The translations under genes were made by a program, and so were the position numbers. DNA of 61,892 nucleotides from an uncultured Methanosarcinales archaeon (GTDB taxonomy: Archaea > Nanobdellota > Nanobdellia > Woesearchaeales > GW2011-AR4): positions 1 through 61,892 of the forward strand of contig CAYXMT010000001.1 in the NCBI GenBank assembly GCA_964466175.1, read 5' to 3'. How positions within the stretch are numbered: the stretch's first letter is position 1; the number at the start of each line of letters is the position of its first letter. A model generated the notes under the pieces. It made no database searches, was not told the DNA's origin, and saw only the letters and a list, made by a program, of their open reading frames with translations. Shown piece after piece: positions 1 to 61,892 of the stretch.

Positions 1-1501
1 CTAACGCAGATTTATTTTGAAGTTCTGCAAAATCCCTAATAACTTTAGAAACAATCAAGCGCTGTTCAACATCTAAATAAGCACTAGGTTCATCCAAAAG
101 AAATAATTCAGCATCTTTTCCTAAACAATAAGCAATAGCAACTTTCTGCAGTTCTCCACCGCTAAGTTCATTCAATTTCTTTTCAAACAATATTTTCAAA
201 TTCAAGGGATTAATAATCTGGTTAGTATATTTGGAAATAGCATCTTTTAAAACAACCATAACTAATTCATCATTTGATTCCAAATATTGAGGTTTGTAGC
301 TAACCTTAATGTTTTCATTTAATTTCCCTTTATCTTTTTTAATCTCACCAGCAAGAACTCTTACAAAAGTTGTTTTTCCAATTCCGTTTTCACCTAAAAC
401 ACCAATTACTTCTCCATTATTTATGCTACCAGTATCAGTTTCCAATAAAAACTTTCCAAGTTTCTTACTAAGACCATTCCATGAAACAAGCTCTTCTCCT
501 TTTTTCTTGGAAAAACTCTTACGAGCTTCAAATTTTACTTTCTTGTCTCTAAACCTTATATTCTCTTCCTTAAGATAACCCCCTAGGTAAACATTAATTG
601 AATTCTTTACAGGCTTCAACCCAGAAACAGAACCATAAACATCTTCAGAACCATACATTATGTGCGCCATATCCGACATATAATCAAAAATAATTAAATC
701 GTGTTCAACAACAATAACTGCAGTATGACCATCCAACAAACTCCTGATAAACTTACTGACATTTATCCTCTGCTTAATATCCAAATAACTTGTAGGCTCG
801 TCAAATATATACAAATTAGCGTCTTTCAAAACAGTAGCAGCTATTGCAACTCTTTGCAATTCCCCACCGGAAATTTTCTTAATATCATTATCCAGTATAT
901 TAGAAATTTCAAGTTCTTTTGCAACTTCATCTAATTTGCCTTTCTCATCAACCTTTTTCAATAGATCCTTAACCTTTCCTTTCTTTGCTTTTGGTATTAA
1001 ATCAACATGTTGCGGTTTGTAACTAACCTTAATATCACCTTTTTCAACTTTTTCAAAAAACAATTGTGTCTCAGTGCCTTTAAAGAAATCAATAATTTCC
1101 TTATAACTAGTTTTTTTACCAACTTCACCAAAATTTGGTTTCAACAACCCACCTAAAACACTTATTGCAGAACTTTTACCAATACCATTTACTCCTAAAA
1201 CACCAACAACCTTGTCAAATATCGGTGTAGGCAAATTATACAATGCAAACTTATTCTCACCATACCTATGAATCGGTTTTTTATCCAGAATTTCAGGCAA
1301 ATTAACAATTTTGATAGCATCGCTAGCTGCTTTAACGCATATCCCACATCCAATACATGTAGCTTCATCTATCCCAAGCACATCCTTTTCCAGAGTAATG
1401 CACTCTACCCCACCTCTATTAACAGGGCATAAGCTCTGTATGTGCAACTTTTTCTGCTTGTCCTTTAGCTTCTCATTATCAACAACAGCTATTCGTTTCA
1501 T
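1..1501 (-). CDS. abcE1: ABCE1/RLI-type ribosome-recycling ABC ATPase, first ~500 codons (3' end lies beyond window start)
   Basis: Absent from the ORF track because it runs off the window. Manual translation from ATG 1501-1499 gives MKRIAVVDNEKLKDKQKKLHIQSLCPVNRGGVECI...EATCIGCGICVKA (Fe-S Cys clusters), then Walker A GVLGVNGIGKS and a second NBD Walker A GVLGENGIGKTTF (about 380-340). Plus-strand ORFs 309-578, 701-934 and 1311-1553 are shadow ORFs. Confidence 0.85.
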   Translation of the reverse strand, partial: MKRIAVVDNEKLKDKQKKLHIQSLCPVNRGGVECITLEKDVLGIDEATCIGCGICVKAASDAIKIVNLPEILDKKPIHRYGENKFALYNLPTPIFDKVVGVLGVNGIGKSSAISVLGGLLKPNFGEVGKKTSYKEIIDFFKGTETQLFFEKVEKGDIKVSYKPQHVDLIPKAKKGKVKDLLKKVDEKGKLDEVAKELEISNILDNDIKKISGGELQRVAIAATVLKDANLYIFDEPTSYLDIKQRINVSKFIRSLLDGHTAVIVVEHDLIIFDYMSDMAHIMYGSEDVYGSVSGLKPVKNSINVYLGGYLKEENIRFRDKKVKFEARKSFSKKKGEELVSWNGLSKKLGKFLLETDTGSINNGEVIGVLGENGIGKTTFVRVLAGEIKKDKGKLNENIKVSYKPQYLESNDELVMVVLKDAISKYTNQIINPLNLKILFEKKLNELSGGELQKVAIAYCLGKDAELFLLDEPSAYLDVEQRLIVSKVIRDFAELQNKSAL

Positions 1502-1536
1502 ACAATATAGATTTATTATAGTATTTATAAATATTA

Positions 1537-1675
1537 GGGCTGTGCCTAATTAGGGGAGGTGGGTGGGAAGAATAACAAGATGATATTAACCAAAACTGCC
1601 CGTGAATTGCATGTGAGCAAAGCGAACATGCGGCTTTCAGGGACTTTTGACTTCAGTTCCGCTCTGGCACAGCCC
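1537..1675 (+). ncRNA. Candidate structured RNA, E-element copy 1
   Basis: 10-bp terminal helix GGGCUGUGCC (1537-1546) / GGCACAGCCC (1666-1675). Core is CGUGAAUU (1601-1608), 6-bp stem GCAUGU/ACAUGC (1609-1614 / 1626-1631) and loop GAGCAAAGCGA. The same architecture occurs at 8506-8683 and 35655-35728. It is a G+C-rich island between two AT-rich promoter regions. Confidence 0.4.
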
Positions 1676-1718
1676 TTTGAGTTAAATTTAAATAATCAGA
1701 ACAATAACTATCCTTAAT

Positions 1719-1877
1719 ATGAAATGTGAAATCTGCAAGAAAAACATAGAAACAACATTCATGGGAAAGATCTTAGGTACTTATATCAAAGATGATAAAG
1801 GCAAAAAGCATACTGTTTGCTTTGAGTGCCAGAAAAACCTCAAAACCAAGGAAAAAATACTAGAAAATATTAAGTAA
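1719..1877 (+). CDS. Small zinc-ribbon protein (52 aa)
   Basis: Manual ORF MKCEICKKNIETTFMGKILGTYIKDDKGKKHTVCFECQKNLKTKEKILENIK with CxxC...CxxC. A TATA-like AAATTTAAATAA lies about 25-30 nt upstream. Too short for the ORF track. Confidence 0.45.
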   Translation: MKCEICKKNIETTFMGKILGTYIKDDKGKKHTVCFECQKNLKTKEKILENIK

Positions 1878-1892
1878 TTCTTTTATATTCAT

Positions 1893-1908
1893 GCCTCGAT
1901 AGCTCAGG
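1893..1908 (+). other. tRNA-like 5' fragment (acceptor 5' strand plus start of D arm only)
   Basis: GCCTCGATAGCTCAGG resembles tRNA positions 1-16 and the fragment at 1954. No D-stem 3' strand, anticodon arm or T arm follows. Confidence 0.35.
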
Positions 1909-1953
1909 AAACTAAGATAAATTTATAAATAACAAAAACTTACTCATTCCTAG

Positions 1954-1990
1954 GCCCTCATAGCTCAGTAGCTAGAGCGGTAGATTTACC
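1954..1990 (+). other. tRNA 5'-half-like sequence (anticodon position reads TAC) lacking a 3' half
   Basis: GCCCTCA-TA-GCTC-AGTAGCTA-GAGC-G-GTAGA-TTTACC has a good acceptor 5' strand, D arm and anticodon-stem 5' strand. No complementary anticodon-stem 3' strand, T arm or TGAGGGC acceptor strand lies before the nadM stop at 2009. Confidence 0.4.
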
Positions 1991-2008
1991 AAAGCCGAAC
2001 CTCGTAAG

Positions 2009-2512
2009 CTATAGGTCAGGAGTGCAAATCTCCTTAACCCTTTGCACACCTTTAATCTTAGAAATATAATTCACAATTTCTTCTGGAACTAATCTTTGCC
2101 AGTTTTGATTTTTAATAATCCTGCTTCTTATTGTTGTGCTGCTTACACCTTTAAGCATCTTAACCTTCCTTACCTCGTATTTTCCTTCAAAGCATTTTTC
2201 TGTCCATTCATTTCCGGTATAAACAACTTCAAATTTAGGAATCGTAGCCTCAATGTGATTAACCCATTTAATATCATCATTAAAATCAGGTATGGTAAAA
2301 ACAACATACTTTTTTATATTATTGGCAGCCAGCGCAATATTAATCATCTCAACCCTTTCCCTAACAGTAAAAGGATTTTCTTTAGTATTCTCTTCATTAC
2401 TGCTGCCTATTCCAATAATAATCTCACCTACCTCTTCCAAAGCATTCTTTATATCCCTTAGATGCCCCGAATGAAACGGCTGAAACCTTCCAATAAACAA
2501 ACCTCTGTCCAT
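2009..2512 (-). CDS. nadM: Nicotinamide-mononucleotide adenylyltransferase, archaeal type
   Basis: MDRGLFIGRFQPFHSGHL...GIGSSNEE...SSTTIRSRI, about 167 aa as in archaeal NMNAT. Start moved to ATG 2512 because the track start at 2596 overlaps the upstream gene by 44 nt. Confidence 0.85.
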   Translation of the reverse strand: MDRGLFIGRFQPFHSGHLRDIKNALEEVGEIIIGIGSSNEENTKENPFTVRERVEMINIALAANNIKKYVVFTIPDFNDDIKWVNHIEATIPKFEVVYTGNEWTEKCFEGKYEVRKVKMLKGVSSTTIRSRIIKNQNWQRLVPEEIVNYISKIKGVQRVKEICTPDL

Positions 2513-2552
2513 AAGAGAAATAAGTTCATGATGTTTATAAATTTTCTTAATT

Positions 2553-3182
2553 TTATATGAAGAGAGGGTCAAATTCCTTAACAACTTCATTATCAACCCG
2601 TATAATTGTGCTAATATCCGGAGGCAAATTATTTCTTAAAAGCATTTCCAGGGTTTTATCTGTTTTTTCCTGGTCTTCTTCAGGGTCATATCCTCTATCA
2701 GCGTGAAACACTCCTTCCTCATCTAATGGGTTAAAGTAAGCGCGAATCAAAATTAATCGTTGATTTCTGAGGTATATCCCTCTGACATACTTATTAAATA
2801 CCTGATTCCCGAATCTGTCGATTGTTGCAGCATGTTTTTGGTCAAGCCTGCCCATCAAGAATTCCTGAGACTCTGGTTCATATGAAAACCTGCCTACATA
2901 TGCATAAGGGTCATTAGGCAAAGAGTGTTGTGGACGCATATGCAAAATAAAATCATCAGTTGGAACCCAGCTATGATAACCTTCTCTTTGCTCAGGCACA
3001 ATATCCACACCTAGCCATTGTCTATCAGTTGCACGAGGAGAATCTCCTGAACTTGCATTAGCAGCTATAGCCCCCAATCTAACTGGAGGCAGAATTGGAA
3101 ATATATAATCCCAACCATCAAATTCTGATATATAAATTCCATAAGGAGTTTTGCTTCCTGGAACATATTGTTCATTAGGCAT
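2553..3182 (-). CDS. Hypothetical protein (209 aa), no family recognised
   Basis: Long ORF in the same orientation between nadE and nadM. Visibly higher G+C than its neighbours (about 40% versus about 22-30% in hand-counted 60-nt samples). Confidence 0.55.
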   Translation of the reverse strand: MPNEQYVPGSKTPYGIYISEFDGWDYIFPILPPVRLGAIAANASSGDSPRATDRQWLGVDIVPEQREGYHSWVPTDDFILHMRPQHSLPNDPYAYVGRFSYEPESQEFLMGRLDQKHAATIDRFGNQVFNKYVRGIYLRNQRLILIRAYFNPLDEEGVFHADRGYDPEEDQEKTDKTLEMLLRNNLPPDISTIIRVDNEVVKEFDPLFI

Positions 3183-3248
3183 TTAGTTATAATCCTCTTT
3201 GTATTTTAAATAAATATTTGACAATTTTATTCCAATAAGAATAATCAA

Positions 3249-4016
3249 CTAAGAAATCTTCAATACACTGGGCATATCTCCTTTATGCTTATTCTTTTCA
3301 ATTAAAGAAAATATTTTCTCAACTTTTTCCTTGGAAATTCCATCTTCAATAATTTTTTGTGCAGAAGATTCAGAAACATAAGCTTTCAAAATCTTATCAA
3401 TCTCATCATACTTCAAACCTAATTCATCCTCATCAGTCTGTCCGTGATAAAGCTCTGCTGTTGGTGTTTTGTTAATAATTTTCTCAGGCAGTTTAAGGAA
3501 TTTCGCAACTTCAATCTCTTCTGTCTTGAACAAATCTCCAATAACCTCAATATCTACTGCCCCATCACCATATTTAGTAAAATACCCCAGCATTATCTCA
3601 GTCTTATTACTAGTACCAATAACCAAAGCATCATGAGTATTGGCATAATTATAAAGAATTACAGCCCTAATTCTTGAAGCAGTGTTCATCTTAGCAATCT
3701 TGTTCTGCTTCCATTCCAATTTCTTAAATTCATCAACAAATTCATTAATAAAAATCAAAGAATAACTTATGCCATTCAATGTGCAGAACTCAACAGCATC
3801 TTTTATAGTCTCTTCAGAACTTAAACCCTTAAGAGGCATAAGCAAAGCATGAACATTTTCTTTCCCAATAGCATCTACAACTAATTTAGCAGATAAAGCA
3901 GAATCTATTCCGCCGCTTATCCCAATTACAGCCTTGCTAAAATTATTTTTACTAAAATAATCCCTTATTCCTGAAACTAATTTTTCATATATTTGTTTTA
4001 TTTCTTCATTATCCAT
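3249..4016 (-). CDS. nadE: NH3-dependent NAD+ synthetase
   Basis: PP-loop SGGIDSA, length 255 aa, typical NadE C-terminal region. Confidence 0.85.
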   Translation of the reverse strand: MDNEEIKQIYEKLVSGIRDYFSKNNFSKAVIGISGGIDSALSAKLVVDAIGKENVHALLMPLKGLSSEETIKDAVEFCTLNGISYSLIFINEFVDEFKKLEWKQNKIAKMNTASRIRAVILYNYANTHDALVIGTSNKTEIMLGYFTKYGDGAVDIEVIGDLFKTEEIEVAKFLKLPEKIINKTPTAELYHGQTDEDELGLKYDEIDKILKAYVSESSAQKIIEDGISKEKVEKIFSLIEKNKHKGDMPSVLKIS

Positions 4017-4121
4017 TTTTATATGGTCTGGAGAATATAATTTGATTTAAAAACCTTTTTGATTATCAGAACAAATACTCAACACAAGATTTATAAATAG
4101 GCCTGATATCTTTTTCCTAAA

Positions 4122-4832
4122 ATGAAAGTAGCAATAATGTATTCAGGAGGCAAAGACAGCACATTTGCAATAGACCATGCTCTGGAAAAAGGCTGGGATA
4201 TCGAATACTTAATCTCAATAAAACCTACAAGAACTGATTGTTATTTATTCCATTTTGCAACTGTGGAGCATACAAAAGATTTGGCAAAAATACTTCAAAT
4301 TCCTCATATCCTGGAAAGCTGTTCAGTAGCAGATCCTAAAAAAGAAGCTCAAATAGTAAAAGAAATTGTTGAAAAGCAGCAAAAAACTTCGCCGGTAAAT
4401 GCAGTTGTTTTAGGCGGTACAGGTTTGCAGGAAACACAGCTAAAAAGCATACAAAATGCCTTAAGGCCATTAGGCATAGAAGTATTTGCATCCCATGCCG
4501 GAGAGGAACATGATTTAGTAATTGAACAAATACTTAACAAAGGCTATGAAATAATGATTACACAAGTTGCATCAGACGGCTTAATGCCCTGGTTAGGAAA
4601 AACATTAACAAAAGAAAACTTTAAAGAATTAAAAAAAGACTCTGTAAATTACAAATTCCATATTGGTTTTGAAGGAGGCTATGCAGACACATTAATTTTG
4701 GACGGCCCAATTTTCAGGAACAAATTAAAGGTTGACAGTTTTGAAAAGGTAGTTGAGGATAAATATTGCGGGCATGTTAAAATAAATAAATTAGAAATTC
4801 TTGATAAGGAAGTAAATATTACAAAAGAATAA
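4122..4832 (+). CDS. dph6: Diphthine-ammonia ligase-like PP-loop ATPase (MJ0570/DUF71 family)
   Basis: N-terminus MKVAIMYSGGKDSTFAIDHA. Size and layout match the archaeal Dph6 N-terminal domain family. Confidence 0.65.
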   Translation: MKVAIMYSGGKDSTFAIDHALEKGWDIEYLISIKPTRTDCYLFHFATVEHTKDLAKILQIPHILESCSVADPKKEAQIVKEIVEKQQKTSPVNAVVLGGTGLQETQLKSIQNALRPLGIEVFASHAGEEHDLVIEQILNKGYEIMITQVASDGLMPWLGKTLTKENFKELKKDSVNYKFHIGFEGGYADTLILDGPIFRNKLKVDSFEKVVEDKYCGHVKINKLEILDKEVNITKE

Positions 4833-5234
4833 TTATTTCAACTTAGAAGACTTAAAGATATGCTCCTTGAAAGGTTTTGCCCTTACAATTTCTGCGTTTA
4901 TACCAATTTTTTTAAGCTCGTTTTTTAATGCCTCTTCAGAAATTGTATTTTGATCATACCCTAAACATATAACGCTAGGTTTAAGTTCTTTTATGGGCTT
5001 TAATATGTCCTTATTATCCCCTAAAAATGCTTCATCAACAAAATCCAGTTTCTTAACATCCCTTAACCTGCTCTCTTCATCATGTTTCGGTTTGCAACCT
5101 TTAAACTTCAAAATATTCTCATCCCTTGCAACTACAACAATCAGGTAATCCCCATAACCCTTAGCTTCCTTAAGATAAACCTCATGCCCTTTATGCAGTA
5201 TATCAAAAGATCCAAATGTAATTACTTTTTTCAT
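4833..5234 (-). CDS. ribL: FAD synthetase (FMN adenylyltransferase), archaeal RibL type
   Basis: Cytidylyltransferase motif GSFDILHKGH and VVVARDENI...KPKHDEESR, close to the remembered MJ1179 RibL pattern. Confidence 0.7.
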   Translation of the reverse strand: MKKVITFGSFDILHKGHEVYLKEAKGYGDYLIVVVARDENILKFKGCKPKHDEESRLRDVKKLDFVDEAFLGDNKDILKPIKELKPSVICLGYDQNTISEEALKNELKKIGINAEIVRAKPFKEHIFKSSKLK

Positions 5235-5336
5235 AGTAAAAGCAATTCTAGAGTATTTTAAAAATATTGTGGATTTAATTAAATAACCAAAAGATTTATA
5301 TACCAGAATATCACTTTCTAGTAGTAAATAGAATAG

Positions 5337-6122
5337 ATGTTTTTAATGACGCAATTACAAGTAGTAAAAATAGGAACAAGCTCTGTATTCCATGACGGCG
5401 AAATTGATTATGGAAACATAGCCAGAGTAGGCTATGGCGTAGCAAAATTAATCCATGAACAGGATACGCAGTCAGTTTTAGTTACTTCTGGGTCTATTCC
5501 ATTAGGTATGGAGAAAAAAGGAATAACAGAAAAACCAACAAACCCTGTAGAATTGCAGAGTTGCGCAAGAATTGGCCAGTCTTTATTAGTAGCTGCCTAC
5601 AACCAGGGTTTACAATCAGGATACCACCAATACGCAGGGGAAAGAGGAATGGGGGAACTAGAAGTGGTAACTGGACAATGTCTTGTAACTTACCATAATT
5701 TAAACAATACTAGTGAAATGCGAAATATTGTAATGGGCATAATATATGATTCTGCTGGCGGAACAATACCCTTAATAAATTATAATGATGGCATTGACCC
5801 AACAGAGGCGCACCTCGATAATGATAGATTAGGCGCAAGAATCACAAAAGCGATTATTGCAGACAGGCTGGTAATCTTAACTGATGTTGATGGATTGCTG
5901 GATGAAGATGGAGAGTTAGTAGACAGAGTTAGTGAAATAGATGATTCTGTAAGGGAATTATGTGGTGTTGCAAAAGGTACAGGAGGAATGGACACTAAAC
6001 TGGATGCAGCAGATTTATGCATAAAAAATGATCCTTCAATACCTGTAATTGTGGGAAATGCCCAACATAACTTAGTGGATTTAATTGATGGCACTGTTCC
6101 AAGAACATTATTCCAAAATTAA
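5337..6122 (+). CDS. proB: Glutamate 5-kinase-like amino-acid kinase (no PUA domain)
   Basis: VVKIGTSSV, LVTSGSIPLG, DNDRLGARITKAIIADRLVILTDVDGL and GTGGMDTKLDAA match ProB family motifs. The start may be 5346. Confidence 0.65.
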   Translation: MFLMTQLQVVKIGTSSVFHDGEIDYGNIARVGYGVAKLIHEQDTQSVLVTSGSIPLGMEKKGITEKPTNPVELQSCARIGQSLLVAAYNQGLQSGYHQYAGERGMGELEVVTGQCLVTYHNLNNTSEMRNIVMGIIYDSAGGTIPLINYNDGIDPTEAHLDNDRLGARITKAIIADRLVILTDVDGLLDEDGELVDRVSEIDDSVRELCGVAKGTGGMDTKLDAADLCIKNDPSIPVIVGNAQHNLVDLIDGTVPRTLFQN

Positions 6123-6161
6123 TCAAAATCTTTATAAATAAAATATCCATGGTTAATAGTA

Positions 6162-7592
6162 ATGGCCAAAGAAGAGAAGCTGGGAATAAAAGTAAGGAAA
6201 GAAGAAGATTTTTCTGAGTGGTATAATGAAGTAGTTATCAAGGCAGAGCTTGCAGAGCATTCCGTAATAAAGGGATTTATGGTTGTAAGACCCAGAGGAT
6301 ATTCAATATGGGAAAAACTACAGCAGAATTTCGATAAAGCAATAAAAAATATAGGTGTTCAAAATGCTTACTTCCCATTATTGATTCCGGAATCTTTTTT
6401 TAAAAAAGAGGCTGAACATGCCCAGGGATTTTCTCCGGAGCTGGCATGGATAGAGCAAAAGGAAGATGGTGTAAGGTATGCTATAAGGCCAACATCCGAA
6501 ACAGTAATGTATGATTCTTACTCAAAATGGATTAGAAGTTGGAGAGACTTGCCTTTAAGGCTTAACCAATGGTGCAATGTCTTAAGATGGGAAGTCAAGC
6601 AGACAAAACTTTTCTTAAGGACAAGGGAATTTCTATGGCAGGAAGGCCATTGCGTTTATGAAACAGAAAAAGAATGTGATAAAGAGACATTAGTTTATCT
6701 TAAAGAATACAAAAACTTATGTGAGGAACTGCTAGCAATACCTGTTTTAGAAGGAAAAAAAACCGACAAAGAAAAATTTGCAGGCGCTAAAACAACATAT
6801 GCAGTGGAAGCACTGATGCCTGATGGAAAAGCATTGCAGATGGGAACCTCCCATAATCTTGGACAGAATTTTGCAAAAGCATTTAATATAAAATTCCTGG
6901 GCAAAGATGAAAAAGAATATTTGCCATGGCAAAATTCCTGGGGATTTTCCACAAGATTAATAGGAGCTTTAGTCATGTCGCATTCTGATGATAAAGGCTT
7001 AATTCTGCCTCCAAAAGTCGCTCCAATACAAATTGTCATAGTCCCGATTTACAAGGTCGATAATAAGGATAAGATAGTAAAGAAAGCCAGCGAAATAAAA
7101 AACAAGCTCAATTATAAAACATACTTAGATGATAGAGAAGAGTATACACCCGGATGGAAATTTAACGAATGGGAGCTAAAAGGCGTACCATTAAGAATAG
7201 AGATAGGACCAAAAGATATAGAAAAAAACCAGGTAGTTCTAGTTAGACGCGATAATAACAATAAAGAATTTGTAAAACTTTCTCAATTAGACAAAAAAGT
7301 TAAAGATACTTTAGAAAGCATACAAAATTCCTTGTTCAATAAAGCAAAGAAATTCTTGAATTCCAACATCACAGAAGCTAAAAACTGGAATGATTTCGTA
7401 AAGCAAATAAAAAACAGAAAACTTGTAAAATCCTTTTTCTGTGGCGATATAAAATGTGAAGACATTATCAAGGACGAATCAAAAGGTGCAACTTCCCGCG
7501 TCATACCATTCCAGCAGCCAAAGAAATTAGGCAAATGCATTCATTGCAGTAAAGAAGGCAAGTTCTTGGTTATTTTTGGGAAAGCTTACTAA
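6162..7592 (+). CDS. proS: Prolyl-tRNA synthetase, archaeal/eukaryal type
   Basis: 476 aa class II aaRS with a C-terminal zinc-binding domain (CGDIKCE...CIHC), typical of archaeal ProRS. Confidence 0.9.
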   Translation: MAKEEKLGIKVRKEEDFSEWYNEVVIKAELAEHSVIKGFMVVRPRGYSIWEKLQQNFDKAIKNIGVQNAYFPLLIPESFFKKEAEHAQGFSPELAWIEQKEDGVRYAIRPTSETVMYDSYSKWIRSWRDLPLRLNQWCNVLRWEVKQTKLFLRTREFLWQEGHCVYETEKECDKETLVYLKEYKNLCEELLAIPVLEGKKTDKEKFAGAKTTYAVEALMPDGKALQMGTSHNLGQNFAKAFNIKFLGKDEKEYLPWQNSWGFSTRLIGALVMSHSDDKGLILPPKVAPIQIVIVPIYKVDNKDKIVKKASEIKNKLNYKTYLDDREEYTPGWKFNEWELKGVPLRIEIGPKDIEKNQVVLVRRDNNNKEFVKLSQLDKKVKDTLESIQNSLFNKAKKFLNSNITEAKNWNDFVKQIKNRKLVKSFFCGDIKCEDIIKDESKGATSRVIPFQQPKKLGKCIHCSKEGKFLVIFGKAY

Positions 7593-8458
7593 TTCAATGC
7601 CTCAGCAATCAACTCAGAAACATCTATCTTATCAACTTTATTGGGTATAGTATTCGTAGTAACTACCTTAACATTTGCTTTTCTTAACTTCTCCAAAGCT
7701 TTCTCAACAAAAATTCCATGAACAGCAATGCAATTAAATTTCTTTGCACCCATTTTTTTAAAGTTCTTTGCAGCCTCAATTATTGTATTCCCTGTACTGA
7801 TGATGTCATCAACAAGGATAACATTCTTGTTCCTTAAATCAACCGGTTTATTCAAACTTACTTTAACTTCCCTGCCAGAAATTCTTTTTTTCTCCATTAT
7901 GACATACTCGCATCCAATCTCATCTGCTACCCTTTTTGCCCATTTGTAGCTTTCCCAGTCAGGACCTACAATTAAAGGATTCCTGAAATTTTTCTTGATA
8001 TATCTGCCAATATAATGGTTAGATGTCAGCTTATGATGTTTTATATTGAATAAATGAGAAAGGTCCTTTTCCCTGTGCAGATGAGGATCAACAATAATGA
8101 CTTTATCAAAATACTTGTCAATCAGCCTTGCCATAATCTCAATGCTTATGCATTGTCCTGACTTAAACCTTTTATCCTGCCTGAAATAAGGAAAATACGG
8201 CGCAGCAAGAATTATCTTTTTAGCTCCCAGTTCTTGAGCAGTATCAGCAGCAAATAATATTTCCACAATTAAGTCATCAATATTATCGTAAAATGACTGC
8301 ACAAACACAACAGTTTTTCCACGGACATTGCTCATAAGCCTTATACTAATCTCACCATCAGGAAATTTCTTTACTTTTAGTTCAGAATAAGAAGCTTTCA
8401 GCTTTTTAGCTATTTTACTGGCCAAATGCACCCCTTTTGAGCATCCTATCACTAACAT
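7589..8458 (-). CDS. prs: Ribose-phosphate pyrophosphokinase
   Basis: PYFPYFRQDKR and VILVDDIISTGNT motifs. Start placed at ATG 8458 (MLVIGCSKG), leaving a TATA-rich 45 nt upstream. Confidence 0.85.
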   Translation of the reverse strand: MLVIGCSKGVHLASKIAKKLKASYSELKVKKFPDGEISIRLMSNVRGKTVVFVQSFYDNIDDLIVEILFAADTAQELGAKKIILAAPYFPYFRQDKRFKSGQCISIEIMARLIDKYFDKVIIVDPHLHREKDLSHLFNIKHHKLTSNHYIGRYIKKNFRNPLIVGPDWESYKWAKRVADEIGCEYVIMEKKRISGREVKVSLNKPVDLRNKNVILVDDIISTGNTIIEAAKNFKKMGAKKFNCIAVHGIFVEKALEKLRKANVKVVTTNTIPNKVDKIDVSELIAEALN

Positions 8459-8505
8459 GATATAATATGAGAATATGTTGTATTTATATATTGCTATAAT
8501 CAAGA

Positions 8506-8683
8506 GGTTGGAGTGAAAGTCGGTGCTTGTGCGTAAATTGCCAAAGAATAAAATTCCGCAGGATTATACTGTACGACCTGAGCGTCGTGAATTGCAAGCG
8601 AACAATGTGAGCTTGTCCGCTACTCACGATTGAGAGGAATGCTAAGGCCTCGCACAAGTACAAATTAGATTTTCACACCAACC
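8506..8683 (+). ncRNA. Candidate structured RNA, E-element copy 2 (largest)
   Basis: Helix GGUUGGaGUGAAA (8506-8518) / UUUCACaCCAACC (8671-8683). An 11-bp helix GUGCUUGUGCG (8523-8533) / CGCACAAGUAC (8651-8661) contains one G-U. Core is CGUGAAUU (8586-8593), stem GCAAGC/GCUUGU and loop GAACAAUGUGA. G-U pairs favour the plus strand. Confidence 0.45.
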
Positions 8684-8745
8684 ATCAATACCAGAAGAGT
8701 TTAACAGCAATCTTTTTAAAACACAATATTTTTCTTAGAGACAAC

Positions 8746-8869
8746 GGCGGTGTAGTTCAGCCTGGTTCAGAGCGCTAGACTCATATACTTGAGTTATGAA
8801 GCATTTATGCTGATGATATACCTCAACCGGGTTATCTAGAAGTCGTGAGTTCAAATCTCGCCACCGCCA
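8746..8869 (+). tRNA. tRNA-Met or Ile2 (anticodon CAT) with a 48-nt intron after position 37
   Basis: GGCGGTG-TA-GTTC..GAGC-G-CTAGA-CTCATA [intron 8786-8833] A-TCTAG-AAGTC-GTGAG-TTCAAAT-CTCGC-CACCGCC-A. The anticodon stem lacks the GGG/CCC initiator signature. Confidence 0.85.
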
Positions 8870-8961
8870 CTATTTTGTTAATCCTAAAGTAGTTAAAAGA
8901 GGAAGATTTACAAAATATAATTAATTTCTGTACTATTAAATATTTTATTGGGGTTGACAAA

Positions 8962-9168
8962 ATGATATTAGATAAGATTGTATTAACAGCAGATAATGGA
9001 CATGTAAGGGCTTCTGATGATCAACCAGTTCAGATCTTTGGAGGTATAGATTTGTCTATTAATGCGCCTACAGGAAGCATAGATCAAAATCCAGATGAAA
9101 TAATAGGGAAAGAACTTGCTAGGCTTGGTAAAACAAATGACTGCTGGGATGGATACATTGTTCATTGA
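8962..9168 (+). CDS. Hypothetical protein (68 aa; an in-frame open extension follows the TGA to 9282)
   Basis: ORF-track entry only; no recognisable domain. Confidence 0.3.
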   Translation: MILDKIVLTADNGHVRASDDQPVQIFGGIDLSINAPTGSIDQNPDEIIGKELARLGKTNDCWDGYIVH

Positions 9169-9301
9169 GGAAGTTTAACAACTAGAGATGGTAGAACACC
9201 CCAGAGTGCACAAAGAACAGCTTACTATATCAGTGTTGTAGACTACGAGGAAGATGCTGTTCCTTCGCCTGAAACAAAATAAAAAATTCTTATTAAACTC
9301 T

Positions 9302-9601
9302 TTATCTCTCTTTTAGAAATACCTTGCCTTTCATAAATGTATTATCTCTCGATTTGTGCATATTTTCTAAGTGATCAAACAGCTTATCATCATATCTTTT
9401 AGTAGTCTTAACATGTTTGTAATGGTTATCTCCGGTCCCGTAATGATTGATTCCAACCTTATACATCTTTCCGGTAATTTTTGAGTTGCCATAATGCTTT
9501 CTTTCTTTCTCAAAACTATCGATTAAAACTATAGTTGACAATAGAACAAGAGTGATTATAATCAATATTAATACCAATGTATTAAGTCCTGAGTTTTTCA
9601 T
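9302..9601 (-). CDS. Small membrane-anchored hypothetical protein, His/Lys-rich ectodomain
   Basis: N-terminal hydrophobic helix LNTLVLILIIITLVLLSTIVLI followed by a HYG/HYK-rich tail. Confidence 0.4.
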   Translation of the reverse strand: MKNSGLNTLVLILIIITLVLLSTIVLIDSFEKERKHYGNSKITGKMYKVGINHYGTGDNHYKHVKTTKRYDDKLFDHLENMHKSRDNTFMKGKVFLKER

Positions 9602-9634
9602 TATAACTAGTAAACTGCTTTAGTATATAAATAT

Positions 9635-9804
9635 TGGCGCCACGGGCAGGACTTTCATCAACCTTTTACATCGTTCCGAGGAATCGAAGATTCCTCATTG
9701 CATACTTTTGCTCGAGCTTTTTGTAAAAGATCGTTTTGAACCTACACAGTCTTGCGACCAGGAGGGTTCGAGCCTCCCGCAATGCCAGATTATGCGACCG
9801 TGGC
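9635..9804 (-). tRNA. tRNA-Ser (anticodon CGA) with an 83-nt non-canonical intron in the T-loop; CCA encoded
   Basis: Minus-strand read: GCCACGG-UC-GCA..(GG loop)..UGC-G-GGAGG-CUCGAAC-CCUCC-variable arm GGUC GCAA GACU-GUAGG-UUCAAA [intron 9652-9734] U-CCUGC-CCGUGGC-G-CCA. A relaxed bulge-helix-bulge forms from UUCA/UGAA flanked by the T stem and an 11-bp intron helix. Confidence 0.75.
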
Positions 9805-9845
9805 ACAAGAATAAGTATTATTTACTGTTTTAAAAAGATTATCTA

Positions 9846-10277
9846 TTAGATAGTACATCCGGTAATAGAAGATAGCTTGTCAATAGATTGTGCATTTTCA
9901 TATTTCTCTCCATTAAAAAACCATGTTGGAGTTATTTTAACTTCCTTATTCTCACTAAAATCCCTATAGTCAATAAACCTTATAGAATTCCCAAACATTG
10001 CTTTTTGGCCATGAGTATATTGGCACCATGACGCACCGTACATAACAGCGCCTTTTTCAGTTAAGCATTGCGCAAAACCATCCAAAGGCCCTAGTTTTAT
10101 TGAATTTACATAGCTGAACCCAATACCTCCAAAAATAAGCAGAAAAACAACTGAAACAATAGAAATAATAAGAATTTTTTTATTGCTCTTTGGCTTTTCT
10201 ATTGTCTTTTTCTCTATATTGGAATCTTTCTGAGTTTCATGTCTAATGTTCCCAAGCTCTTCCTTGCTTAAAGCCAT
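9846..10277 (-). CDS. Membrane-anchored thioredoxin-like protein with a degenerate active site (CQYT instead of CxxC)
   Basis: N-terminal TM helix, then GAVMYGASWCQYTHGQKAMFG...ITPTWFFNG. This resembles the VKOR-associated Trx-like domain pattern (YGA.WC.HC..QK..FG ... PTW), but the second Cys is Thr. Confidence 0.55.
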   Translation of the reverse strand: MALSKEELGNIRHETQKDSNIEKKTIEKPKSNKKILIISIVSVVFLLIFGGIGFSYVNSIKLGPLDGFAQCLTEKGAVMYGASWCQYTHGQKAMFGNSIRFIDYRDFSENKEVKITPTWFFNGEKYENAQSIDKLSSITGCTI

Positions 10278-10283
10278 TTTTAA

Positions 10284-10493
10284 CTAAGCAGCTGAACTTG
10301 GTTCAGAAACTTGTGAAGGTGTGTCTCCAACATCAGAAACAGGTGCAACTCCACAACCACCACCTACATAAGCTTGCTGCTGACCTTGCTGGCCATAAGC
10401 TGCATATCCTGTTGTATCGTTGCCTCTTGTACAGCCAAAAACCAACAGTGCTACTAAAACTAAAACCACCATCAGTACTAAAGTTTTTTTCAT
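10284..10493 (-). CDS. Small secreted/lipoprotein-like protein, Gly/Gln-rich
   Basis: Signal peptide MKKTLVLMVVLVLVALLVFGC with a lipobox-like FGC. Confidence 0.4.
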   Translation of the reverse strand: MKKTLVLMVVLVLVALLVFGCTRGNDTTGYAAYGQQGQQQAYVGGGCGVAPVSDVGDTPSQVSEPSSAA

Positions 10494-10533
10494 TTTAAAT
10501 TTAGTTTAATGTCCCCATTTAATAATCTTACTG

Positions 10534-11067
10534 TTAATTAGATAATTCAGATTCGATTACTTGCTTAAAGGCTTCATATGGTTGCGCTCCAACAAGCTTT
10601 ATCCCGTTGATAAAAAAGGTTGGAGTCCCTGAAACACCTATTTGGCTTCCATAGCTGGCGTCTGCCTGAACTTCTTGTTTCATCTCGCCATTGTCTATGC
10701 ATTGTGTAAATTTGCCAACATTCAAGCCTAAATCACCGGCAAGTTTTATGTAAAGGTCTCTTCCTAAACTTTGCTGATTATTAAAAATCTCATCATGGTA
10801 TTTCCAGAACTTGCCCTGCTCATCAGCACATTCAGAAGCTTCTGCTGCTCTGGAGCTTGTGATGGCGCAGCGCCTGCTGGCTGCTGGACTTGCGCTGCTC
10901 CTTCTGAACTGCCAAAATAAGGATTAAACCACAAAAAACAACTGCTAAAAGAAGAATCAATGAAATTCCCTGCCATACTCTTACCTTGCTTAGTTCAAAT
11001 TTATACTTTCCACCTTTTTTTCATGATGATGATGCACTTCATGTTTATGATGTTTTTCTTCTGTCAT
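10534..11067 (-). pseudogene. Decayed DsbA-family thiol:disulfide oxidoreductase (C-terminal half only, multiple frame changes)
   Basis: Strong SD GAGGTGG and ATG 11067 open a 25-codon His-rich ORF that stops at 10990. A TM helix (WQGISLILLLAVVFCGLILILAV) is in a second frame. The DsbA C-terminal motif AAEASECADEQGKFWKYHD...GVSGTPTFFINGK is back in the first frame. The CxxC-bearing N-terminal Trx part is missing. Confidence 0.5.
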
Positions 11068-11299
11068 ATTTACCACCTCTTATCTGATTATGTTTTAATT
11101 GAATAATTATTGAAGAAGTATATTTAATATAAATAGCTTATCTACGATACTGATTAGAATTATGCTTCTTTTAACGCTATAAACCTTATTTATGTCCATA
11201 ATCATTCAAAAAGCCATTTTAAGGCTTTTCTCATAAAAATATAGTAAACAGCCATTTCTTTTAATAATGTTTAAAAGCACTAATACAATCCTTTCCCTT

Positions 11300-12415
11300 A
11301 TGAAAAAAGTTATTTTGATAGGTGCTGGCATTATTGGCTTGAGCATTTCTTATTATTTAAAAAAAGAAAATTGCGAAGTTGTCATTCTGGAAAAAGGCAA
11401 AGCAGGATCAGAAGCATCATACGCATCAGCAGGCATGCTTGCATCACAATCAGAATTTGATTTCTATGAAGATTTTATGGATTTCTGTATTCAAAGCAGA
11501 GACATATACAGTGATTATTGCAAAGATATAGAAAATGCTTCTGGAATTAATGTTGAATTTCAAAAATGCGGAATGATAAGGCCTGCCGTAACCGAAGAAC
11601 AGGAAAAACATCTGAAAGCTAATTACGAATGGCAGAAAAAGAGAAATCTTGAAATAGAATTTCTAGATGGAAATGAATTAAGAAATATAGAGCCAAACTT
11701 ATCCAAAAACATAATTTCAGGATTATACACTAAAAATGACGGCCAGGTCAACAACAGGAAATTGATGGAAGCCTTAATTATGGCCAATAAAAAAATCAAC
11801 AACAAAATTATTGAAGATTGCGAAGTTACAGATTATTTGATTGAAAACAATAAAGTAACTGGCGTAAAAACAAACAACGGAATTTTTAATGCAGATATTG
11901 TAATAAATACCGCTGGAGCATGGTCATCATTAATCTCCAAAAATATAATCCCAAACTTTGAAGTAAAGCCAATCCATGGCCAGATGGTTTCCCTACAATC
12001 TGATAAAAAAATACTCAACAAAGTAATATTCGCATCTATACTAGGAAAGGGGGGCTATATAGTGCCAAGAAAAAACAATGAAATTGTTTTAGGCTCTACA
12101 ATGGAAGATATTGGTTTTGAAAAAAAGATTGATGAAGAAAGCATAAACTCTATCCTAAAAACTGCTTTTGATATTGTTCCTGAATTTAAGAATCTGAAAA
12201 TAAAGGAAAAATGGTCTGGTTTTAGGCCATTTACTGAAGATAAGCTGCCAATAATCGGAAAAACAAACATTGAAAACTTAATCCTGGCAACAGCGCATGG
12301 AAGAAACGGAATCCTTTTAGCCCCAATAACTGCAAAAGCAATAACAGAACTTGTCATAAACAACAATATCATTCCAGAAATAAAAGATTTCGGTGTTGAT
12401 AGATTCAATAATTAG
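11300..12415 (+). CDS. thiO: FAD-dependent glycine oxidase-like oxidoreductase (thiazole biosynthesis)
   Basis: Rossmann motif KKVILIGAGIIGLSISYYL, DAO-family length, adjacent to thiE-thiG-thiS. Start placed at ATG 11300. Confidence 0.65.
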   Translation: MKKVILIGAGIIGLSISYYLKKENCEVVILEKGKAGSEASYASAGMLASQSEFDFYEDFMDFCIQSRDIYSDYCKDIENASGINVEFQKCGMIRPAVTEEQEKHLKANYEWQKKRNLEIEFLDGNELRNIEPNLSKNIISGLYTKNDGQVNNRKLMEALIMANKKINNKIIEDCEVTDYLIENNKVTGVKTNNGIFNADIVINTAGAWSSLISKNIIPNFEVKPIHGQMVSLQSDKKILNKVIFASILGKGGYIVPRKNNEIVLGSTMEDIGFEKKIDEESINSILKTAFDIVPEFKNLKIKEKWSGFRPFTEDKLPIIGKTNIENLILATAHGRNGILLAPITAKAITELVINNNIIPEIKDFGVDRFNN

Positions 12416-13032
12416 AAATTTTTAATTTTTGCTGCTAACTCAGAAGCAGCCTCCTTCACATTCTCTGCACTCACAACCGCACTAATTACAGCAACACTTT
12501 TCACACCTTGCTCTAGAACTGAATCAATATTATCCTTATTTATTCCACCAATAGCAATCAATGGTTTTTCTATCTTCCCTAAAACTTCTTTTATCATTCC
12601 AGTACCAACAGTATAATCTTTCACTCTTGTTTTGTATACCGGTCCTATTGTAATGTAATCAACATCTTCTTCATTAGCTTTAACAGCCTGCTCTACACTA
12701 TGGGTTGACAAACCAATAATCAATTTATCTTTACAAATTTTTCTTGCATCTGCTATAGACATATCACTTTGCCCAAGATGAACGCCATCTGCTCCAATTT
12801 CCAAAGCAGCGTCAACATAATCATTCAGAATAAAAAGAACATTATTTTCTCTGCAAACCTTCAACAATTTAATCGCTTCCTTTTTAACATAATCTTTACT
12901 CCAAGATTTTTCCCTTAATTGAATTATCTCTGCACCGCCAGCAATAGCTTCTTTAACAACTTCTTCATTACTTTTACCATTAGAAATACCGCTTTCAGTT
13001 ATTACATATAATTTATTTTCAAAGGTTTTCAT
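12412..13032 (-). CDS. thiE: Thiamine-phosphate synthase
   Basis: 206 aa TMP-TENI fold pattern (ADGVHLGQSD, IAIGGI) in a thi gene neighbourhood. Confidence 0.8.
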   Translation of the reverse strand: MKTFENKLYVITESGISNGKSNEEVVKEAIAGGAEIIQLREKSWSKDYVKKEAIKLLKVCRENNVLFILNDYVDAALEIGADGVHLGQSDMSIADARKICKDKLIIGLSTHSVEQAVKANEEDVDYITIGPVYKTRVKDYTVGTGMIKEVLGKIEKPLIAIGGINKDNIDSVLEQGVKSVAVISAVVSAENVKEAASELAAKIKNF

Positions 13033-13054
13033 AATGAAAAGAAATTATTATTTT

Positions 13055-13828
13055 TTATTTAATAGTCCCATCAACAGGACTGGAAGCACTTGCATACAAT
13101 TTCTTTGGAATCCTTCCGGATAAATAAGCATCTCTTCCGCTCTCAACAGCTAGTTTCATAGCCTTAGCCATCCTAACAGGATCTTTAGCTAATGCAACAC
13201 CAGTATTCAATAAAACACCATCTGCACCCAATTCCATAGCAATTGTTGAATCAGAAGCAGTTCCAACACCAGCATCCACAATTATAGGAACTTTAGCTTG
13301 CTCCAAAATTATTTTTATATTATTTGGATTCAAAATCCCCTGTCCAGAACCAATTGGAGCTCCAAGAGGCATAACCGCACTAGCTCCGGCATCCTCTAAT
13401 TTCTTTGCATAAACAACATCATCATTAGTATAAGCTAAAACAGTAAAACCTTCCTTGACCAAAACCCTGGTTGCTTTCAAAGTTTCCTCATTATCCGGCA
13501 TAAGTGTTTTTTTGTCACCAATCACTTCCAGTTTAACCCAATTAGGCAAACCTGCAGCAACTGCAAGCCTTGCAGTTCTTATAGCTTCTTCTGCAGTAAA
13601 GCAAGCAGCAGTATTTGGCAGTATAGTAATTTTATCTGTATCAATATAACTCAACAATGATTTATCGCTTTTATCGTTTAAATCAACTCTTCTTATAGCA
13701 ACAGTAACAACTTCAGCACCAGAAGCTTCATGAGCTTTCTTCATTATTTCAAAATTCTCATACTTCCCAGTACCTATGAATAATCTTGAATTGAATTCAA
13801 ATTTTCCAATCTTTAAAGTTTCATTCAT
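13055..13828 (-). CDS. thiG: Thiazole synthase
   Basis: 257 aa with [28 protein letters not shown] and [10 protein letters not shown], typical of ThiG. Confidence 0.88.
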
Positions 13829-13923
13829 TTTACTTGGTTCTTAATCCCTAACTTTAATTGTCGGGGTGGGCTTATATTGTTGTGATGCACTCTTGGGGAG
13901 GTCAATAATGCCACGAAGTGGAG

Positions 13924-14121
13924 TTATCCCCCACCAACAACCTTCACAATTTCTAATTTATCATTATCATTCAATTTAGTATTATCAAAATCCTGCCTAT
14001 GCACAATTTCTTTATTCAATTCAACAGCAACAGTATCTTTATTCAAATTAAGAGAGTTTAATAAATTAATAATATTCTCGCAATCTAATTCTTTTTCATT
14101 GCCATTGATTATTAGTTTCAT
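13924..14121 (-). CDS. thiS: Sulfur-carrier protein ThiS
   Basis: 65 aa beta-grasp-sized ORF ending in GG (VVGGG), upstream of thiG. Confidence 0.75.
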   Translation of the reverse strand: MKLIINGNEKELDCENIINLLNSLNLNKDTVAVELNKEIVHRQDFDNTKLNDNDKLEIVKVVGGG

Positions 14122-14254
14122 ATTGTATACAGTGAAGCAGAGTTAATTTAAAAACATTTTTATTGAGATTACAAATATTTCTTTTCCATATTGAAAACAA
14201 TTCAAATGAAATTTGAGTTAAATTTTTAAACACCATCAATAAACAAAAGTCTTC

Positions 14255-15757
14255 ATGACATTAGTCTCATCATTCAACAAAGCATTTCAAACTTATGCTG
14301 ATAAAGTTGCAATTGAATTTAACGACAATAAAGCAACTTTTGATGAAATAAATAGAAATGCAAACAAAGTAGCTAACGCATTAAATAACATAGGAATCAA
14401 TAAAGGAGACAGAGTAGCTTTATTTCTTTCCAACAGTTTAGAATTAATCTACTTTTTTACTGGAATTCTTAAAAATGGCTCAATAGTTGTCCCGATGAAT
14501 GGTTCTTTTAAGGAAAAAGAAGCAGAACACATACTTAATGACTCCGGAGCTAAAGCAGTCCTTACAGATAAAAACTGTTTGCCAATAATAAAAACGATTA
14601 AACCGGATTTAAAAGAATTGAAACATATAATTACAGTTGATTCTGATGAGAATACTGGCTTTAACGAATTTATTAAAGATGCATCTGATGAAAATCCAAA
14701 CACCGAAATAACCGACGAAGACGGCTCTATAATGTTCTATACTTCAGGAACTACCGGAAGATGCAAGGGAGCCTTGTTAAGCCATAAGAACATGGAATCT
14801 GACTTAGAAGCCCTAAAACAAACATGGCATCTTACAGATAAAGATAATTTGATTTTAACATTGCCCCTTTACCATATTCATGGATTAGGTGTAGCCTTAT
14901 GCGGCTCTTTCTATAATGGATATAGTTTTGTTTTGATGAAAAAATTTGATGCAGAAGAGATTTTAAAACTAATAGAAGAAAAAAAAGCTACATTATTCAT
15001 GGGCGTCCCAACAATGTATGTCAAAATTTTGGAAGTAAAAGACAAAGAAAAATACAATACAAGCAGCATGAGATTATTCATTTCCGGCTCTGCGCCATTA
15101 TCTGCAGAGACATTTAAGGAATTCAAGGACACTTTCGGACAGGAGATACTTGAAAGAGCAGGAATGTCAGAGACAAACATGAACTTTTCTAACCCCTACA
15201 ATGGAAAAAGAAAACCAGGAACAGTTGGACCGGTACTTCCTTGTGCAAAAGTAAAAATTACAGACAAAGATTTTAATGAAGTTCCTCAAGGCAAAGAAGG
15301 CAGCATTTTAATCAAGGGGAATAATGTATTCAAAGGATACTGGAATGCTCCGGAAAAAACAAAAGAAAGCTTCCATGATGGTTGGTTCATAACCGGAGAT
15401 TTAGGAAAAATTGATGAAGATAACTATATAACTTTTCTGGGAAGAAGCAAGGATTTAATAATCTCTGGCGGATTAAACATCTACCCTGCAGAAGTTGAAG
15501 AACTCATAAACACTCATCCTGCTGTTTCGGAAAGCGCGGTTATAGGTGTCCCGGATAAATGTTTTGGAGAAGCAGTCAAAGCCTTTGTTGTTTTAAAAGA
15601 CAGCATAACCGGAGAAGAAATAACAGCTTACTGCAAACAAAAACTTTCAAGTTACAAAAAGCCAAAATATGTTGAATTTATTGACGAATTGCCAAGAAAC
15701 TCAATGGGGAAGGTCCAGAAGAATGTTTTAAGGGAAAAGGAAATCAAGAAAGAATAA
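14255..15757 (+). CDS. AMP-dependent acyl-CoA synthetase/ligase
   Basis: AMP-binding motif YTSGTTGRCKGA, 500 aa, C-terminal GKVQK lysine motif. Confidence 0.8.
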   Translation: MTLVSSFNKAFQTYADKVAIEFNDNKATFDEINRNANKVANALNNIGINKGDRVALFLSNSLELIYFFTGILKNGSIVVPMNGSFKEKEAEHILNDSGAKAVLTDKNCLPIIKTIKPDLKELKHIITVDSDENTGFNEFIKDASDENPNTEITDEDGSIMFYTSGTTGRCKGALLSHKNMESDLEALKQTWHLTDKDNLILTLPLYHIHGLGVALCGSFYNGYSFVLMKKFDAEEILKLIEEKKATLFMGVPTMYVKILEVKDKEKYNTSSMRLFISGSAPLSAETFKEFKDTFGQEILERAGMSETNMNFSNPYNGKRKPGTVGPVLPCAKVKITDKDFNEVPQGKEGSILIKGNNVFKGYWNAPEKTKESFHDGWFITGDLGKIDEDNYITFLGRSKDLIISGGLNIYPAEVEELINTHPAVSESAVIGVPDKCFGEAVKAFVVLKDSITGEEITAYCKQKLSSYKKPKYVEFIDELPRNSMGKVQKNVLREKEIKKE

Positions 15758-15774
15758 GTAAATTCTGATTTATT

Positions 15775-16725
15775 ATGCAAAACAAAAAGAAAATACATTT
15801 TGAACGCGCAATCTTTACATCCTGGTACTGCAGTTTAGGCGACTGCACTTATTGCTATATGTCTACGCAAAAAAGCCTTATTTCTGATCCAAAAAAAGCC
15901 AAAAGAAGTATGGCATCAATACTTGCAGAAGCATACCTTTGCAAAAAACTTGGCTGGAAAATAGGATTTCTGTCAGCAGGCTACGGCAATTACACTCAAA
16001 AAAGCATTTTAGAGCTGTGCAAAAACGTTTATGAAATTTCTAATCAAAAATTATGGCTTAATATCGGAGTTTTAAATGAAAAAACAATTGAGCCATTAGT
16101 TCCATACTTAGAAGGAATTTGCGGAGCAGTGGAAACTACAAATGAAAAAGTCCACAAAAAAACAGCCCCAAACAAACCAATAGCACCAATAGAAAACATG
16201 TATAAAATATGCGACAAATACAACTTAAAAAAATCAATGACTTTTATTGTAGGTTTAGGAGAAACAATTGATGATTTTGATTCATTTAAAGCATTTTTAA
16301 TTAAGAATAAAATCAACAAAATAATTTTTTATGCCCTAAACCCGATAAAAGGAACAGTTTTTGAAAAATCAAAAGGCCCGGAAATTAACTATTACCTGCA
16401 ATGGATTAAAAAAACAAGAAAAACATTTCCAAAATTAAACATTGTAGCAGCACCGTGGGTAAACAGAGTTGATTACATTCATCTGATGCTAAATGCAGGA
16501 GCAGATGCAATAACAAAATTCCCTGCAATAAAACTATTCAATACAATCCACGCAAAAAACATTGAAAAAGAGATAAAATCATCCAATTATGAAATGCAGG
16601 GTACTTTCACAAAAATTCCTGAAATAAACTCCAACGAAATTAAAAACCTAAGTTTTGATAATGGATTAAAAGAAGATATAATTAAGAAAATTAATGGATA
16701 TTTGAAAATAATGAAGAGAAACTAA
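15775..16725 (+). CDS. Radical SAM protein, BioB/ThiH-like, with Cx4Cx2C cluster motif
   Basis: WYCSLGDCTYCYMS near the N-terminus and a GLGET motif. Cys spacing read directly from the translation. Confidence 0.6.
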   Translation: MQNKKKIHFERAIFTSWYCSLGDCTYCYMSTQKSLISDPKKAKRSMASILAEAYLCKKLGWKIGFLSAGYGNYTQKSILELCKNVYEISNQKLWLNIGVLNEKTIEPLVPYLEGICGAVETTNEKVHKKTAPNKPIAPIENMYKICDKYNLKKSMTFIVGLGETIDDFDSFKAFLIKNKINKIIFYALNPIKGTVFEKSKGPEINYYLQWIKKTRKTFPKLNIVAAPWVNRVDYIHLMLNAGADAITKFPAIKLFNTIHAKNIEKEIKSSNYEMQGTFTKIPEINSNEIKNLSFDNGLKEDIIKKINGYLKIMKRN

Positions 16726-16730
16726 TTCTG

Positions 16731-17951
16731 TTACTCATACCTAAGAGCATCCACAGGCTTTAATTTAGAAGCTGCTCTTGCAGGGAAGAAACCAGATGTA
16801 GCGCCTACAATAAAAGAAAACATAAGAGAACCAACTGTAAGCCACCATGGAAAATATGCCTGCAGGAATGAATATCCTGCTACAGCTGCTATGCTGCTTC
16901 CGAGTTTTGCAAGCCCGTAACCAACTAAAATTCCAACAGCCCCTCCAATCAATCCCAAAATTCCTGATTCAAGAAAGAACATAAAAAGAATTGTGCTGTT
17001 CCTGGCGCCTATAGACTTCATAATCCCTATCTCTTTCGTACGCTCAAGAACAGAAGTGTACATCGTGTTCATTATGTTTACAGCAGCTACAAGTACAGAT
17101 ATGCCTGCTATTATGACAAGAATAGCATTAAGCACAACAATTACAGTTCCAAAAGTCTCAATAAGCTGCTCAAATGTCTGCACATAAAAATCTTCTTCAC
17201 CTTCTTTCTGGCCTTTTTCCTTCCTTAGCTTTTCCTCAAGCCTCTCTGCAAGCTCGGAAGGATCAGCTCCTCTCTCTGCCCGGATATAAATAAAGTCATA
17301 CTCCTCTCCAACATCAAAAAGTTCTTTTTCATCATCAAGCGTCATATAGATATTGACATCATCCTGTGCATTACCAATCACTTCATAAAAACCTATAATA
17401 TCAAATTTTACATCATTGATAAAAATCTTATCCCCTAATTTTAAAGGTTTGGCAAAAATCTTATCCTCCAACTGATAATTATAGCCAACTACAACTTTAT
17501 TCTTGTCCCCTTTTTTCAGGTTTCTTCCTTTGAAAATGTCAATACCTCCAAAAGCTTCATCAACTACTCTTTGTTCAGAAGGGTCTGTGGGCATGCCCAT
17601 GACATAAACCCATTTCCCTTTCTTCCTCACATCTTTTTTCACTTCAGCTTGCTTGGTAATCATAGCTGTAGCTTCTGAAACACCTTTTGTCTTTTTTATG
17701 AAATCAAAGTCATCCTGGGATAAGAAAGTATTAGTGCTTCCCGGAGGCCCAAAACCTCTTGGCTGCGCAACTAGTTTATCAGCACCCGCTTCCTGGCTTA
17801 ATTGGTCAACATATTTGCTTAAACCCTGGCCAAAACTGATTAAAGTAAAAATAGCCATTATGCCAATAAGTATGGAAAGAATAGTAAGGAAACTTCTTGT
17901 AAATCTATGCCACATATTCTTTGTTATATAGTTGAGTAAGTCTTCTATCAT
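16731..17951 (-). CDS. ABC transporter permease, MacB/FtsX-like
   Basis: N-terminal TM helix, large periplasmic-type domain, C-terminal FtsX-like helices (KEIGIMKSIGARNSTI). Start placed at ATG 17951, abutting the upstream stop at 17953. Confidence 0.8.
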   Translation of the reverse strand: MIEDLLNYITKNMWHRFTRSFLTILSILIGIMAIFTLISFGQGLSKYVDQLSQEAGADKLVAQPRGFGPPGSTNTFLSQDDFDFIKKTKGVSEATAMITKQAEVKKDVRKKGKWVYVMGMPTDPSEQRVVDEAFGGIDIFKGRNLKKGDKNKVVVGYNYQLEDKIFAKPLKLGDKIFINDVKFDIIGFYEVIGNAQDDVNIYMTLDDEKELFDVGEEYDFIYIRAERGADPSELAERLEEKLRKEKGQKEGEEDFYVQTFEQLIETFGTVIVVLNAILVIIAGISVLVAAVNIMNTMYTSVLERTKEIGIMKSIGARNSTILFMFFLESGILGLIGGAVGILVGYGLAKLGSSIAAVAGYSFLQAYFPWWLTVGSLMFSFIVGATSGFFPARAASKLKPVDALRYE

Positions 17952-17952
17952 T

Positions 17953-19176
17953 TTATTTAGTATGGCGCAGTGCGTCCACAGGATGGAGTTTTGAGGCATT
18001 TATTGCAGGAATAACTCCAAATATGCTTCCCAGTATAAATGACCCGAATATCGAGCCCAGCACAAGCCAGATGCTTACTTCTGCCATTATTAATTCAGAC
18101 CCCAGCAACAGCCTTCCAACAAAAGCAAAACTCATAGCTATGATTACTCCAAAAATCGCACCTATGATTCCGCCTACACCCCCTATTAATCCCGACTCAA
18201 TGAAAAACAATGAAAAAATTGTACTATTTCTTGCACCAATAGACTTCATTATGCCAATCTGTTTTGTACGCTCCAGAACAGAAGTAAACATTGTATTCAT
18301 TATCCCAATACCTCCGACAATAATGGATATGCTGGCAATAATATAAACAAAAAGCTGGACAGCAAACAATGTAGAATTTACCTGGCCAAGAATAGCTTGA
18401 GGTGTTTGTACAGTAAAATCTTCTTCGCCTTTCTTGACATCCCTTTCTTTCCTCATCAACTTTTCAACATTTTCCTGCACTACCTTAATATCAGCATTTT
18501 GATTCACCTGCATTACAATAATATCGTAATCCTCGTCATCTATGTCCAGTATTTCTCTTAGATCATCTTCTTCTACAAGCACAAGATTATCTGTAATAAA
18601 GCTTCCAACTTTCTTCAGTATGCCCACAACCTGAAATTGCTTTTCCTGGATAAGGACCTTTGAACCGACTATTATCTGTTTTCCAAATCCGGCATTTTCT
18701 TCTCCAAAATTATTTCCCAGCAGTACTTTTTTGCTGTCTCCATCCCTTAACAGCCTGCCTTGTTCTGCCTCTAAATTAAGTGCAGATTCTATAAGTTTTC
18801 TTCCATCACCCTCACTCATAGTAGCAGCCATGCCAAATCCTACATGGTCATCATGCTCTAATTTGCCATTCCTTAACAGCCTGCCTGCAGCAATCTTAAC
18901 TCCATTTACTTTTTTGACCTTTTCCAGATGGTCTTTTGTCAAAGGCTTTACAACATCAGTTCCAGGAGGCCCGAAACCACCGGATGCCTGCAAAGCAAGT
19001 TTATCAGTTCCAATATCTCCAAACTGCGAGCTTATCACAACCTTTAATCCCTGGCCAAGGCTGATGAGAGAAACAACCGCAATTATTCCTATTATTATAC
19101 CTATCATAGTCAGCCACGACCTTAGCTTCCTGTTTCTAAGGTTCTTAATAGAAATAATAAAATAGTCCTTAAGCAT
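17953..19176 (-). CDS. ABC transporter permease, MacB/FtsX-like (paralog)
   Basis: Same architecture and motif (KQIGIMKSIGARNSTI) as the downstream paralog. Confidence 0.8.
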   Translation of the reverse strand: MLKDYFIISIKNLRNRKLRSWLTMIGIIIGIIAVVSLISLGQGLKVVISSQFGDIGTDKLALQASGGFGPPGTDVVKPLTKDHLEKVKKVNGVKIAAGRLLRNGKLEHDDHVGFGMAATMSEGDGRKLIESALNLEAEQGRLLRDGDSKKVLLGNNFGEENAGFGKQIIVGSKVLIQEKQFQVVGILKKVGSFITDNLVLVEEDDLREILDIDDEDYDIIVMQVNQNADIKVVQENVEKLMRKERDVKKGEEDFTVQTPQAILGQVNSTLFAVQLFVYIIASISIIVGGIGIMNTMFTSVLERTKQIGIMKSIGARNSTIFSLFFIESGLIGGVGGIIGAIFGVIIAMSFAFVGRLLLGSELIMAEVSIWLVLGSIFGSFILGSIFGVIPAINASKLHPVDALRHTK

Positions 19177-19191
19177 TTTAAAATTGGGAAA

Positions 19192-20463
19192 TTATACTTT
19201 TTTCTTCCTGCCTTTCATCTTTTTTCTATAGATGAACAGCCCCACAATAACTATTGCAGCTACAATAAATAATCCTGCCTTATTACTGCCCTTAATCAAT
19301 CCGAATTTTTTTGCATCAGCAGCTGAGTAAAGATCAAGCTTCAATTCCACTGTTTCCTTGAAATCATTGTTATTTGCATCCTTATACTCAACCACCACTG
19401 GAATAATTATCTCCTTTTCCTTGTTCTTTTCAATAAACAGATTAAAATCCGCAGTCTCATAGTCATCCGAGTCAATATTGCCGATATATACCTCACTATT
19501 GGACAGAATCCTGTAGTTATCGCTGGCTATTAATCTCATATTCATCAGCTTAATGCCAGTTACACCCTTGTTCACAATCTTGACAACTACCTCTCCAGAC
19601 TTGCCTGACTCATAAATTTCAGAGTCATCTAAGGTAATGCTTAAATCAGGTTTTGCACCTATTACAATCCCTATAGTGCCATTATTAAAATAACTATTTC
19701 CCAGCTCGTCAGAGTAAGCAACTTTTAACGATACAGGATACACACCGCTTTCTGCATCCGGATTTGCCAGAATATTAAATCCAATTTCATAGTCCTGTTT
19801 TGCATCAATTTGGTAAATGCTTTTTTCATTTGTGGAATCTACAGGTAATAATGGAAGACCTCCTAAACCAAGCGTCACTTTTATATCTTTCAAAACCGAA
19901 TCTGCTTTGTTTGAGAGTTTTATTTTGATAATGCTTGTTGACCCGGGTTCCAGGGATTTTCTGCCTGTAGATACAGAATCAACTGCAAGTATTGCATCAT
20001 TAGTTCTCACATCCACCATAAACTCTTCTGGTGTAACCCAAACACCCCCATCAATCCTATACCTGATTTTTAGCTCATTCTCGCCTTCAACAGCATTTTC
20101 CGCAACCCTTAATCTATATTTTACTATAGCACCAACATCTCCTTCCTGCCTGCTTTGCAGTGTCCCTATATTTTGTATAGCATCCCTTCCAGGATCTAAT
20201 GAAAACGGATACTCCTGAAGCACTTCCACTTCAATAGCCCTTGCTTCCTCATCACCTTCATTATCAAATTTGAATCTTACATCCACATAGCCTCCCGGCT
20301 CTGCAGGATCAGGTTCCTGGTTGACCATCGTCACAATAATGTTGTATGAGCTCGATGGGTTTTGAGCATTCACTGCAGCAGCAGCATTCATAGCAAGCAA
20401 AATAAGCATGCAAAAACTAATACCCATAAGAATATTCAATTTAATTTTATTTATTTTCTTCAT
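19192..20463 (-). CDS. Secreted surface protein with Ig-like repeats (COG1361/CARDB-like) and a C-terminal TM anchor
   Basis: Signal peptide, repeated beta-rich modules (VDVRFKFDNEGDEEA..., IKIKLSNKADS..., VVVKIVNKG...), and a C-terminal LFIVAAIVIVGLFIY helix followed by a basic tail. Confidence 0.55.
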   Translation of the reverse strand: MKKINKIKLNILMGISFCMLILLAMNAAAAVNAQNPSSSYNIIVTMVNQEPDPAEPGGYVDVRFKFDNEGDEEARAIEVEVLQEYPFSLDPGRDAIQNIGTLQSRQEGDVGAIVKYRLRVAENAVEGENELKIRYRIDGGVWVTPEEFMVDVRTNDAILAVDSVSTGRKSLEPGSTSIIKIKLSNKADSVLKDIKVTLGLGGLPLLPVDSTNEKSIYQIDAKQDYEIGFNILANPDAESGVYPVSLKVAYSDELGNSYFNNGTIGIVIGAKPDLSITLDDSEIYESGKSGEVVVKIVNKGVTGIKLMNMRLIASDNYRILSNSEVYIGNIDSDDYETADFNLFIEKNKEKEIIIPVVVEYKDANNNDFKETVELKLDLYSAADAKKFGLIKGSNKAGLFIVAAIVIVGLFIYRKKMKGRKKKV

Positions 20464-20465
20464 TG

Positions 20466-21173
20466 TTAACCACCTTTCCTTATTTTTGATTGTTTTACAA
20501 TTGCGCCATCACTCAGGAACTCAATCCTGTCAGCATTGTGCGCTACATTTACGTCATGAGTGACCATGATGATTGTTTTTCCTTCTTTCCTGTTTAAGTC
20601 CTCTAAAAAATTAATAACTGTTTTACCTGTAGTAGAATCAAGGTTTCCTGTAGGCTCATCCGCTAAAACAACTTCCGGTTCATTTGCCAAAGCCCTTGCA
20701 ATTGCAACACGCTGCTGCTGGCCGCCTGAAAGTTCAGTAGGCCTGTGATCCATCCTGTCTCCTAAATCAACCATCTCCAGTATGTGTTTTGCCTTCTCAA
20801 CCCTTTCTTCCCTGCCAATACCCTGGAACACCATGGGCAAAGTAACATTTTCCAATGCACTTAGCGTATTTATCAGATTAAACTGCTGGAATATAAAACC
20901 AATTTTCTTGCCTCTTATCTGGGCCAAATCAGACTCAGACAGCTTTGAAATATCCTTCCTTTCAAGATAAATCTTGCCTTTGCTTGGGATATCCAATGCG
21001 CCAACCATGTTTACAGCAGTTGATTTGCCGGAACCTGATGGACCCATTATTGCAACAAACTCCCCGCGTTTAATTTTTAAATTCAGCCCCCTGAGTGCAT
21101 TGACCTTAACTTCCCCCATCTGGTATGTTTTCCATACATTATCCAATTCGATTATTATATTATTTTTTCCCAT
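20466..21173 (-). CDS. ABC transporter ATP-binding protein (MacB/LolD-like)
   Basis: Walker [10 protein letters not shown], signature LSGGQQQR, Walker [13 protein letters not shown]. Confidence 0.9.
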
Positions 21174-21189
21174 TTTTATTATTCTTTAA

Positions 21190-21215
21190 TCATTGAATTT
21201 TGTTCATTGAATTTT
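21190..21215 (-). promoter_or_regulatory. Direct repeat TCATTGAATTTT x2 (14-nt period) in the ABC-operon promoter region
   Basis: Copies at 21190-21201 and 21204-21215, 17-42 nt upstream of ATPase ATG 21173 and just downstream of the wHTH gene. Confidence 0.3.
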
Positions 21216-21230
21216 TTATTATTGTACTTT

Positions 21231-21422
21231 TCATTTCAAAACCCACAAATTAACACCATCTTTTTTCAGCCTTCTGAATTTATCATCCAGAGTCAGCTCT
21301 AAAAGATATTTTTCTGCTGTATTCCAGGAGACTTCAAACTTCTTAGCAATTTCCGCAGTAGTTATAACTCTGTCTTTCCTCGAAAAATCCAGAATTTTAT
21401 TTTTTAAATTATGTAATTTCAT
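21231..21422 (-). CDS. Small winged-helix DNA-binding protein (63 aa)
   Basis: VITTAEIAKKFEVSWNTAEKYLLELTLDDKFRRLKKDGVNLWVLK looks like a helix-turn-helix plus wing. Confidence 0.55.
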   Translation of the reverse strand: MKLHNLKNKILDFSRKDRVITTAEIAKKFEVSWNTAEKYLLELTLDDKFRRLKKDGVNLWVLK

Positions 21423-21432
21423 AAGTAAATAC

Positions 21433-21496
21433 CTATCTTTATCCCTATCTTTATCCCTATCTTTATCCCTATCTTTATCCCTATCTTTATCCCTAT
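21433..21496. repeat. Perfect 12-bp tandem repeat CTATCTTTATCC x5 plus a partial sixth copy
   Basis: Copies start at 21433, 21445, 21457, 21469 and 21481. The array begins 11 nt upstream of wHTH ATG 21422. No spacers, so it is not CRISPR. Confidence 0.95.
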
Positions 21497-21548
21497 TATA
21501 TTACATATATTTAAACTTTACGCTTAGTTTTTAGAATTCCAGAGATTT

Positions 21549-22178
21549 TTATTTCTCAACAAGCACAGCCCTTATTGGACTTCCATCCCCGCCTTTAATC
21601 TTTAATGGCAGCCCAACAAAGAAATATCTTCCGGCCTTTACATTGCATACTTCAAGCCCCTCAATAATAGGAATATCCTTATTAAACAATATTTTATGTG
21701 TGTCATGATTTGGAGAGTTTCTCTCAATACTTAAATTTTCTACTCCAACACATTTAACCTTTTTCCCTGCGAGATACTTTGCCCCGGTTTTATCCAGGTA
21801 AGTGTAGTTTCCATCCCATTTTTTTAAGGGTTTCTTCATGGTTTTTAATATCACTATGTCATTTTTTTTAATTGATGAACTTATTTTTTTAGTGCTTAAA
21901 TCCTCCACAGTAATCTTGTCTTTCTTATTCGAAAAATCCAGCACAACACAATCGCCAATAAACTTGCCAACATCCATCTTTTCCATGGTCTTCCCCTTGG
22001 CAAGCATATGGAAATAAGCATCTGCATGAGTCCCTGTATGGCTCTCAATATAAAGCTTTGATTCATTAGCTCCGTTTTCTAAAGACCCTGTTGCAACAAA
22101 TTTGAATTTTTTCCCTTCCTTGTTCTTGTAAACAGTCATCCCTTCTCTGATTTCCATCGATATGTCGTAGACTTTCAT
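21549..22178 (-). CDS. Cyclase-family protein / kynurenine formamidase-like
   Basis: HxGTHxDxxxH motif (SHTGTHADAYFH). Start placed at ATG 22178 (MKVYDISMEI) with SD GAGGTG 8 nt upstream. The track start at 22187 is a GTG overlapping the SD. Confidence 0.75.
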   Translation of the reverse strand: MKVYDISMEIREGMTVYKNKEGKKFKFVATGSLENGANESKLYIESHTGTHADAYFHMLAKGKTMEKMDVGKFIGDCVVLDFSNKKDKITVEDLSTKKISSSIKKNDIVILKTMKKPLKKWDGNYTYLDKTGAKYLAGKKVKCVGVENLSIERNSPNHDTHKILFNKDIPIIEGLEVCNVKAGRYFFVGLPLKIKGGDGSPIRAVLVEK

Positions 22179-22246
22179 TTTGAACACACCTCTGTTTTAT
22201 GGACTTTCAAAATGGAAGCTACGAACGATAGTGAGTTTGTTTTCAT
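22176..22246 (-). promoter_or_regulatory. Conserved leader element F, copy 1 (start-codon-pairing hairpin, SD in the loop)
   Basis: Sense strand: AUGAAAACAAACUCACUA..CGUUCGUAGCUUC-CAUUUUGAA-[21-nt loop with GAGGUG]-UUCAAAAUG. About 84% identical by hand alignment to 51374-51480. Confidence 0.5.
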
Positions 22247-23751
22247 TTTTTGTTCAAAAATTCTGCATAATATGGTTTTGTTGGTACTACCCATTTACGC
22301 TTGTCTTTCTCAAGCAATTTATCTGCTTTTTTAGGGCCCCATGTTCCGGGTTTGTAAAAAGTTGGCTCTACATTATGCCATGCATCTCTTATAAAGTCAA
22401 TGATCTTCCATGCATTTTCAACCTCATCCCATCTTGCGAATAAGGTTTGATCACCTTGCATAACATCGTGCAGCAATCTTTCATATGCTTCTGCTGACTC
22501 TGGTCCAAACTTGCATTCGTGGCAATAACTCATATCAACCGAATCAATAAGGATTTTATTTCCGGGAATTTTGGAATTAAACTTAAATGATATGCCTTCA
22601 TCTGGCTGCACCCTTACTGTAAGAATGTTATTTTCTATTTTATGGTCTTTGTTGAACAATCTGTCTGATGATTTTTTGTATATGATATTTATTTCTGTTG
22701 CTCGTTCCTTTAACCTCTTTCCGGTTCTTATATAAAATGGAACATTCTTCCAGGTTTTATTATCAATCAAAAATTTTATGGCAAAGTAAGAACTGGTAGG
22801 AGAATTAGGTCTCATACCTTCTTCCTGCCTGAATGAAATTATTTTCTTTCCATTTACAGTTCCGGAAGTATATTGCCCTTTAACAGTGTCTCTCTTTATA
22901 TTTTTGATCTTTGCTATTGATTTTAAAATCTTCACTTTCTGGTCTCTTATATCATCTGCATCCAGGCTTTTTGGTGCTTCCATGGCTGTAAGACAAAGTA
23001 GCTGGATAATATGATTTTGGACAATATCTCTTAATGAGCCGTTTTTATCATAAAATGGCCCTCTATTTTCTACACCCAACGTTTCCGCAACCGTGATTTG
23101 GACGTGGTCTATATATTTTGTATTCCACAACGGTTCAAATATTAGGTTTCCAAACCTCATTACAATTAAATTTTGCACAAGTTCCTTGGCTAAATAATGG
23201 TCAATCCTGTAAATCTGGTTCTCATTGAAAACTTTCCTTATTTCTTTATTTAGATTATTTGCAGTCTTAAGATTTTTTCCAAATGGTTTCTCAAATACAA
23301 CCCTGCTGTAGCGTCCTTTTAAGTTTTTGCTTACCAAACCTACTTGATTCAGGTTTTTTACAATGCCATTAAAAAAATCAGGCAGGGTAGCAAGATAGAA
23401 AACCCTATTGCAGGCAGTTGTGTGTTGTTTTGATAATTTTTCTATATATTTCCTAAGGCCAATATACTTTTTTTTTTGATAAAATTCCAGCCGATAGTAG
23501 TGTATACGGTTCAAAATTCTATTTAGGATTTTTTCCTCTACTTTCCTCTTGGAAAACTTGCTTATTGAGGCTTTGGCATCTTCTCTGTACTGTTCAGTTG
23601 TCTTTTCCCGCCTTCCAACGCATACAATGGAAAAATTATCTCCTAAGTATTGTTCACTGTCTAAAAAATATAATGCCGGCAGCAACTTTCTATGGGTTAA
23701 ATCTCCAGTTGCTCCGAATATGGTAAATATGCATGAATCTTTTTCATCCAT
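22243..23751 (-). CDS. zwf: Glucose-6-phosphate 1-dehydrogenase
   Basis: FGATGDLTHRKLLPAL, RIDHYLAKE, EKPFG. 502 aa. Confidence 0.9.
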   Translation of the reverse strand: MDEKDSCIFTIFGATGDLTHRKLLPALYFLDSEQYLGDNFSIVCVGRREKTTEQYREDAKASISKFSKRKVEEKILNRILNRIHYYRLEFYQKKKYIGLRKYIEKLSKQHTTACNRVFYLATLPDFFNGIVKNLNQVGLVSKNLKGRYSRVVFEKPFGKNLKTANNLNKEIRKVFNENQIYRIDHYLAKELVQNLIVMRFGNLIFEPLWNTKYIDHVQITVAETLGVENRGPFYDKNGSLRDIVQNHIIQLLCLTAMEAPKSLDADDIRDQKVKILKSIAKIKNIKRDTVKGQYTSGTVNGKKIISFRQEEGMRPNSPTSSYFAIKFLIDNKTWKNVPFYIRTGKRLKERATEINIIYKKSSDRLFNKDHKIENNILTVRVQPDEGISFKFNSKIPGNKILIDSVDMSYCHECKFGPESAEAYERLLHDVMQGDQTLFARWDEVENAWKIIDFIRDAWHNVEPTFYKPGTWGPKKADKLLEKDKRKWVVPTKPYYAEFLNKK

Positions 23752-24637
23752 TTTTTTTCACGGCATGTCCCCCAAACTCTCTCCTAATGGCAGCTATTGT
23801 CCTTTTTCCCAGAATAAATTTCTTGCTCTTATCCTCCCTTATTTTTACAGCAGTTTCAAAAGCAGGTACATAACCCTTTACAGCTTTAGCTGTTTTCTTA
23901 AGCTCTTCTATTGTAACGCTTCCGATTTTTGGGCTTATTTTCTTAAAATCAGGCCTTTTAAGGGCAGTATTCTCCAAATCCAATAGCCAGCTGTTTATCA
24001 CGCTTGCAGGCCTCCATACAGAAGTTGCTTTAACCATGTCAATAGGCTGCTTAAAATTATTCAGTAATTCAGTACCTTCAGCCAGGCCCTGCAGATATAC
24101 ATATTCAATAATATTGTGCACACTTTTTACAAAATGCCCTGCACCAACATCCCCAAAATGGCCGTAACCTCCTTTTGCAGATAAAGCTTTAACAAAAGGC
24201 TCAATATGCTTGAACTGGTTTTTTGGCCCGCCAACCATTAAGGTATAACCATTCTTCAGCCCCCACACTCCGCCGGAAACACCGCAATCAAAAAAATGAA
24301 CACCATAGCGCTTGCACCATTTATTGTGCTTCTCTGCATTCTCATAGAAATCATTAGCACCATCAACAAGAATATCTCCTTTATTCAGCAATGGAAGAAC
24401 TTTTTTAATCATGGCATCTGTAACTTTTCCGGCAGGCAGCATAACCCAGACAATTTTCCTTCCAGAAAGCTTACTCACTAGTTCCTCAACGCTAGAAGCA
24501 GGAATAGCACCTTTCTTGGAAATTTGCCTTGTTTTTTCCGGACTCCGATTGTATGCAACAACTTTAAGATTATGCTTAAGAAGTCTCTCAACCATATGAA
24601 AGCCCATTCTGCCCAATCCAATAAAGCCAAGTTTCAT
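23744..24637 (-). CDS. gnd: 6-phosphogluconate dehydrogenase, short (about 300 aa) decarboxylating type
   Basis: MKLGFIGLGRMG Rossmann N-terminus, GGVWGLKNGYTLMVGG, overlaps zwf by 8 nt. Confidence 0.8.
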   Translation of the reverse strand: MKLGFIGLGRMGFHMVERLLKHNLKVVAYNRSPEKTRQISKKGAIPASSVEELVSKLSGRKIVWVMLPAGKVTDAMIKKVLPLLNKGDILVDGANDFYENAEKHNKWCKRYGVHFFDCGVSGGVWGLKNGYTLMVGGPKNQFKHIEPFVKALSAKGGYGHFGDVGAGHFVKSVHNIIEYVYLQGLAEGTELLNNFKQPIDMVKATSVWRPASVINSWLLDLENTALKRPDFKKISPKIGSVTIEELKKTAKAVKGYVPAFETAVKIREDKSKKFILGKRTIAAIRREFGGHAVKKNG

Positions 24638-24713
24638 TCATGCACCCCGTTTTAATTTAATTATAGAAAATTAAGTAGTATTTAAATAATATGCCTTTAA
24701 CTTATAAAATATA

Positions 24714-25271
24714 ATGAAATCTGCAAAAATTGCATCATTTTGTATTGTTTTGTTACTTTTAGTTTCAGCATGCAAAACAATGGGAGAAGGACCAAAGGAA
24801 AAAGTTGTAGAGCTAGGAAAAATCATTACATTTGATTATGTAGCAGGACTTGACAATGGAACTTTATTTGATACTTCTTTTGAAGCAGCTGCAAGAGAAG
24901 CAGGAATTTACGATGCTGACAGAATTTACCAGCCAATTACTGTTGAGTATGGTAAAGGGGCATTATTTCCTGGATTGGAGGAATCCTTGCTTGGAATGAA
25001 AGAAGAAGAAATAAAAAATGTCAGAATCCCCCCGCAAAAAGCTTATGGTTTATTTGTAGAAAACTCATCAAGAACCTTGCCTAAAACTGAAATTGATAAT
25101 TATGAAACTTTAAAGATTAATGACATAATAACGATAGTTGCCTCAGATGGCAGCATGGTAAATACTTATGTAAAAGGAATCGGAGAAGAAAACATTACTG
25201 TTGGCCTGATAAACCACCCTCTGGCAGGAGAATATATCCAGTTTTCAATAATATTGATAAGCATTGAATAA
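24714..25271 (+). CDS. FKBP-type peptidyl-prolyl isomerase, secreted/lipoprotein
   Basis: Signal peptide with LLVSAC lipobox, then FDYVAGLDNGTLFDTS...FPGLEESLLGMKEEE...PPQKAYG. Confidence 0.8.
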   Translation: MKSAKIASFCIVLLLLVSACKTMGEGPKEKVVELGKIITFDYVAGLDNGTLFDTSFEAAAREAGIYDADRIYQPITVEYGKGALFPGLEESLLGMKEEEIKNVRIPPQKAYGLFVENSSRTLPKTEIDNYETLKINDIITIVASDGSMVNTYVKGIGEENITVGLINHPLAGEYIQFSIILISIE

Positions 25272-25300
25272 ATTTTCTATCTCTTTGGTTGTGCAATTAC

Positions 25301-26797
25301 TTAATTATGTGTTGGGGCAGGCTTAAAGTGTTGCGTAGCAGCAACCTTCCCACTCAAACTCCTTAACATATGCTTTGTTATTTCCAAATTAAAGAATTTC
25401 TTCAATTCCAGCCTGCCCTTTACCCCGACAATCAACGGATAGGTTCCAAACTGCCTGCAAAATGTAGTATTGCCGTCATAAATCTCAGCATAGCAATCTT
25501 TAAGCACAGTACCTTTTGGAGCAATACGCTGCAGCATTACCCAATCAATATTCTGCCTTATATCATTTCTCCATTTCCAGTAATATTTTTTATTTTTCCT
25601 CAAAAATTTATCCCCTGCTTGTTCATAGAGCGGAGTTCCCTCAAATATAGCAGCCTGCCTTATGTTAATCCTCCTAAGCATTAAACCATTATCATAAACT
25701 TTCTTCAGCCAAAAAATATTCTCCTCATGAGTTTTCTTGCTCTCCCCTTTTAATCCAAAAATTATGTTTATGCCCGGCAAAAACCTCGGCATTCCATTTT
25801 CTCCCTTTTCCGCACCATATTTATTAAGAATTTTTATTGCATCATAGGCAATCTCCGGGCTTGAATTTAGCATATTTTCCTTGATAACCTCTTTGTCAAA
25901 ACTTTCCACGCCAAAGGCAGCCACATTCCCTGCTGTACAATACTTAACAATGGCCTTTGTTATCTCATTATTTTTATCTGCAACAACCTTTACAGGATTT
26001 ACATTATCTATATGCAGAACTCTAATGTCAGGGCAATTCTTCCTTATGCCTTTCAATAAATCAATTGCATCAGGAAATGTATAGAAGCAATTTTGCTTCC
26101 CCAGCCTGAAAAACCTGCACCCTAGTTTATAGAATTCAATTATCTCTTTCAGAATATCATCTTTATCACGAAATTCAACCCTATTCTTCAGAGGTTCTGT
26201 ACAGAAGCTGCATTTTCCAATATCGCAGCCATGCCCTGTTTCTATCTCTATCATCCTGTAATCAGGAACCTGCTTAACAATTTTTGCACCACCAATTGCA
26301 TAATCTTTAATATCCTTATAAGGAAAATTAAACATAGAATAATCAATCTTGTCAAAAACTGTTTTGTCGTATTTCTCAAAGAATTTCCCTCCCTGAAGCT
26401 GGCTTCCAAAAACAGCAGGACCAGTAAGAATCTTCTTGCAGTTAACCTCGGAAATTAACGGAATAATCTCCTTTAAAGTCCCGGGCATTGCAGAAAGATA
26501 CTTTCCGGGAACATGGACACCAAGAACTACAATTAGGGTACCAGTCTCATTTAAAATTTTATTAACATTTTTATAATTGATTGTTAAATTGTAAGTTGTA
26601 ATGTCAGTTTTCTGTGACAACTTTGTTTCTTTTATTGTTGAACCATGTTTTTTCCATAACCTTAAATCATCAATAGTCAAATAATTGACATCTTCATTCA
26701 GATAGCCTGCTATATACCTTGGATACACTCCCAGATAAGGCGGAACTCCAAGCCCTGCAGCCTCGTCTGTATAGCAGTCTAAAATTGTATATGTCAT
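25301..26797 (-). CDS. Radical SAM protein (498 aa) with Cx4Cx2C motif and a long N-terminal domain
   Basis: ETGHGCDIGKCSFCTEP at about residue 190. Subfamily not recognised. Confidence 0.6.
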   Translation of the reverse strand: MTYTILDCYTDEAAGLGVPPYLGVYPRYIAGYLNEDVNYLTIDDLRLWKKHGSTIKETKLSQKTDITTYNLTINYKNVNKILNETGTLIVVLGVHVPGKYLSAMPGTLKEIIPLISEVNCKKILTGPAVFGSQLQGGKFFEKYDKTVFDKIDYSMFNFPYKDIKDYAIGGAKIVKQVPDYRMIEIETGHGCDIGKCSFCTEPLKNRVEFRDKDDILKEIIEFYKLGCRFFRLGKQNCFYTFPDAIDLLKGIRKNCPDIRVLHIDNVNPVKVVADKNNEITKAIVKYCTAGNVAAFGVESFDKEVIKENMLNSSPEIAYDAIKILNKYGAEKGENGMPRFLPGINIIFGLKGESKKTHEENIFWLKKVYDNGLMLRRINIRQAAIFEGTPLYEQAGDKFLRKNKKYYWKWRNDIRQNIDWVMLQRIAPKGTVLKDCYAEIYDGNTTFCRQFGTYPLIVGVKGRLELKKFFNLEITKHMLRSLSGKVAATQHFKPAPTHN

Positions 26798-26854
26798 AGA
26801 ACTTAAGCAACATTCATGCTATTAAAAAACTTTTTATTCAGGGCAGTATGCAAG

Positions 26855-27331
26855 TTAAATCAGCGAATAACTAAGAACTGCGGCAATTAAACCTATAAGC
26901 AGGCCAACAAGCACTTCCTTAGGATTGTGGCCCAAAGAGTAATTAAATTTATCTACTTTTATATTCTCATATTTGATGATGTTTTCAATCATTTTCCCTT
27001 CTTCCCCTACACTTCTTCTAACTCCAATAGCATCTCTCAAAACAATCAGGGAAAAGGTGATAACTACAAAAAATAATGAGCTGAATCCCTCATTTAGCCA
27101 GATTATTGTTGCAAGTGAACCAACCAAAGCAGAATGTGCACTGGGCATCCCCCCGGTTACAATCCAGTCATTAAAATCAAATTCAAGTGGATTATTGTTC
27201 TTAGATTTTTTTTTATTTCTATGATATTTGAATTTAAAGATAAAAATTTTTACTAATTGTGAAACACTGCCAGCCAATAAGACTGATACAAAGACATTAT
27301 TTGTGAATAAAGCAGTTATTACGCTGACCAT
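26855..27331 (-). CDS. Divergent PAP2 / DUF212 (YuiD-like) membrane protein
   Basis: GGMPSAHSALV and LRDAIGVRR motifs. Confidence 0.7.
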   Translation of the reverse strand: MVSVITALFTNNVFVSVLLAGSVSQLVKIFIFKFKYHRNKKKSKNNNPLEFDFNDWIVTGGMPSAHSALVGSLATIIWLNEGFSSLFFVVITFSLIVLRDAIGVRRSVGEEGKMIENIIKYENIKVDKFNYSLGHNPKEVLVGLLIGLIAAVLSYSLI

Positions 27332-27379
27332 ATTAAAAAAACTTAAATAATAGTTTATAAATATTTCTAATTATCCATA

Positions 27380-28087
27380 ATGAAACAAAAACATCGTCAT
27401 ATCCTTTATATACTGGTTTTATTACTTTTTATTCTTGTTTTTCCCTTAATGCTTAAATTTGGATATTTAGACAAGCTGGACCTGAACCCGCATCAAATCA
27501 AGGAAAGGCTTTTAGAATTCGGGCCATATTCTCCGATTGTACTCATAACTATTCAGTTTGTCTTGGCAATAATATCTGTCCTCCCAAGTGTTTTATTCAG
27601 TGTTGCCGGGGGCTATCTGTTTGGGCCGTTCTACGGTACCCTATACAGCCTTATAGGCATGACGCTTGGTTCTTTAGTGGTATTCCTGATCGCAAAGAAA
27701 TTCGGCAGGCCATTTGCTGAAAGAGTAGTGGACAAAAAGGAATTGCAGCATTTTGATATGTTTTTTAAAAAGAAAGGACTGTTGGTTTTTATCTTTACAG
27801 ATTACATGTCAATATTTCCCAGGGATACTGTAAGCTTGTGTGCAGGGCTGACAAAAATTAAAAAATTAGAGTTTATTATAATATCTTTAATCGGATTTAT
27901 ACCTCCATTAATACTACTTAATTATTTTGGATCGCAGTTATCCAGAAACATTCTTGACTATAAAATCATTGTACTTGGAGCAATTATAGTTGCTTCGCTT
28001 GTTTTATATACTTTTAGGCATAAAATTAAAGGGCTGATAATAAAGGAAATAAAGATATTTGAAGACAAATATGGGAAGAAAAGATAG
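27380..28087 (+). CDS. DedA/TVP38 (SNARE-associated) family membrane protein
   Basis: Multi-TM protein with the ...GGYLFGPFYGTLYSLIGMTLGS... signature. Confidence 0.7.
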   Translation: MKQKHRHILYILVLLLFILVFPLMLKFGYLDKLDLNPHQIKERLLEFGPYSPIVLITIQFVLAIISVLPSVLFSVAGGYLFGPFYGTLYSLIGMTLGSLVVFLIAKKFGRPFAERVVDKKELQHFDMFFKKKGLLVFIFTDYMSIFPRDTVSLCAGLTKIKKLEFIIISLIGFIPPLILLNYFGSQLSRNILDYKIIVLGAIIVASLVLYTFRHKIKGLIIKEIKIFEDKYGKKR

Positions 28088-28104
28088 GACAAGGGATTTT
28101 TAGC

Positions 28105-28449
28105 ATGGTAAGACTGATTGTTTATAATATAGAATATTGTGAGGGTATGACTGGTTTGTGGTGGGAATATCTGGAATTCTGGAAAATTTTTTCCCCTCCA
28201 AAAGGATTAGATCAAAAAATAGTGGACCATATTAAAAAATTAAGACCGGATATTCTTGCACTAGTTGAGGTAGATACTGGTTCATTTCGGGCAAAAAAGG
28301 ATGAAGTGGTATTTTTTGAAAAACAACTGGGGATGACAAGTTTTGTGGAAAAAGTTAAATACCCTTTCCAGGGATGGTTAAAATTATTTCGTTATGTTCC
28401 AATACTGAACAAACAGGCAATGTTCCCAAAAAAGTTACTCTCTTGTTAG
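28105..28449 (+). pseudogene. N-terminal fragment of an endonuclease/exonuclease/phosphatase (EEP) family protein
   Basis: IVYNIEYC...LRPDILALVEVD matches the EEP N-terminus, but the ORF stops after 114 aa. The catalytic C-terminal two thirds are absent in every frame downstream. Confidence 0.45.
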
Positions 28450-28501
28450 CTCATCTCGCCCTATTTCAGCAAGATTTCCGAATATAAATCATGGGAATTC
28501 A

Positions 28502-28804
28502 TTGGTCCAAGTTACAGCAGAAACTGCAATAAAATTAATAGAAAAAGGTAATTGTAAGTTAAATAATAAATTTAAGTTCATATCTGAAACTTTGGGCGGT
28601 GGTTCTGATTTTGTCAGAACAATCAATAACTATAAAAAATTATTGGGATTAAATAACAATCATGATTTCAATACTGCAGATTGCGAGTTAATATGCAGGG
28701 ATACTGGGGGTTACAGACAGAGTAGTATTGATAGGAGTCCTGTAGGATTATCAGAAAAGGACGTAAGAGATATCATTTTTAATTCTTTGATGAACAATAA
28801 ATAA
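28502..28804 (+). CDS. Hypothetical protein (100 aa, TTG start in track)
   Basis: ORF only; no domain recognised. It sits where the rest of the EEP gene would be expected. Confidence 0.25.
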   Translation: MVQVTAETAIKLIEKGNCKLNNKFKFISETLGGGSDFVRTINNYKKLLGLNNNHDFNTADCELICRDTGGYRQSSIDRSPVGLSEKDVRDIIFNSLMNNK

Positions 28805-28900
28805 TAACTTAGTAAAAATTGGCAAGATACTTAATTTTGCAAATACTATAACTCTATTTAGGATATTTATCCTTGCATTCCGAATTAATCCCTACAATTT

Positions 28901-29923
28901 TCAGATTTTAACAATTTGATTGATATATATATATCTGAACATTGATAAATATATGAAGATAAATGCAATTGTCAAAACTTGCTCTTTATAGATAAAATCT
29001 ATTAAGATAGATAGGATTGCAACATATGTCATACCTACAGATATTTTTGCAATAGGTGTGACAGGAATTCTTTGATGTTTCTTCAGAAAAGTAACTTTTG
29101 ATATGGACATTATAGCAACTGGAAAAATTAATAATATTATCCAGATAAAATGTATGTAACCCAAAATAACAAACAGAAAGAAGCTTACCAAAAATACAGA
29201 CCAGTCAGTAAAAGAGTCAAATGCTTTACCGAATTCTGTAACTTGTTTAGTCATTCTGGCTGAGATACCATCAAATCTGTCACTTAATACTATAATTCCG
29301 AAGATGATTAATGAGTAATTTAATTCCGATTTGAGCATCGTAAACACAAACAATGGCAATAGTGCAAAACGCATGAAAGTGATAATATTTGGAATATTTA
29401 GAATTCTCTCATCTAATGTGTCTTTTATTTTGATTATTTGATCCATACCGGAAATTACCGTGAGTGCAACTGCTATCAGCATAAGATGCCAGCTGAACGG
29501 TAAATTTATTATGACTGCTAATATTGCAACTATTTGCGTAACTGTCTTTATTTTTCCTAGTTTGCTGGCCGGAATAACATGTTTGGGTATTACCGCAAAT
29601 CTCAGTATTGTAATAAACCATTCCCGGGCTATTATTATAATTGCCATCCATGCAGGTACGCCCCTCCCAACTAAAAAAATCAGAGCTGCAGAAATAAGAA
29701 GTTTGTCTGCAATAGGATCCAGCACTTCTCCAATACTAGTTACTTGATGTGTTTTCCTCGCGATATAGCCATCAAGGGCATCAGATAATGACAATGCTAT
29801 GAAAATAAAAGCTGCAATATAATCCCTATAAGGCATTTCCACCAAAAGGAAGAAGACAAATACCGGGATGAGAATAATTCTCATATAAGTTATCTGATTT
29901 GGTTTTGAAAAGATGTTTTTCAT
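28901..29923 (-). CDS. Tandem (duplicated) CDP-alcohol phosphatidyltransferase
   Basis: Two complete DGx2ARx8Gx3Dx3D motifs: DALDGYIARKTHQVTSIGEVLDPIADK and DRFDGISARMTKQVTEFGKAFDSFTD. Each is preceded by an N..T..R...P N-terminal helix (PNQITYMRIILIP / IPNIITFMRFALLP). Confidence 0.8.
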   Translation of the reverse strand: MKNIFSKPNQITYMRIILIPVFVFFLLVEMPYRDYIAAFIFIALSLSDALDGYIARKTHQVTSIGEVLDPIADKLLISAALIFLVGRGVPAWMAIIIIAREWFITILRFAVIPKHVIPASKLGKIKTVTQIVAILAVIINLPFSWHLMLIAVALTVISGMDQIIKIKDTLDERILNIPNIITFMRFALLPLFVFTMLKSELNYSLIIFGIIVLSDRFDGISARMTKQVTEFGKAFDSFTDWSVFLVSFFLFVILGYIHFIWIILLIFPVAIMSISKVTFLKKHQRIPVTPIAKISVGMTYVAILSILIDFIYKEQVLTIAFIFIYLSMFRYIYINQIVKI

Positions 29924-29938
29924 GTTATATTTTGGTTT

Positions 29939-30531
29939 TTATGCTTTTTTGCTTTGCCTTTTGCGATGGTAAGGGAATATAAAAAAAACAGCAATTATCG
30001 AACCAAGCAGATTAAAAACCAAATCCAGGGCATTGTTAAGATAATTCCCAACTGATTCTTGAGCTCCAAGGAAAACTACTGCCGTAAATTCCAATATCTC
30101 ATTTACTGCTCCAATGCAATCAAAATCAGCAATAATGAAAATAATATGGGGTGCTGTTTTGTTTTTAAATCCAAATGCGGACTGACAATACTATATGCAA
30201 CAAATGTAGTAATAAATATGCTTAGAATATGTATGACATTATCATATTTTAATATGCCCTGAATAATCCAAAAATCATAAAGTCTAATTCCTGCAATATT
30301 TACGGTTCCACCTACAAGATGCATAAAACCTAAAATAGAAAGACTCCATAAAATAACGGATGATAAGTGCAGTTTTTTATAATATAAGACAATTAATATT
30401 ATTAATGAGGATAAAATTATAGTATAAAATAAAAACTCATAGTTCTTTCTAATAACTGCCACTAACGTAAAGAAAATTAAATAAACCATTGTGAAAGTTA
30501 ATATTAGTCTTGATTCTTTTTTCTTATCCAT
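29939..30531 (-). pseudogene. DUF2238 (YjdF-like) membrane protein interrupted by a frame change
   Basis: Track ORF 30103-30531 ends ...ILIALEQ*. The other frame is open from about 30178 and encodes ...ADFDCIGAVNEILEFTAVVFLGAQESVGNYLNNALDLVFNLLGSIIAV..., which carries the family's conserved C-terminal motif and stops at 29939. The switch must lie in 30106-30180, which contains A5/A4 runs. Confidence 0.5.
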
Positions 30532-30613
30532 ATTGATGCTACAGTGTATGCTTATTTATTAATTTAACTTATTTTATTTAATCAATTAAAGATAACATAA
30601 AGAAATGAAAGTA

Positions 30614-31240
30614 TCACACAGACTTATCAATAATTTTCTTAGCATAAATTATTCTCTGTATGCTCCCAATATAGACAACAATGGCTATTAGATACAGGAA
30701 AATGGATATTGACGGAATTGTCAAGTCCAGGATAGTTATATTGGGTACAAATATACTAATAACAATTGCAATAATTAAAAGCATTAATCTATCCAGCCTT
30801 TCCCCTATTGCTGGCCAGTCATGATTGTCTATGGGCACAACAATAGCCGTTCTTGCCTTAGCATAGCTAATAAGAAGGCTACCGCTCATAACAAGAAACG
30901 TCTCGATAAAAAAACCTGAAAGAGCAAAACCAAAATATATTATTACTTCAACATACTTGTCAATTATTGCATCTAAATAATTGCCAAACTTGGTTTCTTT
31001 TCCCATGGCTCTTGCGACACTACCATCTAAAGAATCCCAGACTGCTGCAAGTAGTATAAAAATAAGGGCTGCAATAACATTTCCTATGGCCAAAAAATAA
31101 GCTGCAACAAATGCCCACAAAATAGCGATCAAAGAAAAAACATTTGGATCAATTCCTGTTTTTGCTATTAATGAGCCTATTTTGTAAAGAGGCTTCTTAA
31201 GGTTCATTCTAAATTTTTTGCCAAACATCTTTTTATACAA
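30614..31240 (-). CDS. CDP-alcohol phosphatidyltransferase (single domain)
   Basis: DSLDGSVARAMGKETKFGNYLDAIIDK motif; multi-TM, 208 aa. Confidence 0.8.
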   Translation of the reverse strand: MYKKMFGKKFRMNLKKPLYKIGSLIAKTGIDPNVFSLIAILWAFVAAYFLAIGNVIAALIFILLAAVWDSLDGSVARAMGKETKFGNYLDAIIDKYVEVIIYFGFALSGFFIETFLVMSGSLLISYAKARTAIVVPIDNHDWPAIGERLDRLMLLIIAIVISIFVPNITILDLTIPSISIFLYLIAIVVYIGSIQRIIYAKKIIDKSV

Positions 31241-31285
31241 ATAATCTCAAAAACCTTTAAATACTTTATCATTAATTCGGGAAAA

Positions 31286-31939
31286 ATGAAATATGACTTG
31301 CATACCCATACTTACCATTCTCCTTGCAGTAACCTTAAGCCGGAGTTGCTTCTTAAATTAGCGAAAAAAAGAGGAATGAATGGCATCGCAGTTACTGACC
31401 ACGATATGATAGAAGGCGCCATTAAGGTGAAAAAGCTCAATAAGGACAAAGATTTTGAAGTTATTATGGGGGATGAGGTAAAGACAAATTACGGTGATGT
31501 CCTTGCATATTATCTGCAGGAAAAAATAAAAAGCAGGGAATTTTTCTCAGTAGTTGATGAAGTTAGGAAACAAGGCGGCTTAATTGCCATTCCGCATCCA
31601 TTTAGGACATCAATAAATCCGACACTTCAGTTTAGGTATCCTTTGGAAAAGGTCAGGGACAAGATCGATGCCATAGAATGTTTTAACTCAAGGATGATTC
31701 CGGGCAATAATGAAATGGCGCAAAAGCTTGCAAAAAAGCTTAAAGTCCCGGGTATAGGAGGTTCAGATGCGCATTTTACATTTGATGTGGGCAGAGCTTA
31801 CACTACTTTTGAAGGGGATTTAAGAACAGCATTAAAAAATAACAAGACAGGCTACAGTGGAACAATATTATATGGGGCACTTAGCGGAACATTTAGCTGT
31901 TTAAGAACCAGAATCCTTAATAAGTTAAGATCATGGTGA
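31286..31939 (+). CDS. PHP-domain metal-dependent phosphoesterase
   Basis: MKYDLHTHTYHS...AVTDHD...IPHPFR...GGSDAH. Confidence 0.75.
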   Translation: MKYDLHTHTYHSPCSNLKPELLLKLAKKRGMNGIAVTDHDMIEGAIKVKKLNKDKDFEVIMGDEVKTNYGDVLAYYLQEKIKSREFFSVVDEVRKQGGLIAIPHPFRTSINPTLQFRYPLEKVRDKIDAIECFNSRMIPGNNEMAQKLAKKLKVPGIGGSDAHFTFDVGRAYTTFEGDLRTALKNNKTGYSGTILYGALSGTFSCLRTRILNKLRSW

Positions 31940-31944
31940 AAATC

Positions 31945-32757
31945 TCATCTTTTTGAATTATTCTTACTGAAAGAAACCATGGATAATGGATTTTCCGACA
32001 TTTTTACCGTAACTTTCTGTCCTGCCATGAATTTATGCTCTCTGCTTAAAGAATCTGCAATCAGAACTCCTTTGATGGATTCAAATACAATCTCTACTTT
32101 CTCATTTTTGTTTAAAATGCCGTTAACCAGCTCGCATTTTGCTGAAACTTTGCCGGAATATGACTCCCTGACAAGATATTCAAATTTATTCGATTGCTCG
32201 GGCAAAATCTTTCCTCCTGCACTTTTTATCCACGCATTGCTGCCTGCCGGAGTTGAAATCAGCACGCCACTGCTCTTTTGCCTTTCCTTTTTCCCTCTTA
32301 TATTAAGAAAATATCTTGCCGTATGGTGTTGTTTTTCTGAAGCTATATAGAATTCATTCAGTGCAAACTCAGAAACTTGTTTATTGCCTATGCGCGCTTC
32401 AAGTCTGCGAAATTTTTTTATATTATAATCCCCCTTCAATACTTTCTTAAACTTTTTCTCAAAATCCTTCTTTGTAGTCACCATAAAAAAACCTTCTTTG
32501 TATCTTGGATTGGAATTTACTCCAAGTGCAAGGGTTTTGTCGAAAATAAAGTGGGCAGTCCTTAAGAATGTCCCGTCGCCGCCAACAGCTATTACCAGGT
32601 CTTTGTTTTGAAATAATCTTTTATTTAGCTCCTCTCTTTTAGAAATTATATAGTTGATTTTATGTTTCTTTAACACTCTTTTGACTAGGTCTAATGCAGA
32701 TTTCTCTTCCCCATCCGTTGGTTGGGCATAGACTACAGCTATATTCTTGATTTTCAT
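31945..32757 (-). CDS. nadK: NAD kinase
   Basis: GGDGTFLR motif; 270 aa. Confidence 0.8.
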   Translation of the reverse strand: MKIKNIAVVYAQPTDGEEKSALDLVKRVLKKHKINYIISKREELNKRLFQNKDLVIAVGGDGTFLRTAHFIFDKTLALGVNSNPRYKEGFFMVTTKKDFEKKFKKVLKGDYNIKKFRRLEARIGNKQVSEFALNEFYIASEKQHHTARYFLNIRGKKERQKSSGVLISTPAGSNAWIKSAGGKILPEQSNKFEYLVRESYSGKVSAKCELVNGILNKNEKVEIVFESIKGVLIADSLSREHKFMAGQKVTVKMSENPLSMVSFSKNNSKR

Positions 32758-35390
32758 TCTATAATCATTGCAACTTTCCCAGGCATTGCCTGTTTTGCTT
32801 TCGGTTCATCGCTTTCCTCTGCCTTTATTATCTCAACATCACAATTGAATTCCTTTTTAATAGATTCTATATTATCCTTCAAAATTTCAAATTCATTTTC
32901 AATAACAACTTCCGGAATCTTTGTAGGATCCTTTGCAAGTTTTGGAACCAGGGCAGAAATTTCCCTGCCGTGCTCTTTAATCATAACAGCTCTAATCAAT
33001 TCTCCAATATTTCTTGTTTTATCCATCTCTTTTTTCAGCTTCTTTAAAAAATTATATTTCCATTTCTCTGCTGTAAACAATTTTATTCTTTTCGGTTCTT
33101 GGATATTTACCAGCTCTAAAACTGCCCTTGTATCAGAAATTGTATTTTCTATCAGCTCATCTTCTGCATCAACTTTCTTGTCAATCTTCTTTTCAGCATA
33201 TTCCGGCCATTTTTGCAGGCTTGAAAATGGCTTATTTCCAATCTTCTCCCACAATTCTTCGCTCAGGTGCGGTGTAAATGGATTTAGCAGAAGTGCAACT
33301 GCCTCTAAGTTCTTTTTTGTCACCTCATCTTTTGAGCTCAAATAGTTAACAAATTCCATTAAATGGACCAAAGCAATGTTAAATTTGAAATTTTCAATGT
33401 TTTCTGTAACAAGCTTTGTTGTTTCATGCATCTTGCTTTCTGATTTCACATCTTTCCCGTTTGCAATTTTTTTCTCAGTCAGGCTCATAACCTTGTTCAA
33501 AAACCTATGGCTTCCCATTATAGCCTTGTCATCCCATTCCATGTCCTTGTCTGGTCCCGCTACAAACAGCAAAAAGAACCTTGCAGTATCTATCCCAAGC
33601 TTCCCGGCAATATCCTCCTGCGTAACAACATTTCCTTTGCTCTTGCTCATTACAACATTATTTTTATGCAGCATTCCCTGATTGAAAAGGTTTAAGGTTG
33701 GCTCATCAATTTTTACTAAGCCTATGTCTCTCAAAAATTTTGTAAAGAACCTAAAATAAATCAAATGCATTGTTGCATGCTCTTTGCCCCCAATGTACAT
33801 GTCAACAGGCATCCAGTAAGCAGCCTTTTTTTTATCAAAAATTTCTTTGTTGTTTTTAGCGTCGCAATACCTCAGAAAATACCATGAAGAATCAACAAAA
33901 GTATCCATTGTATCTGTTTCACGCTTTGCTTTGCCGCCACATTTAGGACATTTTGCGTTTACAAAACCAACAGCACTTGCAAGCGGATTCCCTTTCCCGG
34001 AAAAGCTAACCTTATCCGGAAGTTTAACCGGCAGTTCTTTCTCCGGAACAGGCACAGTACCGCACTTATCGCAATAAACTATTGGAATAGGACATCCCCA
34101 AAACCTCTGCCTGGATATAAGCCAGTCTCTAAGTTTGTATTGTGTAACTTTTTTACCAAGGCCTTTTTTATTAAGGAATTTAGTAATCTCATCAATAGCA
34201 TTCCTGTTGCCTATTCCATTAAAATTTCCTGAATTTACCAAAACACCATTATCTAAATAAGCCCTGCTCATCTTTTCCGGTTTTATTTCATGATCTTGAG
34301 GAGTAATAACAACTTTTATTGGAATGTTATATTTTTTTGCAAATTCGAAATCTCTCTGGTCATGGGCCGGAACAGCCATTATTGCACCAGCGCCGTACTC
34401 CAATAAAACAAAATTTCCAATATAGATAGGAACTTTTTCATTATTTACTGGATTGATTGCATATTTTCCAATAAACATTCCTTCTTTTTCCTTGTCTTCA
34501 GCTGTTCTTGTAAATTTATCTTCTAAAACGATTTTTCTGACAAATTTCTTTACATCCTTTTCGTATTTTGTCCCTTTTACAAGCTTCATTACTTTTGGAT
34601 GCTCTGGAGCATAAACCACAAATGTAACTCCAAATAATGTATCTGTTCTGGTTGTAAATACAGGTATAACTTCACCAGTACCTTCTATCTTGAAATTTAT
34701 TTCAGTTCCGTAACTTTTCCCAATCCAGTTCTTTTGCATTACTTTGACATCCTCTGCCCAGCCCTTTAACTTGTCAATGCCTTTTAGAAGCTCGTCAGCA
34801 TAATTAGTTGTCTTAAAGAACCATTGCGAAAGCTCTTTTGCAGCCACATTCTGCTCTGTATGCCTCCAGCATTTCCCATTATGAACTTGTTCATTAGCAA
34901 GTACTGTATTGCATTTAGGGCACCAGTTTACAACAGCCTCTTTTTTGTAAGCTAAACCCTGCTCATACATCTTTAAGAAAATCCATTGATCCCATTTATA
35001 GTACTCAGGAGTATGGCTAGCAATCATTCTTGACCAATCATAGCTTAAGCCAAGTTCTTTTTGCTGTTTTATAAAATTTTTAACAGCATTTTCAATGAAA
35101 ATTTTTGGATGGGACTTTGCTGCAATAGCCGCATTCTCTGCAGGCAATCCAAAACTGTCATAGCCCATTGGGTAAAGAACATTAAAACCATTCATCCGTT
35201 TATAGCGTGCAAAACAGTCTCCTATGCAGTAATTTCTTGCATGGCCCATATGCAACCCGGAACCAGAAGGATAAGGATACATCTCAAGAACATAGTATTT
35301 CTTTTTCGCAGAATCTTCTTTTACCTCAAATATTTTTGAAGATTCCCACTTTTTCTGCCATTTCTTGGCTATCTTGCCCAAGTCTGCCAT
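32754..35390 (-). CDS. leuS: Leucyl-tRNA synthetase, bacterial-type sequence pattern
   Basis: YPSGSGLHMGH (HIGH), GYDSFGLPAENAAI, VMSKSKGN (KMSKS). 878 aa. Confidence 0.9.
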   Translation of the reverse strand: MADLGKIAKKWQKKWESSKIFEVKEDSAKKKYYVLEMYPYPSGSGLHMGHARNYCIGDCFARYKRMNGFNVLYPMGYDSFGLPAENAAIAAKSHPKIFIENAVKNFIKQQKELGLSYDWSRMIASHTPEYYKWDQWIFLKMYEQGLAYKKEAVVNWCPKCNTVLANEQVHNGKCWRHTEQNVAAKELSQWFFKTTNYADELLKGIDKLKGWAEDVKVMQKNWIGKSYGTEINFKIEGTGEVIPVFTTRTDTLFGVTFVVYAPEHPKVMKLVKGTKYEKDVKKFVRKIVLEDKFTRTAEDKEKEGMFIGKYAINPVNNEKVPIYIGNFVLLEYGAGAIMAVPAHDQRDFEFAKKYNIPIKVVITPQDHEIKPEKMSRAYLDNGVLVNSGNFNGIGNRNAIDEITKFLNKKGLGKKVTQYKLRDWLISRQRFWGCPIPIVYCDKCGTVPVPEKELPVKLPDKVSFSGKGNPLASAVGFVNAKCPKCGGKAKRETDTMDTFVDSSWYFLRYCDAKNNKEIFDKKKAAYWMPVDMYIGGKEHATMHLIYFRFFTKFLRDIGLVKIDEPTLNLFNQGMLHKNNVVMSKSKGNVVTQEDIAGKLGIDTARFFLLFVAGPDKDMEWDDKAIMGSHRFLNKVMSLTEKKIANGKDVKSESKMHETTKLVTENIENFKFNIALVHLMEFVNYLSSKDEVTKKNLEAVALLLNPFTPHLSEELWEKIGNKPFSSLQKWPEYAEKKIDKKVDAEDELIENTISDTRAVLELVNIQEPKRIKLFTAEKWKYNFLKKLKKEMDKTRNIGELIRAVMIKEHGREISALVPKLAKDPTKIPEVVIENEFEILKDNIESIKKEFNCDVEIIKAEESDEPKAKQAMPGKVAMIIE

Positions 35391-35429
35391 CTAAACAAAG
35401 AAACAAAGAGTGTTTTTATAGTTTTTTAT

Positions 35430-35627
35430 TCAGAACTTCTTAAATTGGGCAACAGTGTCAATTAAATCCACATGTCCCAGGAATATAGCTCTGCAGCAAT
35501 ACCTTTCCAGGCCTAATTCATCCATAACTTTCTTTTTGTCTTCTCCTTTTTCTAACTTCTCTAAATAGGATTCCCAAAGCTGTCCTATTGGTTTTCCGCA
35601 ACTGTAGCACCTTACTGGAATAATCAT
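35430..35627 (-). CDS. rpoN: DNA-directed RNA polymerase subunit N (Rpo10)
   Basis: MIIPVRCYSCGKPIG...RYCCR. Confidence 0.9.
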   Translation of the reverse strand: MIIPVRCYSCGKPIGQLWESYLEKLEKGEDKKKVMDELGLERYCCRAIFLGHVDLIDTVAQFKKF

Positions 35628-35634
35628 TTTGTTT

Positions 35635-35728
35635 CACCTCTGAGTTTACGAAGAGGTGCCAGAAATTTCGTGAATTGTGAGCGAGTTCGCAACGAGTTCA
35701 CTTGCATTTCACAAAATTTCTCAGCACC
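35635..35728 (+). ncRNA. Candidate structured element, E copy 3, overlapping an rpoN SD-pairing hairpin (strand uncertain)
   Basis: Hairpin CACCUCU (35635-35641) / AGAGGUG (35652-58), whose complement on the mRNA strand pairs the rpoN SD. Outer helix 35655-35668 / 35714-35728. Core is CGUGAAUU (35669-76), stem GUGAGC/GUUCAC (one G-U on the plus strand) and loop GAGUUCGCAACGA. Confidence 0.4.
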
Positions 35729-35758
35729 TTGCCCTATATTTATTGTATGCATTTTATT

Positions 35759-36160
35759 TTAACGATATGATTTTTGTCTTTTAGCCCTAGCTTGTCCGTG
35801 CCTGTTTGGCTTTGACGACTCTTTTCTCCTGACATCCGCTACAAGCAGGTTTCTGTCATAATTCAGAAACTGTTCCTTTAACTTGTCATTTTTTGAAAAC
35901 TCTACAAGACCCTTTGCTATGGCTAATCTTGAAGCATCTGCCTGGCTTGAAATACCGCCGCCAAAAACATTTACATCTATATTTACTTTATTTGATAAAT
36001 CTCCTGCAATAATTAATGGTTCTCTTAATTTTAATCTTGAAATCTTTGGCTCATAAAAATCCAGATTCTTATTATTAATCCTAACCACACCCTTTCCAGC
36101 CCTTATCGTAGCTCTTGCAATTGCACTTTTTCTCTTCCCTGCAGCTGTTACGGTTTTCAT
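35759..36160 (-). CDS. rps9: 30S ribosomal protein S9 (uS9)
   Basis: GKRKSAIARATI...; C-terminal ...RQKSYR. Confidence 0.92.
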   Translation of the reverse strand: MKTVTAAGKRKSAIARATIRAGKGVVRINNKNLDFYEPKISRLKLREPLIIAGDLSNKVNIDVNVFGGGISSQADASRLAIAKGLVEFSKNDKLKEQFLNYDRNLLVADVRRKESSKPNRHGQARAKRQKSYR

Positions 36161-36576
36161 TATAACTTAGCACCTATATGAACGCATATGTCTTTAACAG
36201 AAACATACTTCAAATTCGGAAGCTTTCCCACATTAGCTTCTTTTAAAGTATCAAACTTCTGGTCTTTCAAACTGTCAGGAACTCCCCGGTAGCATTTTAT
36301 ATTTTTAAAAGCCTTTCTTCCTCTTTCTTTCTTATAAGGCAGCATCCCTCTTATTGCTCTTTTGACAAACCTGTCAGGCATCCTGCGAACAAAAGGCCCT
36401 TTGCTTGGAGTTCCCATTTTTAAAAATCTGTCATAATCCTCAAAAACCTTATCCCTATTGCCTGTAATCACGCAGCTTTCACAATTAACAATATCCACTT
36501 TCTCACCTAATAAGGCATTCTTTGCCACATAAGTTCCAAGTCTTCCTAAAATCAAATTATTTGCGTCTATTATCAT
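36160..36576 (-). CDS. rpl13: 50S ribosomal protein L13 (uL13)
   Basis: MIIDANNLILGRLGTYVAKNAL. Confidence 0.92.
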   Translation of the reverse strand: MIIDANNLILGRLGTYVAKNALLGEKVDIVNCESCVITGNRDKVFEDYDRFLKMGTPSKGPFVRRMPDRFVKRAIRGMLPYKKERGRKAFKNIKCYRGVPDSLKDQKFDTLKEANVGKLPNLKYVSVKDICVHIGAKL

Positions 36577-36935
36577 CCTATTATCCTAATGTTCTTCCCA
36601 TTAGGTTTATCCTTGCTTAAATCTAATAAAGGCACTATCTCAGCACCTGCTTTCTCTATTTTATCTTTTGCCTGGTCTGAAAACTGATAAGCGCTTATAG
36701 TTAATTTATGATTTAAAATTCCAGTACCTAAAACCTTTCCAGGAACAATTATAACCTCATTTTCTTTTGTATGCCTATTTATCCTGGATAGATTCACAGC
36801 TCTCCTGCTTCTTGTAGGCCTTTCTAAATCTAAAGCAACCCTCTTCCATAAGTTTACAGACTGCTCATTAGCCCTTTTCTTCAATTCTCCAATTAGCTCC
36901 TGTAATAATGGATTTGTTGCTCCTGTCCTTTTCAT
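36573..36935 (-). CDS. rpl18e: 50S ribosomal protein L18e (eL18)
   Basis: TNPLLQELIGELKK...RPTRSRRAVNLSRI. Confidence 0.9.
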   Translation of the reverse strand: MKRTGATNPLLQELIGELKKRANEQSVNLWKRVALDLERPTRSRRAVNLSRINRHTKENEVIIVPGKVLGTGILNHKLTISAYQFSDQAKDKIEKAGAEIVPLLDLSKDKPNGKNIRIIG

Positions 36936-36939
36936 TTTA

Positions 36940-37734
36940 TTATTTGGCTTTCTTTAATGTCTCATTGAACTCATCAAAAGTTTCATCAAAAATTCTCAAT
37001 GCCTCATTCAAAATATCCTTGCAGCTTAACTGCCCCCAGGATTCCATGTAAAAAATGATATCATCATCATACGTTACCTTAACCTCGCCTTTTGAAACCT
37101 CTTCCACAACACCTGCAAGGTCATACTTGAACAAATTGTCTTTAATGACACTAAGCTTTCCATTTTTTATCTCAAAAATGTTTCCATGGGTTTTTTCCAC
37201 AACTTCCTCTGGATTCTTGACATTTCCTATTTCTATGATTGGCTTATTCTTATAATAAGCAAGACCTGGACTCCATTTTGCATGATCTTTGCCTTTTCCT
37301 AAAACAGCAGTTGCCTCCAGTTCCAGACTTTGCCCCTTTAACAATTTTACAATAGGCATTTTTGGATAAACAGGCTTTACTTTGGGATCTTTGCTTTTAA
37401 GCTCAGAAGCATAAACAACGCCGGATCCTTTTGTTGCTTTTAGAGTAAGTTTAAGCTGGCATCTTGCACAGCCTTCTCCATCGCACTTGCATTTCTCAGG
37501 CAGATTGTATGATTTTAAATCTGTTGTTAATGGTATCAAACCAATCCTGTGAGCTATCATCTCATCATATGAAATCGAATTGTTTTTCCTGAATTCTACT
37601 TCTTCAACAGCCATTGTGGGGACTTCATCTACTATAATCCTCCTCAATGTATTTGCAAAAGCAGGCGTTGTATCCTTAATAATAAATGAAACCTTTCCTT
37701 CTTCCTTGTTACTTGACAAAATCCTTATTTCCAT
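36940..37734 (-). CDS. rpoD: DNA-directed RNA polymerase subunit D (Rpo3)
   Basis: FANTLRRIIVDEVPTMAVEEV and a Cys cluster CKCDGEGCARC. 264 aa. Confidence 0.9.
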   Translation of the reverse strand: MEIRILSSNKEEGKVSFIIKDTTPAFANTLRRIIVDEVPTMAVEEVEFRKNNSISYDEMIAHRIGLIPLTTDLKSYNLPEKCKCDGEGCARCQLKLTLKATKGSGVVYASELKSKDPKVKPVYPKMPIVKLLKGQSLELEATAVLGKGKDHAKWSPGLAYYKNKPIIEIGNVKNPEEVVEKTHGNIFEIKNGKLSVIKDNLFKYDLAGVVEEVSKGEVKVTYDDDIIFYMESWGQLSCKDILNEALRIFDETFDEFNETLKKAK

Positions 37735-37746
37735 TTTTATCCTCCT

Positions 37747-38142
37747 TTAAACTCTTCTACCTCTCCTACCGCCTTTTTTTCTGCAGCCGTCATGAGGTAA
37801 AGGAGTAACATCCTCTATTAATCCAATTCTTAAACCCATTCTTGATAATGCTCTTATAGCAGCCTGTGCTCCGGGTCCGGGACCTGTAGGATCATTATGC
37901 CCCCCAGGAGCTCTTATCTTAACATGAATTGCATTTATTCCCTTATCCATAGCCCCTTCTGCAGCCCTCTTAGCAGCAATCATTGCAGCTGTAGGGCTGG
38001 ATTCCATCCTGTCACTCTTGACAACCATCCCTCCAGAAGCCTTGCTTATAGTTTCTGTTCCGGTAATGTCTGTTATGTGGATTATAGTATTATTGTATGA
38101 TGCATAAATATGCGCAATTCCCCATCTCTCTTGTCTTGCCAT
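37747..38142 (-). CDS. rps11: 30S ribosomal protein S11 (uS11)
   Basis: [19 protein letters not shown]... Confidence 0.92.
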
Positions 38143-38144
38143 TT

Positions 38145-38915
38145 TTATTTCTCTTTAACCTCTGCCTTTTTTTCGTCTTTCTTTCCTTCAGCAGATTTTT
38201 CTTTCTGTTTTTTTAAATCGTGAGTGCTTGGGACTTTTGTCTTCTCTTCTTTTGCTTTCCCATCAGCATCTTTTGTTCCCTTGCCTTCTTTAGCTTTTGT
38301 TTCTTTTTTTTGTTCTTTTTTCTCTTCTACCTTTTCTGCAGGTTTTTCCTCTTTTGCTTCTTTTTCCCCTTCTTCTTTCTTTTCAGCCTTTTTCTCTGTC
38401 TTAACTACTGCTCTAATTGGATGACCGGTATTGGAAATAACAGAACCCTGGGCAAATTGTATATTGGCTTCTTCCTCTAATGGAACTAAATATGATGGAG
38501 CAGTAATTCTCTTGTCTCCTAATGAAATATGTTCATGAACAATAAACTGTCTGGCTTGCCTCATGCTGTTTGCGAGATTTTTCCTGCAGACCAGTGTTTG
38601 CAGTCTCCTTTCCAGGATATCTTTTAATGTTAGGGACAATATGTCCTCTACATTTGAATCTTTGCCTAAAAGTCCCAAAGAAAAAAGTTTTGTCAAAAGC
38701 TGAGTTCTTTCCTGCTCTACCTGAGGATTTTTTGAAGTAACAAGATTTTTTGCCTGCCGGGTAAAATTCTTTAGTATGGAATTCATCTTCCATATTTCAT
38801 ATTTCCTGTTTAGTCCGTACTCTGTCAACAGTTCTTTTTCTGCCACAATCCTTTCTTTTTGCCATGGATGTGCCGGCTTTGAAAATTTCTTTCTTTGTTT
38901 TCTTGGTGCTCCCAT
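38145..38915 (-). CDS. rps4: 30S ribosomal protein S4 (uS4) with an ~85-aa Lys/Glu-rich C-terminal tail
   Basis: The N-terminal ~170 aa is typical S4P. The tail [20 protein letters not shown]...KKAEVKEK is read from the translation. Confidence 0.88.
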
Positions 38916-38921
38916 TTTTAT

Positions 38922-39443
38922 CTAAGTCTTTCCGGACTTTACGTTTTCCTTTTTCTTAACACCTAATGATGCTTTTCCCTTGTTTCTCCTGAAATTTGAT
39001 TTTGTTCTTTGGCCTCTTACAGGCAAACCTACACCATGTCTAACTCCCCTGTAAGACCTGATTTTTTTCATTCTCTTGATGTCATTTTCTTCTGTAAAAG
39101 TTAAGTTTCCTGTGATAAGGTGAGAATCTTTCCCGTCTTCATAGTTTTTTCTCCGGTTAAGCATCCAGGAAGGAACATTATAGTTTGACAAATTGTTCAG
39201 AACATCATCCAGCTTCTTGACTTCATCATCTTTCAGGTAACCGGATTTAATTGTTTTATCCACACCTGCAAGATTGCATATCATATTAGAAAACATAAAG
39301 CTTATGCCTTTGATTTTTTTCAGTGCATTGCCTATAGCCTTTTTCCCATCAAGATCAGTATTTGCAATCCTTACAAAATACTTGAAATCGTCTTTCTTAC
39401 CTGCAGTTTCCTGAGTCTTTTCCTGAGTCTTCTGTTCTTCCAT
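38922..39443 (-). CDS. rps13: 30S ribosomal protein S13 (uS13)
   Basis: FKYFVRIANTDLDGKKAIGNAL. Start placed at ATG 39443 (MEEQK...). Confidence 0.88.
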   Translation of the reverse strand: MEEQKTQEKTQETAGKKDDFKYFVRIANTDLDGKKAIGNALKKIKGISFMFSNMICNLAGVDKTIKSGYLKDDEVKKLDDVLNNLSNYNVPSWMLNRRKNYEDGKDSHLITGNLTFTEENDIKRMKKIRSYRGVRHGVGLPVRGQRTKSNFRRNKGKASLGVKKKENVKSGKT

Positions 39444-39597
39444 TCTAAATACATGTAATATCCGAGAATATAGCACTTAAAGCAACCCTAGAAGCGCTCT
39501 GTATGAACTCGGGCTAAGAAGAAACAGGAACTAAGTTTGGTTTATAAAAGTTGCGGAAATCCTATGAATTTCAATTCTTTATATAAAAATAAATTAT

Positions 39598-41520
39598 CTA
39601 ATAATTCACCAGAATCTCAACATCCTTGCCAAAAATATCCTTCAGATTCTCAAATATTGGCTCCTTAATGAAAACTTTTGGAGGAATTTCAACTTTTGTC
39701 AAGGCCTTTTCAAGCTCTACCAAAGAACTCTTTTGAGTTGTGCTTAAACTTCCATCTCCTTTTATCTTTGCTTTGCTTATCTCTTTTTCCTCATGGTCTA
39801 TGTCATGGATTATGAAAGCTTCTTTGCCAAGCAAAATAATTTCCCCATACCTGTTGCCGTGCTTTACTCTTATCTTTGTTCTTTCCAGTTCTCTTCCCCT
39901 TTTCCTCTGCAAATATTCCACTAAAAATTTTATCAATTCATTAGATGATTTCTTTACTTTCTCTACCTCAACCCTGGTAAGCTTCTTGTCATCATAATCT
40001 TTCTTAGCTTTAATTATCTCATTCAAAATCCGTAAAAACTTTGCAGGTATTTTTCCCTGGCTTATCAGCTCATCTTCAAATAATTTTACAACCTCTTCAT
40101 CTTCAACTTTTTCTATGCCTTCTGTCCTCAGCACATCCCTTATTATAGTGACTATTGTCTCATAAACCTTCATCATATCACTTTCTTCCTTTATCTTCTC
40201 TATCTGCGTAAAAAGTCTTTTTATTCTTTTTAGGTACTTATCACTTTCTCCCAGAAGCTCATCAATTTCTTTCCCGGTAACCGCTTTCTTTTCTCCGTGC
40301 TCAATTGTTTTTCTTATATCTATGACTTTCTCCAGGGTTTTTACAAACTTGTCTTCCAGCATCTTCTCTTTTTGTACAAAAATTTCCCTCATCAAAGTAG
40401 CAGTCTCTTTTGGAGCTGGTGGAGGTATGCCATGCAGCATCAGCGCCGCTTGCGAAGGAGTTAAAATTGCATAATAAATATCTTCCATCCCCATTTCCTT
40501 AAGCTTTACTTCTACGCGTTTAAGCATTTGCTCTCCAGATCCCATAAACAGGTCAATAGCCTCAGGACTCGGCTTTATCTTTCCCATCCTGAGCAGCTGC
40601 TTCCATGCCATAAAAATACCCCTGTCATAAAATGGAACACCATCTCTAAGCAGGGTAAAAATTATCGGGTTCGCTTCCTTTAAGCTGTCCCAGAAATCTG
40701 TAAGGATATAAACCTGGATATTGAGCTTATTTTTTATTCCTGTTATCTCTCCAGCCTCAATCCCTATGCCGATTATAATGGCCCTCAACTTATCTTTTAA
40801 CTCAGCTCTAGTCATCTTCTTGACATCTGTATCATCAATAACTATCCACACATCAATATCAGATGTCGGAGTTGCCCTGCCCTGCACTAAACTTCCTGCA
40901 AGCACATAGCTTACAATATACTTCTCAAACTTCTTGAGAATCATAGTCTTATGAACTTCTGAAATCTTTATCGCAGCCAGCATTCCCCTGTCAAAAATCG
41001 GGGTAGATAAAGCTATCAATTGCAGTAGTTCATATTTACCGTCATAGCAGTTCTGCCACAACTCAGATAAAATTACAACTTGAGGCGTAAGATTCTTATC
41101 AATTTCCTGCCCAATATTCTTCATTATAGCGCCTAATTTATCTTTTAACTCAAACTTTGACATCTTCTTGCTGTCAGAATCATCTACTAAAACAAGAACA
41201 TTTATCTTATCCTTATCAACAACTGGCTGTTTTTGGTCTAACGGTTTTTGTTCTGCTGATTGAGGAGGCATTCCGGATAATTTTGGGTCTCCTTGTTTCG
41301 GAGGAGGCATTAAAGTCATCCCTACTATATATTTATCAAATTTTTCCAATACCCTTTTCTGAAATTTATCCAGTTTTGTTTTTATAGTCTTTAATTTTTC
41401 CTGTACATCTTTAGGAAGCTTTTCTAAAGCTGCTTTTTCCCTTAAAGCTACAGAATCATCTTTAGTATCCGGTTTTTCCGCAGGACCTTTCTTATCATAT
41501 TTTTTAGTTTTTTTTGCCAT
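39598..41520 (-). CDS. Large (640 aa) protein with two Pol-beta-type nucleotidyltransferase-fold repeats and a long helical C-terminal region
   Basis: Repeat 2 has GSLVQGRATPTSDIDVWIVIDDTD...LKDKL...FYDRG. Repeat 1 (INVLVLVDDSD...LKDKL...IFDRG) has the GS...DxD segment replaced by a Pro/Gln-rich insert. Confidence 0.6.
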   Translation of the reverse strand: MAKKTKKYDKKGPAEKPDTKDDSVALREKAALEKLPKDVQEKLKTIKTKLDKFQKRVLEKFDKYIVGMTLMPPPKQGDPKLSGMPPQSAEQKPLDQKQPVVDKDKINVLVLVDDSDSKKMSKFELKDKLGAIMKNIGQEIDKNLTPQVVILSELWQNCYDGKYELLQLIALSTPIFDRGMLAAIKISEVHKTMILKKFEKYIVSYVLAGSLVQGRATPTSDIDVWIVIDDTDVKKMTRAELKDKLRAIIIGIGIEAGEITGIKNKLNIQVYILTDFWDSLKEANPIIFTLLRDGVPFYDRGIFMAWKQLLRMGKIKPSPEAIDLFMGSGEQMLKRVEVKLKEMGMEDIYYAILTPSQAALMLHGIPPPAPKETATLMREIFVQKEKMLEDKFVKTLEKVIDIRKTIEHGEKKAVTGKEIDELLGESDKYLKRIKRLFTQIEKIKEESDMMKVYETIVTIIRDVLRTEGIEKVEDEEVVKLFEDELISQGKIPAKFLRILNEIIKAKKDYDDKKLTRVEVEKVKKSSNELIKFLVEYLQRKRGRELERTKIRVKHGNRYGEIILLGKEAFIIHDIDHEEKEISKAKIKGDGSLSTTQKSSLVELEKALTKVEIPPKVFIKEPIFENLKDIFGKDVEILVNY

Positions 41521-41559
41521 TATGCAGAGCTTATGTTATTTTTTATTGTATATAAAGGT

Positions 41560-41580
41560 TTTGAAACCGAAGGTTTCAAA
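41560..41580. promoter_or_regulatory. Perfect 9-bp inverted repeat TTTGAAACC-GAA-GGTTTCAAA next to a TATA-like box
   Basis: Lies between the divergent NTase-like gene (ATG 41520) and the small plus-strand ORF (41630), immediately upstream of CTTTATATACAATAAAAAA on the minus strand. Confidence 0.4.
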
Positions 41581-41629
41581 TAACTGGAAATAGCGATTTC
41601 CAAAACATTTAAATATAATTATTCCCAGA

Positions 41630-41846
41630 ATGGACAATAAAGAGATGATAATTTTGATAACAGAATCCGCATATAAGCTTACTGGATTGGTTGTTTTGGT
41701 AGTAGGGGCATTATTTTTTTCTCAGAGATTTGGGAGTTAACTATATAGGAAACACAAGCGGTTGGACAATTATCATTGTACTGGCAGGTGCAGCATTATT
41801 AGCCGGCGATTTCCAGTTAAGACAGCTTAAAGCAGCAAAAAAATAA
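41630..41846 (+). pseudogene. Possible small 2-TM membrane protein split by a frame change at a T7 run
   Basis: ATG 41630 gives MDNKEMIILITESAYKLTGLVVLVVGALFFSQRFGS* (stop 41738-40). The +1 frame continues LRDLGVNYIGNTSGWTIIIVLAGAALLAGDFQLRQLKAAKK* to 41846. The frames would join if T7 (41714-41720) were T6. Confidence 0.25.
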
Positions 41847-41850
41847 TTAT

Positions 41851-43602
41851 TTATTTTTTTTGTTCATTGTAAAAATTTTCAATCATTTTTAGAGTTGATA
41901 CATCATCAGGGCTTCTGTCATCTCTTAAGGATATAACCCTTGGAAATCTTAACGCATATCCAGAACTATAAGTTGGGCTTTTTTGAATTTCTTCGTAACC
42001 AACCTCTATTACAATTTTTGGCTTAAGTGTAACTTCCTTACCTTCTTCTTTATTTATCAGGGGCCTAAGCATATCTGTCATTTCCGCAAAGCTTAACCCT
42101 TCTTCTCTTTTTTCCTTAAGCCCTGTGCTTGCCTTTCCTACTTCAAGAAGCATGCCATTGTTCCTGCATGCAAGCGTGTAGCTGCTCAGCCATTTTGACC
42201 TTTTGCCTTCACCCCATTCTGCCTTAACAACAACTAAATCAAGATTTTCTTTTGTTCCTTTCAACTTAACCATGAAGCCTACCCTTGCACCTGGCTTATA
42301 AGGAGCATCAAGCTTTTTTATTATAAGCCCCTCATTTCCTGAATCAATTGCTTCTTTGTAAAAGATTTCAACTTCTTTTTTATTTGCAGTTACAATACTT
42401 TTTGCAGCCTTGATTTTCTTTGGAACATTTTTAATCATCTTTTTAATCATCTTTTTTCTTTCCTCAAAAGGCTCATTGATAACACTTTTTCCTTTATAAT
42501 TTATTATATCAAAAACATTTACCTCTACTGGAAATTCTTCAGACATCTTATGGATGTCATATTTTCTTTTTATTCTCTGGGAGATGCTCTGAAATGGAAG
42601 GTATTTTCCGGTTTTTTTATTGTAGCCCACAGCTTCAGAATCAAGAATAATCTTTGTTTCATGAACATACTTTTTAATATGGTCTACAACCTCTGGAAAT
42701 TGCTCAGTAACCTCTTCCAATCTTCTTGTAAAAACCTTTATCTCATTGCCGTCTTTATGTATCTGCATCCTCATACCATCATATTTGAACTCAAATTCAG
42801 CTGGTTTCCCGCATCTTTCAAAACCTTCGTCAATATCCTTTACCTTCAATGCCAGCATGACCTTTAATGGAATGCCCACCTTCATTGACATTTCCCCAAG
42901 GCCTTTAAGACCGTGCTTTTTCGCTGCTTCTGCCACAGGCCCAAACTCATTTGTAATGTCATATGCTCTCTGTACAGCACCAACATATTCATTGTATTTT
43001 TCCCTGTCTTCAATATCAATTTTATTCTCTTCTTTGACATACTTTATATTCAGCTTATCTCCAAAAAAAGCCCATGCAATCGCATCTCTTATGCTTCCTT
43101 CCCCAACACCTATCCTCATGTCATTGAGGATTGTCCTGACTATGTATTTAGCCTCATTAGGTTTTGCTGATGTCAACAGCTCTGCAACTAAAGCTATTTT
43201 TTTATCTACTGATCCAAGACCTTCAATTGTAACAAGTTTCCTTAGGTTTTCAAGAATTTTTTTTACACTAAGCTCATGCGTCCTTAAAGTATGCTGCTTC
43301 TTTTTCTTAATCAGATTATGTGAAACTGTTCCCAAATCTCCTGTTTTTTTCCATTCAGAATTTATTCTTTCTTTTGATTCTCCAGATGCTACGCCTATAG
43401 CCTTGAGCATCATCTTTGATGCCATTCCTATTTCCCTTTCATCCCATCTTGGAAAAACCCTTCCCTCTATCAACAAAAGAGAAGTTCCTAAATCATCTAT
43501 GCTGATATCCTTAAGAAATTCTGAGATAGTATGAGTATGATCCAGTCTTTTTGTTGTACTCTCAAGTTTCACATACACCTCAACAAGCTTAGAGTATTGC
43601 AT
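41851..43602 (-). CDS. lig: ATP-dependent DNA ligase
   Basis: Adenylation motif EFKYDGMRMQIH; 583 aa; typical archaeal LigA layout. Confidence 0.9.
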   Translation of the reverse strand: MQYSKLVEVYVKLESTTKRLDHTHTISEFLKDISIDDLGTSLLLIEGRVFPRWDEREIGMASKMMLKAIGVASGESKERINSEWKKTGDLGTVSHNLIKKKKQHTLRTHELSVKKILENLRKLVTIEGLGSVDKKIALVAELLTSAKPNEAKYIVRTILNDMRIGVGEGSIRDAIAWAFFGDKLNIKYVKEENKIDIEDREKYNEYVGAVQRAYDITNEFGPVAEAAKKHGLKGLGEMSMKVGIPLKVMLALKVKDIDEGFERCGKPAEFEFKYDGMRMQIHKDGNEIKVFTRRLEEVTEQFPEVVDHIKKYVHETKIILDSEAVGYNKKTGKYLPFQSISQRIKRKYDIHKMSEEFPVEVNVFDIINYKGKSVINEPFEERKKMIKKMIKNVPKKIKAAKSIVTANKKEVEIFYKEAIDSGNEGLIIKKLDAPYKPGARVGFMVKLKGTKENLDLVVVKAEWGEGKRSKWLSSYTLACRNNGMLLEVGKASTGLKEKREEGLSFAEMTDMLRPLINKEEGKEVTLKPKIVIEVGYEEIQKSPTYSSGYALRFPRVISLRDDRSPDDVSTLKMIENFYNEQKK

Positions 43603-43874
43603 ATCAAATTACAATATTAAGAACTTTAAAAATATGTCGATGTAAAGGATTGTTTTATTATTAAGAATTATTAGGAAATTAATATTTCAAAATAAAACTA
43701 ATTGTTCATACTTTTAGGTTATTACTCCAATAATAAACAATTCACAGCAAAAAAGTTCTCCTAATTACCCATTATACGAACTTTTTCCGTTGCACTACGT
43801 GTTTAAATTTAACGTATTTTTTGAGAAATCTATTTAGTAGGGGCTGGCTTTAATTATTTTGAAAAGTGAATATG

Positions 43875-44186
43875 TTATCCCTTATACATTCCTTTAGGAT
43901 TATACTTACTATCTTTAATCCCCCAACTCATATGAGGATTCATTTCCCTTATTTTTTGAGGGATTCTTGCTGCAGCTGCATCTAGTTGTTCTTGTGCTTT
44001 GTCGGATACTCTTATCCTAGAAACAGGTTCTTTTTGTTCTTCACATAACGTGCTTACGTTATACGGTTCATTCCATTCTCCTAACTTTTTTGTACCATTA
44101 TTAAATTTCCAATATTTATCTCTTCCGCAAAAATCTATACTCAAAACAATAAATTTATTAATGATAAACTCAAGAATATGCCACAT
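43875..44186 (-). CDS. Hypothetical small protein (about 103 aa if ATG 44186 is used)
   Basis: Only the distal part of track ORF 43875-44360 is free of the nitroreductase gene. Its ATG shares a CATG with nitroreductase ATG 44185. Confidence 0.3.
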   Translation of the reverse strand: MWHILEFIINKFIVLSIDFCGRDKYWKFNNGTKKLGEWNEPYNVSTLCEEQKEPVSRIRVSDKAQEQLDAAAARIPQKIREMNPHMSWGIKDSKYNPKGMYKG

Positions 44187-44847
44187 GGATGTTTTTGATG
44201 CTATAAGGGCAAGGAGAAGCATTAGGAAGTATAAAGACAAGCAAGTTCCATGGGACAACATAGCCACTATAATGCAGGCCGGGAAATTTGCTCCCAGTGC
44301 AGGAAATTTGCAAAACTGGAAATTTATTGTAGTTAAGAGTGATGAGAAAAGAAAAGCCATTACAAAAGCTTGCCTGCAGCAGGACTGGATGGAAACTGCT
44401 CCTGTTTTTATTGTTGTTGTTGCTGAGCCGGAAAAAGCTGAAAGGCATTACGGAACAAGAGGCGCAAGATTATATACTATCCAGGGATGTGCTGCTGCAA
44501 TAGAAAACATGCTGCTTACAGCCCATAGCCTGGGATTAGGAACCTGCTGGATAGGTGCTTTTGATGAGGACGAGTTATGGAGAATTCTTATGCTGGATGA
44601 AGAAAAAACCGTGCAAGCCATTATAACAATAGGCTATGCTGATGAAGCTCCTGAACCTCCACCTAAGTATAGGATAGAGCACATGGTATTTTTTGAAAAA
44701 TGGTGGGGTCGCATAGAAGCTCCAAAAACACATCTTGGATGGTGGAGTCATTATAACAAAAGGATTGTAAATGAAAGCAAAAAGTTAGCAAAAAAGACAG
44801 GAAGAAAGATCAAAGAGCATGTTAAGAAGAAATTGAAGAAGAAATAG
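44185..44847 (+). CDS. Nitroreductase-family protein with a Lys-rich C-terminal tail
   Basis: MDVFDAIRARRSIRKY...PSAGNLQNWKF...LGLGTCWIG. Start moved to ATG 44185. Confidence 0.8.
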   Translation: MDVFDAIRARRSIRKYKDKQVPWDNIATIMQAGKFAPSAGNLQNWKFIVVKSDEKRKAITKACLQQDWMETAPVFIVVVAEPEKAERHYGTRGARLYTIQGCAAAIENMLLTAHSLGLGTCWIGAFDEDELWRILMLDEEKTVQAIITIGYADEAPEPPPKYRIEHMVFFEKWWGRIEAPKTHLGWWSHYNKRIVNESKKLAKKTGRKIKEHVKKKLKKK

Positions 44848-44878
44848 TTCCCTTTCTAGTTTATTAAAAAATAAAAAA

Positions 44879-44974
44879 TCCCCTTTACAGGGGACCAAAT
44901 GCCTCCATACTCAAAAACGTTGGGGGTGGTTTTTTAGAAATGGAGGCATAGAAAAATACATCCTTTGCAGGATG
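44879..44974. terminator. Three consecutive hairpins between the convergent nitroreductase and ftsZ genes
   Basis: TCCCCT-TTAC-AGGGGA (44879-44894). ATGCCTCCAT (44899-44908) / ATGGAGGCAT (44940-44949), with GGGGGTGGTTTTTT in the loop. CATCCT-TTGC-AGGATG (44959-44974). Confidence 0.45.
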
Positions 44975-44997
44975 CCACCACAAAGACTAAAGGGTGA

Positions 44998-46074
44998 TCA
45001 TTCATCTAGGATTTCTATGCCCAATTCTTCACTTATCTGTTGGACCTCCGGACTTGCCGCGAGCGGACTTTGTTTGCCCAAAATACATGAGCTCTTTACT
45101 CCTGTAACTATGGTCATTACAGTGAGTTTTCCTTTCATATCTTCCTGAACACGAGCGCCCCAGATAACATTTGCATCTGCATCAAGGCTTTCTGTAACCA
45201 TTTCTCCAACTTTGCTTATCTCATCAAGAGTCATATCAGGACCCCCAATGATGTGCAGTAATGCACCTGTTGCTCCCTTGTAATTGATATCCAAAAGAGG
45301 ATTTTCCAGAGCACCTTTTACCGCTTCTTCTACTTTGTTTGTTGTATCTGAAGCACCAACACCAATAGCAGCAACACCACCATTTTTCATAATGGCCCTT
45401 ACATCTGCATAATCCAGGTTAACCAATGAAGGAACTGCAATAGTTTCCACTATGCCTTTTATCATTGTTGCAATAAGCTCATTAGCAACTGCAAATGCCT
45501 GCTGTATAGGCAGGTTACCCGCAATTTTAACCAGTCTATTGTTGTCTATTACTATTACTGTATCAGAAACATCTCTTAGCTGCTCCAGCCCAAATTCAGC
45601 TTTGTCTACTCTTGCTCTTTCTATTTTGAAAGGCATAGTAACAGTTCCAATAACTATAGCTCCTGTATCTCTAGCTACTTGAGCAACTATTGGAGCTCCT
45701 CCTGTTCCTGTACCGCCACCCATGCCAGCGCATACAAAAACCATGTCACTTTCCTTTAAGCATTGTTTTAATTCTTGCAGGCTTTCTTTTGCAGATTCTG
45801 CTCCTTTTTCAGGAAATCCACCGCATCCTAAGCCTCTTGTGACGCCTTTTCCCAACAGAAATTTACTATCTGCATTTATAATATTCAAATGCTGCTGGTC
45901 TGTGTTGCAGGCTAAAATCTCAGCGCCTTTAACACCTTTATTATATAGCCAACCAACCATATTATTACCGGCTCCTCCAACCCCTATAACTCTTATCTTT
46001 GCCTGTCCTACACTTACACCCTCTAATTTAGTTTCTTCACTGTTTTTTATTGCGTTTTCAACAAAAAAATCCAT
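44998..46074 (-). CDS. ftsZ: Cell division protein FtsZ
   Basis: GVGGAGNN, GGGTGTGGAP; 358 aa. Confidence 0.93.
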   Translation of the reverse strand: MDFFVENAIKNSEETKLEGVSVGQAKIRVIGVGGAGNNMVGWLYNKGVKGAEILACNTDQQHLNIINADSKFLLGKGVTRGLGCGGFPEKGAESAKESLQELKQCLKESDMVFVCAGMGGGTGTGGAPIVAQVARDTGAIVIGTVTMPFKIERARVDKAEFGLEQLRDVSDTVIVIDNNRLVKIAGNLPIQQAFAVANELIATMIKGIVETIAVPSLVNLDYADVRAIMKNGGVAAIGVGASDTTNKVEEAVKGALENPLLDINYKGATGALLHIIGGPDMTLDEISKVGEMVTESLDADANVIWGARVQEDMKGKLTVMTIVTGVKSSCILGKQSPLAASPEVQQISEELGIEILDE

Positions 46075-46190
46075 TTTTTCACCCCTTATTGTTTGTGGTT
46101 TTTATAATATACCTTCTAATATAAATATCAGAGTACCAATATATTTATATTGGAATTGCATCTATACTATCCCATAGAAAAAAGTTGTTT

Positions 46191-46318
46191 ACGCCAATAA
46201 ATAGCTTTTTTACACAAATTTAAGTACTAAAATTCGATTTAAACCAAAAATACGCCAAATAAACACGCTTTTTCGCCAAAAAAAGCTGTTTAACCGAGTT
46301 TTTCGCCAAAAAAACTCG
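46191..46318. repeat. Four CGCCAA(A/T)-centred motifs, two embedded in A/T-run palindromes
   Basis: ACGCCAATAAA at 46191 and ACGCCAAATAAA at 46252. GCTTTTT-CGCC-AAAAAAAGC at 46267-46286. CGAGTTTTT-CGCC-AAAAAAACTCG at 46295-46318. Confidence 0.6.
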
Positions 46319-46418
46319 AATTAGGTTTTTTTATATTCTATATATATTAGTAAGATTATATTTAAACATTTCTAGAGTGGAAAATATAGGTTTTAGTATA
46401 TTGGTTTGCAATAACTTA

Positions 46419-46901
46419 TCAAGGAACCTGAACAAACATAAATCCTGGAATATCACCCCACACCTCTGTTGGTTTAAGTATCTTTACAGGATATCTTTTT
46501 TGTGAAAATCCACCCTCTCTATCGAAATATGGCCAAAGGGTTTGCTTACCAATCTCAACCAAGCCATTCTCCATATAAGGAACATTTTTTCTGAAACCTA
46601 GAATTCCTTCCTTCCTCACTTCACTGATTGTAAGTATACTTTCATCAAGTGATGATGTTAAGCCTGTTGCTCCTACATCTCTCCATAGGTGTATTTTACT
46701 CCCACTTTCATCATCTTCTCTCATAATCCTATACTTAGCATTTGAATGATCACACTGAACATATAACATAGAACCGGGTCTCAAATTTTTTAAATGAAAT
46801 CGATTTATCATTATTTTTCGGTCGTCCAGATGGTCTTGATAATTTGGATCCATAATATTATTAGGTTCAAATCTATTTACATAGTCATCTATAAACTCCA
46901 T
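46419..46901 (-). CDS. Hypothetical protein (160 aa)
   Basis: ORF only; no domain recognised. Confidence 0.45.
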   Translation of the reverse strand: MEFIDDYVNRFEPNNIMDPNYQDHLDDRKIMINRFHLKNLRPGSMLYVQCDHSNAKYRIMREDDESGSKIHLWRDVGATGLTSSLDESILTISEVRKEGILGFRKNVPYMENGLVEIGKQTLWPYFDREGGFSQKRYPVKILKPTEVWGDIPGFMFVQVP

Positions 46902-47051
46902 AAATCCCTTTTGAAATGGGGTAATTCAATCATACTAAATAAAAATAGATGTTTTATATAAAAATCTTTCTATATTTACCCCTAAAGAATAACAACCAAT
47001 TAACTTAATACATAACAAAGTTAAAATAACTTTCCATATTCCATTGATTCT

Positions 47052-47810
47052 ATGACCCTAAACTTCATAGGTATTGGTCTTAATGATGAGAAAGACATCA
47101 GCCTAAAAGGCCTTGAAATAGTAAAAAAAGCAGATTTTGTCTATCTTGAGAACTACACTGCAAAAATAAACTGCAATATAAGCTATCTTGAAAAATTATA
47201 TGGCAAAAAGGTCATTTTAGCTGATAGAAAACTAGTTGAAATTGATGCTGAAAATACAATACTAAAGCAGGCAAAAACAAAAGAAGTAGCTTTCCTTATT
47301 GTAGGTGATGTTTTCTCTGCAACAACACATATAGATTTGTACTTAAGAGCAAAAAAGCTTCAAATTAAAACAAAAATAGTGCATAATGCATCTGTTTTAA
47401 CTGCAATTAGCGTTACAGGACTTCAATTATACAATTTCGGCAAAACTGCATCTATTCCTTTCCTTAATGACAATATAGAAACTCCTTATGATGTTTTGGC
47501 AATAAACCAAAAAAACAACTTACACACCCTATTTCTTTTAGATATAAAAGAAAATTCTAATGACAGTTTGCCCATGCATGATGCAATAAGATACTTATTG
47601 AAAGTAGAGATGAAAAGAAATGAAAAAATATTTACTGACAACACTTTATGCATTGGCTGCACTAAACTAGGCTCTTTAGATCAGATAATCAGGGCTGGAA
47701 AAACAAAAGAACTGCTACAATACATGTTCAAAGGAGGAATGCATTGTTTAATAGTACCTGCAAAAAAACTCCATTTCATGGAAGAAGAAGCTTTGAAGCT
47801 TTATTTCTAA
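47052..47810 (+). CDS. dph5: Diphthine synthase
   Basis: MTLNFIGIGLNDEKDISLKGLEIVKKADFVYLENYT...VGDVFSATTH. Confidence 0.88.
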   Translation: MTLNFIGIGLNDEKDISLKGLEIVKKADFVYLENYTAKINCNISYLEKLYGKKVILADRKLVEIDAENTILKQAKTKEVAFLIVGDVFSATTHIDLYLRAKKLQIKTKIVHNASVLTAISVTGLQLYNFGKTASIPFLNDNIETPYDVLAINQKNNLHTLFLLDIKENSNDSLPMHDAIRYLLKVEMKRNEKIFTDNTLCIGCTKLGSLDQIIRAGKTKELLQYMFKGGMHCLIVPAKKLHFMEEEALKLYF

Positions 47811-48157
47811 AGACAATGATTGTCCTCGCAGCCATTTATACATAAAAATATCTCCTGCAGTGGATTTCCATTCTCGCAATAAAATTCCCATAAATAATTG
47901 AAATTCAGGCAATAATCATTGAATTCAAACCTTGTTGCATTATCATAAAACCCAAACACAGTTCCATTAACCCATCTTACCATCCCTCTGTCTGTATCAT
48001 GGCATAGCCTTATTGTTGTTATGTTTTCTTCTGTTACTTCCTCTTCTGCAGCTTCAATTTCCTCAATTTTATAAGCTTGTGTAGTAATTTCTTCTTTACC
48101 GCAACCGTAAATAAAAAGAAGAAAAATAATAAAGATCAATATCGGGATTCTTTTCAT
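47807..48157 (-). CDS. Small Cys-rich lipoprotein/secreted protein
   Basis: MKRIPILIFIIFLLFIYGCGKEE signal/lipobox. Start placed at ATG 48157 so that it does not run up to the adjacent tRNA gene. Confidence 0.45.
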   Translation of the reverse strand: MKRIPILIFIIFLLFIYGCGKEEITTQAYKIEEIEAAEEEVTEENITTIRLCHDTDRGMVRWVNGTVFGFYDNATRFEFNDYCLNFNYLWEFYCENGNPLQEIFLCINGCEDNHCL

Positions 48158-48241
48158 ATTCTTATAATTTGATGTTTGGTATAAATAATTTTTGAAATTT
48201 AAGATAATTTTATAAATTAGCTTTGTTGTCATTTACATTAC

Positions 48242-48327
48242 AGCCCCGTAGTCTAGCGGTCAAGGATATCGGCTTTTGGACGCTTGGAAAACAGCCGACG
48301 GCCCAGGTTCGAATCCTGGCGGGGCTA
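48242..48327 (+). tRNA. tRNA-Gln (anticodon TTG) with a ~13-nt intron after position 37
   Basis: AGCCCCG-TA-GTCT..GGAT-A-TCGGC-TTTTGG [48280-48292] A-GCCGA-CGGC-CCAGG-TTCGAAT-CCTGG-CGGGGCT-A. Confidence 0.8.
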
Positions 48328-48350
48328 CTTAATCTTTTTATAATTATGCT

Positions 48351-48929
48351 TCACCCATGTTTCCAGAAATGCAAGCTATATCCAAACTTCAAATACTCTA
48401 GTGCTTTTTTTATGTCGTTGAATGACAACACCTTCCTTGAAATGTGATGTTCCTTAAAAATGGATTCATTCTTTTCGTGCGTAATCCATTTATAATTTTT
48501 AAGAATTTTTACTAAATTTTCAATAGCCTTTTCCTGAATGAATTTTTCAGTATTTTTATCAATGCGATCTTTGTCGTAAAATACGTGCATTAATTCATGC
48601 ATCAAAGTTCCCAACACAGCTTGGGGTGTCATTCTGTCATGTATTATAGTTATTGGAGAACTGTATTGGAAACTAGTAAAACCAGAAAATACCCAGTAAT
48701 TCTTTTTAAGCTGCCTAACCCAAGGAAAATGAGCTTTGCGAACTATTAAATTATTAATTATTTTACCATCAAATTTAGTATTAAATTGAGGGTTATCCTT
48801 AAAATGCTCCAACCAACTACAGGCAACTATTAAGAATGAAGCATATGCTTGGAATGCTCTATCATGATGTATCTTAATTTCAACATTTTGTCCATTAGGG
48901 CTCTCAACCTCGACCTTTTGTTCAAACAT
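48351..48929 (-). CDS. Hypothetical protein with HExxH (HELMH) zinc-metallopeptidase-like motif
   Basis: LGTLMHELMHVFYDKD at about residue 110; family not recognised. Confidence 0.45.
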   Translation of the reverse strand: MFEQKVEVESPNGQNVEIKIHHDRAFQAYASFLIVACSWLEHFKDNPQFNTKFDGKIINNLIVRKAHFPWVRQLKKNYWVFSGFTSFQYSSPITIIHDRMTPQAVLGTLMHELMHVFYDKDRIDKNTEKFIQEKAIENLVKILKNYKWITHEKNESIFKEHHISRKVLSFNDIKKALEYLKFGYSLHFWKHG

Positions 48930-49119
48930 ATACTCTTACATTTTTTCATCCCATAAAAACTTTATTATTTTTTACCTTAAACAAATGGGTGTTTTCAATA
49001 ACATTTATAAACCATATAACATTCCCAAATCTATTCAAGAGATGTGTCGGTTTAGGCTTGCACATACTGGAGACAAATAATTCTCTTTGTTTCCGTAAAG
49101 ATAAGATAATTCAATAAAA

Positions 49120-49575
49120 ATGGCACGAATGTATTCAAGGAAGCACGGAAAATCCGGCTCCAAAAAACCTGTCAAGAAAACCTTGCCAGTATGGTTAAGT
49201 TATAAGCCAGAAGAAGTAGAGCTTTTAATAGCCAAATTAGCCAAAGAAGGAAAAAGTTCTTCTGAAATAGGCATTGTTCTTAGGGATACATACGGAATTT
49301 CTGATGTAAGGCTCTTGTGCAAGAAAAAAATCTTCCAGATACTGGAAGAAAAGAAAATAGCTCCAGAGCTTCCTGACGATTTAATGGCATTAATAAGAAA
49401 ATCCGTAGCAGTAAGAAAGCATTTAGAAACAAACCACATAGATGAGACAGCTAAAAGAGGATTAATATTAACAGAATCAAGCATAAAACGACTTACAAAA
49501 CACTACAAAAGAACAGGAAAGCTTGCTTCAGAGTGGAAATTCGATCCTGAAAGAGCTGGATTCTTTACGAAATAA
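49120..49575 (+). CDS. rps15: 30S ribosomal protein S15 (uS15, S13e type)
   Basis: MARMYSRKHGKSGSKKP...; 151 aa. Confidence 0.9.
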   Translation: MARMYSRKHGKSGSKKPVKKTLPVWLSYKPEEVELLIAKLAKEGKSSSEIGIVLRDTYGISDVRLLCKKKIFQILEEKKIAPELPDDLMALIRKSVAVRKHLETNHIDETAKRGLILTESSIKRLTKHYKRTGKLASEWKFDPERAGFFTK

Positions 49576-50472
49576 TCAAACTTTTCTTTCAACAACAAAA
49601 TCAGCCAATTCATTAAAGAATTTAAACCCTTCTTCATTCAGCTTAGCTTTCTCTAAATATTTTTTAGCCTCAACAGTCTTATTTTTTGCATAAGTTCCTG
49701 CATCTTTCATTGTCTTGCTTAAATCCATCATATCATCATGAATTTGAAAAGCCAATGCCATGCTGTCTGCATATTTATCCAAAGCTTCCAATTGAAAATC
49801 TTTTGCATTATTTAACAAAGCTCCAAACTTTATAGAAGAAGAAAACAAAGGGCCTGTTTTCGCAGCTGCCATTTTAACATAGTCTTCTTCCTTGATATCT
49901 TTATCTGCAGAAATGCATAAATCAAGCATCTGGCCTTCATTAATTCTGGCATAAGCATCATTGAAAATCTCCAGGGATTTTTTCTTAATGCTGTCATCTA
50001 AATTAGAATCTAAAATGCATGACTTTGACAATGAAAACAATATATTTCCCTGCAAAACAGCCATTGAAACAGAAAATCTTTTTGAATGACTGTTAAACAA
50101 ATCTCCTTCACAAGCAGAATCTGAAAAATTTTTCTTGAAATACGCCTCAAATATTTTATGCATTGTTGGCTTATCCCTCCTTAGTAAATCTTCATCCATC
50201 ATATCATCATGTATCAATGAAGAAGCATGTATAAGCTCTGGAACAATGCAAACAGGATAAATCTTACTCTCATCAGAATCATTAATTGCCTTAAATGACA
50301 TTATAGTGGCTATAGGCCTCAATCTCTTGCCAGGCCTTAAAGTAAATTCCTTAAGATAACCATAGCTTTCCTTTAGAAAGTCATCGTCTTTCTTTATCCC
50401 ATTATCAAAGAATTTAATTAATTCATTGTCAATGATTTTTTTATAATTATCCAGACTATTGTTAAATTCCAT
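49576..50472 (-). CDS. idsA: Polyprenyl (geranylgeranyl) diphosphate synthase
   Basis: First DDxxD in LIHDDMMDEDLLRR and second in QIHDDMMD. Confidence 0.85.
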   Translation of the reverse strand: MEFNNSLDNYKKIIDNELIKFFDNGIKKDDDFLKESYGYLKEFTLRPGKRLRPIATIMSFKAINDSDESKIYPVCIVPELIHASSLIHDDMMDEDLLRRDKPTMHKIFEAYFKKNFSDSACEGDLFNSHSKRFSVSMAVLQGNILFSLSKSCILDSNLDDSIKKKSLEIFNDAYARINEGQMLDLCISADKDIKEEDYVKMAAAKTGPLFSSSIKFGALLNNAKDFQLEALDKYADSMALAFQIHDDMMDLSKTMKDAGTYAKNKTVEAKKYLEKAKLNEEGFKFFNELADFVVERKV

Positions 50473-51388
50473 TTGTAATGTTCCTTATTTTATCAACAAC
50501 TTCATTTATAGTAATATCAGGTGTAGAAGCTCCTGCTGTTACACCAATATTCTCTTTGCCATTAAACCATTCTTTTTCCAATTGCTCAGCAGATTGTATA
50601 AAATAAGTCTCAACACCCAACTCTTTGCTTTTTGCTGCCAATTCTTTTGAATTGCTTGATTTTTTGCTGCCAATTACAATCATTACATCTGCTTTATTTG
50701 CTATTTCCTCTGTATCTGACTGTCTTTGCTTTGTAGGATTGCAAATAGTATCCACAAAAACAAAATTCTTTTCAATATCTTTCAAATTCAAAGAAAGCTG
50801 CTCAAATTTGTTATCAAAAATATCATTAATATTGTTTATTAATTTCTTATAGCCATCAACTGACATTGTTGTTTGGGAAATTATCGCAACTTTCTCAAAT
50901 TTATTCTTATTTATGTGCTCAATAACAGAAGAAGCATCATCTGGACTTTCAACAATAAACGTATCTTTGCCTTTGATATGATAGCTGGTTCCTATACTCT
51001 CCGGATGGTCACGCTTTCCAAATATAATAACCTCATAGCCATTGTTTTTCAGTTTAATTACAACATTATGCACCAAGGTTACTAATGGACATGTAGCATC
51101 ATTAAGCTTCTCATTCTCAATGTTTTTCCCCTTTAATTCCTCATATGTTGTTCCTGGTTCGCCATGCGCCCTTAAAACAGTAACAGAATTCTTAGGAATT
51201 TCTTCAATATTATCTGCAAAAATAATATTTTTCTTCTTCAGATCATCAATAACTCTTTCATTATGCACAAGCTGCCCGTAAACATATGTTTTTCCATTTA
51301 ATGCAGTATGCTCTGCTATATCTATTGCTCTCTTGACTCCAAAACAGAATCCGGCATGTTTCGCTACGGTTATTTTCAATTTGAACAT
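50462..51388 (-). CDS. ispH: 4-hydroxy-3-methylbut-2-enyl diphosphate reductase (IspH/LytB)
   Basis: HAGFCFGVKRAI, LVHN, ATCPLV, DTICNPT. The true start may be TTG 51379 (MKITVAK...), which aligns with the cyclase ATG in the shared leader. Overlaps idsA by 11 nt. Confidence 0.85.
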   Translation of the reverse strand: MFKLKITVAKHAGFCFGVKRAIDIAEHTALNGKTYVYGQLVHNERVIDDLKKKNIIFADNIEEIPKNSVTVLRAHGEPGTTYEELKGKNIENEKLNDATCPLVTLVHNVVIKLKNNGYEVIIFGKRDHPESIGTSYHIKGKDTFIVESPDDASSVIEHINKNKFEKVAIISQTTMSVDGYKKLINNINDIFDNKFEQLSLNLKDIEKNFVFVDTICNPTKQRQSDTEEIANKADVMIVIGSKKSSNSKELAAKSKELGVETYFIQSAEQLEKEWFNGKENIGVTAGASTPDITINEVVDKIRNITNGI

Positions 51389-51480
51389 GCCTCCGTCTTA
51401 TGGATTTTCAAATTGAAAGCTACGAACGTCCCAGAGGGATACAGGAACGTTAGTGATTGTATTAGTGAGTATGTTTTCAT
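51374..51480 (-). promoter_or_regulatory. Conserved leader element F, copy 2 (with an extra internal hairpin)
   Basis: Sense strand: AUGAAAACAUACUCACUA...[ACGUUCC..GGGACGU hairpin]..CGUUCGUAGCUU-UCAAUUUGAA-[21-nt loop with GGAGG]-UUCAAAUUGAAA. The 12-bp stem is 51374-51385 / 51407-51418. Confidence 0.5.
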
Positions 51481-51518
51481 TTTTATTATTGAATCGTTTT
51501 TCATTGAATTCTCAATTA

Positions 51519-51725
51519 CTATTTTTTGCTTCTTTTAACTCCGCCAGCCTTATACGGCGTATACTTCCCTTTAGCTTTCTGAGAAACTTTTTCCTCTGGA
51601 AAAACATCATATTTCTCAGATTCATCATAACCACAGTCCTTGCAGACAATGCATTTAATATCCATATAACTAATTAATTTAATATCTTCTGACTTGCATT
51701 TAGGACATTTATTTTTGATTTCCAT
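51519..51725 (-). CDS. Small zinc-ribbon protein (68 aa)
   Basis: CPKC...CIVCKDC, with a Lys-rich tail. Confidence 0.55.
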   Translation of the reverse strand: MEIKNKCPKCKSEDIKLISYMDIKCIVCKDCGYDESEKYDVFPEEKVSQKAKGKYTPYKAGGVKRSKK

Positions 51726-51773
51726 ATAAGGGGTAAAATTTGGTGTTTTATTAAGGTTTTTATAGAAACAAAG

Positions 51774-52046
51774 CTAAATAATCTTCTCTTTACTATCTTT
51801 CTTAACTATATGAATCACATTCACAGGACATGAATCAGCAGCTTCTTTGTTTATCTCAAAATCTTTTTCCTCAATCTCACGCTCCTGCCACCCATCTTCC
51901 TTGTCCTTGCCGCCTTTGATATCTGACTTGCCGCCATCATGCATCTCCCAGAAATCCGGCGCTACAGCAGCACATGCAGCGCAACCTATGCAGTTAGGCC
52001 TGTCATGCTGTAATACATATTTTTTAGATTTTTCTTCATCTGACAT
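51774..52046 (-). CDS. Small mono-cluster ferredoxin
   Basis: CIGCAACAAVAP...SCPVNVI. Confidence 0.7.
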   Translation of the reverse strand: MSDEEKSKKYVLQHDRPNCIGCAACAAVAPDFWEMHDGGKSDIKGGKDKEDGWQEREIEEKDFEINKEAADSCPVNVIHIVKKDSKEKII

Positions 52047-52079
52047 TTTACAAAAGAAATATGCACCTCATATATAAAT

Positions 52080-53615
52080 CTAATGCCAAAACAATCTAAG
52101 CCCTGTAAACACCATTGCCATATTGTGTTCATTAGCAGCTTCTATAACTTCTTTGTCTTTTATAGACCCCCCTGGTTGGATTATAGCAGTAATTCCGGCT
52201 TTAGCAGCTTCATCAATCCCGTCTCTAAACGGAAAGAATGCGTCAGATGACATAACAGCGCCTTTTGAGTTCTTTCCTGCTTTTCTTCCTGCAATTTTTA
52301 CTGAATCCACTCTTGACATCTGGCCAGCCCCTATTCCCACTGTTTGATTGTCTTTTGCAAAAACTATTGAATTGGATTTAACATGCCATGTTACATTAAA
52401 AGCAAACTTTAATTGCTTTAATTCTTCTGCAGTTGGATTTCTTTTTGTCACAACCTTAAGATTTTTCTTCAATATAGCAGAAATCGGAGAATCTCTTGAT
52501 TGCACCAATAAGCCACCAACAACTTTTTTTGCATAATAGCTTTTTTCTGATTTTTTTATTCCGCCAGTTTCCAGCAGCCTTATATTTTTCTTTTCCTTTA
52601 GAATTTTCAAAGCATTTTTCTCAAATTTTGGGCACATTACAACTTCCATAAACAAGGGCCTGATTAATTTTGCAACTTTCTCATTGCAGTCCCTGTTTAA
52701 GGCAATAATACCTCCAAAAGCTGATAAAGGATCTCCATCATAAGCTTTTTTGAATGCTTCTTCTATTGTATCTGCAATTGCGCAGCCAGCAGGATTAGTA
52801 TGCTTTACAACTGTTGCAGCAGGCTCCTTGAATGTCTTTACAAGCTCAAACGCATTATCTATGTCTAAGATATTATTGAAAGAAAGGGCTTTTCCATGCA
52901 GCTGCTTGGAAGTTCCAATGGAACTTTCATAAATGAAAGGATCAACATAAAAAGCTGCCTTTTGATGCGGATTTTCACCATACCTTAAATCCTGATTTTT
53001 CTTGAAAGTTAAATTAAGTGTATCAGGAAACTTTCCGCTTCCAAACTTTTCATTAAAATACTCATTTATTATTGTATCATACCTTGCAGTATGCTCAAAA
53101 GCTTTTAGTGCAAGATTTTGTTTTAATTCCTCGTTTATTTTTTTCTTTTTTATTTCTTCCAGCACCACATTATAATCCTTAGGGTCAACGATTACCAAAA
53201 CATCTTCAAAATTCTTTGCAGCAGCCCTTACCATAGAAGGCCCGCCAACATCAATATTCTCAATAGATTCCTTAAAACCTGCATTCCTCCCTACTGTTTC
53301 TTCAAAAGGATAAAGATTGACAACAACAATATCTATTAAATCAATTTTATTTGCTTTTAGCTCTTTCATATGCTTCTTATTTTTCCTTAAAGCTAGTATT
53401 CCCCCAAAAATCTTTGGATGCAAACTTTTGACACGACCATCCATCATCTCCTTACTTTTAGTGTATTTAGAAATCTCTGTCACAGGAATTTTTCTTTTCT
53501 TCAACAGTTTTGCAGTCCCTCCGGTAGACAATATCTTTATTCCTAATTTATTCAGTTCTTTAGCAAACTCAACAATACCTTTTTTGTCTGATACTGATAT
53601 CAAAGCCGTTTTCAT
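52080..53615 (-). CDS. purH: Bifunctional AICAR transformylase / IMP cyclohydrolase
   Basis: MKTALISVSDKKGIVEFAKEL...STGGTAK; 511 aa. Confidence 0.9.
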   Translation of the reverse strand: MKTALISVSDKKGIVEFAKELNKLGIKILSTGGTAKLLKKRKIPVTEISKYTKSKEMMDGRVKSLHPKIFGGILALRKNKKHMKELKANKIDLIDIVVVNLYPFEETVGRNAGFKESIENIDVGGPSMVRAAAKNFEDVLVIVDPKDYNVVLEEIKKKKINEELKQNLALKAFEHTARYDTIINEYFNEKFGSGKFPDTLNLTFKKNQDLRYGENPHQKAAFYVDPFIYESSIGTSKQLHGKALSFNNILDIDNAFELVKTFKEPAATVVKHTNPAGCAIADTIEEAFKKAYDGDPLSAFGGIIALNRDCNEKVAKLIRPLFMEVVMCPKFEKNALKILKEKKNIRLLETGGIKKSEKSYYAKKVVGGLLVQSRDSPISAILKKNLKVVTKRNPTAEELKQLKFAFNVTWHVKSNSIVFAKDNQTVGIGAGQMSRVDSVKIAGRKAGKNSKGAVMSSDAFFPFRDGIDEAAKAGITAIIQPGGSIKDKEVIEAANEHNMAMVFTGLRLFWH

Positions 53616-53676
53616 TTTTCAATTATTTTATTTTTTCAATATTTATTATTAATCATTGTTTTTTCTTTATTGTACT

Positions 53677-54285
53677 TTATTCCGAAATTGTAACTTCGCT
53701 ACCTTCAACTTTAATCTTCCCTTCCTCATACAATTTAATAGCTTTAACAATAACTTCCTGCTCTGCTTTTTGCACTTTTGCCTTTAAGCTTTCAATTGTT
53801 TCATTTTTCTCAACATCAACTTTTTTCTGCAGAATTATAGGACCACCATCAACTGATTCATCAACAAAATGCAATGTACATCCAGTTTCCTTTACACTGG
53901 ATTTAAGAACTTCTGCATGCACATCCTTGTCCATTCCACCCGCAAATGCCGGCAATAAAGAAGGATGAATATTCATTATTTTGTTTTTATATTTACCAAC
54001 AAACCAGGAACTTAAGATTCTCATATAGCCAATAGCCAATACTAAATCAACATCATGTTTTTCCAGTTCTTTAGAAACTTCTCTGTCAAATTCTTCCCTT
54101 TCTTTGCCTTTAGAATCAATAAACTTAGCTTCAATATTATGCTCTTTGGCCCTTTCTAGAGCATAAGCATCTTTTTTATTGGAAATAACAACAGAAATCT
54201 TAGAATTTATTTTTTTGGATTCTATAGCATCAATTACTGCCTGCATGTCAGTCGCTTTTGTTGATGCTAAAACTCCGATGTTCAT
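53677..54285 (-). CDS. purN: Phosphoribosylglycinamide formyltransferase
   Basis: NIHPSLLPAFAG and HFVDESVDGGPII. Start placed at ATG 54285. Confidence 0.85.
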   Translation of the reverse strand: MNIGVLASTKATDMQAVIDAIESKKINSKISVVISNKKDAYALERAKEHNIEAKFIDSKGKEREEFDREVSKELEKHDVDLVLAIGYMRILSSWFVGKYKNKIMNIHPSLLPAFAGGMDKDVHAEVLKSSVKETGCTLHFVDESVDGGPIILQKKVDVEKNETIESLKAKVQKAEQEVIVKAIKLYEEGKIKVEGSEVTISE

Positions 54286-54344
54286 ATAATCAATCACCGG
54301 TGCCATTCAGAAAATATAGTAGTTTATAAATCTTTGTGTTGTCC

Positions 54345-55187
54345 TCAAAACCCTCTCTTAATCTCCATAGCCTTCAAAGTATTATCCAGCAGCATAGCAA
54401 TTGTCATTGGCCCTACACCACCTGGAACAGGAGTAATATATCCAGCAACTTCTTTTACATTATCAAAATCAACATCTCCGACAATACCTGAAGGAGTTCT
54501 GTTAATCCCGACATCAATAACTATTGCGCCTTTCTTTACCATATCTTTCTTAATCAGCTTTGCTTTGCCAACAGCCGCAATAAGAATATCAGCATTTTTT
54601 GTATACTCCTTGAGATTTTTAGTTCTTGAATGGCATATAGTTACTGTACAATTTTCCTGTAATAAAAGTAAAGCAGCTGGTTTTCCTACAATAGATGATC
54701 TGCCAACAATAACTGCATTTTTTCCTTCTAATTTAACTCCAGTTGACTTAATTAATTCTAAACAGCCTTTGGGAGTTGCAGGCACCATGATATTATTATC
54801 ATTAATCAGATTTCCCAAACTTAAAGGAGTAAATCCATCAACATCTTTCTGGGGAAGTATCCCATCTACTACAAAAGTTTCATTAATATGCTTAGGCAAA
54901 GGCAGCTGCACAATAAAACCATGGATTTTTTTATCCTGGTTCAATTCATCGACAATTTTCACCAATTCATTTTGCGATGCATTCTCTTCAAGATTAAATC
55001 GCTTGACATAAAAACCGATTGATTTGGCTTTTTTCTCCTTGCTGTTGACATAAATTTCAGAAGCAGGATTAGAACCAACCTTAACTATTGCCAGTCCTGG
55101 TTTTCCAGTAAGCTTCTCAACTTTTTTCTTAATATCTTCAAGAAACTTACCTGAAACTTCCTTCCCATCAATTATCTTTGCAGTCAT
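54345..55187 (-). CDS. folD: Methylenetetrahydrofolate dehydrogenase/cyclohydrolase
   Basis: 280 aa; GRSSIVGKPAALLL, PVPGGVGPMTIAML. Confidence 0.9.
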   Translation of the reverse strand: MTAKIIDGKEVSGKFLEDIKKKVEKLTGKPGLAIVKVGSNPASEIYVNSKEKKAKSIGFYVKRFNLEENASQNELVKIVDELNQDKKIHGFIVQLPLPKHINETFVVDGILPQKDVDGFTPLSLGNLINDNNIMVPATPKGCLELIKSTGVKLEGKNAVIVGRSSIVGKPAALLLLQENCTVTICHSRTKNLKEYTKNADILIAAVGKAKLIKKDMVKKGAIVIDVGINRTPSGIVGDVDFDNVKEVAGYITPVPGGVGPMTIAMLLDNTLKAMEIKRGF

Positions 55188-56548
55188 TTTAAAATGTCAA
55201 AACCAGGATACAGAGGAAATTTCTTGCACAACTCAATTACCTCATTTTTTATTTTCCCCAGGTTCTCATTTCCATTGATTTTTCCCCTGGCTTCCTTTAA
55301 ATAAACTTTTCTTTCTTCTTTATCCTCTGGTAAATCAAAGTCTTTAATTTCTTTTATAACATCAGCTATCCATTTTCCTATTGTTTCCATTTCTTTTTCT
55401 TTCATTCCTCTTGTTGTTAATGAAGGAGTCCCAAGCCTTACACCGGAAGGATAAAATGGACTGGAAGGATCAGCAGGAATTGTATTCTTGTTTACAGTTA
55501 TACCTGCTAAATCTAATGCGTCCTGCACAAAAACACCCTTGCCTTTTCCAAATGGAGTTAAATCAATAAGAACCATGTGATTATCAGTTCCGTCAGTAAC
55601 AAGCTTCATTCCATTGTCCATAAGGCTTTTTGCCAAAGCTCTGGAATTTTTAACAATCTGCTTGCAGTAATCCTTAAATTCCGGCTGCAATGATTCCTTT
55701 AAGGCAACAGCAATTGCAGCAGTTGTATGATCATGAGGACCCCCTTGTAATCCTGGAAATATTGCTTTATCAATTTTTTTTGCCAGCTCCGGATCTTTAT
55801 CAAGACCTTTTTGAGTGACCATAATCATTCCCCCTCTTGGACCTCTTAAAGTTTTATGGGTTGTTGTGGTAACAATATGAGCATAAGGAACAGGGCTTTT
55901 ATGCACACCAGCAACAACTAAACCAGAAATATGAGCTATATCTGCTGCTAAATATGACCCAACATCATCTGCTATTTTTCCCAGCTCTTCAAACGGAAAT
56001 TCCCTTGTATAAGCAGTAGCACCAACCCATATTAACTGTGGCTTATGCTCTTCTGCCAGTTTTTTTATCTCATCCAGATTCAGATAACCATCATCCTTAA
56101 CATGATACAAAATACTTTTGAAGAACTGGCCTGTAACACTTGCTTTCCAACCATGGGTTAAATGCCCGCCATCTGTTAAATTCTGCCCCATAACCACATC
56201 CCCTGCTTTGCAGGTTGCAACGTAAACTGCAAAATTTGCCGGGCTCCCTGAATATGGCTGTACATTTACATGCGCAACTCCAAAGGCTTTCTTTGCCCTT
56301 TCTATTGCTATGATCTCAATATCATCAATAAACTCATTTCCGCCGTAATATCTTTTTTTCGGATAGCCTTCAGAATACTTATTAGTCAAAATAGAGCCCA
56401 TCGCCTGCAGCACGCTTTTACTTACATTATTCTCAGAAGGAATCATCTCCAAGCCTAATTGCTGCCTTTCCAACTCTTTTTTTATTAACTTATAAGTCTC
56501 AGTATCACTCTTATCAATAGAATTCATCATATCATTCATAAAAACCAC
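55184..56548 (-). CDS. glyA: Serine hydroxymethyltransferase
   Basis: SENNVS, TNKYSEGYP, TTTTHKTLRGPRGG. Confidence 0.9.
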   Translation of the reverse strand: MVFMNDMMNSIDKSDTETYKLIKKELERQQLGLEMIPSENNVSKSVLQAMGSILTNKYSEGYPKKRYYGGNEFIDDIEIIAIERAKKAFGVAHVNVQPYSGSPANFAVYVATCKAGDVVMGQNLTDGGHLTHGWKASVTGQFFKSILYHVKDDGYLNLDEIKKLAEEHKPQLIWVGATAYTREFPFEELGKIADDVGSYLAADIAHISGLVVAGVHKSPVPYAHIVTTTTHKTLRGPRGGMIMVTQKGLDKDPELAKKIDKAIFPGLQGGPHDHTTAAIAVALKESLQPEFKDYCKQIVKNSRALAKSLMDNGMKLVTDGTDNHMVLIDLTPFGKGKGVFVQDALDLAGITVNKNTIPADPSSPFYPSGVRLGTPSLTTRGMKEKEMETIGKWIADVIKEIKDFDLPEDKEERKVYLKEARGKINGNENLGKIKNEVIELCKKFPLYPGFDILK

Positions 56549-56574
56549 CGGGATATTTCAATTACGAGAGTTAT

Positions 56575-57372
56575 TTAAATAGTTTTTGCTAATAATCTTA
56601 AATTCCATACATCCGTAGAATACTTTTCTTTCTTTAATTTCTCAGCCAAAATAACTTCCTCATCAGTTAAAGAATCATCAATCATTTCAAAATTAAAGTT
56701 TTCCTTAAAACCATTTTTCAATGCAGAACTAAGTTCATTATATTCAATAATTTTATTCAATTCGTTTTTTAATGATGTAATCCTATTTTTTAAATTCTCA
56801 ATGTTGTCAAAACTATTGTCAGAATTAAATATTGAATTATTCTTATTGTAGTCAAAATCCATTAACAAAGAACCGTGCTGCAAAACCTTTCCTTCCATCC
56901 TTCTTTGCGCACTACCTGAAATTTTTCTGCCATTAACCAACAATTCATACCAATTAGAGCTGTTAAAGCATATAGAAGTTGCAATCTTTTCCGGAACTTT
57001 TTTTACTTCCGCTTCAATTCCAATTTTTTTAAATGTAGCAACTAATGCATTTGCAATCTCTTTATAGGATTCATTGATGTTATTTGATAATAAACCTGAT
57101 TTTTCTGGAACAATGAAGTTGTAAGTTATCTCTTTATCATGAAAGACTGCTTTTCCACCTGTAATCCGCCTTACAATCTCAATATTATTTTTTTTACAAT
57201 AATCTGCATTTATTTCTTCCATAACCTTCTGATTATAACCAACAGAAACAGCTTTTAGACTCCAGGAATAAACCCTTAATACAGGAATTTTAGAATTAAG
57301 CAATAGTGATTCATCTATAGCCATGTTGGTAAAAGCATCATTCATTCCCGTACCAATAAATCTGCATTTCAT
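56575..57372 (-). CDS. lplA: Lipoate-protein ligase A-type (BPL/LPL catalytic domain)
   Basis: RRITGGKAVFHD and GRKISGSAQRR. Confidence 0.75.
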   Translation of the reverse strand: MKCRFIGTGMNDAFTNMAIDESLLLNSKIPVLRVYSWSLKAVSVGYNQKVMEEINADYCKKNNIEIVRRITGGKAVFHDKEITYNFIVPEKSGLLSNNINESYKEIANALVATFKKIGIEAEVKKVPEKIATSICFNSSNWYELLVNGRKISGSAQRRMEGKVLQHGSLLMDFDYNKNNSIFNSDNSFDNIENLKNRITSLKNELNKIIEYNELSSALKNGFKENFNFEMIDDSLTDEEVILAEKLKKEKYSTDVWNLRLLAKTI

Positions 57373-57377
57373 TTTAA

Positions 57378-58283
57378 TTAATTATTATTTATCAATGAAT
57401 TCAACTTATCGGCCCTATATGAACTCCTTACTAACGGACCAGCTTCAACATGCTTAAAGCCCATTTCCATTCCAATTTCTTTTAATTCCTCAAATTCTTT
57501 TGGAGTATAATATTTTTCAATCTTAACATGCTTCATTGATGGCTGTAAGTATTGTCCCAAAGTCAAGAAATCAACATTATTGTTCCTTAAATCTTTCATT
57601 GTTTCAATAATCTCTTCTTTAGTTTCTCCTAATCCTAAAATTATACTCGACTTGGTTTTTATTTTTTCATCAATTTTTTTTAGTGTTTTTAATAATTGTA
57701 ATGATAAATCATAATCACCACCTTTCCTCACATTCTTAAATACACTTTTTACAGCCTCAATATTATGCCCCAAGACATCCGGTTTTGCCTCAATTACAGT
57801 TTTCAAAGCATCAACATTAAGATAACCTTCTTTCAATACTTTACTATTCATTGTTTTGAAATCTGGTATTAATAATTCTACTGAACATTTAGTTAATTTT
57901 TTAATTTCTTTTACTGTATCAGCATAAATTCCAGCACCGCCATCTTCTAAATCATCTCTTGTTACAGAAGTTACAACAACATACTTTAGCCCTAACTTCT
58001 CAACAGCCTCAGCAACCTTTCCAGGCTCATCTTTATCAAATTGAGTAGGCTTGCCAGTCTTAACATTACAATAACCGCAATACCTAGTGCATGTATCCCC
58101 TAAAATTAAGAATGTAGCAGTGCCATGGCTCCAGCATTCAGATAAATTAGGGCACTTAGCTTCCTCGCATATAGTATGTAATCTATTTGTCTTTACCAGA
58201 CTCTTTATTTTACCATATTTTTCTCCGGATGACAGTTTAATCTTAAACCAATCCGGATGTTTTCTTTGAGTCACTAATTCCAT
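57378..58283 (-). CDS. lipA: Lipoyl synthase
   Basis: CEEAKCPNLSECW and radical SAM CTRYCGYC. Confidence 0.9.
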   Translation of the reverse strand: MELVTQRKHPDWFKIKLSSGEKYGKIKSLVKTNRLHTICEEAKCPNLSECWSHGTATFLILGDTCTRYCGYCNVKTGKPTQFDKDEPGKVAEAVEKLGLKYVVVTSVTRDDLEDGGAGIYADTVKEIKKLTKCSVELLIPDFKTMNSKVLKEGYLNVDALKTVIEAKPDVLGHNIEAVKSVFKNVRKGGDYDLSLQLLKTLKKIDEKIKTKSSIILGLGETKEEIIETMKDLRNNNVDFLTLGQYLQPSMKHVKIEKYYTPKEFEELKEIGMEMGFKHVEAGPLVRSSYRADKLNSLINNN

Positions 58284-58843
58284 TTCAAAACCCTCTTTTC
58301 AGTTACAATAATATCCATAGGGACATCATACTTCTCTTCAGGAACTTTATCAATCAATTGTAATTCAAAAGCAAATCCGATTTTTTTAGCATCTTTTCCT
58401 AATTTTTTAAGAAACCTGTCATAATAGCCATGGCCATAACCAATCCTATAGCCTCTTGAATCAAAAACCATTCCTGGAACTATAACCAAATCAACCTTAC
58501 TAATACCAACTTTCCTAACAAATTCATCTTTCGGCTCCAGTATTCCCAAAGTTTTTGGCTCAAGATCATCAAAATCTTCCACTTCTGAAAGCTGCAATAT
58601 AGGATTATTTTTTTCAACATAAGGCACTATAATCTTTTTTTCTGTGCTATCTACTAATTCTTTAATTATTTCATGAGTATCAACTTCATTATTAAAAGAA
58701 ACATACACCATAATGTTCTTTGCTTCCTTAAACTCATCCAAAGAATACAGTTTTTCCTTTATTTTATTGCTTTTTTCCTTAGTCTCTTCTCTACTAAGAG
58801 CTTTTCTTTTTTCCGAAATTTTTAATCTAAGGGTTTGTTTCAT
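58274..58843 (-). CDS. 5-formyltetrahydrofolate cyclo-ligase
   Basis: VPGMVFDSRGYRIGYGHGYYDRFL. Start placed at ATG 58843. Confidence 0.75.
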   Translation of the reverse strand: MKQTLRLKISEKRKALSREETKEKSNKIKEKLYSLDEFKEAKNIMVYVSFNNEVDTHEIIKELVDSTEKKIIVPYVEKNNPILQLSEVEDFDDLEPKTLGILEPKDEFVRKVGISKVDLVIVPGMVFDSRGYRIGYGHGYYDRFLKKLGKDAKKIGFAFELQLIDKVPEEKYDVPMDIIVTEKRVLKWN

Positions 58844-58998
58844 TACTAGTAAAAAGTCTACTTCTGTATAAAAAGATTTCTTTAATATCAATAAAACAGC
58901 AAAATAAAAAAATTTAAATACCTCCTAGAAATTATTACCAAAAAAGAGGTGTAAACAATAAACCTCTTGATATAATTCTTGAGGTACGGGGTGGAAAA

Positions 58999-60447
58999 AT
59001 GACGCAAGCTGGTTCAGATTTAATTCAATTGCCTAAATCTTTCTTAACTGGAAACCCATTTTATGTTTTAGCAAAAATAGCCCCAGAAATTTTCAGGGCA
59101 GATGCTGGAGAATTAAGAGACCAATCCGATAAAATAAAATTAATAGCATCTGAAAACTATTCAACTCCGGCTCAAATGGCTGCAACTGGATCTGTTCTTA
59201 CAAATAAATATGCGGAAGGTTATCCGGGCAAAAGGTACTATGATGGCTGTGAATGGGTTGATGTTGGTGAAGCTGCAGCAATACAATGGGGAAAAGCATT
59301 ATTTGGCGCAGACCACATGAATGCCCAGCCTCATTCAGGTACAACAGCAAACCAAGCTGCTTACTTCGCAATTCTTGAACCCGGTGATAAAATTTTAAGT
59401 ATGGGTCTTGACCAAGGAGGACACCTAAGCCATGGTGCTCCAGTCAATGCAGTTGGAAACATTTACGATATTGTTAATTATCATGTTGATAGAACAACAG
59501 GGCTTATAGATTATGACGAAGTTGAAAGATTAGCAAAAGCAGAAAAACCTCAGCTTATAATTGCTGGTGGAAGTGCGTACCCAAGGATTATTGATTTTCA
59601 AAGATTTAGGGATATTGCAGATGAAGTTGGAGCTTACTTTATGGTGGATATGGCGCACTTTTCAGGCTTAGTGGCAGCTGGAGATGAAGTGCATCCTTCC
59701 CCTATAAATATTGCAGATATAGTTACATCAACAACCCAAAAAACATTAGGGGGCCCAAGGGGGGGAATGATTTTGTTGGGAAAAAATTATGAAATGGAAG
59801 TTCCGCATCCAAATAGGGAAAGAGATGATTATGTACCATTGCACGAAGCAATTGACTTTGCAGTCTTTCCAGGTATGCAAGGCGGACCTCTTGAACATGT
59901 TATAGCTGCAAAAGCAGTTGCATTTCGTGAGGCATTAAATGCTGAAATGACCGGGCCAGGTCAAGCATTTATTGACAGGCAACAGCTAACTCTGGATAGT
60001 GCTAAAGTTTGGGAGAAATTCTTTACTGATGAGGGTTACGATCTTGTTAGTGGAGGAACAGACACACATCTTATTTTGTTAAGAGAACCTCGGGGATTAT
60101 CTGGTATACGTGCATCAAGGGCTGCAGGTTTGGTAAATATGGTTACCAACAGAAATTCTGTACCTTATGATAAAAGACCCCCAGCTGTTACATCTGGATT
60201 AAGGATTGGAACTGGTGCAATCGCAGCTAGGGAGTTTACTCCAGATGAAGCTCTAGTAGTAGCAGAAACATTAGACGAAGTTCTTACAAATGTAAAATTT
60301 GATGGCAGAACACCCCTAATTTCAGATGATATTGTTGAAAGAGGACTAGCAACAGTTCAAGGATTATGTGATGATCATATTATTTATGCTGATGAGTTAG
60401 AGGTTATGAAATGGGTTGCAAGAGAGTTAAACATAAATCTAAATTAA
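58999..60447 (+). CDS. Divergent serine hydroxymethyltransferase paralog (higher G+C)
   Basis: ASENYSTPAQMAATGSVLTNKYAEGYPGKRYY...TSTTQKTLGGPRGG. The PLP lysine is kept and the preceding His is Gln. About 35 extra N-terminal residues. Confidence 0.75.
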   Translation: MTQAGSDLIQLPKSFLTGNPFYVLAKIAPEIFRADAGELRDQSDKIKLIASENYSTPAQMAATGSVLTNKYAEGYPGKRYYDGCEWVDVGEAAAIQWGKALFGADHMNAQPHSGTTANQAAYFAILEPGDKILSMGLDQGGHLSHGAPVNAVGNIYDIVNYHVDRTTGLIDYDEVERLAKAEKPQLIIAGGSAYPRIIDFQRFRDIADEVGAYFMVDMAHFSGLVAAGDEVHPSPINIADIVTSTTQKTLGGPRGGMILLGKNYEMEVPHPNRERDDYVPLHEAIDFAVFPGMQGGPLEHVIAAKAVAFREALNAEMTGPGQAFIDRQQLTLDSAKVWEKFFTDEGYDLVSGGTDTHLILLREPRGLSGIRASRAAGLVNMVTNRNSVPYDKRPPAVTSGLRIGTGAIAAREFTPDEALVVAETLDEVLTNVKFDGRTPLISDDIVERGLATVQGLCDDHIIYADELEVMKWVARELNINLN

Positions 60448-61743
60448 CTCCCCAACATGACTTACCCTTTTCCCAACCAATTCCTTTGTTCCAATATCTT
60501 TCCTATGGAACACTTTGCCTTTAACATTAGAAACAGCATCCTCAGCAATCTTCTCAGCTTCTTCTAAATTACTCCCAATACCTAAGAAAGCTATTGCCCT
60601 TGAGCCAGTCATGTACAATCCATCTTTCTTCTCATCAACAGAAGAATAATACATCTTTGCTTTTCCCTGTTTTGAAACAGAAACTTTCTCATTTTTAACA
60701 GGCTTGTCTGGATAGCCTTCAGGAACAACATACTTGCATACAGTTGCTTTTTTCTCAAACTTAATTTTAACCCTGCCAAGTTCCTGAACAATTATTGCCT
60801 GGCAAATAGAAGCAAAATCTGTTTTCAACAAAGGCAATATATTCATAACTTCAGGATCTCCAAACCTTGCATTATATTCAATTAGTTTAATACCTTGCTT
60901 AGTTAAAATAAATCCGCCATACATAACGCCTTTGTAATACAATCCGGTTTCTTTATTAATCGCGTCAGCAACTTTTTTTGTTATCTCTAAAGCTTCATCA
61001 ACATCCTTTTTCTTAAGGAAAGGAAGTAAATGATTTTCAGATGAATATGATCCCATGCCGCCTGTATTAGGCCCTTTATCATCTTCATAAGCCCTTTTAT
61101 GGTCCTGGACAGGAGGTGTAGCAACAACTGTTTTCCCATCTGTTAAGCACTGCAATGAAAATTCCTCACCATCTAATTTCTCTTCAACTATAACAGAAGA
61201 ATGTGTTTCTAAAACCTCAATGCAATATTTCAAAGCCTCTTCTTTTGTATCAAAATGGTCTCCTTGAACCTTAACTCCTTTTCCACCAGTCAATCCATCA
61301 GGTTTTACAACAACTTCCTCAGTTTCATTAAGAAAATCATTTAACTCATTAAGATTATCATGATTAATAACCTTGAACTTAGGGTTTCCATCAATATCAT
61401 ATTTTTCCAACAACTCCCTGGTAAAAGATTTACTTGTTTCTAACCTTGACATAAGCTTTGTAGGTCCTACTGAAGGTATTCCTATTTCCTGCAGCTTGTC
61501 AACAACACCATTATTTAAAGGATCTTCCGGACCAATAAAAGCAAACTCAACCTTGTTTTTTTCAGCAAATTTATTTATTCCATCCAAATCAGAATAATCG
61601 CCTATAGAAATATCCTCAGACAAAGAAGCAATACCAGGATTCTTTGATTTCATAAAAGAATATAGTTTAACAGATTTATTTCTCTTAAAAGCTTCGGCTA
61701 TCACATGTTCTCTTGCACCATTGCCAATAAGTAATATATTCAT
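60439..61743 (-). CDS. purD: Phosphoribosylamine-glycine ligase
   Basis: MNILLIGNGAREH...; ATP-grasp pattern. Start placed at ATG 61743. Confidence 0.88.
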   Translation of the reverse strand: MNILLIGNGAREHVIAEAFKRNKSVKLYSFMKSKNPGIASLSEDISIGDYSDLDGINKFAEKNKVEFAFIGPEDPLNNGVVDKLQEIGIPSVGPTKLMSRLETSKSFTRELLEKYDIDGNPKFKVINHDNLNELNDFLNETEEVVVKPDGLTGGKGVKVQGDHFDTKEEALKYCIEVLETHSSVIVEEKLDGEEFSLQCLTDGKTVVATPPVQDHKRAYEDDKGPNTGGMGSYSSENHLLPFLKKKDVDEALEITKKVADAINKETGLYYKGVMYGGFILTKQGIKLIEYNARFGDPEVMNILPLLKTDFASICQAIIVQELGRVKIKFEKKATVCKYVVPEGYPDKPVKNEKVSVSKQGKAKMYYSSVDEKKDGLYMTGSRAIAFLGIGSNLEEAEKIAEDAVSNVKGKVFHRKDIGTKELVGKRVSHVGELI

Positions 61744-61857
61744 CAAACCACCCAATAAACATTATTTTGACTCTATTTAAATTATTTTTGTTTCAAGCGG
61801 ACTATAGAAATCTTTATTAAGCCCTTTTACAAATACATAATAAAAAGAGGTTTGGTA

Positions 61858-61892
61858 TGGCTGCAATTGAAGTTAGAGAGATTAATAAGAAA
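61858..61892 (+). CDS. Start of an unidentified ORF running off the window (MAAIEVREINKK...)
   Basis: ATG 61858 preceded by AAAGAGGTTTGGT (SD-like). Only 11 codons are visible. Confidence 0.25.

Follow-up and report, generated by a model that had tools for sequence, protein, structure and literature searches.

A dispersed K-loop-like cassette in intergenic regions and structured RNAs of Woesearchaeota

We have found that three G+C-rich hairpins in the window, i.e., the whole stretch of 61,892 nt of archaeal DNA analysed here, belong to one family of dispersed repeats (the E family), which is specific to a clade of Woesearchaeota (DPANN) and counts ~60–70 distinct copies. The repeated unit, called the cassette below, is ~45 nt long, or ~75 nt including its extended arms. 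It has been copied to many unrelated intergenic sites and to the unpaired tips or loops of other structured RNAs, and at orthologous sites, some species have the cassette and others lack it. Its apex fits a K-loop, a variant of the K-turn. Overall, we consider it somewhat probable that this is a dispersed, insertion-prone K-loop cassette that would serve as a binding arm for L7Ae wherever its transcription is in sense. The cassette looks non-autonomous.

Three copies in the window

The original prediction started from an 8-mer (CGTGAATT) shared by three sites and followed by a 6-bp stem and a GA...GA loop. We have confirmed this arrangement at all three sites. The 8-mer has exactly three occurrences in the window, at 1601, 8586, and 35669, each time on the + strand, and the stems GCATGT/ACATGC, GCAAGC/GCTTGT, and GTGAGC/GTTCAC can be read from the window letters as they had been given. 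Copy 1 lies between the start of the minus-strand ABCE1 gene and a small zinc-ribbon ORF, copy 2 between minus-strand prs and an intron-containing tRNA-Met, and copy 3 in the spacer between rps9 and rpoN, on the strand opposite to the L13-S9-RpoN operon. Their parts are listed below, with the evidence on which each copy is placed.

1600–1642 (+): cassette copy 1 (sequence, fold, models R1 and R2), with lower pairs CC/GG and UGAA/UUCA
1601–1608 (+): 8-mer of copy 1
1609–1614 with 1626–1631 (+): upper stem of copy 1
1615–1625 (+): predicted K-loop of copy 1, GAGCAAAGCGA
1632–1642 (+): 3' strand of copy 1, GGCUUUCAGGG
8584–8630 (+): cassette copy 2 (sequence, fold, model R2)
8586–8593 (+): 8-mer of copy 2
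8594–8599 with 8611–8616 (+): upper stem of copy 2
8600–8610 (+): predicted K-loop of copy 2, GAACAAUGUGA
8617–8628 (+): 3' strand of copy 2, CCGCUAC plus UCACG, where UCGUGA pairs with UCACGA
35655–35728 (+): cassette copy 3 with extended arms (sequence, fold, model R2), outer stem GGUGC/GCACC and AGAAAUUU/AAAUUUCU
35669–35676 (+): 8-mer of copy 3
35677–35682 with 35696–35701 (+): upper stem of copy 3
35683–35695 (+): predicted K-loop of copy 3, GAGUUCGCAACGA
35702–35713 (+): 3' strand of copy 3, UUGCAUU plus UCACA

The 8-mer alone is not significant, as three occurrences stand against ~1.1 expected and 9 of 100 shuffles also give three. This count, together with the low score of copy 1 described below, is what speaks for a chance likeness of three unrelated G+C-rich hairpins, a reading whose probability we regard as negligible. 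By a rough estimate, the chance of finding such a hairpin after a given 8-mer is <1e-4, and folding against shuffles gives z values of -4.95 for copy 1, -4.5 for copy 2 with its host, and -6.4 for copy 3. In addition, we have derived a covariance model, R2, from 28 copies from elsewhere, with the window sequence and the orthologues of copy 2 left out. This foreign-only model finds copy 3 with 66 bits (E 8e-14) and copy 2 with 29.4 bits (E 1e-4), and dozens more copies show the same anatomy, which refutes chance likeness for copies 2 and 3.

Copy 1 is the most diverged member, since it reaches only 11 bits (E 3.5) with R2, being the best + strand match after copies 3 and 2; with model R1 it scores 53 bits. 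Its membership rests on the identity of 21 of its first 25 positions to copy 2 and on the common hairpin anatomy.

Consensus, helices, and spread of the family

The copies come from Woesearchaeota genomes and metagenomes, and most of them have a near-identical core. A pattern scan over one genome per species, filtered on stem pairing, has given 11 full matches, of which eight are clear members; at least seven of these come from Woesearchaeota MAGs that are the S9/ABCE1 relatives of the window. By the same S9 and ABCE1 relatives, the source of the window is a DPANN archaeon of the Woesearchaeota type. The metagenome scan, in which the stem and flanks were fixed and the loop was free, has given 87 matches, ~65 of them unique and about six attributable to chance. 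The tandem CGTGAATTGNNCGTGAATT-type repeats in Prevotellaceae contigs (L149, L151, L179, and others) have been set aside as chance pattern matches unrelated to the cassette.

The consensus reads N-GUGA-AUU-GUGAGC-[GA...GA]-GCUCAC-UCGCAUN-UCAC-N'. That is, from base to tip, there are a closing helix that includes GUGA/UCAC, an internal loop, a 6-bp helix, and the K-loop-like apex. The internal loop is asymmetric and conserved, with AUU on the 5' side against UCGCAUN on the 3' side. The opening base of the 8-mer is variable and changes together with the base that follows the downstream UCAC (C-G, U-A, U-G); therefore, the GUGA/UCAC helix is continuous with the closing stem, and the 8-mer is one variable pair, the helix strand GUGA, and the 5' strand AUU of the internal loop.

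The upper stem is 98.8% paired, and the same stem (GUGAGC with GCUCAC or GUUCAC) is found in ~60 of ~67 copies. Besides it, there are four to five covarying subtypes: GCAUGU/ACAUGC, GCAAGC/GCUUGY, GCACGC/GCGUGU, GCGAGC/GCUCGU, and GUGGGC/GCUCAC. The predicted covariation of the stem hence holds in part: pairing is kept across the subtypes, but the changes come from these four to five diverged subtypes and not from every copy. Three flanking pairs show two-sided changes in 9, 4, and 7 cells, with 7–13 of 28 copies unpaired at each, and the covariation score is 0.136 versus 0.080 in shuffles, none of 500 shuffles reaching 0.136.

While the core is constant, the flanks differ, and every copy is intergenic or within an RNA gene. 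Many copies have common extended arms (CCAG-GAAAAUC ... GAUUUUC-CGCUGG). The core is kept even in L025, from a species whose S9 is only ~73% identical. We have seen no orientation bias of the copies relative to neighbouring genes, no recurrent neighbouring protein in an all-against-all BLAST of 418 ORFs within 2 kb of copies, and no cassette match in viral contigs.

Around some copies (L321, L319, L293, L323, L299), long non-coding stretches are filled with short hairpins of the GAAAAU-N-AUUUUC type, extending ~260 nt on each side of the copy on the minus strand of L321 and over ~2250–2810 in L319. These stretches may represent another repeat family or one larger structured RNA. In L248 (5361–6735), two tandem archaeal pilin-like genes have a copy on either side, and the 60-nt flanks of the two copies are identical; the pair reflects a segmental duplication and not two insertions made independently.

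The apex fits a K-loop

L7Ae binds the K-loop, a K-turn variant, of archaeal H/ACA and C'/D' RNAs, and in the described K-loop, GA...GA sits directly on a stem with a loop of ~7 nt or more (PMC7991803). All three window copies have two GA dinucleotides placed directly on the helical stem, where tandem sheared G-A/A-G pairs are possible, and the loop between the GA steps is 7 nt in copies 1 and 2 and 9 nt in copy 3. These features match the K-loop definition in PMC7991803, and the earlier view of the apex as an unrecognised GA platform has to be given up.

Among 67 copies collected with the loop unconstrained, GA...GA is kept in 55, and one GA is lost in the other 12. The apical loop ranges from 5 to >20 nt over the family with widely variable sequence; the commonest apex is GA-G(UUCG)C-AAC-GA, i.e., a closing G-C pair plus a 3-nt AAC 'bulge'. 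The central copies in the host X RNA (see below) retain GA...GA with a changed loop interior in four species, as seen for the orthologues of copy 2 in L164, L253, and L264.

In every copy, 6 bp separate the internal loop from the G-A pairs. In archaeal H/ACA RNAs, the K-turn or K-loop stands 5–6 positions above the pseudouridylation pocket (PMC7991803), and this typical spacing is the reason to consider the cassettes as archaeal H/ACA guide hairpins that have lost the ACA box. We regard this reading as very improbable. A guide should have variable strands, but both strands of the cassette loop keep their sequence (AUU, with UCGCAUN in 59 of 67 copies), and the 5' strand is merely 3 nt once GUGA is paired with UCAC. 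No ANA follows the lower stems, and there is no single-stranded ACA or ANA 14–16 nt from the loop top, where the box should stand relative to the target position; the base after UCAC covaries with its 5' partner. An ACA at positions 10–12 in copy 3 and L025 is merely accidental, its third base being the covarying one. Moreover, dozens of copies with one identical 'pocket' would guide the same site.

Comparison with Rfam and other RNA classes

With Rfam 15 at the gathering threshold, the whole window yields two tRNAs only. At the three loci and the host orthologues, matches with E up to 10 consist of microRNA-hairpin noise and one C/D match with E = 5. The predicted lack of any named family among matches to the three loci thus stands at both the gathering and the E-value thresholds. 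Neither the cassette nor the X and Y host RNAs can thus be assigned to an Rfam family, and the literature searched describes none of the three.

Several specific identities have been considered and rejected. SRP RNA, RNase P RNA, and 5S rRNA give no Rfam signal for the hosts at 1537–1675 and 8504–8683. A GAAAGUC that looks like RNase P CR-I is simply one strand of a covarying terminal helix. A box C/D sRNA should have RUGAUGA and CUGA boxes with ~12-nt guides; here the only likeness to a C box is the GUGA in the 5' strand, with the wrong spacing. In a bulge-helix-bulge intron, a 4-bp helix has a 3-nt bulge at either end, each on a different strand; judged on the consensus, the unpaired 3 nt and 7 nt are both at the same end of the GUGA/UCAC helix and make an internal loop.

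Host RNAs of copies 1 and 2

Copies 1 and 2 lie inside two longer structured RNAs, named Y and X here.

1537–1675 (+): host Y RNA, 139 nt, with copy 1 in its interior (fold and homologues)
8504–8683 (+): host X RNA, 180 nt, with a ~30-bp terminal helix and copy 2 at its centre

The long terminal helices had been taken as part of the element. This is not so for copies 1 and 2, where the helices belong to host RNAs that exist cassette-free elsewhere. The Y RNA is closed by a 10-bp terminal helix, GGGCUGUGCC/GGCACAGCCC, and folds with -54.1 kcal/mol (the z of copy 1 above) versus -42.9 kcal/mol on the minus strand. The 5' and 3' parts of Y recur in homologues, of which those in L081, L358, and L442 are without the cassette; L308 has it at another position, and a bare stem remnant is left in L104. 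The genome scan for Y-RNA ends gave mostly bacterial chance matches and yielded the homologues in L358 and L442. A 52-codon GTG-start ORF at 1559–1717 (+) overlaps copy 1 and is probably spurious, since the Y-RNA homologues carry stops and a different interior there.

The ends of Y form an inverted repeat of 10 bp, a GGGGAGGUG resembling a Shine-Dalgarno sequence lies close to the 5' end, and the interior is variable and AU-rich. Since Y occupies more than one genomic locus and has been reduced to a bare stem in one genome, it may be an insertion in its own right.

The X RNA is ~140 nt without cassettes and has orthologues in at least seven contigs (L164, L253, L264, L274, L279, L303, L249). 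Read in the + sense, its terminal helix has three compensatory pairs along with several G-U pairs, and a TATA-like box stands 13–16 nt upstream in every orthologue. According to species, the cassette is found at a central, 5', or 3' position of X, or at two of these, and the empty central site is a mini K-loop, CUGA-GC-GAA-GC-GA.

If these hosts (1537–1675 and 8504–8683) are transcribed in the GA sense, i.e., the sense in which the loop reads GA...GA, the cassette tip would form an L7Ae-type K-loop. Judging from the sequence alone, this tip would add a predicted L7Ae-binding arm to the host RNA.

The junction of X (CGUAAAUU...GGCC-UCGCAC, near-motif at 8532) resembles the loop strands of the cassette, and this likeness hints at a possible common ancestry.

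A bounded insertion in the rps9-rpoN spacer

Copy 3 provides the clearest case of an insertion, as given by the comparison of filled and empty sites.

35640–35729 (+): 90-nt insertion with copy 3 in the rps9-rpoN spacer (filled versus empty sites)
35636–35657 (+): small GA-framed hairpin ACCUCU-GAGUUUACGA-AGAGGU, which adjoins copy 3

The insert has the termini CTGAG...CTCAG and is accompanied by a 5-bp direct repeat, CACCT, at 35635–35639 and 35725–35729. L002, L003, L007, and L010 have the site empty, as GTTCACCT^TGTT..., while it is filled in the window and L005, the K-loop part of the L005 insert having since been deleted. Most S9 relatives have nothing at the copy 3 site, and most ABCE1 relatives have nothing at the copy 1 site. 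Copy 3 is identical in eight strain-level contigs that encode identical RpoN (from JGI, ENA, and NCBI, one labelled as marine metagenome). A direct repeat is resolved at this one site only, the other copies having no empty site for comparison, and the CACCT repeat could fit a transposase or a microhomology-mediated insertion equally. With copy 3 a bounded insertion and the extended arms common to many copies, the claim that the elements share no ends and are not MITE-like turns out to be wrong for the family as a whole.

These observations bear on the reading that the cassette is an immobile RNA domain, i.e., the core of old paralogous small RNAs bound by L7Ae and, at the internal loop, by an unknown partner, with the differences among species due to loss. 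In favour of it, a conserved core with a variable closing helix and apical loop is the usual signature of a protein-bound RNA, the core is kept at the distance of L025, and the X junction (CGUAAAUU ... UCGCAC) resembles the loop strands. However, identical 45-nt cores occur at three X positions, in a tRNA variable arm, and within another copy (see below), for which loss alone is insufficient. The rps9-rpoN site is empty in most relatives with the insert bounded by a direct repeat, and in at least three contexts the cassette runs opposite to the transcript of its host. An immobile domain is therefore quite unlikely in our assessment.

The small hairpin at 35636–35657 is present in L005 too. Its 5' arm overlaps the Shine-Dalgarno of rpoN on the opposite strand, and its 3' arm can alternatively join the outer stem of copy 3. 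On the minus strand of 35635–35729, i.e., in the sense of the operon mRNA, the rpoN Shine-Dalgarno AGGUG can pair with a CACCU, and this CACCU can alternatively close the long cassette hairpin through a second AGGUG. The same three-part arrangement is seen with different sequence in L330 and L025. It could be a translational switch or a mere by-product of insertion.

L005 and L104 belong to one MAG (binchicken_co48_510), in which the copy 3 hairpin of the rps9-rpoN spacer (L005) and the Y RNA upstream of ABCE1 (L104) both have lost their interiors with the outer stems left, as if hairpin tips were deleted easily.

tRNA hosts and nested copies

Cassettes are also found in tRNA genes. In L289 (1381–1506, +), the tip of the variable arm of tRNA-Ser(CGA) carries a cassette in sense orientation, and ARAGORN calls the tRNA-Ser only once the cassette is removed. 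Antisense copies lie in introns of tRNA-Trp and tRNA-Met, between D'-like CUGA and C'-like GAUGA boxes. The tRNA-Trp host is confirmed by ARAGORN, and the tRNA-Met host has been read by alignment with the window gene, the ARAGORN call on L161 (Ser, act) having looked unreliable. The tRNA-Met and tRNA-Trp intron copies show the same CGAG-to-UGAU change, which suggests gene conversion between copies. In addition, one copy is nested within the K-loop of another.

In the window itself, a tRNA-Met(CAU) at 8746–8869 (+) has an intron of ~48–50 nt with D'-like AUGA and C'-like UGAUGA boxes around a short hairpin (AGCAUUUAUGCU); it is found by Rfam, missed by ARAGORN with default settings, and found by ARAGORN with the intron option. 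In its orthologues in L161, L247, and L329, an antisense cassette stands at this hairpin. Besides its anticodon-loop intron, the L161 gene contains a further ~30 nt inserted directly ahead of the T arm, which presumably represents a non-canonical intron. Another window gene, tRNA-Pro(UGG) at 48242–48327 (+), has in the Rfam alignment a 16-nt insertion in the anticodon-loop region, which is presumably an intron.

The sites of the cassette hence comprise small-RNA K-loops, a C'/D' loop of tRNA introns, the tRNA-Ser variable arm, and its own apex. One may imagine from this a mobile RNA domain that specifically colonises the unpaired tips of structured RNAs and brings a predicted L7Ae landing pad with it, an idea that we rate as rather unlikely. 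Its spread might be RNA-mediated, through an RNP followed by reverse transcription or recombination, or alternatively might use a hairpin-targeting DNA mechanism undescribed in archaea.

Strand and level of recognition

The GA strand appears to be favoured by the K-loop itself and by the upper-stem variants GUUCAC, GCUUGU, GUGGGC, and GCUCGU, which are G-U wobbles in the GA sense. For the minus-strand reading, the reverse complement loses GA...GA and turns the G-U pairs of the upper stem into A-C mismatches, while the flanking stems show no such bias, and we have rejected it. Actually, G-U pairs of the flanking stems are commoner in antisense than in GA-sense folding (48 versus 23), as one would expect of flanks that are host hairpins under selection on the strand of the host. 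Each of the five independent insertions into X and Y has the same sense as its host.

GA...GA is kept even in copy 3 and the tRNA-intron copies, although the only evident transcription there runs antisense to them. Therefore, RNA-level selection on the K-loop cannot account for all of the conservation, and part of it must come from recent copying, gene conversion, or recognition at the DNA level. Such opposite-sense copies, in the rps9-rpoN operon and the tRNA introns, are probably just stable hairpins there.

It is here that a DNA-level palindromic repeat (REP-, PATE-, or MITE-like) has to be weighed, with the K-loop likeness incidental and the RNA without function. A transposase or nuclease from another locus would then recognise the hairpin with its conserved mismatches (G-A/A-G and the UCGC bulge), either as folded single-stranded DNA or in palindromic form. 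The antisense copies just mentioned agree with this, as do the near-identical core at many unrelated intergenic sites in either orientation to genes, the filled and empty copy 3 site with its 5-bp direct repeat, the nested copies, the intron change that suggests gene conversion, and the intergenic regions of related contigs, which are full of GAAAAU...AUUUUC hairpins. Against it, we have seen neither a transposase nor a recurrent neighbour gene around the copies and no match in viral contigs, and the terminal inverted repeats are very short. Elements of the IS200/IS605 and REP types are not known to make a target duplication, while copy 3 appears to have one. The consistent host sense of the five X and Y insertions and the GA...GA kept at the centre of X in four species despite loop drift, which looks like an RNA-level constraint, also speak against a pure DNA repeat. 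We consider this alternative as unlikely on the whole, albeit one to be taken seriously, and keep the insertion-prone K-loop cassette with a predicted L7Ae-binding role as our preferred reading.

Implications

DPANN archaea have tiny and densely coded genomes with almost no annotated non-coding RNAs beyond tRNA and rRNA. The cassette is a concrete marker for new RNA genes in these lineages, and with a ready-made, predicted L7Ae-type K-loop in varied RNAs, it shows that RNA-protein modules can join existing RNAs. Its insertions also explain why several tRNA genes are missed by finders, as for the tRNA-Ser that is called only after removal. If L7Ae indeed binds the cassette, the X and Y host RNAs would be candidates for new L7Ae ribonucleoproteins; on the mobile-domain idea, they would add new members to the L7Ae-associated RNAs of DPANN archaea. 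Should RNA hairpin tips truly be its targets, the cassette would be unusual among mobile elements.

Comparison with known systems

The cassette is like known K-loops and K-turns in having GA steps on a Watson-Crick stem, mostly with a loop of at least 7 nt in the described manner, and standing 6 bp above an internal loop. Unlike K-turn RNAs, it is not part of a guide RNA and is without C/D boxes, an ACA box, or variable guide strands. The pair next to the G-A pairs is a plain C-G in the cassette, versus U-U in C'/D' motifs.

Like REP/BIME, Correia, and ERIC sequences and archaeal MITEs, the cassette is a short, non-coding, multi-copy, intergenic imperfect hairpin in either orientation. With MITEs and dispersed palindromes it further shares the many non-coding copies at unrelated loci, the sites filled or empty among genomes, the one short direct repeat, and the nested copies. 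In contrast to REP/BIME and MITEs, the cassette conserves its inner core and not its ends, its terminal repeats are very short, and no cognate transposase has been seen among the ORFs near the copies. Many cassettes, moreover, sit precisely at the hairpin tips or loops of RNA genes, and the apex is a recognisable RNA-protein motif.

There is also a likeness to rRNA expansion segments and to the box C/D RNAs of tRNA introns, where extra helices are placed on unpaired tips with the host fold intact. For intron-encoded box C/D RNAs, the likeness is direct in two cases, the tRNA-Trp and tRNA-Met introns with C'/D'-like boxes that host the cassette. Unlike in expansion segments, one and the same cassette sequence occurs in different hosts and at different positions, and this therefore indicates copying rather than gradual local growth.

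Follow-up and report, generated by a model that had tools for sequence, protein, structure and literature searches.

A dispersed repeat of DPANN archaea that occupies start codons and may mend the translation of the genes it enters

The regions preceding the genes for a cyclase (PF04199) and for IspH (PF02401) in a 61,892-nt stretch of archaeal DNA (called the window here, always at its full length) are very probably two copies of a dispersed, non-autonomous family of insertion repeats of DPANN archaea, whose basic form measures 68 nt and whose longer forms carry nested modules. The family is probably best described as a MITE- or REP-like repeat that neutralises its own insertion by means of a relay upstream open reading frame (uORF), a Shine-Dalgarno site and a hairpin. 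The relay-translation mechanism, taken by itself, has about an even chance of being correct.

The window has a GC content of about 35% and contains two tRNA genes with introns and a gene for the ribosomal protein S13e/S15P. The nearest named relatives of its IspH and cyclase come from metagenome-assembled genomes labelled 'Woesearchaeota' or 'Nanoarchaeota', and identical contigs occur in marine metagenomes; the window can therefore be assigned to a marine DPANN archaeon. Metatranscriptomes gave one match, a short contig that lies inside the cyclase gene.

The two genes and their copies lie on the minus strand, and the similarity between the copies is far beyond chance. The block that runs from CGTTCGTAGC to TGAAA (block 2; 22171-22227 versus 51372-51428) is identical at 47 of 55 aligned positions, which bears out the likeness of about 48 in 57 that the initial annotation had counted by hand. 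An upstream block, AAAAATGAAAACAwACTCACTA (block 1), is identical at 21 of 22 positions. A pattern that combines block 1 with CGTTCGTAGC matches both sites and nothing else in the window, where shuffles of the window lead one to expect 0.00 matches. Each copy folds into a hairpin with a 21-nt loop that carries a Shine-Dalgarno-like motif (AGAGGTG or GGAGG) and with a start codon in its 3' arm, as had been described, and the z-scores of the folds are -3.0 for copy 1 and -2.2 for copy 2. The parts of both copies are listed in Table 1.

Table 1. Parts of the two copies of the repeat in the window, with the evidence for each part.
Feature	Position	Strand	Basis and remarks
Copy 1 insert, 68 nt	22172..22239	(-)	Empty zwf/cyclase junction of the orthologous contigs L098/L099 and a third empty site, L100; direct repeat AAAATGAAA(A/G) at the flanks
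Copy 1 near-invariant 29-nt block, ATGAAAACAAACTCACTATCGTTCGTAGC	22218..22246	(-)	ATG 22244-22246, the original cyclase start, overlaps the zwf stop TGA 22243-22245
Copy 1 relay uORF, product MKTNSLSFVASILKVHKTEVCSK*	22175..22246	(-)	TGA 22175-22177 overlaps the rebuilt cyclase ATG 22176-22178
Copy 1 hairpin, 5' arm CTTCCATTTTGAA	22206..22218	(-)	Folding, covariation
Copy 1 hairpin, 21-nt loop	22185..22205	(-)	Shine-Dalgarno-like AGAGGTG at 22187-22193
Copy 1 hairpin, 3' arm TTCAAAATGAAAG	22172..22184	(-)	Contains the working cyclase ATG 22176-22178
Copy 2 insert, 101 nt	51373..51473	(-)	Empty ispH sites of L091, L093 and L094
Copy 2 conserved block, left half ATGAAAACATACTCACTA	51463..51480	(-)	ATG 51478-51480, the original ispH start
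Copy 2 nested 34-nt sub-module ATACAATCACTAACGTTCCTGTATCCCTCTGGGA	51429..51462	(-)	Hairpin ATACA/TGTAT; splits the conserved block and lies between blocks 1 and 2
Copy 2 conserved block, right half CGTTCGTAGC	51419..51428	(-)	Sequence
Copy 2 hairpin, 5' arm CTTTCAATTTGAA	51407..51419	(-)	Folding
Copy 2 hairpin, 21-nt loop	51386..51406	(-)	GGAGG 51390-51394; ATG 51386-51388 is the false MFKLK start
Copy 2 hairpin, 3' arm TTCAAATTGAAAA	51373..51385	(-)	Contains the working ispH start TTG 51377-51379
Copy 2 relay uORF, 34 codons, product MKTYSLIQSLTFLYPSGTFVAFNLKIHKTEACSN*	51376..51480	(-)	TGA overlaps the TTG start

Metagenomes were scanned for further copies with the pattern TGAAA....ACTCACT, a gap and GTTCGTAGC, which leaves everything downstream, the hairpin included, unconstrained. 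Marine and groundwater samples contributed the 60 loci that it found, and about 45 distinct sequences among these are true copies on DPANN contigs of a Woesearchaeota- or Nanoarchaeota-like kind. A collection of genomes yielded one true copy, at an atpA/atpB junction (L021, with atpB on one side and on the other an ORF that ends in TGA), and two chance matches. No copies were matched in plasmid and phage collections, and two patterns run against viral contigs gave either zero matches or merely an unrelated phage gene. A covariance model found the two copies and no more in the window; in the window together with 409 kb of related loci it detected no decayed or further copies other than tandem units and one variant, in L091, that joins the same core to different arms and has no start codon. 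That the 62-kb window holds just two copies is what a chance resemblance or a one-off local duplication of the two loci would produce, but with dozens of copies in independent metagenomes, from different habitats and before many genes, this explanation retains practically no probability. The initial annotation had named a recent local duplication as the finding that would undo its own reading, and this proved half right, as the family is a repeat, though a dispersed one.

All copies follow a common plan. The sequence ATGAAA(G/A)CA(T/G/A)ACTCACT(..)CGTTCGTAGC is followed by an arm of 12-13 nt, a loop of 5-27 nt (longer where there are nested inserts) that usually contains GGAGG or GAGGT, and a complementary arm of the form ...AAAATGAAR. 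In every copy the hairpin begins directly after CGTTCGTAG-C, GTAGC having been part of the search pattern. For 34 of the 35 short copies, a real ORF begins at the ATG or TTG of the 3' arm. Judged from N-termini read by eye, the genes served include atpB (in five lineages), the genes for L13, S9, a GluRS-like protein, PyrI and an RNase Z-like protein, ispH, and genes for epimerases, glycosyltransferases, pilin-like proteins and small membrane proteins. These predicted products share no apparent function, and the further copies do not support the regulon that a search for them had been meant to define.

The copies also show the modular traffic of a repeat family. Nearly identical loops stand before different genes, as in the cyclase copy of the window, L059 and L075, and a second subfamily of loops is formed by the 'CATTTCAAA/TTTGAAATG' group. 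Tandem units occur in L057 and tandem cores in L035 and L061. A sub-module of 33-39 nt that ends in CCCTCTGGGAC is nested in the core at five loci and sits in the hairpin loop at L055; the 34-nt module of copy 2 recurs in that same loop, and a 39-nt relative of it is found in L020, L032, L068 and L075. Assembly contigs break at the core, where depth is in about 3.7-fold excess.

Orthologous sites that lack the element delimit the insertion at both genes. Contigs L098 and L099, whose cyclase is 71% identical to that of the window, keep the order FKBP-6PGD-zwf-cyclase, zwf being the gene for glucose-6-phosphate dehydrogenase that lies upstream of the cyclase gene. At their empty junction, ...TTTTTGAATAAAAAATGAAAATCTATGAC, the TGA of zwf overlaps the ATG of the cyclase gene, and the window is identical to this junction plus exactly 68 nt, with the direct repeat on both flanks. 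A more distant relative, L100, has a bare ATGA overlap and is likewise an empty site. For ispH, L091 reads ...TCAATAATAAAATGAAAATTATAGTAGCA where the window reads ...TTCAATAATAAAAATGAAAA, then 101 nt, then TAACCGTAGCG; the ispH sites of L093 and L094 are empty too, and L020, with an ispH that is 74% identical, carries the element with a different nested module. Some cyclase homologues that appear to be extended at the N terminus proved to be gene-calling overlaps with zwf and contain no elements.

The ATG of block 1 is the original start codon of the gene. In 13 of 35 copies the TGA of the upstream ORF overlaps this ATG, and in others the stop lies 4-38 nt upstream of it or the ATG has a Shine-Dalgarno site of its own. 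Block 1 had been taken for a piece of shared upstream leader; the sharing stands but the leader does not, as the block holds the original start codon itself. The element occupies start sites of the form (A)AAATGAAA, and the original ATG becomes the first codon of a 29-nt block that is nearly invariant, although the search pattern itself prescribed 21 of the 29 positions and thereby forced part of this conservation. Downstream of this block the element supplies the 5' arm, the loop with the Shine-Dalgarno site and a 3' arm in which ...AAAATGAAR, with the working start, is formed anew. The flanking direct repeat is 5-10 nt long in most copies, 26 nt in L061 and 33 nt in L050, and its upstream copy is always the family consensus. 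Because its length is not fixed and its upstream copy is always consensus, a classical target-site duplication does not fit, and the flanks agree more closely with recombination within a short shared core (att-like or by microhomology) than with a staggered cut. A scan of roughly 40 ORFs of the window brought up no transposase, no integrase and no autonomous relative.

Rebuilding of the start codon bears on where the two proteins begin. Orthologous IspH proteins start with M[KNEQ]I.VAKHAGF and orthologous cyclases with MKIYDISMEI, and the MFKLK and VFKMK extensions of the predicted proteins are therefore not real. The N-terminal extensions had been suspected of being artefacts from the outset, and the start sites of the orthologues agree with that suspicion as well as with the ATG and the TTG proposed as the true starts of the cyclase gene and ispH.

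The hairpin that encloses the start codon is real, and it covaries across about 32 independent copies. In a set of 32 distinct short copies, the 13-bp helix that contains the start codon has 91.1% of its cells paired on the sense strand, with changes on both sides in 6 of the 13 pairs (30 cells). None of 500 shuffles reached the observed value, controls in which the arms were slid gave 31-58%, and RNAalifold predicts the identical helix. The third base of codon 2, where AAA and AAG are synonymous, covaries with the 5' arm (U-A 21, C-G 7, U.G 0). The T/A difference in the 5' arms of the two window copies does fit ATG versus TTG, as the initial annotation had pointed out, and this compensation is one instance of the general covariation of the arms: the pairing of CAA with TTG is seen again in L020 and L048, and L069/L084 departs from it, with CAA facing ATG. 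A local palindrome, GCYTTC-ATTTT-GAARGC, was also considered and has weak support.

The pairing is better on the other strand. Among the 37 unpaired cells of the sense strand 27 are C.A and the sense helix contains just one G.U, whereas on the complementary strand the same helix has 97.6% of its cells paired, 28 of them as wobbles. An asymmetry of this kind would be expected of a structure maintained on the strand opposite to the coding strand of the genes, where it could be a single-stranded DNA hairpin formed during spread or an antisense RNA. Since the antisense strand pairs better, selection may not act on the mRNA hairpin at all. The mRNA hairpin is perfect or nearly so in most copies, and covariation by itself does not prove a role for it in the mRNA; the asymmetry further weakens a purely mRNA-level reading.

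Orthologous copies were compared for atpB, at five loci, and for another gene ('KESFD'), at three. Between them the arms are identical at 11-13 of 13 positions, the loops at about 50-80% and synonymous third positions at 40-64%. A rare variant of the core is common to L054 and L067, and one loop is common to L033 and L052, and therefore at least some copies are orthologous and old. Their arms are held by selection at the resident site.

This persistence bears on the idea that the inverted repeat is a mobility structure alone, a single-stranded DNA hairpin of the HUH/REP or attC type on the complementary strand, with the gene expressed through the Shine-Dalgarno site of the element and any effect on translation incidental. 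The strand asymmetry favours such a role, as do the position of GTAG immediately 5' of the hairpin foot, which is REP-like, and locus L050, an apparently recent insertion with an exact 33-nt repeat whose 5' arm already matches the gene-specific spacer. As a complete account it is nevertheless unlikely. Arms retained long after insertion require selection at the level of the host, a role confined to DNA does not predict the open uORF described below, and no gene for an HUH or other transposase is present among the window ORFs scanned.

The initial annotation had instead proposed a dedicated regulatory leader that defines a regulon. In its fullest form this would be a cis-regulatory RNA, riboswitch-like or protein-binding, in which the invariant 19-29-nt block acts as the sensor and the hairpin switches the start codon. 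A covarying hairpin that hides the start codon and displays the Shine-Dalgarno site in its loop, the strong conservation of the block, and the retention of arms in orthologous copies whose loops drift are all in keeping with such a device. ATGAAAGC could also pair with GCTTTCAT as an alternative helix, with 85% of cells paired; this helix was rejected, as it has no covariation and its mismatches are uncompensated. ATGAAAGC and GCTTTCAT flank just the 19-nt core, and the long inverted repeat is internal or 3'-terminal. The element is missing from orthologous sites of both window genes, the genes served are unrelated housekeeping genes, nested modules and tandem cores are typical of repeats, and the asymmetry of the helix favours the opposite strand. 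A dedicated leader is accordingly not supported, and a cis-regulatory RNA is quite improbable. The annotation was right that no known RNA family is involved: with Rfam 15 the only matches in the window that reach the gathering score are its two tRNAs, and sensitive scans of both loci gave a best E of 0.77. A tRNA reading of the core was ruled out by ARAGORN. Promoter readings made by eye (sigma-type -10 boxes and an archaeal TATA box) were dropped because the start site that they imply would lie inside or after the Shine-Dalgarno site.

The uORF that begins at the original ATG has 23 codons (34-37 in the long forms). In about 30 of 45 copies, the two of the window among them, it ends in a TGA that shares bases with the rebuilt start. 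The uORF is open in all 24 distinct short copies that are in phase, through very different loops, where shuffled loops would leave 13.5 open; for the remaining two frames the corresponding numbers are 17 and 7. In about 10 of 35 copies the phase of the uORF has been lost through 1-nt indels. The uORF of the frame-shifted copies stops at the TAG of CGTTCGTAGC, immediately before the 5' arm, and a ribosome terminating there would still cover that arm. Archaea are known to use termination-reinitiation at ATGA overlaps (PMC6728339).

An open frame with ATGA overlaps at both ends and an N-terminal consensus of MKAYSLxFVAFIL could also mark a conserved gene for a micro-protein of 23-36 amino acids (MK[AT]xSLxFVA...) that is translationally coupled to its neighbours. 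This is very improbable. The free variable sites of the block are first codon positions and the third position is fixed; 1-nt indels fall inside the block in L040, L048, L062 and L087; the C-terminal half of the uORF is not conserved, and the GAGGT motif changes frame among copies; and an I/N change tracks base pairing and not chemistry. Neither purifying selection on a peptide nor indels in multiples of three were found. The pattern is read here as pointing to selection for translation through the element, and not for a peptide product.

In the preferred reading, a repeat that neutralises its own insertion, ribosomes would begin translation at the original ATG, in many cases through coupling to the upstream gene by the ATGA overlap, and would read the uORF of about 23 codons, melting the hairpin as they go. 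Termination would occur on the UGA that overlaps the rebuilt AUG or UUG and would be followed by re-initiation, helped by the internal Shine-Dalgarno site, so that the insertion would be nearly neutral and the native translational input of the gene would be kept. Copies that silence an essential gene would be lost, leaving 'self-repairing' survivors. During spread, the inverted repeat would probably also act on the complementary strand, as a hairpin of single-stranded DNA. A bolder extension, for which the odds are rather poor, is that of a start-codon-homing element that picks its target by base pairing, its arm CTTTCATTTTGAA being complementary to the occupied site TTCAAAATGAAAG, and mends the damage with its own ribosome-binding site and relay uORF; the invariant 19-nt core may then be a handle adopted by the host, through which a trans-acting factor tunes dozens of housekeeping genes in DPANN archaea.

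If these readings hold, reduced and gene-dense archaeal genomes can tolerate selfish DNA where it rebuilds a start codon, a ribosome-binding site and translational coupling. The element explains false MFK... extensions and missed TTG starts in annotated metagenome-assembled genomes of DPANN archaea, as well as assembly breaks at gene starts. The family also provides naturally occurring variants of the hairpin, the Shine-Dalgarno site and the uORF, with which translation initiation and re-initiation could be studied in archaea that so far resist being cultured alone. Should the target be chosen by base pairing, or the core be bound by a host factor, the element would amount to a novel type of programmable insertion, or to a signal that controls translation globally.

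A search of the literature on the core sequence and on DPANN MITEs found no description of the element, and a MITE census reports a high density of MITEs in a Woesearchaeal genome (PMC11602168). Among known systems, MITE-type repeats such as Correia/NEMIS of Neisseria, ERIC and BOX/RUP resemble it in being short, non-autonomous and present in many copies, in the presence/absence polymorphism of their insertions, and in forming co-transcribed hairpins beside genes that can supply expression signals. The dispersed copies and insertion polymorphism that define MITEs are found here, with about 45 copies and empty sites for both window genes, but the fixed-length target-site duplication is not, and the 68-nt element is not clearly bounded by terminal inverted repeats on its two sides. 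It further differs in that it lands on a start codon and regenerates it, with a uORF whose stop overlaps the new start, and in that its host is archaeal (DPANN).

REP/BIME sequences (RAYT, HUH Y1) and the IS200/IS605-derived PATEs are of similar size and share with the element an imperfect palindrome directly preceded by GTAG. In REP sequences GTAG precedes the foot of the hairpin. The strand-biased quality of the helix suggests a single-stranded DNA hairpin as in REP/BIME, and together with GTAG at the foot it recalls the chemistry of REP/RAYT and IS200/IS605, a likeness that is one of analogy. REPs, however, are extragenic, usually lie 3' of genes and often occur as inverted pairs, whereas the element is single and sits at start codons; the strand of the element that bears GTAG has the poorer helix, and no RAYT, TnpA or Y1 gene is present among the window ORFs scanned. 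Integron attC sites are marked by a hairpin of the bottom strand, and the helix of the element is likewise better on that strand, but GTTCAAA/TTTGAAC of the element does not fit their R''/R' core sites, GTTRRRY/RYYYAAC.

Two further comparisons concern the way in which genes live with such sequences. In the coat/replicase pair of the RNA phage MS2 and in archaeal ATGA pairs (PMC6728339), an upstream frame ends on or next to a start codon held in a helix; here the upstream frame is made by an inserted repeat and is no gene, and the coupling is putative. Rickettsia palindromic elements also survive in or at genes since expression is not destroyed, but they are inserted in frame and become part of the protein, whereas the present element forms a uORF of its own, which stops on the rebuilt start. 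The element thus appears to be previously undescribed and to resemble the known small palindromic repeats in the tolerance that it meets at genes.

The start-codon helix of the main element, which is the dispersed 68-nt insertion repeat found at gene start codons, is better paired on the complementary strand than on the gene strand. In the A3/A6 alignments of 32 copies, which include the copy before the cyclase gene of the window, the complementary strand is 97.6% paired with 28 wobble cells, while the gene strand is 91.1% paired with 27 C.A mismatches and a single wobble. Long direct repeats flank the insert at loci L050 (33 nt) and L061 (26 nt), and in both copies the loop, the Shine-Dalgarno site and the 3' arm are exact duplicates of the gene's own upstream region. 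In L061 the native gene start, ATGAAAGCATAC, is identical to the first 12 bases of the element itself. Tandem arrays consist either of the core alone, in three copies (L035) or two (L061), or of three whole element units (L057).

A second, smaller repeat of 33-39 nt is nested within the main element in the window's ispH copy and in L020, L032, L055, L068 and L075. Its layout is ACA..hairpin..TGT-CCCTCTGGGAC, and in five loci it interrupts the conserved block; in L055 it is placed within the hairpin loop instead. In the version shared by the window and L055, the loop TCAC[TA]AACGTTCC is similar to the core of the main element. A variant in L091 combines that core with other arms, ATCAAACAAACA/TGTTTGTTTGAT, and lacks a start codon. 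It is found in antisense orientation, with a nucleotidyltransferase gene on one side and the S13 gene on the other; the window holds no copy in its corresponding intergenic region. In L051, a tRNA-Arg(ACG) gene of the opposite strand is followed after 7 nt by TGAAAACATACTCACT, the block's left half, and the reverse complement of the anticodon loop of this tRNA gives GTTCGTAGC, which may be either chance or a hint of the core's origin.

In a hydrothermal-vent metagenome (run X10), assembly contigs stop at the conserved block, where word depth climbs to 104 from about 28. Assemblies are thus broken at gene starts by the repeat. The only true match in the genome collection is L021 (contig CAYVTQ010000033.1), from a metagenome-assembled genome labelled 'Methanosarcinales'. 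That label is doubtful because the atpB start of L021 is nearly identical to those on groundwater DPANN-like contigs.

Coordinates of the features discussed
Feature	Sequence	Positions	Strand
Cyclase copy in A3/A6 alignments	window	22170-22252	
Region of contig ends, run X10	window	22192-22248	
Nested repeat	window	51429-51462	-
Counterpart of L091 site	window	39477-39597	
Core with variant arms	L091	20704-20785	-
Site with left half of block	L051	5770-5836	-
Insert with direct repeats	L050	1791-1900	-
Insert with direct repeats	L061	2340-2480	+
Tandem cores	L035	483-619	-
Tandem cores	L061	2360-2416	+
Tandem whole units	L057	4795-5103	+
tRNA gene	window	8746-8869	+
tRNA-Pro(TGG) gene	window	48242-48328	+
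Biosynthesis genes	window	49576-51379, 22243-24637, 52080-55187, 12412-13828	-

Two tRNA genes of the window, at 124 nt and 87 nt (the latter tRNA-Pro), are longer than a plain tRNA and presumably contain introns; the 124-nt gene was not detected by ARAGORN. The gene for IspH, an isoprenoid enzyme of bacterial type, adjoins that for a polyprenyl synthase on the minus strand. The window also holds zwf and a 6-phosphogluconate-dehydrogenase-like gene, the purine genes purH, purN and folD, and genes for ThiE/ThiG, NAD synthase and PRPP synthetase. By DPANN standards, biosynthesis genes are plentiful in the window.
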